Of a DNA stretch of 64,000 nt, positions 1-64,000 are shown one piece after another. The position numbers and the translations under genes are program-made. Numbering within the stretch: the stretch's first letter is position 1; each line of letters starts with the position of its first letter. The stretch covers positions 210,676,001 through 210,740,000 of the forward strand of contig OX597814.1 in NCBI GenBank assembly GCA_951406725.2, written 5' to 3'. The notes below the pieces were generated by a model. It was not told the DNA's origin, searched no databases, and worked only from the letters and a program-made list of their open reading frames with translations. This DNA is from Octopus vulgaris. Its lineage: Eukaryota.

Positions 1-1649
1 CTAAAACAGTTTTGGACACGATACCCATTTCTTACACATACACAGCATACTTATATACATATATGTGGGTATATCGTACACACACCATCATACATATATA
101 TATGAATGCAAACATGCACAGATACATATAGACATCCATACGTATTTATGCTGAGTATGTTACGTATCAATGTGATATGTGACATTGCATATTATAATTG
201 CTTATAGAAAATGTGTCTTAAGTTCACGCAATATTGAAATGTTTGTCTAATATATAATTATTCAACGTAATTGTTGAAAGGTGACATTAATATTTTTTAG
301 CATTGTTGATCATATAATTTTCCGAAAGCACTAAGTTCTATTGTATTTAGCGATCGAAGAAAATAGATTAATTTGCCCTTATATAGTTTCTTCAAATGTT
401 ATTGGAATACAAAAAATTTGTATTAGAAATCTTGTATCACTCATCATATTTTTCTGAGGAAAACATGATGAGTAAAATTATAGTAAAATATATCTAGAAA
501 AAATTATAATGCAATATATTAAGCAAACACGCATTATTGTAATATCTTAAAATTCCGAAAGAATTACAGTTTTCAAACAGAATTGAAATAATGAAAATGT
601 TGATGCAGATATGAAACGAAAGACAACAAAAATTTCTTTACAATGTTACTGTATAAAGACAAAGAGAAACAGAAACCACATGGCTGTTAAGATAGCAATT
701 CCTTCGTGCATTGTGTTTGGGAGAAACGTAAATATTCCTTTAATTAAAGGCATGATCAACAATAAAGTCAGAAAACAGAAACACAAGCACATGATTTAAT
801 TAGGAATTGTTACACACGCACACACACACACATATACATGTATACATATGTATATAGATACATGCATAATATATATAATATACATACATGCATGTCTAAG
901 TTTTCCCATATTGTTATGAGTATGTTATGTTTGTGATTTTGCGTGCTTGTTTATATATATTTATTTATAAAAATCATGCACATTTACGTTTTCAGTGCTA
1001 TACATTATGAGAAACTTTATTTTATGCATATTTTTAAATAAACACAATAAAAATAAAACTGGCTATCACGAAAATATTACAATAAAACTAACAGAAAATT
1101 GGCATTTGGAATATTATATTTTCATGGTGAATATAGCTTATAAGAGAAAACACAGAACACAGAGCTGTTAGGAATCCCCTTAAGAACATTAAAACAAAAG
1201 ACGTATAAAGATTAAAGCATGAAAATAATCTATTTGCTAAATAGATAAAACAATTATTTCAATCTTTTGTACCGACCTTAATAATACTTTCTCCCACAAA
1301 TCAATGTTATATGAGAAACGAAACCTTCAAGTCTATATTATATACCCAATTTCCGTCTTGATCAATCTATCATTTTTTCTGTCTCTTTCTCTCCATACTC
1401 TCTCTCTCTCTCTCTCTCTCTCTGTCTGTCTTCGACCTTATCTCTCCGTCACTCTCACACACATATAAACACATATTGACATTCTGTAAGCAATTTTACT
1501 TGTCTCTCTTTCCAAGGAATTCACCTTACCTTCGTTCGATGTTCTGCCCCAATATTATATTTCAAATCTCGCAATTATGCGCATTGGATTAATAGGTTTT
1601 ATAACAAATAAAAGGCCAAAGATAAAAAAGAAAAAAGATAAGATTGTGT

Positions 1650-1650
1650 G

Positions 1651-1737
<87 letters not shown>

Positions 1738-1914
1738 ATATATATATGTATATATATATATACATAAATGTATATATATACACATATATATATATATATA
1801 TACACACATATGTATATATATATATATAAATATATATGTATATATTTTCATACAAATATATATGTATATATATACACATACACACACACACACATATATA
1901 TAAATATACTTACA

Positions 1915-1971
<57 letters not shown>

Positions 1972-1988
1972 AGTATTTATGCATTTAG

Positions 1989-2026
<38 letters not shown>

Positions 2027-2150
2027 ACACACACGTATACACCCACATGTTGTACAGTTCCCGTAGTACAGTTTTTTTGAAGTATTTGAATGCAAATGTA
2101 TGTGCATTCATCTATAAATATGCACACAAACATAAATATATGTATTGGTG

Positions 2151-2181
<31 letters not shown>

Positions 2182-2200
2182 ATGTGCGTGTGTGAGTGTG
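1650..2200. repeat. Compound (TA)n/(CA)n/(TG)n microsatellite field
   Basis: Direct reading; it produces the spurious YI/HT/CV-repeat ORFs in the track. Confidence 0.95.
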
Positions 2201-2489
2201 TATAAGCAAGCATGCATTAGGCATAAGTATAAAAATACAAACATATAACAGCATATAGATGTGTGTATTTGCTTGTATTTGTGTGTAAGAATACGTATTA
2301 GACATTGACTGAAGAGGAACTGGAAGAGGAATGAGAAGAATGAAACATCCGCAAGATTAATGGGAAGAAGCAATGAATATATAAGTAGGAAAATGGGGGA
2401 ATTGCGAAAAAGTATGAAAGAACATCAATAAAACATGAATAATATTATGAGAAATAGTTGATTCATTGGTAAATTATCATCATTATCGT

Positions 2490-2890
<401 letters not shown>

Positions 2891-3734
2891 ATAAATTCCA
2901 GCATATATTTAGAAATACATACATGCACTGCGATTTCCTTTATGTTGTATAGGAATTTATCTGCAGGTATTTGAATGTTCAAAAATTATAGCCTGTAAAG
3001 AGCGAAACAAAAAATCGATAGGTGTATAACGATTTATTTAATATTCGGTTATAACCACTCATTTAGCGTTCAAATCTGTGAACTAGTGTCAATTTAATGG
3101 CTTATTAATTCATTAATAGACAAACGGTGAAGAAGATGAAGTGAATAAAGATTATTAAATTGCATTTAAAAAATGCTTTCCTTATGAGATCTGTTATTAT
3201 CTTTAAAAAAAAAATTGAAGTATATTAGTCTGTATATAGCACATATGCAATGCACTCAATTACCTACTTAGAAACTTATACACACACGTATTTTGAAGTA
3301 TCTATAAACATATTTGCACCGACGTTTCAGACGCTCAAAATTTCAAGGAATCTTTAACAAATATTGTATAACGCTCTGAAAGTTCTCGTAATCCGTCTCT
3401 AGATTTTCCTTTGCTCTGTTATCCGTGCCACAAGATAATACTTCATGAGAAACTTGATCCTCCATAAATGAGTAGAGCAAAAATATTCGCACTATCCAAA
3501 TACTCTATTGAGAGCATAGTGAAACGTTGCTCACTGTTTCAGATATTTCTTATATTGTTAATTAGTATTTTATTCTGCAAAAGTATAAAATATCTTCAAT
3601 AAGTCTAAAAGACAAGCACCTGACACACGCACATATATAGTAGATATGCTTATATTAAATAGAAAATTAAACAATGAATACACATGCACATACACAACAC
3701 ATACACTCAAACACATACACCATAAAAAAAATAT

Positions 3735-5225
3735 ATTTAGTTTCAGCTCAAAGCTGTGTCTATGCTGGGAAACCGCCGTTTTGCTACATGTTATCATTGA
3801 GAGCCTCATCTAATATGTGACATTTGGTGAATAAGGGAGTTTGATGTCGCATCCCTGATTGGCAAATCTTGCTGTGAGGTAGGTTGATCGGAGACTATCG
3901 ACAAGAAGAGGTCCAGGTGTGATTTGAAAACACTTCCATCCACTTTGTATAGGTCTCTCAGGCGCTTTGGGAGAATATTAAAAAGCTTCGGTCCACTGAA
4001 ACCCAGGCTGTTGCAGTAACCATTTCTGAAGCGCGATGGCGTTGCTGGAGTCTTGGGCACAGTGCACTGTCAACACGTTTTGACATTTGTGCAGCTTCCA
4101 ATGCCACAATGTGGCACAATTACTTCCAGATGTATATTACTGTATGCCTCTCCGGCCTTCCCTCCAGGGAGTAGAGTCTTAGCTGTTTCAGCCTTTCCCA
4201 GTAGCTGAGCTGTTGCAAAGAGACGATCTTCTTTGTGAAGCGCGCTGGATTGCTTGAAAATCCACTGTTAATGTTGACTGACCATAGCCGGGAGCAGTAA
4301 TCCAGGCGGCTGAAGACGAATGTCCTCCAGAGGACCATCATGGTTTCTTTCTCTCTGGTTCTGAACATTGACAGGATCCATCCAGCCAGTCATCTGCCCT
4401 TTGTCACCATCCTGGTAATGTGCACTTGGAAAGACGTATCATCACTCATGTCGATACTCAGGTCACTCCCCGATTTAGGCTCTGGGATTGTAATCCCATG
4501 TGGACCAGTGTACCCCGTAGATTTTAGATTCAGTTTTGGACGTTGGTAGCGCTGGATTTGGAATGTTTGCAGTATTTAGCTGCCTATTATTGTCCACAGC
4601 CCATTCGTAAATTAAATCCAACACATGCTGCAGGCATGCAACACCGCTGCTGTTCTGTATTTTCTGCGAGACTTTCGCATCGTCTGCATACCTAGCAAGG
4701 ATGGCTATCCCGGGCAGCTCAGGGCATATCTGAGAGGGCTACTCTGAAAAGAAGTTTTCCCAAGACAGTGCCCTCTGGAACATCACTCTCCAAGTTTCCC
4801 TGCTATGCAAAGATCACGCAATGTATGGCGTATTATACCATGATCCACTTCATCAAAATCTTTTGCAAGGTCAAGGTATATTTGAGATGTTGGGTAATTG
4901 CCTCAACACTCAGTCGTAGTGCTGTAAGTGCTGGATTAGGGAGCTGATACCTGGTCGATAACCATGCTCAGCAAGTCCTTTACTTCTAGGAATACGATTA
5001 TTTTCCCTCTGACTATCCGTTCCCTGATTTTGCTGATGTGTGGAGTCAGAGCGATTGGGCTATAGTTTTTGGCATTTGCTCTGCTTTCTCCTTTATCGGT
5101 TGGGTATATTATTGCCTCCTTCCGCTTGCTTAGCAGCCTGCCAATTGCAACGAGCTCTGTACGTTAATATGTAGTGGTTTCGCACGAGCAAGCGTGTACG
5201 ATTTGAGGAGGATTGCTGGGAAACA
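3735..5225 (-). mobile_element. 5'-truncated, decayed CR1-group LINE (RT domain, C-terminus and 3' UTR)
   Basis: Minus-strand translation gives ordered RT motifs: AKNYSPIALTPHISK (~5030-5075), IYLDLAKDFDEVDHG (~4838-4880), DVPEGTVLG (GVPQG-like, ~4760-4785), YADD (4679-4690), SRLDYCS, and LSYWERLKQLRLYSLE. The C-terminus is NSLIHQMSHIR* (3806). Frameshifts, stops and an internal deletion are present. Confidence 0.9.
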
Positions 5226-6009
5226 TTATTTTGAGACATTCTTCAATTTCACACTATATTTAAATAATCATCTGATATATATCGCAAGTATTGTCGATGT
5301 GTGTGGAGGTGAAGTATGATTTGAAAACACATGTCACTAAACGATCTAAGAGATATGTACCCCTAAAAATAACATATTTGCACAAATATTAAACCGATAT
5401 GACGAAAACAAGTATAACTAATTTAAAATGTCATTTTACAAAATTAGTAACTCATTCTCGAAACAGGGTTTTCAGAATAACGAATTTGAAATCAATATAA
5501 ATTAAGAATCATTTATTGCATAAAACAAATTAACAGCTATTTTAATTCAGGGATAAAAATCCGCCCACAATTAATTAAAACGCATATTTCCATTAACCCA
5601 GGATACCTAAAAACTTTAGGTATCGTAGTTTAGTATATATAAGTGGTGATTGTGTTAAGGTGTAAAAGTTTAGCTATTGGCAGTGAAATCGGCCATGTAT
5701 CTACACATGCATGCGTATCTCTAGATAATCTCTCTGTAAGTATGTATACGTGAGTATATATTTATATAGCTATATAATACACACAACAGCGCGTGAGCGC
5801 ACACACTAACGCAAGCACACATATATGAATATAAAGATAGGTATATGGATAAGGATAGATAAAATAAATAGATATATAGATTGATAGACAGAAATATAGA
5901 TAAATAGATATATAGATAGATAGATGGAGTTAAAGAGACATGCACTTGTAATTTATGCGGGTGTGCACGCACTTTCGTATGTAAACATTTGCAACATATG
6001 TATGTAAAT

Positions 6010-6470
6010 TTTCAATTTACAACAATAGTTAACCTATGGTAATTCCAATTTTAACCTCTCCGACAGAATAATTATATAACCCCAATTTTTTTATCTCTCC
6101 CTTACTATATCAGAGAATTTCTGTAGTTGGTATCGACTTTTCTAACAATCTAACTCTCCCCAGCAACCAGCTTCAATTAACTCAATCGATTATGCAAATT
6201 TAAATTAACTATCGAACTTAGAGACACCGTCATAACCTCTGGGTGATAACCACCGAGAAACTCAAGTCCAAGAGTATCTCCCCACGCAATTACTAATCGG
6301 TCACAGACTGTGTGTAGTTTGCCAACTGGATATGTCTTCCTGGGGCTATAAGCATCAGTAGCACTGTCCTGTATAGGACACCACACTTATTTGGCGAATA
6401 TATATTACGGTTCCGTAGTGATACTGTTGACATCATGCTCAGAGATTTAACATAGCATAGTCTCTCTTTT
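6010..6470. mobile_element. Interspersed repeat fragment ending at a (TA)n array, with possible decayed hammerhead remnant (GAAACTCAAGTC at ~6257-6268)
   Basis: Complex sequence abutting (TA)n. It has a GAAA-stem III-GUC half motif but no intact CUGANGA. Confidence 0.3.
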
Positions 6471-6490
6471 CTATATATATATATATATAT

Positions 6491-6680
6491 AGTTAATCCA
6501 AACATGAAAACACAAAGAGAAAACACAACAACGCGAGGACGTGGAACAAATATAGTATTATTGGACGCTCAGGAAAGAAGGAAAGAAGGAGGGTTTAACG
6601 TTTCGAGCGGAGCTCTTCGTTGGAAACATAGGAGAAGGGAAGACAGAGGGAAAAAATTGCCAACGGTACACATGCGGTCA
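6491..6680 (-). mobile_element. Short hammerhead-bearing repeat (probable Penelope-like pLTR fragment), between (TA)n and (CA)n
   Basis: Homologous to 51606-51800 and 57003-57160. Minus strand 6627-6593 reads GTTT-CCAACGA-A-GAGC-TCC-GCTC-GAAA-CG-TT-AAAC. Confidence 0.75.
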
Positions 6681-6704
6681 AACACACACACACACTCACA
6701 CACA

Positions 6705-6787
<83 letters not shown>

Positions 6788-7630
6788 CAAACAATATATA
6801 TATATATTTTACCACAATCCTAAACAGTCTAGTCCGGGGCAAATCCCTGGATAGTAATTGAGCTTTTGACATACTGAAATCAATAAGAGCAATAATGTAT
6901 TTTCTGTTTATCTAAACACACACGTACACGCGCACTCGCGTTTATGAATGAATGAATAATGAATGAAATGATCCGTCAAGGAATAATTTTGCTGGAGTGA
7001 AAGCTTTCCTAAAATAAGTATATGTATTACTCACTACACGTTATTTCAGTATGACAGTTTTTTTTCAATAATATATCATTTAACTGCATATGCAGTACAT
7101 ACCATCGACCTTTTAACTTTTGGCTTGTGCTCAGTTGTACAAACAAGTTGTTTTTAAATATATATGCTGAACACGAGGTGATACTGAACTTATTCATCAT
7201 ACCATGCCTTCTTCATTTCGAACTATAAGGTGCAATTTATGTTTACCATCAGCGGAAATCTCATCTCCGCTGACATCAGCATTTAATGAAGAAAGTCATG
7301 ATTTCATTAAACGTTCAGATTTTCTTTGAGGAAGTAATAAAACTTTGCAGGAATTTCAAAATATCATTTATCCGTTGCGTTAGACGTTTAAATATGTTTC
7401 ATCAGAGCTGGTGTGCAATAATTTATTTTATAGGAAAAAAAAATAGTCTGAGCGTAGTTGAACCATGTTACCTTCATGCCTTTCTCCTGGATAACTTTTG
7501 GTATGTCAATTATTGCCTTCAGCAGAGTGCATCACTGATAAAGAGCACGATTTTAAAGCATTAATACGACTAGTCCCATATAAGATTAAAAACTATCAAC
7601 AAGTGTTTGATACGATATAATGAAACACAA

Positions 7631-7820
7631 GGCCGGGCGAAATGCGTAGTGGTATTTCGTCTGTCGTTACGTTGTGAGTTCAAATTTCGCCGTGGTCGAC
7701 TTTGCCTTTCATCCTTTCGGAGTCGATAAATTAAGTAACGGTTGCGTACTGGGTCAATCTAATCGACTGGCTCCCTCCCCCAGGATTTCAGGCCTTGTGC
7801 CTAGAGTATAAAAGAATATA
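7631..7820 (+). mobile_element. tRNA-derived SINE, group B (Nin-like core), 5'-truncated
   Basis: B-box-like GAGTTCAAAT, core GGTCGACTTTGCCTTTCATCCTTTCGGAGTCGATAAATTAAG, tail GGCCTTGTGCCTAGAGTA; matches the copies at 33264 and 49510. Confidence 0.9.
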
Positions 7821-8041
7821 AGGAAACACAACATTTGTGATGTAAATATTAATATTAAGGTGTAATTTAAGGAACTGGTGTGTTGGCGCTACATTTGTTC
7901 TTTTAAGGGTGGGTAAAAAAGCTTGACAATGATAAGCCTTATGCGTTGTAATCGATATATCTCTCAATGGATATGTTACACGATGTGCCAGTGTCAAATA
8001 TCAATATCAACTTTTAATTACACATGATATAGAGTACTCGT

Positions 8042-8093
<52 letters not shown>

Positions 8094-9546
8094 TACTAAA
8101 TGAATATATACAATTTTATAATTTTAAATACTATAAATATACACCATAAATGATGTTACAAGCTATGAAATAATCCATTTTAAACATCCCGCTCACCAAG
8201 TACTTTTCTTATTTCCTTTCGTCAAGAAATATACCTAGGACATTTGTTTTGGATATTAGAAATTGCAGTCGCAATTTAAAAAGGTTTGTAACTTAAGTAA
8301 TCACGACTAACATATTGTAATATCAATTATTTATATAACATAGCTAATAATAATTGCCTCATTATTCTAATGATACAGTGTTACGAGAAGGAAATACAAG
8401 TATCAGAGTTGTGTGCGATTGAGTTGTAAACCAAAAAGAATTGCAAGTATATAAATTGTTTACAATTACAAAGTAGTCATGATCTGAAGTCATACAGAAT
8501 TTGCCACAAGCTTCAGCTACTCTTTCTTAAATCTAATAATCAACAGCGTATTGTTGATAGAGAACAAATCACATTTTTTCAACAAGTGTTGCTGACATAT
8601 TAGGGTGTATTTCTACTGTCACCTCACTAATGTCTGTCACAAAACTTATGCTTCGTAATCACTAAAATAATTAAAACGTATTATACCGATGCGCGAAATG
8701 CAGTTAATGGCTAAATCAACGGACATCGATTAAGATGCTATAGTGATATTATAATGAAAATGACAATTTTCAAAATATGATATAACAGTAAAGTGTACAG
8801 CAGTAAATGAAATCCTACTTTGTGTAACTATTAGATGTTTGAAGTAAAGACTAGTGTCGATTGAATAAAATGCTATGTTGACATAAACATAATGTTAATT
8901 CTAAAATCATGAAGTGAAGATCCTGCGTGGTGTCTAAAGCTAATATGGGTGGCTAATTACTTGATGCTAATTAGATAGCTATGTAATCAACAAAAACATA
9001 ACCTTTGATTTATACTTCTATATCAAGTGACAACTATGTGAATATATTTTTTTTTAAAATTGGAATAATTATGCTAAGAGGAAAAAATTAAAGACTAAAG
9101 TTTTCCTTTGGTTTTTTTCTGGGCATCATGATGAGACAGTCAGAGGATGTTTCTTTCTACGATCAGTAAATTAAAAAGAAGCAGAAAATATTTTTGTCAT
9201 GATTCATTAATCGATTAATTCAGTATATTCATTTCCCCTCTTACATCGATGTATTCGCATAAAAACACACACAAGCTCATACAGATAAAATCGCGTGTAT
9301 GCGCGCACAGCTCCGCACATATTAACGTATGCACACTTAGTCGCACGTTTACATACGCGCATATTTTCTACATTACTACATATATATCACTGCCTTGATA
9401 TGTATATGTGTGTGTATAGACATGCACACACACAAACACACACAAGCACACACACATGTTTCGGAGATGATCCATATACATACATTATTATCTACATTAT
9501 TATATATACACACATTATTATCTACATATGAAGAAGAGTGTATTTT

Positions 9547-9603
<57 letters not shown>

Positions 9604-9694
9604 TTGTGTGTGTGTGTTTGTGTGTGTATGTATATATGTATGTATATCATATATATATATATATATAGCAATTCATGTACATTTTTTTATTCTT

Positions 9695-9926
9695 TTAATC
9701 TTTTGGTTGTTTTAGTCATTTCATTGCAGCCATGCCGGGGCAAAAGCTTGAAGTAGCTTTTTATTTATCGAAGTAATCAAACACAAGACACATCTGTTTT
9801 AAGCCTAGTAATTATTCTATCGGTCCATGTTGCCTAACCACTGTGTTACGGGGACGTAAACACACCAACGCTGATTGTGAAGTTGTGATGGGAGAACGAT
9901 ACAGCCACAAAAACGCACACACACTC

Positions 9927-9973
<47 letters not shown>

Positions 9974-10240
9974 TATATACATATATATTATATATATATT
10001 TATATATACATACACATATATAAACATTGTGTGCATGTACACACACATACACAAATATACACACATACACACATACACACACACAATCACACACACATAT
10101 ATATATACACCCACGGGCACAATTTTTTTTCGTCTACCAAATCCACTTTGGTCGCCCCGATTTTATTGAAGAAAACACGTAATGTGACTGAATCCGGGAA
10201 CATGTTTTCCGGAAGCAAACTTCTTACCATACGGCCACAT
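9695..10240 (-). mobile_element. tRNA-derived SINE, group A (internal microsatellite, CR1-like tail), diverged
   Basis: Reverse complement of the 52153-52607 family: TTTACGTCCCCGTAAC, GATAGAAT, GGATTTGGTAGACG, TGGTAAGAAGTTTGCTTCC. Confidence 0.85.
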
Positions 10241-10548
10241 GTATACATTCATGTCTATATATTAATAGATTTAAATGTATTTATAAAAGTCTATGTACGT
10301 TATAAATATATGTATATAATTTCCATTGTATTCATATCCGCACATCTCCAATATAGCGATATAATGAAAACAAATTATAATTGATTAGGTTGTCAACAAC
10401 AACTTCACACTCGGCATTGAACTATTGATGTGAAAATTTGACGCACATACAATGAATGATACTCGGCGCAGAAAGTTGTTCACATTATTACTTTGGTATG
10501 GGTTTATGCAAAATGTCACGTATTACAATATTTTTTATGAGTATAATT

Positions 10549-10588
<40 letters not shown>

Positions 10589-11353
10589 AACCGGAATTTA
10601 TATATCAAATCATAACCTTCATATACAAAGACAGTGATACGCACACAAAAATGCATATATATATGTACATGCAAAATCCACGCAGACACATATAAGCACA
10701 TACATGTAGAAATATATATCTACACTCATGCACACACACACATACACACACAAACACAGGTATATATCCACTCTCTCTTTCTCTCTCTCTCTCTCTCTCG
10801 CTCTCTCTCTCTCTCTACGTACATACAAGTGTGTACATATATATATTTATAACTTCTTCAACAATTACTCTATATTATTTTATGTTATGGTTATACAGAA
10901 TGTGAAAACTACACGTTATTTATCACTACCTGTGGATAAACATAAGTGAATATATATAAACGTATGTAAATAAACGTATCTTACTTACCACCAGATCTTA
11001 TTTTCTGAGTAAAATCCACTGATAACAGTACAGTCGGTGATTCCCATGTTTCGTCGCCGCACAAGTGCGTTAAGTTATTGTAAATTATTTATAAAAATCA
11101 ATGATAGCACTAATAATTCATTAACAATAATATTATTGTTATGTTACTCAATATAGTTATACATACATGTGTATATATATTTATATTGCTTAGAGTTTAC
11201 CTATTTGTGTTATTTTTCAAAAAATATTTGAATGAATAATTCCAGGGTTACATATGCTAAAATTTTGCTTAAAATAATGGTAAAATATCTAAGTTATTTT
11301 GTATGATTTTTTTTTTTTTGGTTTTGCTTCTTTCACGAGATAATATACCGTAC

Positions 11354-11481
11354 GTCAGTTCTTCTAGCGCGGGACAATGAATGAAGAAAGTCTCATTAAT
11401 GCCATGTATAAACTGCAGCTTACAACGAGCTTTCAACGCAACAGGCACCTTGGATGATCCATCAAGTCTTCAGTAGGCCAC
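11354..11481 (-). other. Candidate non-coding (lncRNA or 5' UTR) exon
   Basis: Strong acceptor ttttttttccttctcattttctcactgcag|G and moderate donor GAC|gtacgg; stop codons in all three frames. Confidence 0.4.
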
Positions 11482-13269
11482 CTGCAGTGAGAAAATGAGA
11501 AGGAAAAAAAATAGAATATGATGATGAAAATATAAAAATGTGAAAAAGAAATCGAAGAATTTAGAGTTGCTAGTTAACAGTGAAATAAATAAATAAATAA
11601 ATGAAAATGGGAAGGGGGTAGAAAGAAGAAATAAATAATATTAAACAATAAGATGCTAGTTGGAGAGGAGATAGAATGCGGATGGTTTACGAAACGACAT
11701 TTCTTCAAGAACAATGGTCAGTGAAGTTGAAAGAAAATCTGAATGCAGTTTCCTGTATTGCATACGTAAGACCACTGGAGCGCAAAATAGGAATATGAAG
11801 CTACTAAAGAGAAAAAAATATTCAGCATTTTAAAGAAAAAAGTCATTGATAGAAACGGTTGTAAATACATTAGTAGTTGTGCTAGTAGAGGTGTAAGTGT
11901 TGATGGCAATGCTTGTACTAGTGATGTTTGTTGCCAGTATAAGGAAACTTTACCGAGGATGCATATGGTATGCTGCTGTTTGTAGTTCATTTGTGTTTGC
12001 ATATAGCGTTCCTATGTTTGTTACATGACACTCGAGAAACACGATATGGTTGGATGACTGCATTTCTTTTTATCCGTGTCCACTTACACATACATACAAA
12101 TGTGTGTGTGTGTGTGGGGGGTTGTGTGTGTGTAATATCTCGTATGTGAATTATTACTAGTACTAAAAGTTCTATTTGCGCTTTAGAAAACTTTGTTTAC
12201 CCACAGGAGAGTAAATGTTATCCACTGTGGTTTCTTCTAGCAATAATCCATAGGAAACTGTGTCACCTTTTGCGAAATAATATGAACTAATGTAGCTTAG
12301 GTATTTTATTCATACGGAAAAATTTAGTTGTTCACTGGTTCAGATTGCATACATATATTTTTCACACTAATGAATGAAAAATAAAGGGCGTTGGCAAAAC
12401 GAGCAGAAACGAGCAAGTGAATTACAAAAAAAATGAAATTAACGTCTAGATGGATAGAGTTTGAAAATAATCAAAGATGCCGATTTTGTACTTTAATACT
12501 TGCTTAATCAGGGTTTCGATAAAATACATATTATTGAAATATCTGCTAAATATTTAAACTTCAGTAAAATCATTTGCTACGACACATTTCTTTCGACACA
12601 GTTTTCTTTCAAATTTGATTTAGAAGCAATTCGAGGTATTTATTCGAAATTGAGCACACGTACACAAGGAATGTGTGTTGTTAGTTCGTGGGTCGGCTGG
12701 GGTTCTTAGACGTAAGAGAATATATTCTCTATGTGAATGATTTTTAAGAAAACCCAGAAAACTGAATGCAAGTCTGTCAAGCGAGACAACTCACAAGTCC
12801 CTTCTCAGATAGACGGATATTGATATTTCGGCATTGTTTTGACTTATCAATGTCGCATACCAGTATGCTTGACTATGGCTTACATTCAGAAAAAGTTTAT
12901 ACATCACAAGCATAGAGAATATATTCTCTTGTGCCTATGAACCACAGCCAACCACCGAACTAACTAATATCTTGTGTATGTGTGTTCGGTTTTGTTTAGA
13001 GTTATCTTTGTTCTAAAGACAAATAAATTAACTATGCCAGATGAGATCACAGCTGTGCTGAAAATCAATGTATGCAGCTGCATATATCATCATTTGTCAA
13101 AACTCTCTTGTCTTTATTGTAACCTTTTTTTAACATTGATGATGGGTCATACAAAACAGACATTCTACACTTGACATGTAGAATCCCTGTTAACATAACA
13201 TATATCTGCCTCCAGTCTTCTATATCACTTTTCAGCGAGCAGGCAGAATTGTTATCATACAGGGGAAAA

Positions 13270-13440
13270 TACTCAGCGACATTTCTTGCATCTTTACATT
13301 CTGAGTTCAAACACCGCGAAAGATTACTTTAACTTTCATTATACCGGGCTCGAATTGATATGCACCAATTGCAAGCTAGTTTCCATGTAAGTGACTAGCC
13401 CCCTCCTACGAAATTTCAGAATTTGCCCCTATATTAGGAA
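13270..13440 (+). mobile_element. Highly diverged group B SINE
   Basis: TTCTGAGTTCAAACACCGCGAAAGATTACTTTAACTTTCAT and the CCCCTCC...AAATTTCAG tail resemble group B. Confidence 0.6.
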
Positions 13441-14199
13441 CAAGAAATTTTGTATTTTCCTTAGAATGTCTAGGATTTAAAAAACACAAACTAGTAAAAT
13501 ATGTTGAGGTTCGTACATATGCAATCAATGATAATTTAATATCTCATTGTTTTTGTCATTCTAATATTGGAACACACGAATTGAAACTGCTAAAATAGGA
13601 CAACATCGTGTATGTATTGCTCTTTAATCCTCTGTCAATATGGCTTCTAACATTCTACTATAGATTAAATGTGTCGATGCAGTATTCCAGAATACTACGT
13701 ACACATGATGATAATTTAAAATAGTTTTCTTTAAAACATAGAAAGCGTAAGCGACATGAAAAAACAGGAAATTGATTTTTCTAAAGCTATTTCGCGTTTT
13801 TAAATAATAACAACCGTTTTCCATACCACCCACTCTAATGGAAAAATTTTAACACTAGTAGACTTTCTGTGAACACTAATACTATTATCTGATATTATAT
13901 TTCCAGCTTGTTTTCAAGGCTTATTTTCTGAACTTAATTACGTGATATATTTTAGCATATATTTTATGTAAATGACATATTTTTAGTGTTTCAGATATGA
14001 ATATGAAAATCGAGAGGTTTCGTAGATGATGTATATACATACATACACACACACGCACACACACACACATACACACACACACACACATACACACACAAAC
14101 ACATATATGTTTATACATATATGCGTATTCGTGAGTGTGTGCATGTGCATGTGTGTGCATTGTATATTATATATATCTTCCACAAACACACACACATAC

Positions 14200-14259
<60 letters not shown>

Positions 14260-14514
14260 GTGTGTGTGTGCCGGGCGGGCGTGAGTGCATGTGCATGTGT
14301 GTATATTATATATATCTTATATCTTATATTTATATATATACATATATATATATATAGAGAGAGAGAGTCACATATACACACACATATACTAGTGCGCACT
14401 CGGGATCTTTAAGATATTTTGCATTAATTTTGATTTCATTGCTCTAATGTATTTTCATAAGTATACATAAGGCATGCATGTGGAAGGAACGTAGGCAAGA
14501 ACGCCGCCCACCCG

Positions 14515-14945
14515 GCAAAAGAAATTCAAAAAGATAACAGTAAACTTCGCTTTAATCGTAATTTCTCTTCTTGAAGCAATTTTGCCTCTCATTTTCAACA
14601 GATTTTGCGGAAACAAATTTGTCGGGGATGATGCCGAAGCATGGTAAAGATGCAGAGAAAATGCCACCCCAGTTCTCCGTTCTCCCTTCTATTGAACGAT
14701 CTGTCGGATCCATCGATCTTGTCCAATCTTCGTGTAATTGATGGAGATTGATGGATGTCCTCCCCCTTCTTCGTGCTACCCTTCTGTCCAGTCATTTAAA
14801 AAATTCTATATCGAGGCATACACACTTCTATGCGGCAGAACGCTGTACTCGTATTACATTGAAAGCCTACAATTGATTTCAGGCCTTGACACACCTTGAG
14901 ACCAGAAAAATCTGATCACTGCCTTATATTTTCCCTTGGAGCAGT
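14515..14945 (-). mobile_element. Internally deleted, decayed mariner remnant
   Basis: Minus frame 14940-14710 reads KYKAVIRFFWSQGVSRPEINCRLSM*YEYSVLPHRSVYASI*NFLNDWTEG*HEEGGGHPS. This follows the mariner N-terminal HTH pattern seen in the 35617 transposase (RAVIRF...Y...F...GRP). Confidence 0.6.
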
Positions 14946-15689
14946 CTTATTTACTCTATAACATATGAAAGAAAACTGGAGCGATCAATGTCTCACTTCA
15001 GATTCGCAATGACGGGAATACTATATTTTACCACGCGTAAAGCAGTAAGGGTAAGCTAAAAATGGTTTTGGTGAGAGTGTGGATAATGTCTTCACTTCCT
15101 CTCTTATGTACGCGTCTATGTATACATATATACATGTATGCATATATGCATGTACGTATATGGTTATTGTAAGTATGTATGCGTGTACGTTTGCGTGTAT
15201 GCTATAGGTTACTCAAATAATGTCACAAAGAAGACATTGTTACTTGATTTTATGATATTTCAGAACAAAACTAAGACAAACGCCGAAATCCAAATGTGCT
15301 TGACGTATTTATATCGCAGCTTCAGGCAAAATATTTCCCGTTGCTGCAATGCATTAAAAACAAGCCTATCTGAAATAAATACAACTTTAGCCTATAGAAG
15401 TTCTTATCGATGATTAATTTCAGAATACTATGATCTAAATAGGTGTACCATACCAGTAAATCCAATAAACAATGAAACCCATGCGCTATGATCATACTAT
15501 ATTTCAGCTACTTTTATCTGACAAAGCATCGAATCATGACTACGATTCAGATTAAACAATTTAAGTAACGCCGAGCTTCTATACCGGAAGAGTATAACTG
15601 AGAAGCTAGACTATAGGCACAAATTCGGTCGCTTACAGATTTCAGTTTGACAAAGCATCACCAGAAGCGACAGCTTATGGAATATATGT

Positions 15690-15962
15690 ATTACTAGTTT
15701 CAGCTCGAGCGATACGTCTATGATGGAGCACCACCGTTAGCTTTGCTACTCTTTTAAACTAAGTTTCCTCTGATATGAGACATTTGGTGTATGAGAGAGT
15801 TTGTTGTCACTGCCCTCTTCTGCGTTTCTTCCAGTGAAGTAGTAGTATGCGTAACTCTTTACAGGAGGAGATCTAGTTTTGTTCTGAAGGTGCCTATATC
15901 CACGCTATGTGGGTCTCTTGGGCTTCGTAGAAGGACGTTGTGAAGCAGTAGGCCCGTGAAAT
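15690..15962 (-). mobile_element. 3'-end fragment of the same CR1-group LINE family as 3735-5225
   Basis: Translates FTGLLLHNVLLRSPRDPHSVDIGTFRTKLDLLL*...NSLIHQMSHIR, matching the 3806 C-terminus; the 3' UTR is homologous (GGTGGTGCTCCATCATAGAC...GCTGAAACTAG). Confidence 0.85.
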
Positions 15963-16139
15963 ATAAGACGTTTTATTATCTGGTCTGGTATCCGACATTC
16001 TGCTGTTTGCGGCGTTAAAATGCCAAACATGGGAACAATTTCTACGATTTTCCAGATATATATTACTGATAGTTCGAAACATAATGTACTGAGTAAAATC
16101 CATATCTTACTATCAATTAATACTATATATATGTATTAT

Positions 16140-16142
<3 letters not shown>

Positions 16143-16228
<86 letters not shown>

Positions 16229-16233
16229 TTAAT

Positions 16234-16265
<32 letters not shown>

Positions 16266-16409
16266 TTATATTTAATTATATATACATATATATATATGTA
16301 TATATATATTATATCATATATATAATATATATATATATTATATATATTTATATTTAATTATAGATATAGATATATATGTGTGTGTATATATATTTGTATG
16401 TATTCATAT

Positions 16410-16441
<32 letters not shown>

Positions 16442-16460
16442 TCAATCATACATATATATA
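16143..16460. repeat. (TA)n microsatellite and AT-rich derivatives
   Basis: Direct reading. Confidence 0.95.
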
Positions 16461-18511
16461 TGTGTGTGTTCGTATGTACTTATGTATTATATATAAATTG
16501 CTATTCATCCAATAAAGTGGGAGAAAAGAAAGAAAAATTAAAAATGCACAGGGAATATATTAGGATTAATTAGAATGTAATTATATTTTAAAATATATGT
16601 ATGCACTTGATAGGTTTCACAGTGTATAATGTATGTAGTCGTTTCGCGAATTATGTCTATTTGGGTTTTGCAAAGGATTTTCGCGAGAATAAATTAGAGT
16701 AACATGTACCTAATTATTAGCTAAAGTTATTTAGTTACTGTATAATGAATAGCTTAATCTCACTGAAATTCAATATAACTTCATACAATATCAATCGCTT
16801 TATATATAATATGTAACATAAGTACATATATACAGGCATAAACCAGCTTTGCTTCTTACTTGGACATGAATCAATATACATTAATATGTGGGTTCCTTAG
16901 TAGTAGCAAATGCTTTTTTATTTGAATATCTTCTATCCCTGAATAACAAATGAGTTTAGTGCGGCAATACTTCAGATATGATACCTCAAATTACCGAATT
17001 TATTATCAAGCAGAAAATAGGTCTTTCCAGGTTCTCTATTACGGATTGATTGTCAGATTATGAATCTCGCCTAACGACGAAAAAGTTGTGAATGTTGTCT
17101 TGTTTTCTCTGCATATTTAATGAAAATATTATTGAAAAGTTTTATGCTTTATGATGGAAACAAGTTATGCTTTATGAATATGCAGATCTTTATTGTTCTT
17201 GTGTTTTTAGTTCATCAGTGCAGTTTCTAAGCCAATGTTGGAGTATGTCAGGAGCAGAGCAAAATGGTACTATGGAACGTCGAATTTATCGAGAAATAAT
17301 TTGATAATTCCGCTAAAAATAATATGCCAATAAGGACGAATTAATGGCTTTTGCAACAAAATTTAGTTGAAGCGTACTATAAAAAGGTAAAATACACCTT
17401 CAATTTAGACCACACTAGTTATTTATAACTAGATTTATTTGCACCAATACATTGTTCCACCACCACCTATTTGACTGGAACTTTGTTTAACACATGTATT
17501 TCTTTTACTCTTTTCACCACTCACGCTTCCATTCAGAATCATCCTGCAGTTACCAAATAATTTATTCTCTATAAATTACATTAGTTTGAACTATAATTCT
17601 ACCTGTAGGAAAGTATATTCCACCACCAATAATACTGTTGACTGGACATGGCACCTGTTTTGGCAACAGAAGAGTCTGGCACCGTAGGCAAACATACGCG
17701 CTCTCAAACACACACATTCACGCAGGTATGTACACAGAAATGTACACATACAAATAGAAGATGTGAAAGAGAGAGACAGAGGGGAGAGATAGACACAAAA
17801 ATTTAATAATTAAACACGATTGATATAAAACTTTCCATCTCCACATAAACAGAAATATGCTCACACGCATAATCAAAGAGTAGGATAAGAGGCAGGTGGG
17901 AGAGAGGTGTGAGGAAAAGAGGCGAGTTGGAGAGAGTCATGTGGTAGGCTATCTTAGGGAGAGAGGGGAAGAGAGATGAGGGGGTGCAAGGGAATCAGAG
18001 AAACGTTAAGACGTCCAATGCCAGGGTCGAATCAGAGTCGTCAATGAAGCAGCGCTAAAATAGCAGTAAATAATTTTACTAGGACCCATGTATTTCATAT
18101 GATTTACGTTTTGCAATATTCAATGCTATAATGACAGATTCCCTATATATAAGCAACTTTTAAACAAGTTCAATGTAGTTAATTTATATCGAATGACATT
18201 TTCAAATTTTGCTCCCGCTCAAATTTTGAATGATAACGCATTAGTAAATAGCAATTGCTTCATATTTTCTATTTGCGAAATATCATTGATATCGTAAAAA
18301 TATGTAGCACAGTATAAAAATTAGTTCCAAAAATGTTAATGCTGGTACCAGGATACAAATATGTATGTAGATACCGATAATCATGTAAATTCCATTTGAT
18401 ATTAAAATTCATCAGCCGGAGACAGATACTTCGTCACCTACAATTATAATATCAATCGCTTTCAATAGTAAATGGTATCATTCAGCTATTGCTTTTCACA
18501 AACATATACAT

Positions 18512-18555
<44 letters not shown>

Positions 18556-19604
18556 CATGTCTCGATATGCAAGTATATGCATGAGAAGTCATACGTAAAA
18601 CCAAAATTACAAATGTGCACGTATACATGCATACCTACATACATACATACATACACACACGCACGCATGCATACCTATATACACACATACATACAAACTG
18701 ACATGCATACGTATAAAAATACCCTATTCATGTTGCCGAACTTCCAACGAAGTCCCTTGGATGTAGATTAGAAAGCGACTCTTTCTCTATTGGGTAGAAA
18801 TCTTGAAATAAAACTTCACCATGACATAGAGAAACATACACATTTACGTGACACTATATTCACACCAATTGTCTTCGGCCGACGATCGCAATTACGTGAA
18901 AATCAAGTCTTGTGACATACGTGTAATTTTATTTTCTACAGAAATAACACACATACACACATACATATGCATACATACATACACATACATGCATATATAT
19001 ATAGGTATGTAAGTATATATGTATATATATAATTATATATATATATATATATTTTTCACCTTAGTCACATTTACTGACAAATATAACACTTTGAGAATTT
19101 TGTCTGGTTTTATCCAGCAGTTAATTACAGGTTTCGTCGACAACTAATGCACACTTCCAAATTTGCGTATTTACATGCACTTATTGTGTGTTGCAGCTTC
19201 TTCATGGTGGGGGTTATATGAATTGTTCAAATTGATTCTCTCTCCTCTGGCCCACTATTACTGAGCTCGAGATAGCCTAAGAATTTTTTTTAAAATTTTG
19301 TATTCACTTAATTTTTAATTATAATTACTTATAAGAACAATCATTGCGACTTTAATTTAGTATTTCCCAACAATTGATATAGATATTTCCATAGAAAGAC
19401 TTTAATGGGACATATTGTATTCGATTGCCTACATTTAGTTCAATTAAGGGCAAAGGCCTCACCGCGTTCTCTTCATGAACCACAATCCAATGTGGAGGAC
19501 GTGAATTTGAGTCTCTAACCCAAGAGTAGTTAAGTCTAAATCTGAACAAAAATTGAAACGACAGACGAAATACAGCTAAACATTTCGCCCGGTACGATGT
19601 TTGT

Positions 19605-19880
19605 TCCTTCGCGAGCCATGCCTTGCTCATAAGGGCCGGTTTCCCGGTTTCCTTGGCGTATTGGTTCCCCACCTGGGCGGGTCGCCGGTCCGTCGCAGGT
19701 GAGCTGCAAGATTCGAGAGGACAGAAATAGAAAAAAATTGTGGTGAAAGAGTCAGCAGAAGTTCGCCATTACCTTCTGCCGGAGCTGCGTGGAGCATAGG
19801 TGTTTCGCTCATAAACACACACTTCACACGGCCTGAGATTCAAAGTCCGCTGCTCTAAACACTAGGCCATGTGCATCCAC
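19605..19880 (-). mobile_element. tRNA-derived SINE, group C head with Meta-domain-like 3' part
   Basis: Head TGGCCTAGTGTTTAGAGCAGCGGAC and core GAGCGAAACACCTATGCTCCACGCAGCTCCGGCAG are shared with 34527 and 57538; the 3' part is CCTGCGACGGACCGGCGACCGCCCAGGTGGGG...GAAACCGGGAAACCGGCCC. Confidence 0.85.
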
Positions 19881-20789
19881 ACCCGGTGCGATAACGATTC
19901 TACCAACCATGTGTGTGGTGGTGATGTGTGTGTATCTGTGTGTATATAAATGATGTGTTCGCTGCGTGTGTCTGCTGCGTGTGTCTGCTGTGTGAGTGTT
20001 TGTGCGTGAGTGAGTGAGTGTTAAGCCAGGTTGTATAACATTTTTTAATAGAACCTAACACATATAATAGAACAAATGCAGCTATTACTTAATGACAGGT
20101 TTCCATCCACAAATTATCGGGAACATTTCTATATTCAAAATTCGCTGGCAGAAAATTACCAGCGGCAAATATTACGCGATGTTTTTAAATTTTAAATATC
20201 TTAATTCTGTAAAATTACAAACCGTTTACGCACAAATATGACAATACATTCCTGATAAAATGTTTGCGTTTTTTTTTTCTTTGAATTGATTATTTCTGTG
20301 CATCAAGTGCCATGATAAGAATGTAATAGACGACTGTATTATAGTACGTACTATGAATCGATAACATGTACTGTGACGTCTATTCCAAGGAAAGAATGAA
20401 TGTTAAGGAAATGATTTTTCCATCGGCTGTCATTTGACATCTAGCAAACGAAAATACTGACTCCTATGTAAAACTTATAAAAACATTGATATCTAAGTTT
20501 GAAAAATGAGGAGAAAATAAAATAAAATTCTATAGCATGAGATTTTAAAGTCTCGTCACGTAAACATTATAAAGAATACTGGTGAGATATAAAACAAGAC
20601 ATTCTGATGTAAAATACAGGAAATGAAATGATGCGTTCTTCAGACAAACATTCGTACAGAAAAAACCTAACGAATATAATGCTTAATATTTCATAAACAG
20701 CCTTTTGACAGCAAAACGCGATGTGGATATGATAGAAATTGTTTAATTAAATGATTGCCAAACTGAACTCAGTGCATATATCATAATCA

Positions 20790-21161
<372 letters not shown>

Positions 21162-21373
21162 AGAAGGTGGAAAAAGAGGCAGTGGGAGTGTACACGTGTT
21201 TAAAATACTTCTAAATTTCTCCGCCACACAAATATATTTAATTATACGTATATAAAAAATAATTCAACTTCTAAATTTAAAGAGAAAAACTGTACGGAAT
21301 GCGTTTCAAACGGGTTGTGCTTCAATAAAGTGTTTAAAATAAGTGAAATTACTGATATAATTTTAATCCTTAC

Positions 21374-21450
21374 CTAGTATAAAGATGCCCAGTATTGGAT
21401 TAATCTCTTTGAAAGTCAGGGCCTGAAGTCAGAGAGGAATTCCGTAATTC
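21374..21450 (-). other. Candidate 77-nt non-coding exon
   Basis: Acceptor ttcttcatctttttttcctttacag|G and donor TAG|gtaagg are both near consensus; stop codons in all three frames. Confidence 0.5.
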
Positions 21451-21693
21451 CTGTAAAGGAAAAAAAGATGAAGAAACAAAATTAAGTTTTTTGTTAAGAA
21501 ATACAGGCTGAACAATCAGATATCATACAGTAGCTGCTATAGTATAATATAATCTATGCCTTCCAGTGTGTATATATTTATACACACGGAGCGTAAAACC
21601 ACCTTTGTTTCTTTCCCTGAGACTCTGCTAATAATTTGCATGTGCCACGTCCAGGCTATATTGTTTTTTTCCTTGTGTGTGTTCATAGTTTTT

Positions 21694-21793
<100 letters not shown>

Positions 21794-21794
21794 C

Positions 21795-21843
<49 letters not shown>

Positions 21844-22298
21844 CATAACTTGCTAACCAACCAGATGTTTCTGAGTTCAGCCCCGCAATGTTGTTCTTTG
21901 CAAGCCTAGCTGTAATACTATCGAGATCTTTGCCGAACCGCTTGCAGTATATCCTGTATATCCTGTGAATACATTTTAATAATAGTGATGTAGAACCAAT
22001 CAACAAATGTAAAGTGCTCACTATTCAATAATGTTTTACTATAACCACATAACATTCTATTATAAGCAACAAGTATTCCCCTTATAAACCAAACTCCCGT
22101 GAGGTAGCCACACAATTTTGCTATAGTGTTATTTATACGTGTAGGAATATACGGTACCTTGACACACAAATGTTGTCCTGTCTTCGTGAAATACTAAGGT
22201 TAACTTTTATACGGGGCTGTAGAAAATTACCAAATTGTTGGTCAAAAATAGGGGATGACTTTTACATGAGATCGACTGTTACTCGAGCATATACGGTA

Positions 22299-22355
<57 letters not shown>

Positions 22356-22359
22356 GTGT

Positions 22360-22404
<45 letters not shown>

Positions 22405-22414
22405 TGTCTCTGCT

Positions 22415-22560
22415 CTAAGAGGCTTGCTATACAACCATATCGTTCTAGGTTTCGCCCCACTGTGTGGCATCTTAAGCATGTACTACTACTGTAGCTTCGG
22501 ACCGACCAAAGTCTTATGATTGGATATGATAGAGGGAAACTGAAAGAACCCCGTCGAATA
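22415..22560 (+). mobile_element. Group A SINE, 5' part, diverged
   Basis: CCCACTGTGTGGCATCTTAAGC...CCGACCAAAGTCTTATGATTGGAT...GGAAACTGAAAGAACCCCGTCG. Confidence 0.8.
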
Positions 22561-22764
22561 CTCACAGATGCACACACAGACAGAGACAGAGACACAAACA
22601 CACACACACATACACACAAACATATATATATATAGACGGTCTAATAGTTATTATGATTGAAAACAGAACAAGATAGTTAAGACACATTATTAATTCAGAT
22701 GTTAATAGTATATTGACTTGTAATCAAAGTTTGGAGATTCGTATAAGGGGGGAAAAGCGGTAGA

Positions 22765-22814
<50 letters not shown>

Positions 22815-25800
22815 GCAAGTGCATAGTAGAAAAGTACACTCGAAATAGGAAGAAAACGAGTGAATTTACATATGAACGCAAGAGCAAATACATTTCTGTG
22901 GCAAACGGCTTACATTGTAAAAGATAGAGAAAATACGGAGATTTAGCGAAATAAATTGTGTAAGAATTGTAAATTAGCGAAGAAACTGCTGATAAAGACG
23001 CATATACATACATTCATGCATACGTACTAAAACAAGTTCATACCTACACACACACACACACACACACATACACACACTGACACACATTTATTCAACCGAA
23101 ATCAAAAATTCACGTTTCTCATGAGAAATGAGGAAGAGTCGTGAATTATTAATCTCCCTTCGTTTCAGAAAATTACCGCCATTACAATTAAATATGGTAT
23201 GGGATCTCTACTGCTAATTATCAACTGTTTTCGTTTGATCAATTCATCCTATGATCAACGCATCCTAGTTTTCTCCATTTCATCATAATTTCACACTATG
23301 CAATTGTTGTAAAATATGTATGCAGGATTGCCGTATTTAAGCCTTACATTTATAACATGGTCAAGTGTTTCTTGATGTGAATTGTGCTTCTATTTGTGGA
23401 ATGGATTACCGCCTACTTTCTTCTTTCCCTATCGGTATTATTATTCTTTCAGGAAATATGAATGTCGATCAGACATTGTTTAGCATCGTTTACTGTGTCA
23501 TATATCAAAAGTATGTTTCAGACTGTATGTTTATCATACGAAGTAACAGTGCAACGGTATTGATATGCATTGTCATTTAGATGTGTATCAGTGATCCATG
23601 AATATCTCTATAGGTTTTCTTGTGGTTTCATATCTAACTAGAAGGAAATAGAGAACCTAACGCTTACAAGATACTTATTATTCTTCTCGAAGAGCTCATA
23701 GAATAGCATGAAGTTTCTGAGTTTATGCAGCAAAATTGGAAACCTCTCTTGTTCATCGACTAATTTGCTTTGGAAATATAGTCATATGTCGTCTAAGTGC
23801 CTATTATTCCTTTATTCTACTTTCTCAATTGGTGACTTACTTGTCATTCTTCTTTATTCTCATCAATAATTGCTATATAGTGTATCTTAACAGCGAGATC
23901 CTCCGGCTGTTTCAGATTGCTCAGGTTTTAACATTCAATATACATTTAATCGTTAATTCCCCCATAAATGCACACATCAGAGAAATACAATAGGTCCCAA
24001 TAAATATGTAGAGGTAGTAAGGAAATAATCCAGTAAAGCTATGTGCTCTATCTGTATCTTTCAAAATTTAAACGACATATATATATATAAGAGGTGAGAA
24101 ATTAAGGAGAATTCAGTAACTTGTAGTGAGATATAAGCCAAAAGATCGTAGCAAATGACAATGTATCGATGAGAATGCACTGTGGCAGATATTCGGTCTT
24201 CATTGATCCTGATATGTAGCTCACGTGGCCATTCTTGTCTTTCATCCTTATAGATTAGATAATATACAAAACACAAATTCTAACTTCGCTTTTTTTGCTT
24301 GTTTACTTGTCTATATGTTTGTTTCTTTCTGATCCTTGGAATGAACATCTTTCACATTATCTGTTTCTCGTGAAATGTAGATGGAGTGCTGGAGGTTTTG
24401 GTAAACATTTATGAAGAAAAAAATTAATTAGTCACCAGTTACATCCAAGGACACACACACACATACATGTGTGTGTGTGTGCGGTATACGTCCAATGACA
24501 TATATATTCGTCGTGTAGTTCTGAACAAATATTTAGAAGGAAAAAGAAATTAATGGAGGCAAAAATGAGATAAATGCATTTCCGGAATAACTGCATCTCG
24601 CTGAAGATTTATATTCAATTAGATTATATTAGATCAGGGGAGTAGGGTTCATCTCAACAACAGAATACGATAAACAGAGACTGGATATGCTACTTATGAG
24701 AAGTTTGCCATGCCTAAGATGCAAATCAAATCATAAAGTGAGTAAAAAGTATTACCAAATTTCTGATAATACAGTTCAATAAAATGTTAATGGACCCTGG
24801 AATGGATGGCAAATGTTACCCAGTCGAGATTGCAAATTAGAAGGGAAAGTGTCAGAACAAGTAGTAGAATGCAGTCTGTGTCTTCCTACAATGATTCTGC
24901 CGATTCAACTCGTTAAGACATGATATTTTTTCAAGAAACAAAACTATATATCTAGAAGAAAATTCGTATGTGTGTTATGCAAGATTCCTTCCAGATGTGG
25001 AAACTCTAAAGTCAATCATACGCTTGCTGAAAATGAAGTCATATGCACTTCGTCCTAAATCATTTTCTGCCAATGAAAAAAAATAAAAATATAAAACCCA
25101 ACTTCCTGAGGTATTGTGTCACTAGTTGCGCAGCATATTCTTAATCACATCAAAAATTGTGATGTTTATCATTTCCAAAGAGTGAGCTATGTAGACTATT
25201 AATGAAGAGATGAAATTATTGGGGTGGTTTACACTATTTTCTAATCAAACGTAATATGTGAAATATAGAAATAAGCGATTACAAACGCGATACCCGTACA
25301 TAGATGATTATATGTGTAACTATGTTGAATAATTATGAATAATTTGGCCTCGTGTATGAGCCTAACAATAGGTATGGGTGGGCAAATTTATGCGGTTTTA
25401 TATATTATATGTAATAAAGTTTAATGGTCCATCGGTGTGCAACTAGCTGTTTGAAACAACTTCATAAATGACAGCAGATTTGCTTCTGTGTTTATTAATA
25501 TTAATGAAATAATATCGATATAGAGTCATACATACAATCACGCTTAAATATATACCTCCACACTTACATACGTAAGAGAATTCGTGTGTACGTATATGTA
25601 CATTCACATATACACGCAAGTATTTCTCATTTGAAGGCGAATATGTGTACGTCCTCTGTGTGTGACAATACATTTGTGCGTATGGATGTGTTAAAAAATA
25701 GAGCTGTTTTGCTAGACAAAATAGAATGGCAAATGAAAACATAATCTTGTCAATATATTGGACGGCTGCCACCGTCACGTTCAACAGAATATTCAAACCA

Positions 25801-26129
25801 TTTAAGACGACGTTTTTCATGGAGAACAAGGCAGTCATTATACAATTGCTTGAAAAACGTGATGGTTTGATGTGAGTTTAGTTCCAGGGCCGAACGCCAA
25901 GTACTTCATAAAGAACCAAAATGTCAATAAGTTGAGCGGTCGGAGAATTTGATATCTTTAAAAACACATAGGGTCAATAGTCCAAATCTCATTTGAATGA
26001 TAACGTAAGAGAATTACAGAAAGAAAATAGTAAACAATGTTAAAGCTAAATATATTCTCTTGTGATTAAATTCTCATCTCTATGCGTGTGTGAAAGTGTG
26101 TGAAGGTATGTGAGTATCTGTGTTTGAGA

Positions 26130-26182
<53 letters not shown>

Positions 26183-26648
26183 TATGTATATATGTATGTA
26201 TGTATATATGTATGTACGTGCGTATGTATGTACGTATGTATGTATGTATCTATGTACGTACGTATGTATTTACGTATGTATGTATGTATGTATATATCTA
26301 CGTATGTATGTATGTAGGTATGTATATATGTATGTATGCATGCTTATGAAATTAAATAAATGACAAGGGAACAAAATATCATGCGATGGCCTTCATTTAC
26401 TTACTGCTGTTTCTGCTACCGACTGTAGTGCACTCGACGCTTTGTGCTTGTGAATAACACTATAGCTTCCATACGCCTTCTAAATTTTCCTAATTCACTT
26501 TCATATTGCGGTGTGTATTCGACTAGCACTTTATTCTGAAGTACTATTAAATTCAAATAGTAGGCTTTTACCTAGTGACATACTACAGTGTATGTTTTGT
26601 GTATATATTTATGTATGTATGTTTGTATATATATATATATATATATGT

Positions 26649-26715
<67 letters not shown>

Positions 26716-29002
26716 TGTGTGAATGTGTGCATGATTATTTAGTTTTGTGATTTTTTTGACAAAAGACAGGAGAATATATCTAAAATATATAATGCTTTTC
26801 CTTATATATATAAATATGTACATTTGTAGTTATTTATTTCACCAAGTATGTTTAAGAATGTTGCTTTCTCTCTCTCTCACTCTCATCCTCACTCTCTCTC
26901 ACTCTCCGCTTGTGTATATGTGCGCCTGTATTTCTATATACTTCAGTAGAATTAATGATACATTTTTGATAAAGCCTTGATCGACATTATCGTTCAATTG
27001 CTGTATATTGCTTCATAATAATTTTTTTAAATAAAAATTATTAGTCGTGCCACATGGGTAATGAATCGGCTGCACCTGCCAGGAAGATAAATGACATTGT
27101 AACGTTCGGAAATCAACCCATTCCGTTTTCCCTTTAGAATCTTAAGTATCATAGATAGTATAAAACAAATAATTCAAATCAACACCCCCTTGTTCAAAAG
27201 CTAATGAATATTAAACGGCTCCTTGTTTTTCATTTCATATAATTGTGGGAAATCTGAAATATATTTTGGTAGATATTATTCTATATTTTGTTGCATTTAG
27301 AAGAGGATACATTTAGCGTTATAAGGTTTGAAATGTAAAGTAAAAAATTCCATGTTAACACCTTTCTCTGCAAAAGCAAAATAGCAATATAATTGCCATG
27401 TAGCAATACCAAAACAGTATAGTTACGTTGCGTTGATGCACGTGGCGACATTGACTAGAAACAAAACTGGCAATGTCTATCAGTAAATACTTTCTACGTT
27501 AGGTAAATTTACACCCAAAATTCTTAACAAATTCATTTACATCTAACTCAGAAATCAGCTAAAGTTTCAGTAGCACTGATTCTGCTTTCAGTTTTTCAGA
27601 TTAATATTTAGCAGTATTACAATTTACAATCCCAGCATATATGTGAAGTATGCTAATGTACTAAGCATCTAGTTTCGCTTCACTGATTCAGTGAAGCCAA
27701 ACCGAGTTTGAGGGTAAATGCCGCATTTAACCTTTCTGTCATACAGGAATATCTATGTGGTGGTTCGACCTACTAGAAATAAGAGAGAATGATTCTTTAA
27801 TACATATCTTACCTCATAATCAACATGATGAGCCGCACAGTTGAAAATTTCTACGGAAAATTTTGATTAAAGTTGGAAACGGAATAAATTTGTTTGAATG
27901 AAATACTTATAACGGGATAGGCAACAAGGAGGAGGCATTATGTCAGAGTCACAGAAAGAGAAACAAAACAAATAGGAACCCAATGATGAGATAGATACAT
28001 ATCTGATTGTTTGTGAAATGAGAGGCAATTACCATTTAATTAAAGCAATATAGATATCTGAATAAATAGTTGCATCTTAAAACCCAAGCTATCAATACGT
28101 AACACGCACAATCTAAGTACTAAAAAGAAAATCAGTAACTAACCACAACACAGTATCACCTACAGGATAACACACAAGCTTTCATTATCTTCTAAGCAAG
28201 CAGATGTAATGTTTATATTAGGCCTTTGGTGATTGCAACAACAAAAACTTTTACGTTAACATATTCATGTCAACATCAACAAATATCTAGAATAGTGTAT
28301 CAAGAACAAACGTTAATCACAATTCTCATCCTTATAAGAAAAAATATATAACCAGAAGAGTGTATATGCGACAAAGTCAAATCGCAATGTTGAAAAAGAT
28401 ACATATCAACGTCCGCAAAACAAAACGTTGCTCATGTCAGTATGTGAAGTTAGACTCCACAATGAACCAACAACCATAGTTCGAGAGAAAAATAAAATGT
28501 ATTTACACAATTAGTATCGTAACGCGAAAAGACAACGAGAAAATTTATATTGATAGGAAATACATTTGTAATGAAAGATGAACAAATATTGATAAACTAG
28601 AAAAAAAAAAGCTGAAGTAACCAGATTCTTAGTTAAAATATATAACAATAAATAATGAGGAAACTACTTTAAAAAATGCCAATCTTTTGTGTCGTTCAGA
28701 GTGAAAAACAGCCTTAGTCAACACTACATTAATTACCTACAAATAATGAAATGCGATTGTTTTAGAGAATTCAATAACATTTTCGGAAGCGTTACAAGTG
28801 GTATATGTTCTCATTGTCAATGTAATTCTAGAGTGCATATCAACTCAGATGATACATGAGCTGCAATATGTGTCACGACAACCATTTATTATTTATTTAA
28901 TAACTATACACAATGAATATAACGTTCAACTAAAATACAAAGGCACGCATATCTATATATGATTACCACGAAGTGTAATCAAATATATTGTCATATTCAC
29001 AG

Positions 29003-29410
<408 letters not shown>

Positions 29411-29755
29411 ATATTGGATCTCACAGCCCCGATAAAATTACAGCATCGGATACAATACATCTGCTTCTACTACATGAGTTCAAATCTCGGTTTGCCGTTA
29501 AGAAATGCGCAACTGATGAAATAAGATACAAATTTTGCCCAACCATGCAGACAAGCACCGTGTTAGTATTGTATATTGGAGCAAAAACCTCAAATCCACC
29601 GAGAGGTTCTGTTCAGAGTTGATATTTACACACTTGGTGTATACATTTATTACATACAAATTATCAATCAGTATTGCGCAAATTTATTTTCAACACACAG
29701 GCACATATACCCGCATATATGCATGTACACCAATGCATATAAATTAGGATATATT

Positions 29756-29797
<42 letters not shown>

Positions 29798-30034
29798 TAT
29801 GTATGTATGAGTGTGTGTGTGTTTGTGTATTCGTGTGTTATAGGAACACACATACACATACATGTATATATGCATATATGTCTTTGTGTGTAGAGTATCA
29901 ATGTATTTCTGTGATATACTACTTGTGCAGGTGCAATGTTAGGTGGTGGTTATATAAATTTATGTACAAATGTCAAACAAAATATATATGTGTAAATACA
30001 CATACATGCGCGGGCGTGCCTATATATTATTATA

Positions 30035-31056
<1,022 letters not shown>

Positions 31057-31537
31057 ATTCTCGATTTATTATCTGTTTTCTGCTGTGTGTAAACTAATAA
31101 TATATATTGTTATATATGTTTGTCCGCGCATGCGCAAGCGAGTATGTTGCTGTAGATAGATAGATAGATAGATAGATGGATAGTATAGATAGATAGATAG
31201 ATTTAAGTTATCCCTACTCTACATATTCATGCAATAACATATATCCAAGTATGACTCCTTATCTATTCAGAAATATTTTCGACTCAAAATATATATCTAC
31301 ATATACACAATCTCTTACATAGGTATATTTTCACTAACATGTATACATCTTCACTTCGCAGTCAAATGTCCACGTAAATGTACACTCAGGCCAGTACGTT
31401 CAGACACACACAACACACTTACACAGACACACGCACTCTCACACACATAGACACAAGCACAAATTAAATATCACTAAATAGATATAAGGAATATAGAAAT
31501 GTATCTCTCTGTCTCTGTATGTATCTATACGTACATG

Positions 31538-31644
<107 letters not shown>

Positions 31645-32148
31645 TGTGCGTTGTTATCTATTTGTATATACATACATATAGTTGTGAGTAGGTATGGCCT
31701 GTCTATACATGTAGTGACACAGAAAAACAGACTGGCGGACAATGAGACGTATTTACTGTTGAATAGACAGTTAGATATATAGGCAGATACATAGATAGAG
31801 AGTTAAATGCGAATGAAGTCAAATAGATAGCTATACGATATTAGTTCTTCTGTATATAGCAATCATAATTCAATTAAGATGCTGATGTCATGTTAATAAA
31901 AAATATATGAAAAATTATAGTCATCTCAGATTAAAGAAAATAATATATATGTGTACGTATAAATCGCACTAATTCGCACATACACGCAGATTTTACAACG
32001 TTCACACTTATGTATGCACCTATGTGTACGAATATATGAATGTATATATATATATATATATATGCGTGTGTGTGTGTATGTATATATATATATATATATA
32101 TATGTATGCGTGTGTGTGTGTATGTATATATGCATGTATGTATGCATG

Positions 32149-32179
<31 letters not shown>

Positions 32180-33263
32180 CCACATATATGAATGTATACA
32201 TGATGTACACGTGCACATGCTCTATGCTTTTGACTGCTGATTTCAATGTATGCCTGGAACTATATATGCGTGCACCATGTTGCTCTATCTGCCAAGGATT
32301 TGCTTTTATTTTTCTTTCTGTTTGTTATCGTATGTAAATGGAGTGGTAAATTGAAAACCGTATTTCTGTAAACAAGAAAGGTTGAGAACATAGAATCCTC
32401 GTGGTGCTGGAACGCATCAAAGCCAATTCCTTTTGAAGCGAACTGCGATTCGTCAATGTCCTTAAAAACTACCATATATTCTCCTGTTTTCAATAGTTTC
32501 TTTCTCTTGGGATAATCATAAGATAGATGATACTCACCTAATGCAACTAGAGATATGAAAGTGAGATGGTTCATTGATACTGATATCTGATTCTATAGGC
32601 AATCTAAGTAATATTGATTGAATGCGGGATAAGAGAATTCTGAGAGTTGATGGAATAGATGACTAGTCAATTTATTTCGCATTTATCCTTAGCCACGATT
32701 TCAAATTTCAGTAATTTTTGAATCGTATTTCATAAATCTCGGGCAGATGCAAACAATACCAGTTGTTCAGTTGCATTTGCTGTCAATGAAAATTATGATC
32801 CCTACAAAAATAATGGCATTGTGTAGTATACGCTGGTATAAGCTTTCTGAGAGTAACTGATGCGCATGATTGCCGGATAGTGGAGTTCATGCCTTTTTTC
32901 TTCCGATGGAAGTTTACCGGTGAATTTCACCACTACCCGATTACATTGATATTTAAGTATTTCATACTAAAAATAAGATAGCGAAACACTTGAAATTGCT
33001 ATTAAGATAATTCATATGGAACATAAATATTACAGTATGGACTGCTATTTTTCTTTCGTGAATATAAAACAAAAATGAAAACTCTCTTATCTACTACCAG
33101 GTTAAATTATAATTTGAATTAGAATTTGAGCTTTCTGACCAAATGTTTACATTAGATGATAAATGAAGTTAAAGCACATATAGAACAAACCATGACATTC
33201 CTGATGGAATACTCCAGTTTACCTCATTATTCTCAATAACCTATTTACTGTCATAAGAAAACC

Positions 33264-33657
33264 AAGGCGTCAAGCTAGCAGAAACGTTACCACGCCGGCG
33301 AAATGCTTGGCGGTATTTCGTCCACCGTTACGTTCTGAGTTCAAATCCCGCCAAGGTCAACTTTCGGGGTCTATTAAATAAGTACCAGTTACGCACTGGG
33401 GTTTATATAATCGACTTAATCCGTTTGTCTGTTCTTGTTTGTCCTCTCTGTGTTTAGCCCCTTGTGGGTAGTAAAGAAATAAGTATTTCGTCTCTTTTCT
33501 CTCTTTACTTTCTGTGTTCAAATTCCACCGAGGTCGACTTTGCCTTTCATCCTTTTGGGGTCGATAAATTAGTTATCAGTTGCGTCGTACTGGCGTCGAT
33601 CTAATCGACTGGTCCCCCTCCCCCAAAATTTCGGGCCTTGCACCTAGAGTAGAAAAG
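33264..33657 (+). mobile_element. Dimeric group B SINE (two Nin-like cores with different tails) flanked by an 11-bp TSD
   Basis: Head GGCGTCAAGCTAGCAGAAACGTTA, two GTTCAAAT...GGTC cores, and TSD ATAAGAAAACC at 33253-33263 and 33658-33668. Confidence 0.9.
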
Positions 33658-33733
33658 ATAAGAAAACCGAAATATATGTCGGTGAGGTAGGCTACAATAT
33701 ATTTCAGAGTAATATTAAAGTTTATCTTTCTCC

Positions 33734-34137
33734 GACTGTGTGGTAAGTAGCTTGCTTACCAACCACATGGTTCCTGGTTCCTTTCCACTGCGTGGCAGCG
33801 TAGGTAATTGTCTTCTACTATAGCCACGGGCCGACCAAAGCCTTGTGAGTGGATTTGGTAGACGGAAACTGAAAGAAGCCCGTCGTTTATATGTATGTAT
33901 ATATATATATATGTATGTTTTTATATGTTTGTGTGTCTTTCTTTGTCCCACCAACATCACTTGACAACGGATGGTGATGTGTTTACGTCCCCGTAACTTA
34001 GCGGTTCGGCAAAAAAGATCGATAGAATAAGTACTAAATGTCCAAAGAATAAGTCCTGGGGTCGATTTGTTCGGCCAAAGGCGGTGTTCCAGCATGGCTG
34101 CAGTCAAATGAGTGAAACAAGTAAAAGAGTAAAGAGT
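33734..34137 (+). mobile_element. Group A SINE, near full length
   Basis: CTGTGTGGTAAGTAGCTTGCTTACCAACCACATGG...GGATTTGGTAGACGGAAACTGAAAGAAGCC, internal microsatellite, tail GGCGGTGTTCCAGCATGGCTGCAGTCAAATGAGTGAAACAAGTAAAAG. Confidence 0.92.
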
Positions 34138-34526
34138 ATCATAAATCTTCCATAAGTGGATTTGGTAATGAAATCTGAGCGTCTGTTCAGCATTTGCTTA
34201 ATAATTTTATTGCAAAGCTCTAGTATCCTAATAATTTCTGAATAATTGATGCTTACATGTGATAAATACTCATTGGCTTGCGACCTCGCTTAAATCAGAG
34301 GCGAGGAATTTTACAATGTAGTGCAACCCTTACAAATTAATAGGAGCAAATATTTTCTGCGCATCAAGAACGGGAGAACCATGGACAAATAATTTCAGAG
34401 GAACCCTATACCTGACATTCAATAATGTTAAGAGAGCAATGATTGATCAATATCAGGAATGGTAATTTCTTCAATATTTTGTGACACATTTAGTTCCTGA
34501 TTATTTAAGGATATATAATGGCATAT

Positions 34527-34831
34527 CACGTGATCACGTGACCGGCCAGACCATCATATGCTGTTACACATCGCTGGTCACAATGCGTTCGCATTGTTTT
34601 AGCCTTCGAATGACGTCACCCCGCTGGCTAAGCGAGCAGGCCAACGGAAGAAAGAGTGGGAGAAAGAGTGGTGAAAGAGTACAGCAGGGATCACCACCCC
34701 CTGCCGGAGCCTCGTGGAGCTTTTAGGTGTTTTTGCTCAATAAACACACACAACGCCCGGTCTGGGAATCGAAACCTCGATCCTGCGACCGCGAGTCCGC
34801 TGCCCTAACCACTAGGCCATTGCGCCTCCAC
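34527..34831 (-). mobile_element. tRNA-derived SINE, group C, tail type 2
   Basis: tRNA-like head TGGAGGCGCAATGGCCTAGTGGTTAGGGCAGCGGAC...GGTTTCGATTCCC; TSD ATATAAT[G/T]GCATAT at 34513-34526 and 34832-34845. Confidence 0.92.
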
Positions 34832-35537
34832 ATATAATTGCATATAATGCTTCGAAAACTGTCTGTGAATTCATTTACCTCTCCTTCACCCTAAATTTGT
34901 CAAGGCATTCTTTTCGCTGATCTAACTGCATTACTTAACATTCCTACTTTTGCTAGAGAACAGAACTATTTCAGTAGCGTGAGAATAAAACTAACTAGGA
35001 AATAATTAATATTTTCCTCATTTCCATTCTCTCTAAATCAGAATTAATCGTCAGGACGCAGCATTACTTTTTCTCCCAGTGCATACTTTCTTTTTGTTTT
35101 ACTTTTTTCTACTTTGTCGAGCATTTTGGCTTTTAATTTCCTTGCAAATGTTATTATTACTTTTTTTTCGATAATTCGCTTTTCAGAAGAAACATTCATC
35201 AGGGATATAGAGAAAGAAAAAAGTTTTTCTTCTACTTTTCTTTATTTTTTCAAGGAAAATATACAAAAGCCTTAATTAAATGCTTCGAGGTTGTGTCACA
35301 ACGCGCGAAATACATTATCATCGAGTGAAATACCAATATTTCTTCTTTAGAATTTTAGTAGTAAAGAGTGGTGTTAGTATGACCTTTTGGGGAAATATCG
35401 GATGTTTTCAAAGATAAACAGCGGAAACAGAAGTGCACGCACACATGTACAAAGAAAGTACTACATGTATGCACACACATATATTATATAGTGATTATAT
35501 ATGTAAATGTGTGTGCGTTTGAGTGTTTGTATATATA

Positions 35538-36691
35538 CGAGGGACGTTCAATAAGTAATGCCTCTGACCCACTTGCAGTTGTTTGATCTAGGTGTTTGAA
35601 CCGAGTCAAGTGTGAAATGGAGCCTGTTGAGTGTCGAGCAGTGATCCGGTTTTTGTATTTGAAAGGACGCACATCACGGGAGACTTTTGATGAAATGAAA
35701 GTAACTTATGGTGATGATGCCCCATCATATGACCTTGTAAAACGCTGGCATCGTGAATTCAAACATGGTCGGAACTCTGTGGAAACAGCTCCCAGATCTG
35801 GTCGCCCCCTTCTGCCATTGATGAGGCATCTGTCCATCAAGTTGTGGCTGCCATTTTGGAAGATCGACGCATAATTATTCGCCAAATAGCCCATGAGGTC
35901 AAGATTAGTACCGGGTCTGTGGAAACTAACATTCATGACCATTTGCATATGCAAAAGGTGTCTGCCAGATGGATTCCCAGGTTGCTCACGCCTTTCCAGA
36001 AGCAAGAGCGCGTCGAGTGCTCGAGGGTGAATTTGGAGATGTGCCAAGAAGATGAGTCAACATTTTTCAAAAGACTGATTACACACGATGATCCAGAGAC
36101 CAAAGCCCAGTCAATGCAGTGGAAGCACCGTGACTCACCCCCTCCAAAGAAGGTAAGGGTGCAGCCCTCAGCTGGCAAGGTCATGCTCACAGTCTTCTGG
36201 GACCAGGACGGAGTAGTGATGACAGATTTCCTGGCAAAGGGTACCACAATTGCAGGAGCCTATTATGCTTCACTTTTGAGGAAATTAAGAGAAGTTATCA
36301 AAATCAAGAGGCGGGGCAAGATCAGCAAAGGCATCCTCCTCCTGCAGGACAACGATCCGGTCCACAACTCGCGTGTCGCCAGATCATCCCCCCTACTTTC
36401 TTGACCCTGCACCCTCTGATTTTCACCTCTTCCCAATCATGAAGTTGTTTTTGAAAGGAAAGCGAAAGCGTTTCCCAGATGATGCAGCCTTGATTTCTGA
36501 AGTCACGTTGAGGTTGGAGGACCAAGCTGGGTTCTTCTACAAAAACGGTCTCCAGAGCCGCATCAAACGATGGGAGAAATGCGTAACTCTGGGTGGTTCC
36601 TATGTAGAAAAAGACTAATAACTGTGCCAAGTTTCGTTGCTCTACTTCTATGGGAAGTGGGTCAGGGGCATTACTTATTGAACGCCCCTCG
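35538..36691 (+). mobile_element. Mariner (DD34D-type) DNA transposon, near full length, non-autonomous
   Basis: 37-bp TIRs CGAGGG[A/G]CGTTCAATAAGTAATGCC[T/C]CTGACCCACTT with 2 mismatches; TA dinucleotide on both sides (35536-35537, 36692-36693). Confidence 0.95.
35617..36618 (+). pseudogene. Mariner transposase pseudogene
   Basis: Three frameshifted segments: MEPVECRAVIRF (HTH); WIPRLL, KVMLTVFWD, LLQDN; HPPYFLDPAPSDFHLF...RWEKCVTLGGSYVEKD*. The first catalytic-D segment (ITGDETW) is partly deleted, and there is a second deletion before HPPY. Confidence 0.92.
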
Positions 36692-36784
36692 TATATATAT
36701 ATATAGAGAGAGTTCACTCAAAAAGGCGTGTAAAATACATACTGTAATTATTTCTAATTGATCGCAAAAGCAAATAAACACTAT

Positions 36785-36880
36785 TGTGCAACTTTCAGCT
36801 TGGACAGTATGCAACTTGGACCCAGTGCAGTTTGGACCATGTGCAGCTTGGACCTTGTGCATCTAGGATCATTTGCAGCA
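36785..36880. repeat. 16-bp minisatellite, about 5-6 degenerate units (TGTGCAGCTTGGACCA-like)
   Basis: Units tatgcaacttggaccc / agtgcagtttggacca / tgtgcagcttggacct / tgtgcatctaggatca. Confidence 0.85.
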
Positions 36881-37231
36881 GCTTCGAATATGTGATATAA
36901 TATGTAGAGCAGAAAAACATTCGTACTCGGCCGATAATCTATTTATCAATAACAGTAGGATGGAATGGAAATTACGACTCAGACAACGTAGAGTCTTTAG
37001 AGATATCGAACTGCTGATATGTTACCTAACTTGACAGTCTTTCTCCTATATAGGTGTATGTTTGTGTGTGTAAGTGGAAAAATGAAAGAGTGTAGCACTC
37101 AACATATTCCATGTGAGATACGTGTACTATTTAGCAGCTTTAGAATCAACTTTACAAGGCATAAAATTTCGTTGGGTTATAGCACAAAACCTGTCTTCTC
37201 CTCGGTATAACCTAACGAGAAAATTTCGAGC

Positions 37232-37375
37232 AGGCGTGGCTATATGTTAAGAAGTTTAGCTCCTAAACACACAGTTCATGGCTCAGTCCCACTGTCCTCT
37301 ATTATGTGGTGTTCGGGCCGTGTAGAGACTTATGAGTGGACATTTTAGACAGAAACTGAAAGAAGCCTTCTATAT
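37232..37375 (+). mobile_element. Group A SINE, 5' part, diverged
   Basis: AGGCGTGGCTATATGTTAAGAAG...CAGTCCCACTG...GAGTGGA...GACAGAAACTGAAAGAAGCC. Confidence 0.75.
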
Positions 37376-37430
37376 GTATGTATTTGTGTATGTATGTGTA
37401 TATAGAGTTTTATCTTGACTACCGAGTAAG

Positions 37431-37529
<99 letters not shown>

Positions 37530-37919
37530 ATACAAAATATATGTGTGTGTGTGAATGTATATATGCATATTGGTTCTTAGCGTCTCAATTTTCAATGGTA
37601 TCATCATTTTGTGCCACCATGTTATATGATGTTTCCTGGTCACTTTAACCTTGCTTGCAAGCAGGTATCTGCTTACGCAGAGCGGAAGCAGCTAGGGAGA
37701 TAAATATATAGAAAAATAATCAATTTCAGGATTTCACTCATTCACTTTTTATCTTATCTTTGATATCTGTAGAATTTGAACTCAGACCCAAACTACCAGT
37801 AACCGACAAAGCAGTGAGTTCCGATAATCGCTAGATAAATCAAATGAAACATTAAAAAGTGGCATTGAACATAATACATTAAGTAACACACATACACGCA
37901 CGCACAATTACACATACAC

Positions 37920-38068
37920 ACGGCGGCCATCATTCAGTTTCTGCCTACCAAAATCTATTCACAAGGTTTTGGTTGGCCCATCGCTATAATAGAAGACACT
38001 CGCCCATGCTGAACTAGGAATCATAGGGTTGGTAAGCAAGCTCCTTACCACACATCCACGCCTGTGCC
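37920..38068 (-). mobile_element. Group A SINE, 5' part, diverged
   Basis: Reverse complement GGCACAGGCGTGGATGTGTGGTAAGGAGCTTGCTTACCAACC...GTGTCTTCTATTATAGC...GGTAGGCAGAAACTGAA. Confidence 0.8.
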
Positions 38069-39638
38069 TTCATACACATATGCAACGCACACACACACGC
38101 ACATACACATACATATGTATATATATATATATATATAGATACACGATAGAAAGTATTGTTGGTGATTACACGTGGTTGAATGTAAAATGAAAGAAATAGG
38201 ATGAAATAACACAGACGATTTGTTTTACAAGACTAAACAATATATTACAATCATCATAGCAAAAGTATTGTAAAACAGAACAAGGTCTTTCAGCATTACA
38301 CAGGGAAACTTTGACGGAAACATAAGAATGGGAAAATTGGATCAACACATAATGCACGGAAATTTCGCAATTTATTCCCTATTTCTCAATGTCGAAAACA
38401 CCCTACTAGTTTCGCGCTTTTAGCATCGATACTAGTGAGTCTTGGCAGCTCCAGAGAAGGCAGTAGCTGATAATAGCTAACGAATGTATATAAGGACAAA
38501 GACAAGGTCGAAAAATATAACAATCTTACGTACACAACGCAGAATAATACAATAATGAAACAAATACAACATATAAAGAACAATTATACATATACAATCG
38601 TCTTGTCACCCGTGAAGAAAATAAGGCATTTGTCATAAGCCGGATGTTGGACTCAATATCTATAGTTGGTTGCATGACTTTGCAACGTATTCGATAGTTT
38701 AGAAATAGTTGCCATAATACATAATTCAGTATACTCTGAATATATTAGAAAAAAATCAAATATGATGATAAAAGAAAAAGAAAATAAAGGCTGATTTCAT
38801 TTAAATGACATAACGTCTACGGTTATTTTTAGACACTGCTTTTGGGTATTTCTAATAAAGTTACTTTTCCTAACTCAAATTTCACGTATACATAATCCCA
38901 TTCTTATCACTCTTATTTATAATATTTCGTACGTATTATCTTTATATCGAAGAATTTCAACAATATATTACCCAACTACACTTTTAAGCATACAATGCTA
39001 TGAGATCATATTATTCAATTCGTCTCGTGCATCATGATTATGATTTATCATTCGGTTATATCCTTCATATTCTTTTATTGAACATATTTCTATTATTATA
39101 AATTGAATATTGAATATTGAAAATATGTCATATTTATACATTTATATATAGATACTTTTTAAAAGAATTATAATAAACGAATTGTTAGTATATCAGAAGA
39201 TTCTTTGGCAAAATCATATATCAAAAGTGTTAAATTTAACAACTCAATTTTATTTTTATGCTGTGTGAAGTCTTATGACGTGACTCACACTATGAATCCC
39301 AGAGGAAGTAAAGAATGAACCGAATAAATTGTTTTGCTATCTCGACAATGGTGTATGCAGAATGAATTCAGAATATAGAACATACAGGAACATAAATATA
39401 AACTTAACTATTCCTGTGTTGAATATTTTTATTGCCCCGTATTTAGCAATGATACTGTAAATAGTCGTTGGATATCTTGTAAAGGCACTTAGTTGCTTCA
39501 CTGATCAAATGCATTGTATATTTAACTGCCCTTTCTAAGGCTTGTGATATGCGTTTGTAAGTCAAACGCTCATAAAATCCCGTTTTAGTGTAAGCAAATA
39601 TAATGTTGTGTTAGATTGAGTAATATAAATTTTGTAAC

Positions 39639-39676
<38 letters not shown>

Positions 39677-42288
39677 AATAATACTCCTGTAACTTGTTGC
39701 TGCTTATTTTGATTATAATCACCCCACGGATTTTTATGGATAACACCATACAGAATTCTGGTGCATCTAAAATTAAGTACCACATTCATTTGAATCTAAC
39801 TTTTTGCTGAACTTATATATACATATATATTACATTAATGGTGCATCACGTTGCCTAATTTATACGAGCTTTATTCCCATTCAATTTTTATCAGAGTTTC
39901 TCTCACTAGCGCACGTTTGTCCAAAAGCCTCCCTTCATTTTCAAACACTAAACAATGCATCTTATTCCAGTGAAATATCCCCGAATCGACCTAGAATCCT
40001 CTCACGTTATGAAGTAAAACGTAAATCACACACACCCTTTCACTTCCGACACATTTCCCCATAACTCTTTTATAGACCATATTTTCTGCTTAAGCGTCCA
40101 TCAACCCTCATATGACTGTCTGTTGAATGTTGATGCATATACAGTCTCCAATCGCAGTCACATTTTTCGCATGGCTAAGAGCAACAAAGGCATCCAGTTA
40201 TTTCTGATAAAATACTCTCTTTTTAACTAACCTAAGCACATCTGCTTACTCAGCTACTCTTGACAATATTTTGACTATATTACTATTCCCAAATTCCATG
40301 CTACAATTCATCACTATCTGAAATAACAGTGAATGATGCAAATCAGGTCCACAGTTATTTTTCCTATATTCACCTTGGACAAATAGAGAGCAATGGAAAT
40401 TTTTTCCAATATATGACACTTTACAGTAAATACTTTCTCTCTGTACATTTATCTAAAACCGATGCATAGACATCCCCAGAGAAACTTGAACATTTTCTCA
40501 CCGACAAAACCAACATATATTAAACCAACATCTACTCTGTCATGGGAATTTATCTCAGCACACATCAACATACACTGTAATATTTCTATCTATCAACATT
40601 ATTGCCCAAGTTACATATCTTCCATTATTAACCGCTACAGACAGGGCTGGAACCTACCATCTTAGGCTTGTCCCTGTTCGTTTCACAAATAAACACAACT
40701 CATAAAGCGAAATTCCCGAAGTAAGCTCACATAGCTAAAGTGCAATAATTCTAACATAAAGCACACCCGCTATCTTCTGCAAAAAAAATCACATATCCAT
40801 ACAAACAATTCGGTTTTAATCCCCCCACACACACACACACAGCTCCTCCAATTAATTCCTCAACAGGTGAGCGATTCTTCTATCCAACGCACATTTCAAA
40901 AATGTTCTGCATTTCCCACAACTGATTATAATTTTAGAATCTTTTAAAAAGGTGTTCCGCCATCTTTGCAAAATTTTCGAGCACTCTACTTTGCAACCAC
41001 ATTTACGTTGTAAGCAATACTCAAATGAAGGATATATTCACAACTGTTACCAATTGACATCCAATTTACATAAACAAGTAGTATATCACTTCCAAATGAC
41101 TATCACCATATTCTTAAAATCACCCCCATAAATACATTCAGAACAACAGCAAAAACGCTCCTGCTTGTTTGAAACCACCAGGTTACGGTTCTAATTGTGT
41201 CACAATCCATTATACTTAATCATTGTAACGGTAGCTGTTGCGATTTCTTGTCGTGCGCTTCAGTCTCACTCTTTCAACAGGGATTTATTTGGATCTTTGA
41301 AAACACTTTGCAGTAAGCTCAATTCTGTAGGCGGAAAATCATCGTAACACTATCCTCTATTATTTCAGCATTCTAAACTTTATTTTGTCAGTTATTAACA
41401 TTCATCATCCCGATCATGAAAATCCCTTCTAGTAAATAATCGCTTGTATAGATCTGCTACAGAAATACTCACTTATGTCACACACCAGTGAACACCCGAG
41501 ATAATTACGAATACAGTGGTGCCACCATTCAAACCCGCAAAATATTCCCCTCTCATCTCCTGGATCGGATTTTTCTTATCAAGTCACACTAGTGCAGTTT
41601 CGCGATATAATACGAAATGCAAAGGTGAAACTTCTTAATACTAGCACTCGAGTGATGCATCAACATTTAGGTTTGGTCACCAAAAGTTTCTTAGACTTCA
41701 TCCATTAACTGCTGGCTTACACTTCCTACAGCAGAGGATACTATCGTTTACTCTTGCCTTCATTTCCTCATCGAAGTCTTTTCGAAATGGATTCCAAACT
41801 CTGCACGCATCTCATATAGGGATCTATGAATATTCCACAATGTTGTTATGCTCAAAGGTATCCCCTTCAACGGTACGAAAACAGAATATCCAGGTTAATG
41901 CCTCTCTATTGTCCAAAAGCGCATTTCTGATCACGTAACTATTGTCTAATCACATCCACCCACTAACAGACCACCCAGACCTACTTCTTTTCGATTTTAA
42001 ACTTCAACCATATTCACTCTGTCCCACCATATTCACTCTAACCAGTTACATTCCAATTTCCTCACGATGACAAAACGTTGTTTCTCAATCCATTTGCGTG
42101 TCTCTTTTCTGCAGCTGTCAACTGGCATCTTTGTACGAATTGCTTATAAAGCATCAGTGTTACTCGTCTTGACGTGCTGCAAAACATAGAGGCACATATT
42201 TTCTACATAAGCTATTAAAATATACCCAATCAATTTCGATTTCATTAACGGAAATATTGTTTCATTTGTCATCAATTCTCTTTGAATG

Positions 42289-42372
42289 GTGTATGCGCTT
42301 ATGAACAGTATATGCAAATATGAACGGTGTATTCGCTTATGAACAGTGTATCGACTTATGAACGGTACATAC
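42289..42372. repeat. 19-bp minisatellite, 4 units (GCTTATGAACAGTGTAT core)
   Basis: TATGAAC[A/G]GT recurs four times at 19-bp spacing. Confidence 0.85.
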
Positions 42373-45285
42373 GATAAAACAATATTTGTCATACTCCTAT
42401 TTACTGAATCATACCAGCGTTCAAGCCTTACTTATTTTGGTAATTACCACAAAAGTAATCTATAAAGGTCACGAAATATAAAACATATACGCATATACAT
42501 GCAAACACATACACACACATACACACACGCACACACGCACATACAAAACGCACGCGCGCGCACACACACACAGAAACACACACATGCATATATGTATGCA
42601 TTATGCATGTATTTATGTACGTACGAACATACAGTATGGCAATGCAGGCGATTCTGCATAAATTTAATCTAGACTACAACAGAAGATTCTATAATAGCCG
42701 CAGACTCTGCTAAATGTTGCAGTTAAATCTTCCCCTCAACACACACATAAATACATACGCGCATACACACCTACACACCCACGCCTCCTAAAACATTTTT
42801 AAATGTAAAAAATCGGAATAGCCTCGGCTAAAATGCGTTTGATAATAGGTCTGCTGGGTCAAGTTTGACGAACTGGGACTAAACTACAACAGTTATTAGC
42901 AAGGGAAAAAAAATGATAAAACGAGAAACAACTATCCTTTAAGCATCAATCCATCATATATAATCTGGCTAAGCAAACTACTACTTGTACTAACCACGCA
43001 CGCTGCTATTTATCTATAAATCAACAAGGCTATTTGTTAACATCTACAATTTTCCCTCACGCTTCAGTAACGTCTGTATTTATTTCCAAGAGATTAAAAT
43101 TGATAATTGTTCTTTGATTTTTCGCTGTTCATGATGATCAAGTTGATGGTAGTGTTGGTGGTTGTGATAATGATTATAATAATAAAACTAAGAAAAAAAA
43201 ATAATTGTTTGACATTTAGTGGTTTATGGCCCGATATAACTGCAAAAAGTTATCTAGATATATACATGACTTTTAAAGAATCAAAATTTTCTATTTGAAT
43301 ATCGACCATATATTTAGATCTATGCTGGCGTCTCCTAAGTTAATTGTTTTACATTGTTTATATTCGATATTATTCTTTGATCAAACACCAACACAATTGT
43401 TGTCTCTATCCGGTCAAATATAGCTGCTAAAATGAGATATCAACAGAGCTAACTATGCAAGATGGATGTTTGATATATTGTAAAGCAAAAGAAAACAGTT
43501 TAATGTAATACACGAGACGAAAATGTCTTTGGTATCACAATAGAACTACTCCCTATCCAATTGATTTCGTCCTCTCATTAAAGGCACACTTTTTTCTATT
43601 TCATAGAAAATTTAAGGTTTGTAGTAAGTAAAGTATTCATATTTACACCAACTGAAATATTCAAATACACATGAATCTTCCTATTTTGAGGTTAATGAGT
43701 ATTCAAGCCTTTATTATAAATTACGATCGATATGGAATACATTTCATAAAGGCATTCACCAACTAGCGTCAGATTACGTGGTATGGAAAGCTTCATTAGA
43801 TAAACGTATAGAATTTATAATCCAAATGGACATTTTTTGACCGATTCTTCCTCAGTATATATTTAAAGTTTTGATGGCAATTTATATTGTGTACATCACT
43901 GTATATACTTGGATACACCAGCATAATTACATGCATACAGACATACATATATACATGCATATACATAAATATATCATATTATAAATATATATATATATGT
44001 ATATGCATATATACACACACGTATATATTGTGTACATATATAGTATATATTATATTAATTATTGTGGATGCCTCAGATTGTGTGCACATATGCGTGAGTT
44101 TACATATGTGTGCCAGTGTACGCTAGAGTGTATGTAAATGTGAGTGTGCATATGTGTGTGTGGGTGGGGCATGTATACAATGTGAAACCAAGAATATATG
44201 TTGACACCCTATGGACTGGATGATATACATATGCTTGCTGGATTAGCTAAATATACAAGCAAAATCTTTCTAGGATAATACTCAATACCTTCTTTATGAG
44301 AAATGCTTACATCGGAATAAGATTGTACAAAGTCCATTTAAATAAACACAAACACACACACACATATTTATGTATGCATTTGTGTATACATAAATACCTA
44401 CATACACAAATGCCTACAAGGACACATACATGCATACATGCATGCATACATACATACATACACACATAAATACAAACATGCATATATATATATATATCTA
44501 TATATAAATATATATATATATATATATAGGAGCTTTTGTGTATGTAGGTATGTGTGTGTGTAAATATTTACACTTGCGTACGCATATTATTGTGTATATA
44601 TCTTTTTCTTCATGTATATGTGCAACCTGGTGCGAGTGCGCGTATATTTGCTCGTCATATTCCATTTTTTGCCTGCATTTACGTGAAAACAAGAACATCA
44701 AACCCGTATTAATATTTACACAAACAAGACCCAGGAAATAACATATACCAGTGTAGAATTATCTCATTCATTCATTCATAAGCAAATTGCGTTTAGGTAC
44801 TTATAACACTATTGTATCCATCGCTTTGTTTATTTTACTTCACCTAATTTCAATAAATTGTTTTGAAAAGAAGAATAATGGCATAGATTAAGCCAAAGAG
44901 CAATTAACTATCTGCCGTAATTGAATGCGTTATTTTTCACTGATTATTTTATTAAAACGACTTATATTATTGAAGCCATTATCGTTTAAGATTGCTTGCT
45001 ATTTTGGACAGTGTCACCGATAACCAACAGTGAGTAACGAAAACACTAGAATATTTGTTGATCATCAATTATGTATAGTCAGAGTAATAAAAGTAGCGAC
45101 AAATCTATTTGCATTTACATCAATGTAAACACAAGCATCACATTGCCAGTTTTAATTTTTCTCGGTTTCGTATGCCTGAATCGATTAGTAATCTTATTCT
45201 TTTTTAAAATATATTTCTATATGATTTCTCCTCTTTCCAATATATATATATATATATATATATAACGGGAAGCTTTATGAAAATA

Positions 45286-45321
<36 letters not shown>

Positions 45322-45363
45322 ATCCATATATATACATATATACATATACATATATATATACAG

Positions 45364-45422
<59 letters not shown>

Positions 45423-45601
45423 CTATATCTATATCTATATACATATGTATATCCATTTAAATATATATGCATATACATTTGTACACATTACTCTTGGGAT
45501 AGAAATATGAATGCATACATATAAGTGTATAGATAAATATATAAATATATATGTGTATATATATATATATATACAAATATATATATATATATGTGTGTGT
45601 G

Positions 45602-45633
<32 letters not shown>

Positions 45634-46059
45634 CGCATGTGTATATATATATGTGTGTATATACATGTATTTACACATACACAAACACATACATATACAT
45701 ATATATGTGACATATACATATATATATATGTGTGTGTGTGTGTGTGTACATATAGGCTGATTTATTTACACTTATTTACTGATGTCATGCATTTTATAGT
45801 AAGATTCACTATATCAAATAAGTTTTGCCGTTAACAGGGAATGAGAAATTTATTGTCAAAAAACGCTGTTGCTTAAAGCAAAAGCATTGAAAGAAAGTGA
45901 CCAAAGTTATATGGAGAATCCATTTAATATTGAATATTTAGTATAGTTTTAGTTCTTTCACGGACTTTTTAAATTAATCGAAAGTGAACAAACAATATTA
46001 AAGCTATTTGAATTAATAGATATTTATGTTCATTCTTAAAATTAGTGTGTGTTTATGGT

Positions 46060-46370
46060 ATTGAATGGGAAACGATGCCCCACCCACCATATTCTCGGGA
46101 CATTGCACCATATGATTATCATTTATTCTGCAGTTTCCAAAATCATTTGGATAGAAAAATATGAATTCAGTAGACGATTTCAGAACAGTACTGGAGGAGT
46201 ATTTTCATCACATACAATTGAATTTTGGAAATCTACCAGAAAGATGGAAGGCACATGTGGAAAATGAAGGACAGTATATTTCAGATAAAAAAAAGAACTC
46301 GGCTTATCTTAATTTTGAAGAATAAAAGAAGTATAAAAATCCACATTATTTATGGAATGATATACAAAAT
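46060..46370 (+). mobile_element. 3' fragment of a mariner element
   Basis: Translates IEWETMPHPPYSRDIAPYDYHLFCSFQNHL...LPERWKAHVENEGQYISD (YSPDLAPSDYHLF motif and C-terminus). Confidence 0.85.
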
Positions 46371-46385
46371 ATGTGGATATATGTA

Positions 46386-47590
46386 TCAGGTCATTAACAA
46401 TGAAATGTCCAATTTTCTTTTGCGCAAATTTGACAGTAATTAATATTAATGTTTTATCCTGACAATACTTTGTTTTCGAAATGCAATATATTGTGTGTGA
46501 TTATTTTGTCAATTTTCTCTTGTAACTCAATTGTTTTTTTAATCCATGCATAGACAAAAAATTCGTGTTATTATGAATATATGTTCCGTTGTGTAACAAA
46601 TACATTCCAGTGAGCTTGAAACATCAATGAGTTGTCTGCTGAAGATGAGCGGATAAGCACACTGTACGCCGAAAGTTTAAAAAGTTCCGGTCTGGTGACT
46701 ATATTCTTGAAAATCAGCCCCCTGGTAGGTCTTACACCAAAGTGGGCAATAATGAGTCGGAAAAAGTAGTGGAACCGTATACATCTCAAACTACGCGTGA
46801 ATTAGCAGAAAAGGTTTGATATTTCGATTCCAACTGCATTGGATCATCAGAAACAAATCGACAAGGTAAAGAAGCTGGAAAAATGGGTACCACACGAACA
46901 TCAAAAGACTCGTCGTCTTGGAACTTGCTGTTCGCTCCTGTCACGGATTAAAGTGAATACTTATTGCATCGTATTGTTACGTGATGAAAAATGGATTCTT
47001 TTCAACCATAACAAGCATTCTGCACGGTGGCCGGATAGAGACGAAGTGCCGAAACACAATCGAAAAAAGAATAGCCACCAAGAAAAAAGCTAATAGTGTA
47101 TGTTTGGTGGTCTAGCGCTGGTGTCATACACTACAGCTCCATGAGAGTTGGTCAATTACCACGGATCTATGGATCAACCAATTGGATGAAATGATGAGTG
47201 AACTTGCAAACAACCGAGATTGGTCAACGCTCTCGCAAGACAATGTTCGACCACATGTAGCACAAAGAAACGTACTGAAGTTACAGGAACTGAACATGGA
47301 GGTACTCTGTCATCCATCATATTCATCATATTCACGTTTTCCAGGCATTAGACAAATGTTGCAAAGAAAATTCTTCAAAGCTGAAAAAGCTGCAACACAG
47401 CATTTCCTGACATCATCTCCTCTTGATCTCCAGAATTCTTCGCTCCCGGCATAAATAAGCTTGCGATAAAAATGCAAAATTGTGTTGATAATTTGGGGTG
47501 CATACTTTGATTAACTGCATTACTTTTTGTTGAGATAAATTAAAATAAACTATCAGTTCAAAATCAGACATTACATTCAAAATGACCTGC
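46386..47590 (+). mobile_element. Decayed full-span mariner element (second family)
   Basis: Degenerate TIRs ([T/G]CAGGTCATT...AATG[A/T]AATGTC) flanked by TA at 46384-46385 and 47591-47592; motifs KKLEKWVPHE, RDEKWILF, SQDNVRPHVA, HPSYS. Confidence 0.88.
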
Positions 47591-47774
47591 TATGTATGTA
47601 TGTATGTATGCATGCATGTGTGTATGTATGTATATATGTATGTATGTCATTGTGGCATATTTGCATATACTGCAGCCATGCATATGAAACTCGCCGAGTT
47701 ACCAAAAGCATGCGTTTTCATTAATTATTAAATCTAAGACGCCAACCTAGAAGAACAGTTATAGCGCTGTTAAA

Positions 47775-47860
47775 AAATAAGTATCAATCGAACCCTGAGA
47801 TCGATGTAATCGACTATCCGCCTCCACCGAAACTTCAGACCTTGTGCTTATAGAAATGAT
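47775..47860 (+). mobile_element. 3' fragment of a group B SINE
   Basis: AATAAGTATCAATCGAACCCTGAGATCGATGTAATCGACT...GACCTTGTGCTTATAG. Confidence 0.65.
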
Positions 47861-47872
47861 TACTTGCTTGAC

Positions 47873-48400
<528 letters not shown>

Positions 48401-48528
48401 TCTGTGCCTCTGTGTTTGTCTGCATGCCTGCCTGTCTTTTTCTCTTTCTTAGTGTTCGCCTAAAAGAATTTAATATGCAAAATACTACCTGAAATATATA
48501 AACTTCATAATATTTTAGACACACATGC

Positions 48529-48561
<33 letters not shown>

Positions 48562-49509
48562 CATATTTATTAAAGTATGCGTATATGTGTGCTCGTGTGT
48601 GGGTTTGTGTGTGTGCGCGCACCCGGTGTTCATACACTATTCCGTATCGCCTGAGTGACTTATGCTAATTGTTTTTAGGAAGGAAGTTCCTAGATGTATT
48701 TGCAATGTGTATATTGCGACGTTTGAGATAATATTGTTTTTAAACACTCATTTCATAAAAGAAAACCTTACCAAAGTAATAAGTTTCTTTATATTTTTAT
48801 TACTTTTGAAAAATATATGTTCGCGAAATAGCGGATATGAGTGAAATTTATATATCTCGAACCATCCCTGTGATGTTGCCAAAAGAAGCATGACAATTTT
48901 TAATTTCTTCATTTACAGGATAGAAACAAAGAAATGGAATTACTGTAGCTTGGCGTCTTCTTATTTTACACGCGAGCATGCATGAAATCTTTGTACAGAA
49001 TTTGATAATTTTCTTATTGAAAAATATTCATCAACATTCTCAACAATGCATCTTCACTCCGTTAACTACCTTTGTATTAAATAACTGCCTTACACATATT
49101 TTCTGCGCTGTTGCATAACTTACTAGATATTCCAGCCGAAAGCCTTCAAAATGTATCTTAAAAGAGCATGATACATTGGATTATGTAGTTTAAAATATAC
49201 ATAAGATGTCTACATCGGAATGTCTTTCCCTCTATAAAACCCAGTGAACCAATGTTAATGGTAGCAGCAAACTATCGTTAACATTTGTAAGTCATTTTTA
49301 AAGAAGTCATTTGATACTTCAAAATAAAAGTTATGTCTAAGTACTAAGTATTTTCTTTCATAAACATCCAAGCTTGCTAGTAAATTAACCACCTACTAGT
49401 AAGCAGGTAGGTCAGTTCACTAGGTCAGTCAGTTGCTAGGCATTACAGTCAATTTGTCTGCAAACACACGCTACTTACCAGTGCAATAATGAAAGAAGAT
49501 AGAAAATAT

Positions 49510-49744
49510 ATATTTCTTTACTACCCACAAGGGGCTAAACACAGAGAGGCACAAACAAGGACAGACAAACGGATTAAGTCAATTATATCGACTCCAGTGC
49601 GTATCTGGTACTTATTTAATCGATCCTGAAAGGATGAAAGGCAAAGTCGACCTCGGCAGAATTTGAACTCAGAACTTAACGGCAGACGAAATACCGCTAA
49701 GCATTTCGCCTGGCGTGCTAACGTTTCTGCCAGCTTGCCGCCTT
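49510..49744 (-). mobile_element. Group B SINE, full-length monomer with 18-bp TSD
   Basis: Head GGCGGCAAGCTGGCAGAAACGTTAGCACGCC, Nin-like core, tail AGCCCCTTGTGGGTAGTAAAGAAA; TSD AAAGAA[G/T]ATAGAAAATAT at 49492-49509 and 49745-49762. Confidence 0.93.
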
Positions 49745-50447
49745 AAAGAATATAGAAAATATCGAATGATATTCATTCATTATAACTTGGAAAATTCGAT
49801 GTGTCATGAGTGCTTCTCATTTGCTCACAGGACATTAACAGAAAGTCCGCTTTCACTCTTTAGTCACTTATACAATGGCTATATTAAGATGATAAAATAT
49901 ATAGCAATACTTTATATAAGCATCGCTATTGTCATTTAGTTGTTTACTAACGTTCATCACTTTGCATGAATTTGTTAATCTAGGAATTTCTTTAAGCATT
50001 AGCTGTCACCAATTACCACTAAGACTTTGTTTAGTTTGTAAATTTGCAAAGAGCTCTGCTTGATCATTAAACGGCAACAAACGTGTTTAAACTCGTAAAT
50101 TCACAGTAGTATCAATGCCACATAAGTTTGTGCTCATTTTGAAAAATTCGAAAAATTTGATTTAGAATTGCCTCCGTGTTTCTTTAGCCGTATGTTAAAA
50201 TAGATGAGTTTCATCTGGGGTACCTGGTCGTGCGTTTTATTTTGTGCGTGCGTATTTGCACGCGTGCATATGTGTCGAGGACATGTCTGTGTGTTTGTGA
50301 ATGTGTGCGTAAATAACCAGATCGTATAAGTTCAAGGAATCATCTTAACATTTCTTGTATGGCTTTCTATTTAATAAGATGGACTGAACTACCAGTGAAT
50401 ATAATACGTACCTAAAATGTCTGAAATGACTCTTTTATGACACAAAA

Positions 50448-50526
<79 letters not shown>

Positions 50527-51269
50527 GTATGCACGAACATATACATACATACATATATACACAAATATGCGCACACATAGACACATATGTGTACGTGTTT
50601 AGGAACGCGTATGTGCTTTGCATGTATGTGTGTCTCGAAGACATACATGTGTATTTTCTTATCGGATGTAGAATATTTGGGCCACCTGATGTTGCAGATG
50701 TTAATTGTTACATACAATTATCTCTTGAAATATATGAGAAGGTTAATGGCCATGAATGTAAAACCTCCATCTTTACTCATGTACTGTGCTATTCATTGAA
50801 TTACGCATTTGTGTCTCAAAATGTCTGAATGTTAATGATAAGCAGCTGGATTAGCGTAGTTGATTGATTTCCATATTTCACTTGCTATCACAACTAAAAT
50901 AGTTCAGTTGTTCACCTTTAACCTTACTAGAGGGAATAAATTGTTAGTCCATTAATGGCCTTTTGTCATTTTATGGAACATTAACAATGAATTTCAAAGA
51001 GAAAATATATTTCTAATAATGCTTTCTTAGATTGGCAGTAAGCCATACATTAAAAGAGAGGAATGTAGTGCCGATTGAACTGACATCCAATATAATATTT
51101 TAGTGAAAGCAGCAAAGCCAACTTAGGCAGAATTTGAACGCACACCATAATGCAGCAGCTAAATCCTGCAAGGGATCTCGTCTTATATTCTGTAGATATT
51201 GCCTCATTGTTGAAATTAAAATTACTGTCTTCTAATATTGGTGTTAAATTTTATCACAAGTTCCGCTAT

Positions 51270-51435
51270 TTCGATTACATCAGCTACAGCGCTCACTTAT
51301 ACTTATTTTATCGACTCCGATGAGATGCAAGAAAAACTCAACCTCGGTGAAGTTTGAAACCAGAACGTAAACACGGACGAGATGCCGCTAAGCATTCCTC
51401 CCGCCGTGCGAATGTTTCCGTCCGCTCTCCGCTCC
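51270..51435 (-). mobile_element. Diverged group B SINE
   Basis: Reverse complement AATGCTTAGCGGCATCTCGTCCGTGTTTACGTTCTG...CACCGAGGTTGAG...GGAGTCGATAAAATAAGTA. Confidence 0.75.
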
Positions 51436-51605
51436 ACTGCCAACATCTCATAGAATATCTTTATATCTCATAGAATCTCTACAATGAACACCATAAGACA
51501 ATTTATCTGGCGCGTAAAAGTTGTGTCCGTACGACTCTCATTAATACATCAGTAATAACAAGGATTGCCAAGCATGGGTACACAGCCAAACATATATATA
51601 TATAT

Positions 51606-51800
51606 GGTCCACTCAATATGTGACCACGTGGCGATTTTTTTCTCCGTCTTCTCTTCCTTTTCCTATGTTTCTGACGAAAAGCTCCGCTCGAAACGTTGAA
51701 AATCCTCATTCTTTCTTTCCTTTTCCGAGCGTCCAATAACACTATACTTGTTCCACGTCCTCCGTTGTTGTGTGTTCTCTTTGTGTTTTCCTCTTTGTTC
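51606..51800 (+). mobile_element. Short hammerhead-bearing repeat (probable Penelope-like pLTR fragment) after (TA)n
   Basis: 51667-51701 reads GTTT-CTGACGA-A-AAGC-TCC-GCTC-GAAA-CG-TT-GAAA with a canonical core; homologous to the 6491 and 57003 copies. Confidence 0.8.
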
Positions 51801-52152
51801 TCTTACTTTATTATCATCTTATAATCATCTCATAATAATTGCTTTTATGACTCTTATTACTACCTCAGTCATTCTAAATATATATATTTGTCGTTACCCG
51901 TCATAAATAGCCTTTTTTACTTGCAATGTGTATTTTCGTTGATTTTTCATATTTTACCCCTATATATATATATAGGGAGCTATACGACCACAATGATATA
52001 AAGCGTCTGTCGGGGAGCATGACATGCACATGTAATATTCGAAAACTTCAACTTGCACCTCCTAAAAGAGTACACTTGGTAACATAACAAGCATTGCTAT
52101 TGGTCATGTACTGTTTTAATTAACGAATTTAATAGAATTATATATAAATATA

Positions 52153-52317
52153 GGCGTAGGAGTGGCTGTATAGTAAGTAGTTTGCTAACCAACCACATGG
52201 CTCCGGGTTCAGTCCCACTGCGTGGAATCTTGGGCAAGTGTCTTCTGCTATAGCCCGGGGCCGACCAAAGCCTTCTGAGTGGATTTGGTAGACGGAAACT
52301 GAAAGAAGCCTGTCGTA

Positions 52318-52383
<66 letters not shown>

Positions 52384-52607
52384 TGTATGTATGTGTGTGT
52401 GTGTTTGTGTGTCTGTGTTTGTCCCCCTAGCATTGCTTGACAACCGATGCTGGTGTGGTTTACGTCCCCGTCACTTAGCGGTTCGGCCAAAACAGACCGA
52501 TAGAATAAGTACTGGGCTTACAAAGAATAAGTCTCGGTGTCGATTTGCTCGACTAAAGGCGGTGCTCCCGCATGGCCGCAGTCAAATGATTGAAACAAGT
52601 AAAAGGG
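52153..52607 (+). mobile_element. Group A SINE, full length
   Basis: Head GGCGTAGGAGTGGCTGTATAGTAAG...GGGTTCAGTCCC, internal (TA)n(TG)n, CR1-like tail; possible low-complexity TSD TAAATATA at 52145-52152 and 52608-52615. Confidence 0.93.
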
Positions 52608-53046
52608 TAAATATATACAAATTAATTATATAATAATATATGTAATTATTTGAATAAATTATATAATAATTAAAGACAATTTTCAAAACGCAATACCCAT
52701 ATATGTAAATGATAATTCTCAATGTACCGGTCACACGCCGCAATGATTCAAGTCAAAGCGTGAATAGAGATAAATAAATAGATGGAGTCATTTTCTGTTG
52801 GAAACGTCATATTCAAAATCATTATGTATTATACAAATGTTTTCTAAGCAAGTTATGGCCTTTCAAAAAACAATTACTTCTGAGATAAGAGCAAAGCTGC
52901 AAATACTGTGACGTACATGGTTACAACTGATTTCCACAAAGTAGTGAGAGTTCTTGTATCCTTCTAATTATGTATCTGAAGAATCAAACACACCTACGCA
53001 CATGCATAAAAGCATACATACATACATACACATATACAAACATATG

Positions 53047-53113
<67 letters not shown>

Positions 53114-53114
53114 C

Positions 53115-53280
53115 AGCATTTCCTATGTCTTTACGTTCTGAGTACAAATTCCACCGAGGGCGAATTTACCTTTCATCATTTCGTGATCGAAAATTAAGTA
53201 CCATTTACGCACTGGGGTCGATGTAATCGATTATCTTCCTACCTCAAATAACAAGCCTTGTGCCTATAGTAGAAAGGATT
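53115..53280 (+). mobile_element. Group B SINE, 5'-truncated
   Basis: TTACGTTCTGAGTACAAATTCCACCGAGG...CCTTTCATC...TTAAGTACC...CACTGGGGTCGATGTAATCGA...GCCTTGTGCCTATAGTAGAAAGG. Confidence 0.85.
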
Positions 53281-53284
53281 GTCA

Positions 53285-53712
53285 CAACAATATGTGCACG
53301 GCAGGGTAATCTCATATCAAGATAAACAGCACTTGACCTTGCAGGTGGGGCCCAGTTAGAATTTTTTCTGGTCGAATAACCCATCCCGCTGAAAAGGACC
53401 CTAAATAAAGGTTGTTTAAGGATGTTGAACTAACTACCCCTGTTTCCAGAGGTGAATTATTCAAACGGCAAAGAATCCCTCTCAAAACATGGCTATAATG
53501 CTCCCCCATTACTTCTGCTCGTGATCAATGATGCACATATCGTCAGCCATTAAGGGACATGGTAAACTACTTAAGGTCAAACAACCGACAAGTAAATCTG
53601 TGGTATTGAGCAGAATATTTGCTGTGGCCCATCTTTTATACCAAGACTTAACAACGCACATGATAACACTTCCAATCATTTAAGATCAGAAGCCACGGTA
53701 CTGCATCAGGGC

Positions 53713-53713
<1 letters not shown>
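53285..53713 (-). mobile_element. Unclassified interspersed repeat joined directly to an (AAT)n array
   Basis: GC-richer complex block whose minus-strand start (AAATGCCCTGATGCAGTACC) follows (AAT)n with no spacer; recalled as a common repeat but not verified. Confidence 0.45.
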
Positions 53714-54020
<307 letters not shown>

Positions 54021-54099
54021 GTTAAGATGAAGAGCGCGATTCGATTGTAATAGATATTTTATTGGTTGAATGATATTTCAACAGTACGCAAAATAAGAA

Positions 54100-55552
54100 G
54101 TGATAAAAATTCAAAATTATAGAAATCTAAACGTAGTGTATGAACGAGAGCAACCAGTGTCCACACGTTGATAGAATGTCATGATCAGTTTTTAAGTTTC
54201 AATTTTATAAAAGGCGAAAAAAAGACAGTAAAACAAAGAAATAGAAGACAACAGGAGAAAAAAAAAGAAAAAAGAGTAAAAGTAGAATATTTAATCAAAG
54301 ACTTTTGTTTAAATTTGATGGTATTCTCCTGCTATATTATTCATTCCTCCAGGACGTATATATTAATAACCCGCAAACATATTTCTTCTCATACAGTCTG
54401 AGTGAAGCAGATTCAGAATATTTTCTGAGAATATGCACTTTCAAGTCTTCTTCAAAATTGCAGCCGCTTGAAACGAAATGTTCAGCAAGTTCTGTCGAAC
54501 TACGGATATTGTGCCTGACGTCGAATCTGTGCCCATTAAACCTTTTGTTTAATTGTTCCGTTGCTCAACCCAACATCAATCAAATTCTGTTTCCTACATT
54601 CTGCAGCGCACACCAAATGGAAATCTCGACATGTCCCACCTCCTGTATAAATCATAACATTTCTGTTATGATTCCTGGTGGAATTCACTTCATTCACGTT
54701 GTTGTACAATGAACAGGGCTTACCTCTCTTGTGACTGTTCTTCAAAGTACAGCCTGCAGATACACCAATGTTCGTTTTATTGGAGTCAGAAAGAGAGGTC
54801 AGCAATTCTCTTATATTCTTATTCCGTCTAAATGGTACAATAGGCGGCTGAGGAAATATCTGTTTGAAACGGGGATATATTTTTGCCACATGCTGGTAAC
54901 ATTCATGCAACGCTTTCGAAATGCCAGCGAAATGTCGGTGCCAGTTAATCACTAAAGGAATTCTGTCATCCATTTATTGTATGGTGTTTGTTAAAATTAT
55001 GCGTGAAGGTTAGACTATCTTTGCTAATCCTAGCTATTTCATTTGCTATTTCCTTTAATCGTGATTCACTGTAACCGCATTTGGCACAATGATATACAAA
55101 AGCATTTGCATCGTTTCAGTAATCCTCTATGTCAGTACAAATCCGTTTTATCCTGAAAAGTTGGGATTTCGGATTTGACCAAATGAGATGATGTGGATGA
55201 TCGGAGCGGCTGTGGAGATAAATGTGGGATGACGTGGGCTTGGAAAATAACACTTTAGTGTTCAAAAATTCAACGCAGGTTTTTGAAAAGCTCGACGTAA
55301 ATTTTATGTTTGACTTAAAGCCATAGTTTCTAGCATAACCGTCACAAAAATGCAAGAAGTCCATTAAACTATCGTGTTATTCTTCCAAGATAAAAAAAAA
55401 AATGCGTCATCAATGAACCGTAACCAGGAGGGATTTGAATGTCTTCAGTAACTCAGTCTCGAATTTCAAAATTGCAGCTGCTTGAAACGAATTGTTCAGC
55501 AAGTTCTCTCGAACTAGTGTTATTGTGCTTGACGGCGAATCTGTGTGCGTTA
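54100..55552 (-). mobile_element. Decayed Penelope-like retroelement (RT C-half plus GIY-YIG endonuclease) with upstream partial tandem repeat
   Basis: WLRFIDD (RFIDD at 55420-55406), FLNT...KPT...YLH..S.HP.H...PKSQLFRIKRIC, RIPLV...PPIVPFRRNKNIRELL, and a GIY-YIG-like segment TC...LVCAAEC...IDVG...FNGHR...LAEHF. An 88-bp repeat lies at 54451-54538 and 55465-55552. Confidence 0.88.
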
Positions 55553-55555
55553 CTC

Positions 55556-55733
55556 TGTCGATGTTGGTGTGTTTATGTCCTCGAAACGTATCTGTTCGGC
55601 AAATGGAACCGATTGATTGAGTATTCGGCTTACAAAGAATAAGTTCCTGGGTCGATTTCTTCAACTAAAACCGTATAGGGTGATGCCCCTTAATGACCGT
55701 TCTCAAATGACTGACACGTGTAAAAGAAAGAAA

Positions 55734-55736
<3 letters not shown>
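55556..55736 (+). mobile_element. Group A SINE, 3' part
   Basis: GATGTTGGTGTGTTTATGTCC...GTTCGGCAAA...CTTACAAAGAATAAGTTCCTGGGTCGATTT...CAAATGACTGA. Confidence 0.8.
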
Positions 55737-55787
<51 letters not shown>

Positions 55788-55791
<4 letters not shown>

Positions 55792-55996
55792 CGATGCAGC
55801 ACGGATTTTTGTCAGTGAACATGTCGCAGTCTTAAAGCGACGAAAATATTTTGACAAATTAAACTTAAATGTTGAAGTGAATCGAACGGCTTTTGTGTGT
55901 TTCCTAAATGGCGTACAAACACCTTCAACGCTGCGATTGCTTTCGTTTCAGCGCACGATCTCAGATCAAATCACTTGCTATGCAAGTACATCTCCG

Positions 55997-55998
<2 letters not shown>
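55788..55998 (+). mobile_element. About 210-bp insert inside a (TA)n array carrying a hammerhead fold
   Basis: Complex sequence flanked on both sides by (TA)n; contains the motif at 55808-55858. Confidence 0.75.
55808..55858 (+). ncRNA. Putative minimal type I hammerhead ribozyme, G3-C8 core variant
   Basis: Stem I TTTGTCA/TGACAAA (7 bp); core GTGAACA (55815-55821); 1-nt bulge; stem II GTCGC/GCGAC; GAA; palindromic stem III AATATT (55845-55850); predicted cleavage after U55851. Confidence 0.7.
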
Positions 55999-56067
<69 letters not shown>

Positions 56068-56922
56068 CTCACTTTAAATAGCCTATTGTCTCATCACGTG
56101 AACTTTTGAAATTGTAGAAACTTTATATGCTGAAGCTGCATCAAGGCTAACAATGTATTATGGTAAACGCTGAAAAGAGAATGAGCTGCCTTATCCATTT
56201 TCTTCTTCGTTACATTCATCTCTTAATTTGAGTTATGCCCTCGAAGACCTTATCTAATGTGAACGAATTATAGTCGGTAGTATTTTGTATTTTATCTGGA
56301 TGAAAACTTGCGCAAATTAATTAATAGAGATCATGAAGTTTTATATGAATTGTAAATTAATTGTTTTGTCTTATACAAAACCAACATTTTTAAAGAAATA
56401 TTTTTTACCAGTCTTTGTAATTGAGCATCTCATATCTTCATTGGTTTCAGAATTTCTCTATTTATATGATCCTCTGAAAAACGATGACATTGTTTGTCAA
56501 ACTGTCATGTGTAGTGAGCGAGGTTACTTCTCTTTCATCCGAATCGCATCCATTAGCTCTCCTTAACTCTGTTCTATAGTTTGTGTAATGAGTCATGATT
56601 TAATGTATTGCAAAATTAAAACAATATGCTGCGATAAAGGGTAACATTAACAACAAAATATTTTTATCGTATTCAACTGGCTATTACTAATTATCTTGCT
56701 ATGATAGAGAGCGAATACGAAATAGATGAGCTCCCTCTTACTTGAGTCTTGAAATGGATTAGCTCCCTGTTACTTGAGAATAATTCTTGTTTTTTTTTCT
56801 TTGAAAGCATTTTTAGGAATTTTGATTTTCTTTAGCCCAAGGTCGTTCCTTACGGTGCACCAGATTGATTAAATGAATATCAAACAAGAACATAATATTT
56901 TCGTTGTATATAAGACACTACG

Positions 56923-57002
<80 letters not shown>

Positions 57003-57005
<3 letters not shown>

Positions 57006-57160
57006 GTGACCTTTCAAAATGTGACCTTTCAAAGTGTGACCTCGTGCGTACCGTTCGCGATTTTTTTCCCTCTGTCTTCCCTTCTCTGGATCTTTCCTTC
57101 TCCTATGTTTCCGACGAAGAGCTCCGCTCGAAACGATAGACCCTCCTTCTTTCCTTCTTT
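57003..57160 (+). mobile_element. Short hammerhead-bearing repeat between two (TA)n arrays
   Basis: 57107-57141 reads GTTT-CCGACGA-A-GAGC-TCC-GCTC-GAAA-CG-AT-AGAC; the 5' end carries a 15-bp tandem repeat (TGTGACCTTTCAAA[A/G]). Confidence 0.78.
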
Positions 57161-57165
57161 ATATA

Positions 57166-57215
<50 letters not shown>

Positions 57216-57231
57216 CATATATGTATGTATG

Positions 57232-57459
57232 TATATATGTCTGTGTCTTTTTGCTTGTGTTTGTCCCCACGTCACAGCTTGACAACCGGTGTTGCTGTGT
57301 TTACGCACCTGTAACTTAGTGGTTCGGATAAATAGACCGGTAGAATTAGGACTAGTCTTTACAAAAAAAAACAAACAAAAGTCATAGGGTCAATTTGTTC
57401 GACTAGAGATGGTGCTCCAGCATGCCCGCAGTCGAACGACTGAAACAAGTAAAAGAATA
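57232..57459 (+). mobile_element. Group A SINE, 3' half
   Basis: GTGTTTGTCCCC...GCTTGACAACCG...GTAACTTAGTGGTTCGG...GGTGCTCCAGCATGCCCGCAGTCGAACGACTGAAACAAGTAAAAG. Confidence 0.88.
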
Positions 57460-57537
57460 TAGGAATATATACTAATATGGCTTAGAGTTGTAATTCGTAT
57501 TACGTTTGTTTAATCTTTTAATCTATAGCTCCAATTT

Positions 57538-57926
57538 GTGGAGGCGCAATGGCCCAGTGGTTAGGGCAGCGGACTCGAGGTCATAGGATCGTGGTTTCGA
57601 TTCCCAGACCGGGCGTTGTGAGTGTTTATTGAGCGAAAAACACCTAAAGCTCCACGAGGCTCCGGCAGGGGATGGTGGTGATCCCTGCTGTACTCTTTCA
57701 CCACAACTTTCTCTCACTCTTACTTCCTGTTTCTGTTGTACCTGTATTTCAAAGGACCGGCCTTGTCACTCTCTGTGTCACGCTGAATATCCCCGAGAAC
57801 TACGTTAACGGTACACGTGTCTGTGGAGTGCTCAGCCACTTACACGTTAATTTCACGAGCAGGCTGTTCCGTCGATTCGGATCAACCGGAACCCTCGTCG
57901 TTGTAACCGACGGAGTGCTAAGAGAG
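57538..57926 (+). mobile_element. tRNA-derived SINE, group C, tail type 1, full length with perfect 11-bp TSD
   Basis: A-box TGGCCCAGTGG, B-box GGTTTCGATTCCC; TSD AGCTCCAATTT at 57527-57537 and 57927-57937. Confidence 0.95.
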
Positions 57927-59119
57927 AGCTCCAATTTTATACGATGTTCAGTTCTCAGTCACATTCACATAAACATATAAGCAGGATGCGAATCATAACT
58001 AACATATGTTTCACGACTTTTGAGCATGTATGTTTTAAGTGCTAATTTGTGAAATAACGTCATATAGATGAATCTGCCGAGGAAGTGAATTCTAGCAATA
58101 TAATTTTAACAGAGATCTCGTTAATTACGGTGATCGTAAATAAAATACTCGCGGCATTTTGAGGGCATTAACTCTTAATGCGATATTTATTGCTATGTTG
58201 TGATTAAAAGACTTGGTAGATAAATTTCATTTGCAAAATGCGTATATGTATAAAGCTCAAAGAATTTATCGTTTTACACAGCGACATGTTTATAAGTGTA
58301 GGGGTTTTATGTCAACTATTAAACGTTTCGTTATTGCAGATGTTTGACGCCCAACGCTAAAATCAAGTAGACAATAATAAGTATAATTCTGGAATGTCAG
58401 AGCTGTAAAAAAAAATATGTATACGTATACATATATAAAATTAAGCGCAGACACACCAGCACATACGCACGCACGCACACACACACACACACACATGCTC
58501 ATACACTCATACACGTACACATATATATATAAGCGGTAACGACTGACAGGTTTATTTTAAAATGTATAGTCTTGAACACACTATAAAAATCCATACAAAA
58601 CCACACCGATATGTGATACTGAATAATTGTCTATCACACACCTCTATCTGCAATATACACGAAAACATTCATGCTGATATACAAACACACGTATATATAT
58701 ATATATATATATCTACTTGTAAGTAGATGGCTGTACAAATTTGTCTATCTGAATAAGTATATTTCAAGATACATTGTTTACATAAAAATATAAGAACATC
58801 ATAAAAGTACACTGAACATCAGAGTGTCTGTAAAATAAAAAATAAAAATACCATATTTGTGCAAAAAGAAACTGCTTACGTACAGGTGGAACCTTACGCC
58901 CACGACTGTCTCGTCACGCAAACCTGCAGGCACTTACGGCACGGACGCAGGAATATTTGCTATACCTACATTTACTCCTTACTAAGACATCACCATAACC
59001 GTAATCGTTCATTCATTCTATAACATTCTCTCTACATTGCAACTAATAAGCATAAAGTGAGAAAATCATGGGATTGGGATGGGGATGGAACTCGTTCAGC
59101 GAAGATACGTTATTTATGT

Positions 59120-59340
59120 GCTCGTGGTGGCTTGGTTGGGTTGTTGGACACATTGTAGTTTCAATTCCTGGACACGTTGTTTTCTTCAGCAAAACACTTC
59201 ATGTCACGTTGCTCAGTTGGCAAAAATGAGTCATTCTGCAACAGACTGGTGTCCTGTTCAGGTGGGGACTATATACGCCATGAAAATGGGAAACTGGCCC
59301 TTATAAGTCGGTATGAGTCGAGAATATAACTTTACCTATT
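59120..59340 (+). mobile_element. Diverged SINE with Meta-domain-like 3' part
   Basis: CTGCAACAGACTGGTGTCCTGTTCAGGTGGGGACTATATACGCCATGAAAATGGGAAACTGGCCCTTAT matches the 3' part of the 19605-19880 copy. Confidence 0.75.
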
Positions 59341-61554
59341 TTTATATGACTGACTAACTGAAGCAGTCAATGGGTTAATTAGTCGACAAATGGCAATAAA
59401 ATATACATGATAATTCGTATTAAAGAAATTACTCTTATCTGATACATTTGTTTAGTAAGATTTCGCATGAAAAATATTGCAAGAAAGACTGAATTATTTA
59501 AAATTCTTCAATTCTTTCAGAAAAGAGATATCTTTGAAAGAGCACACGCACGTACAAACTCAGATACACACACATATTTGTATGCGCGCGTGTGTGAGAA
59601 TGTGGGTGCGACTGTAAGGGAGTAAGAGAGGATGAGGGAGTGAGATTATTTACGTATATACGTACATATCTGAGCAAATAAAACATCAACAATAAGTAAA
59701 CTAAATACTCAAATAAAGATAATTTACAGCTCCTCATATCTTATGTCGCTTTGAGAAGAAACATGTGCATATGGTAAAAAATATAATTTATATAATGCTC
59801 TAGAGAACTGTTTATTTCAGTCATACAGGTGTTGGATCTTGACTGCCTTTGTGCCATATATTTCTATTGTGAAAAATATGGTGGATAATATATAGTTTGT
59901 TGAAACGGAAGACCTCAAATTTCGAAGAAGTGCAGGTGATTAGATTAGTCCAAATGTATTATTGTAGCTTATTGAATATTTCAAATCAGAATACTGCGAA
60001 ATGTAGTAGACTACAAGACGGTTTTTCCGATGTCCTTGTGAATCTGCCAAGATAACAATTGGAAAGATAACAATTATGAATTTAAGAAAGATGAGTAGTG
60101 TATTTCGACTCAATTACGTTAAAGACATGCAGTTTCACCAATGAGAAGCATATACCGCACAGGCGAAACTGTAGTGGAGAATATAAAGAGAGGTACGCAA
60201 AATCTAGAATGACGTTTCTTCAGCGTTCTGCATCACTAATGCTCTTCCACGTGGAAATAATAATCATACTTCACAGAAGATAAATAATTTCGTGATGGAC
60301 TTACTGATGAATTGCATTCAAATATGAGTCGATTAAAGTGGCATTACTTCCTTCCAGAATGGCGTGTCCATTGTGTATTAGCCGTGAGAAATGAATAAAG
60401 TTAGGGACGGATTCGAGAGAAGTTGTATTGAACGGTTATTCGAAATAACCTGACAACAAAATATTAAAAGCTCGACGTGATTGAAATACTGAATGCAAAT
60501 GTATGGTGGTATGCCCACAATTCAAGCGCTGATCATTTTTCACCATTTAGATATTCAAGTTCATTATATTGGCTCTATTCATTTCATATGAATTTGCAGC
60601 ACTAGGAAAAGCAAACAAACATGAATCACATGATTACTTCATCATTTTCGGTCACCATCGTACAACAAATCATTATCTACGTTTGAAAAGATTCTGACCT
60701 CCAGTTTCAGCTTACATACTCAATCTCTTTTCTCATTCGTTTTAGCCTTTATGCATGCTACATCATCTACAATGCGTAACAACGCCACGTTTTAAAATCA
60801 CGACTACATACTTCCGCAAATGTTTGATCATTACTTCTACTAAAGGAAAACCTAGGAAATATGCGTCTTATACAATGACCACAATACATTTTTATTCATT
60901 AGTATATAGGCTGGAAAATTCCTTCGGCTGTGAAGGAAGTCTCAGAGTATTATCATTCATAAAGTATAAATAATATCATATACGAAATATGTTCTGATGT
61001 TATACTATAATAAATGCATAGAGAAATATATTATAGAATGTGATTAATGGTCATAGATAATGAGATAATGTTAGTCGATTGATAAAAAGATCTGTGTTTT
61101 CATTTATTTTGGAAAAATGAGAGTTATACAATTAAACTGGCACATTTTGCTACCTGACTCGTCTGCATTGCTTCATGCAAACGAAAAGCACACAATAAAC
61201 TCCAAAATTTTGTGGCAAGCTAATGTTGAAGATGTATTACAATTTTTTTTCTCATTTGTTTTGCAACAATCTATATTTCTGTTGCCTATATATATATTTA
61301 TGTGTCTGTGCACAGCATATCAAGCTCCAAAGACAGATCGTAATTTGGATTGCTTTAGTACAATTGGTCACAGGTGAAATGTCAAAAGGTATCTCAGTTT
61401 ACGCAATAATGAAAGCACCTGTGAGGTGGTTGAACAAAGTTAGAACTGATAGTGTTTAGAGTAAGTCATGAGTTAAATAAGATTGTGCTATATTTTGGAC
61501 AGGTCAGCTAGAGTATTCAGTGCACTGTTATCGAGGTTGACGTGTTTTGACAAG

Positions 61555-61690
61555 ATTGTTTCCAAACCGCAATATTTCTAGTTCCGTTGTACTGCATGCC
61601 ACGTATCGTCAACTAGAGCGGCAGATCAACCAAACTTTTGAAGTGAATTTGGCGGTCGGAAACAGAAAGAAAGTCATCAAGATGTGCAGA
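61555..61690 (+). mobile_element. Highly diverged group A-like SINE 5' part
   Basis: TTCCAAACCGC...GTACTGCATGCCAC...GATCAACCAAACTTTTGAAGTGAATTTGGCGGTCGGAAACAGAAAGAAAG. Confidence 0.55.
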
Positions 61691-61976
61691 GGAAAATTTA
61701 TTTGTAATCACTACAATTGTTTTCATGCGACGTAGTTCTATAGATTCGTAGGTATTTGGTTATGTAACCGTTTCCTTGTATTACGAAATCTTCTCTTTCA
61801 ACAAGTGAAATAGAAATATTGTTTCTGTGTTGCGGAATCTCATATCTTCGGTTTTGACCGCATCCTTCTTGTCTGTCGTGGGTATGCTATATAATAGTTA
61901 CTACTCGGTGTATCAGAATGTGTGTTGTGGTTGAAGATCTCTGGAGGAATATATATTTTGGAATGAATAGAGTCTA

Positions 61977-62011
<35 letters not shown>

Positions 62012-62015
<4 letters not shown>

Positions 62016-62290
62016 GTGAATGAATTATCCTATGTTTATCGTCAGTATGGAAAATTCGTCGAACCGAAATCAGGGTAGCAAATTCACGTCAGAAACACGG
62101 CTGAAGCGACCTGTCCAAGGGTAGAAACTCTGGGTTCATGTGCAGAAATTTGTGTGTTGTATATGAATAAATGAAAGAATGGAGTCGAACGAAGATGTTA
62201 ACAAAATTCCTTTACTTTCGACATAGTTTCGAAGATAACATGGTTTCATTCCAAGGGAATAAAGGGTGCATTATGCAATTTTTCTCATAT
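62012..62290 (-). mobile_element. Insert between TA-rich arrays with a 5'-truncated hammerhead-like motif
   Basis: Minus strand 62288-62215 reads ATGA-GAAAA...TCTTC-GAAA-CTATG-TC; the CTG part of the core is lost at the TA junction. Confidence 0.45.
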
Positions 62291-63002
62291 ATATACATAT
62301 GTATGTATAGGTAGGTAGGTAGGTAGAAATCTCACCCCCATTAAAAAATTGCCATTCAAATGTTGGGTTATCTCCCCAATAAAAAGTCAAGTTAATGTGA
62401 CGACAATAGTTTGGATTAAAAGAGTTAGATCCTTTTAATTCAATACTTCAACACATTGCTGACATTTAGCTTCCTCACTGGTCATGATATGATTTGTTAT
62501 AAAAATATTATCAGATTCAGTAAGATGGTTAATGTTTTCATTTCCATGTTTATTAATTTTTTTCAGTTTTGTATGATTTGTTATAAAAATATTATCAGAT
62601 TCAAAACGATGTTTCATCTTTTCACTTTTTGTGCTTATTAATTTTATCGTATTTTTTAAATTTATTTATGGTGGGTTAAACATTTTTTTAGTTGAGGAAG
62701 ATAAACAAAAATTATCGGTAATTTTCGTAAAAGTGGGGGTGGGGCGGATAATCTAATTTTTAAAATACGTACCGGTATGTATACCAACACACACATATAT
62801 ATGTATGTATGAATACCAACATACCTCTGTATATGTGTGAGTATGTGTGCATGCGTGTACGTGTGTTGATTACGTAATACGTGTTCCCTTGACATATATT
62901 CGATTTCATATTATGCTATTCACTCGACCAAAAGCTATTGTATGAAGCATATGTGTATTGAGATCACATATTAGATAATTGCCATGGTTATGTCTAAGCT
63001 GA

Positions 63003-63066
<64 letters not shown>

Positions 63067-63072
<6 letters not shown>

Positions 63073-63250
63073 GGAGAGTTTACGAAAAAAACAAAAGACG
63101 AAGACAGGTGGTATACAAAATAAACAGATGTATTAGTATAACGCTTAGGAATAGTAAAAAGTATTTTACCTTTCGAGCCTACGCTCTTCTACAGAAAGAG
63201 ACACAGAAAAAACAAGGAGAGAAATAAATGTGTGCAACGGCTAACGATCT
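63067..63250 (-). mobile_element. Short hammerhead-bearing repeat next to (TA)n (related family)
   Basis: Minus strand 63197-63164 reads TTT-CTGTAGA-A-GAGC-GTAG-GCTC-GAAA-GG-TA-AAA. Confidence 0.65.
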
Positions 63251-64000
63251 ATTAGAAAGAAAAGAAATGTAATTGTCACAGAGTTTGTATAATGAAATTT
63301 ATGGTGATGTATGTGTGTTTTTATGCGTGGGTGTGTGTCTTTCTCTTTACGTTTGTACTCCAGCACCGATCGACAACCTTACGAACTAACAGTTCGGCAA
63401 ACAAGTCGTATAAAATAAATACTGACATAAAAATATGTACCGTCCATGTTTTTTTCGCATAAGCCATTCAAGATGCGTGATATTGCAATCCCACTAATTG
63501 CGCAGAAACAAATGAAAGTAATCATGTATGTTATAATTTCAACTTGCAGTAAATTACTATATTTTATAGAGAACATAAATTCGATTTTTCCACCGCAATA
63601 AAAGTATTAGTAAACATGAAATATTGCAATACATTTTATTGTTCTTGAAAGAGAATTTTAGGAAAATTACTGATTAACCTGATTTTACACTGTCCTGTGT
63701 ATTGTCGAGAGCTAAAGAATTTTACATGAAGCTAAATGTCAAGTTATGAGACACAAGGTACGAGCTGGGGTTGCGATTATGCATAGTACGAGCATCTATG
63801 TCAGTATATCCTTGAGAGCATAAATGATGGTAACTACTCCTGCAGGTTTTACATCATAAGGCAAGGACTACCAAGTTCATAGTTGTAAAATCCCTCTATG
63901 AGGAAAGACAGATTGCAATTTTTCTTGGGCAGAATTGGTTAAACGGCATACACTTATATTGATTTCTTTGTCATCGCCAATGTCCTGTATACGTAAGAGC

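Follow-up and report, generated by a model that had tools for sequence, protein, structure and literature searches.

A putative minimal type I hammerhead with a swapped 3–8 core pair in an abundant repeat of Octopus vulgaris

Textbooks show the C3–G8 pair as a contact in the active hammerhead, and its swap to G3–C8 has served as a laboratory proof of that contact. A 51-mer from Octopus vulgaris has the layout of a hammerhead and carries G at position 3 and C at position 8, which raises two questions: whether it is a natural hammerhead with a swapped core pair, and what kind of element has spread it. The 51-mer occupies 55808–55858 of the window, by which we mean the whole 64,000-nt stretch of O. 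vulgaris DNA that was analysed and in which all positions given here are counted.

The motif and the repeat that carries it

The letters and pairings listed for this stretch by the original prediction were borne out by re-reading the sequence and by an independent descriptor scan. The parts of the motif are as follows.

55808–55814, plus strand: 5' strand of stem I, with seven Watson–Crick pairs to 55852–55858 (pair probabilities 0.65–0.96 in the whole-unit fold)
55815–55821, plus strand: core positions 3–9, G3-U4-G5-A6-A7-C8-A9, with G3 at 55815 and C8 at 55820, from the sequence and the family letters
55822, plus strand: unpaired base between positions 9 and 10.1, U here (a private change) and G in the family
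55823–55841, plus strand: stem II of 5 bp (55823–55827 with 55837–55841), with closing pair G10.1–C11.1, and its 9-nt loop II (55828–55836); pair probability 0.99
55842–55851, plus strand: G12-A13-A14 (55842–55844), self-complementary 6-nt stem III (55845–55850) and U17 (55851), from the sequence, with the predicted cut after 55851
55852–55858, plus strand: 3' strand of stem I, pairing with 55808–55814, from the descriptor scan

The canonical core C3-U-G-A-N-G8-A is absent, as both this copy and the family have G3 and C8, which are themselves Watson–Crick complementary. U4, G5, A6, A9, G12, A13, A14, A15.1, U16.1 and H17 are all in place. The motif also has three features described for the minimal hammerheads of Penelope-like elements (PLEs), namely a base between positions 9 and 10.1 (55822), a G10.1–C11.1 pair (55823/55841) and a palindrome made up of 15.2–16.2 and loop 3 (55845–55850), all of them beyond what those authors' own search descriptor required (Cervera and de la Pena 2014, PMC4209133); this supports the likeness to PLE minimal hammerheads noted at the outset. 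Under the same descriptor the motif is the only match in the window to either a canonical or a swapped core, and no hammerhead model in Rfam matched at E ≤ 10, either in 14 kb or in the 209-bp unit. The fold had been called otherwise perfect; in this copy it is not, for the predicted minimum-energy structure pairs G3 with U17 and 55822 with G12.

In the stretch noted at 55806–55816 and 55820–55824, the letters leading up to G3 resemble a 3' splice site, with a pyrimidine run followed by CAG, and an initiator-like TCAGT word overlaps the letters around G3; both resemblances are to general consensus patterns. No splice joint at the G3 site occurs among the 15 of 30 contig joints listed. The 5' end of helix I marks the end of an intron in Drosophila Penelope (PMC4209133).

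The motif lies within a repeat unit set between simple-sequence tracts.

55736–55788, no strand assigned: (TA)26 tract on the left flank, adjoining the 3' end of a SINE-like repeat
55787–55798, no strand assigned: left arm of an imperfect terminal inverted match, with its right arm at 55987–55998 (8 of 12 letters)
55793–55998, plus strand: high-copy repeat of about 205 bp carrying the motif, from contig matches and pile-ups of loose contig ends; one copy in the window
55999–56062, no strand assigned: (TA)15 followed by (TG)17 on the right flank

Read by eye one base further out, the inverted match between the termini rises to 9 of 12 letters. The window as a whole is AT-rich eukaryotic DNA, rich in microsatellites and repeat fragments, and in it blastn found no second copy of the unit, nor is there a tandem one.

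Parts of the unit are present in 21 of the 24 contig runs listed (best share 0.47 of 17 words). Family tables were taken from four of the 24 runs, which bear three organism labels, with contigs matched at 80 per cent likeness. Matching contigs number 12501 among 52.2 million records (run X1, of which about 76 per cent was read), 8791 among 35.8 million, 6120 among 28.3 million and 451 among 0.64 million, figures that count contigs and not copies. The repeat family is very abundant. Loose contig ends pile up at 55793/55794 and at 55995, beyond which the flanks are AT-rich and agree poorly (0.41–0.46), and these positions are therefore taken as the approximate ends of the unit; a further cluster of loose ends, at 55807, suggests a subfamily whose linker differs. 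The present copy departs from the family majority at 12 of 203 positions. Searches of metagenome and genome contigs with a 17-base pattern returned 120 or more matches each, all of them chance (240 loci compared; best alignments of 17–37 bases), whereas longer unit patterns had no match in genome contigs and none in viral contigs.

Run X20, a marine metatranscriptome with a share of 0.18, is outside the family tables. That run X8 consists of RNA is a guess, and contigs show neither strand nor ends, so that this run does not count as evidence of transcription. Among the 24 of 644 loose-end rows listed, 5' ends do not accumulate at the cut site; these rows derive from contigs and as such cannot show RNA ends.

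Several smaller items were seen inside the unit. A small hairpin lies near its right end (55979–55995 region), no family variant is listed across 55957–55995, and a short frame from an ATG at 55908 stays open through the unit end (55908–55998) and has no family match. A 69-codon plus-strand frame has no homologue and is open here but stopped in 44–73 per cent of family depth in the three large runs; it is therefore not treated as a gene. For a 52-codon minus-strand frame none of five candidates scored, and two short plus-strand frames had only chance matches in Pfam (E = 0.12–0.14).

Chance expectation and the state of the family

To gauge the motif against chance, we used an order-3 Markov model trained on the window minus its microsatellites. 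Across 100 Mb of simulated sequence, no match had a stem I of at least 7 bp together with a stem II of at least 5 bp; two had a stem I of at least 6 bp with a stem II of at least 5 bp, and relaxed matches totalled 44. When one further core mismatch was allowed, 3 Mb of simulated sequence gave 14 matches, one of them with equally long stems. Analytically, Watson–Crick stems of this length with any 3–8 pair are expected about 3e-6 times per window, and the chance of the core letters given both stems is about 4e-6. The folding z-score of the 51-mer on its own is modest (−2.06; 10 of 200 shuffles fold equally well). In its combination of stems and core letters the motif is far beyond chance.

The swap is not a one-off of this copy: the GTGAACA core is common to the family in all four runs. 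G3 and C8 can be regarded as the family state because no other letter reaches 4 per cent anywhere in 55815–55821 in any of the four runs; the same holds for 55808–55821, 55843–55853 and 55855–55858, with the reservation that variant detection may weaken toward the unit ends, where a CpG at 55802–55803 is likewise without a variant row. Position 55822, by contrast with the private U of this copy, is G in 96.5–98.6 per cent of family depth. A subfamily (11–18 per cent of depth) has G at 55854, which preserves a U·G pair.

With CpG transitions and private changes excluded from the counts, polymorphic sites are concentrated in loop II (3 of 9 sites) relative to the stems and core (1 of 42; Fisher P = 0.015), a hint of structural constraint among the source elements. 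The stems and core do not differ significantly from the rest of the unit (1 of 42 versus 8 of 152 sites; P = 0.69). Stem II shows CpG decay only (3–7 per cent in the three large runs), and G12 reads A, also through CpG decay, in 2–3 per cent of depth in those runs and in 9.7 per cent in run X8. Taken together, CpG transitions in stem II and at G12 reach 2–7 per cent in the three large runs, irrespective of whether a pair survives them, and CpGs outside the fold behave alike; in run X1, those that break stem II or G12 stand at 3–5 per cent versus 5–6.5 per cent for those that keep a wobble. Individual copies decay neutrally.

Covarying stems had been named as a further sign to look for, and they were not found: the stems yielded one U·G wobble variant and no compensatory double change in tables that are compiled per site and not from full copies. 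No family with C3–G8 was seen among the matched contigs of the four runs, and the unswapped relative that would prove covariation is therefore missing. Fixation in the consensus shows only that the copies descend from one source element; any selection therefore acted there and not on the present copy.

Origin of the swap and predicted cutting

Covariation at the 3–8 pair has natural precedent in U3–A8 (Schistosoma Cercyon, PMC4209133; Perreault et al., PMC3088659). In the Poseidon PLE of Anolis carolinensis, C3G or G8C alone abolishes cleavage, whereas a mutant with both changes regains part of it (Frangieh et al. 2024, PMC11167929), and the same rescue is given in a review (PMC8495972). The Poseidon mutants bear out the premise of the original prediction that single changes at 3 or 8 are deleterious and that the double swap rescues cleavage in part. 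In the literature covered, which consisted mostly of open papers, we found natural U3–A8 and engineered G3–C8 and no natural G3–C8.

Drift away from a hammerhead would strike exactly positions 3 and 8, and leave complementary letters there, in about 0.4–0.6 per cent of cases. Selection in the source lineage, we infer, preserved the pair. The swap had been put forward as pointing to selection for self-cleavage; the drift estimate agrees with this, whereas fixation across the family attests only to descent from a single source element. The motif is likely a new natural core variant of the minimal type I hammerhead, inherited from the source element and putatively a weak cutter. Standard searches built on CUGANGA would miss it.

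The closest counterparts are the minimal type I hammerheads in the pseudo-LTRs of PLEs, which share with the motif the type I layout, the base between 9 and 10.1, the G10.1–C11.1 pair and a palindromic stem III that needs a dimer (PMC4209133). PLE hammerheads and the unit are also alike in occurring as many dispersed single copies, and covariation is known at the very same pair (PMC4209133). They differ in that the motif has G3–C8, two transversions away, where known PLE hammerheads have C3–G8 or U3–A8, and in that its stem I is 7 bp long versus 4–5 bp in the Schistosoma families and its stem II 5 bp versus 7–8 bp (PMC4209133). The Poseidon double mutant C3G/G8C, which is partly active, has the same core pair as the motif; Poseidon and the unit further resemble each other in their AT-rich insertion sites and in the distance from the hammerhead region to the element end (110–150 nt in Poseidon, 140 nt here). 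In Poseidon, however, the swap was engineered in the laboratory, and a full ORF begins within the hammerhead, whereas in the unit the swap is natural and no link to an ORF was found (PMC11167929).

Folding predictions bear on how well such a sequence might cut. In both this copy and the family majority, G3 is predicted to pair with U17 (probability 0.63–0.67), extending stem I across the cut site, and in this copy the private U55822 is predicted to pair with the catalytic G12 (probability 0.75–0.77). The hammerhead-compatible share of the predicted monomer ensemble is 0.5–0.9 per cent for this copy and 2.7–4.5 per cent for the family majority. These figures from ViennaRNA describe the monomer only, given that stem III of the active dimer crosses stem I; the energy of the stem III self-duplex, computed separately, is predicted to be only −0.2 kcal/mol. 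The G3·U17 pairing mirrors a C3–G17 trap discussed for hammerheads, and the same source reports that a G3–C8 hammerhead variant performs better with G17 than with C17 (PMC3884650). Even when dimeric, PLE hammerheads cut slowly (PMC4209133; PMC6765202), and the Anolis Poseidon ribozyme cuts only with protein present (PMC11167929). We expect that the source sequence would cut weakly, in a dimer- or protein-dependent manner, and that this copy would cut little; the folding models predict less activity for it than for the family source.

The nature of the element

With moderate confidence, we interpret the unit as a non-autonomous PLE derivative of the solo pseudo-LTR type, and its G3–C8 motif as a true minimal type I hammerhead that was swapped in the source element and kept. 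On this interpretation, the 3–8 pair would have been swapped in a PLE source element and then retained; a PLE reverse transcriptase would act in trans on the plus-strand RNA, and the copies would enter AT-rich or (TA)n sites. The 6-nt palindrome would join two motifs, or folding would be helped by a protein; with G3 paired to C8, cleavage of the RNA after U55851 would proceed slowly. Genomic copies, this one included, would afterwards decay without selection. The fuller proposition, that this very abundant lineage repeat is a PLE-driven retroelement with a working natural G3–C8 hammerhead, we advance only tentatively.

Insertions of PLEs often have an inverted, 5'-truncated copy beside the 5' end and favour microsatellites (PMC8557442), and PLEs make up 6.83 per cent of the O. 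vulgaris assembly (PMC13282606). Among the 15 of 30 contig joints listed for the unit, six join opposite strands and nine are internal skips. All six opposite-strand joints start at the left end (55793–55803) and lead to 55841, 55850, 55865, 55867, 55936 and 55954; judged by the lengths of their sides, they would have a head-to-head geometry. The left-end inverted joints and the (TA)n targets fit the PLE insertion pattern, although joints of this kind could also result from nested insertion. Of the 20 joints with extra letters between their sides, 12 are listed, and they include none of the six; as far as the rows listed go, an intact terminal repeat is therefore not indicated there.

A link to a PLE ORF did not emerge: translations of the unit matched nothing in protein searches, the unit and a neighbouring PLE remnant did not match each other by blastn, seven short unit motifs had no match in the published supplement with the Octopus Naiad PLE consensus, where line breaks could hide one (PMC8557442), and the unit had no sequence match in the supplement of PMC13282606.

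The window also holds other repeats. Another family, bearing a minimal hammerhead of the PLE type, lies at 57030–57170 (plus strand), 6490–6690 (minus strand) and 51620–51800 (plus strand). The majority sequence of its three copies has a CUGA/CCGA-type core, the extra base, a 4-nt palindrome and U17; two of the three copies have C at position 4, and each copy has at least one disabling change. Like the unit, this family combines U17 with a microsatellite setting, and we count it toward the PLE interpretation on that account.

The neighbouring PLE remnant, at 54337–55545 on the minus strand, is broken and 5'-truncated, and it found nothing in Pfam or in a protein search. Within it we recognize what we take to be the C-terminal and thumb motifs of a reverse transcriptase near 55119–55420, a Cys-rich linker at 54536–54973 and a GIY-YIG-like end at 54337–54564. 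Atlas look-alikes of the remnant, at 0.90–0.91, carry HTH_animal and GIY-YIG. An 81-bp piece of its endonuclease region (54451–54531) is repeated at 55465–55545 with 90 per cent identity. Behind the remnant, at about 54130–54200 on the minus strand, a possible decayed minimal hammerhead was noticed by eye; it has C at both positions 3 and 8, an extra base, nearly a 4-bp stem II, a near-palindromic stem III and no clear stem I.

Three further repeats complete the surroundings. Five copies of a SINE-like repeat (55546–55735, 52425–52620, 33950–34135, 57270–57465 and, on the minus strand, 9630–9880) have a common 3' part with a purine-rich tail, and the copy at 55546–55735 ends in the (TA)26 tract that flanks the unit. 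A Mariner-type remnant at 35530–36699 contains a Transposase_1 match (35757–36401; E = 5.5e-24) and is bounded by 45-bp inverted repeats (35530–35574 and 36655–36699; 95.6 per cent). A trinucleotide array of 300 bp, with about 101 copies of a TTA-type unit, spans 53715–54019.

A MITE is a short, non-coding, high-copy, non-autonomous DNA transposon with terminal inverted repeats. The unit might be one, with short degenerate terminal repeats and a preference for TA-rich sites, in which case the hammerhead-like stretch would be a passenger (a captured PLE fragment or a nested DNA palindrome) that never needed RNA cutting. We regard this as unlikely, though deserving of attention, for the unit shares with MITEs its short length of about 205 bp, the lack of any coding role found, a very high copy number, two sharp ends, AT-rich targets and a partial terminal inverted match. 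Length, non-coding character and copy number are nonetheless common to solo fragments of PLEs as well. The terminal match of 8–9 of 12 letters (for 9 of 12, binomial P is about 8e-4, uncorrected for the choice of register and the shared TA tract) is echoed in the loose-end consensus before 55793, which is partly like the inverted right end, and in a nested joint from 55890 to 55793 (run X5), which has four extra letters of the same likeness. This terminal repeat is imperfect, however, and seemingly absent at the inverted joints, the six at the left end appearing to lack extra terminal letters; a MITE could still account for them as nested insertions. Loose-end agreement is just 0.41–0.46, the left end of the family is heterogeneous, and no fixed target duplication can be read, though (TA)n flanks would hide one. 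The indifference of CpG decay to structure agrees with a passenger hairpin, but a hairpin alone leaves the core letters (about 4e-6 given the stems) unexplained, and cut-and-paste transposition makes no use of an RNA catalytic core.

Two other classes of DNA transposon were considered and set aside. A Kolobok-type MITE with TTAA targets was dropped, as the joint letters show no TTAA duplication, and a Crypton is unsupported; animal Cryptons are reported to lack terminal repeats (PMC3212892).

To return to a PLE origin, the hammerhead may have descended from such an element yet have been dead already in the source, with C3G and G8C both arising by drift, or one of them fixed for another reason such as the splice-acceptor- or initiator-like word at G3, and the family may have spread without cleavage. 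That letters through G3 read like a 3' splice site, by the general consensus, suits this account, as do the G3·U17 pairing and the weak stem III, both predicted to lower activity. Cutting by the Anolis PLE hammerhead is dispensable for insertion in vitro and no reads ended at its cut site (PMC11167929), and Naiad PLEs thrive without canonical hammerheads (PMC8557442). Against it stand the rarity with which drift would leave complementary changes at 3 and 8 (the 0.4–0.6 per cent given above) and the integrity of all other core letters and of 12 stem pairs in the family majority, and we consider a relic that was inactive from the start improbable.

A further reading, which we hold to be very improbable, makes the unit one of the dispersed monomers of a non-LTR retrozyme that multiplies through tandem transcripts and circular RNA. 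Such retrozymes are likewise short non-coding mobile units with a type I hammerhead, and probably PLE-dependent (PMC7229834; bioRxiv 10.64898/2026.07.22.740005); the unit falls in their size class of 150–450 bp (PMC7229834), solo monomers occur, an origin from PLE pseudo-LTRs has been proposed (bioRxiv 10.64898/2026.07.22.740005), and the predicted fold allows the unit's ends to pair with each other. Retrozymes, however, form tandem arrays with canonical hammerheads and circular RNA, whereas the unit is apparently dispersed and has a minimal, swapped core (PMC7229834; bioRxiv 10.64898/2026.07.22.740005). The hammerhead is of the minimal PLE type, the window has no tandem copy, the unit ends are fixed and lie away from the cut site, and no end-to-start joint is among the 15 of 30 listed, although contigs may break at such joints.

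Pure coincidence, in which random letters mimic a hammerhead, is scarcely credible: over the roughly 250,000 windows of the scan, this stringency would be expected to yield about 0.7 chance matches, and a looser one about 120, and Rfam offers no hammerhead match, but the G10.1–C11.1 pair and the 6-nt palindrome push the estimate lower still, and the motif sits in a mobile repeat of a genome in which other repeats carry the same type of hammerhead.

What sets this motif apart is that the 3–8 pair is swapped throughout the family of a very abundant animal repeat while every other core letter is intact. Should the unit prove to be a MITE instead, it would still be a DNA transposon carrying an intact ribozyme fold. 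A natural, family-wide swap, if true, would mean that evolution can cross the inactive state of a single change and keep the pair. Censuses that fix the CUGANGA core would then undercount animal ribozymes. If the element is PLE-driven and its hammerhead works, such searches would overlook thousands of ribozyme copies in each genome, and swapped cores might be present in some of the PLE groups that have been described as having no hammerhead. The swapped family would also provide a direct test case for whether PLE hammerheads need to cut.
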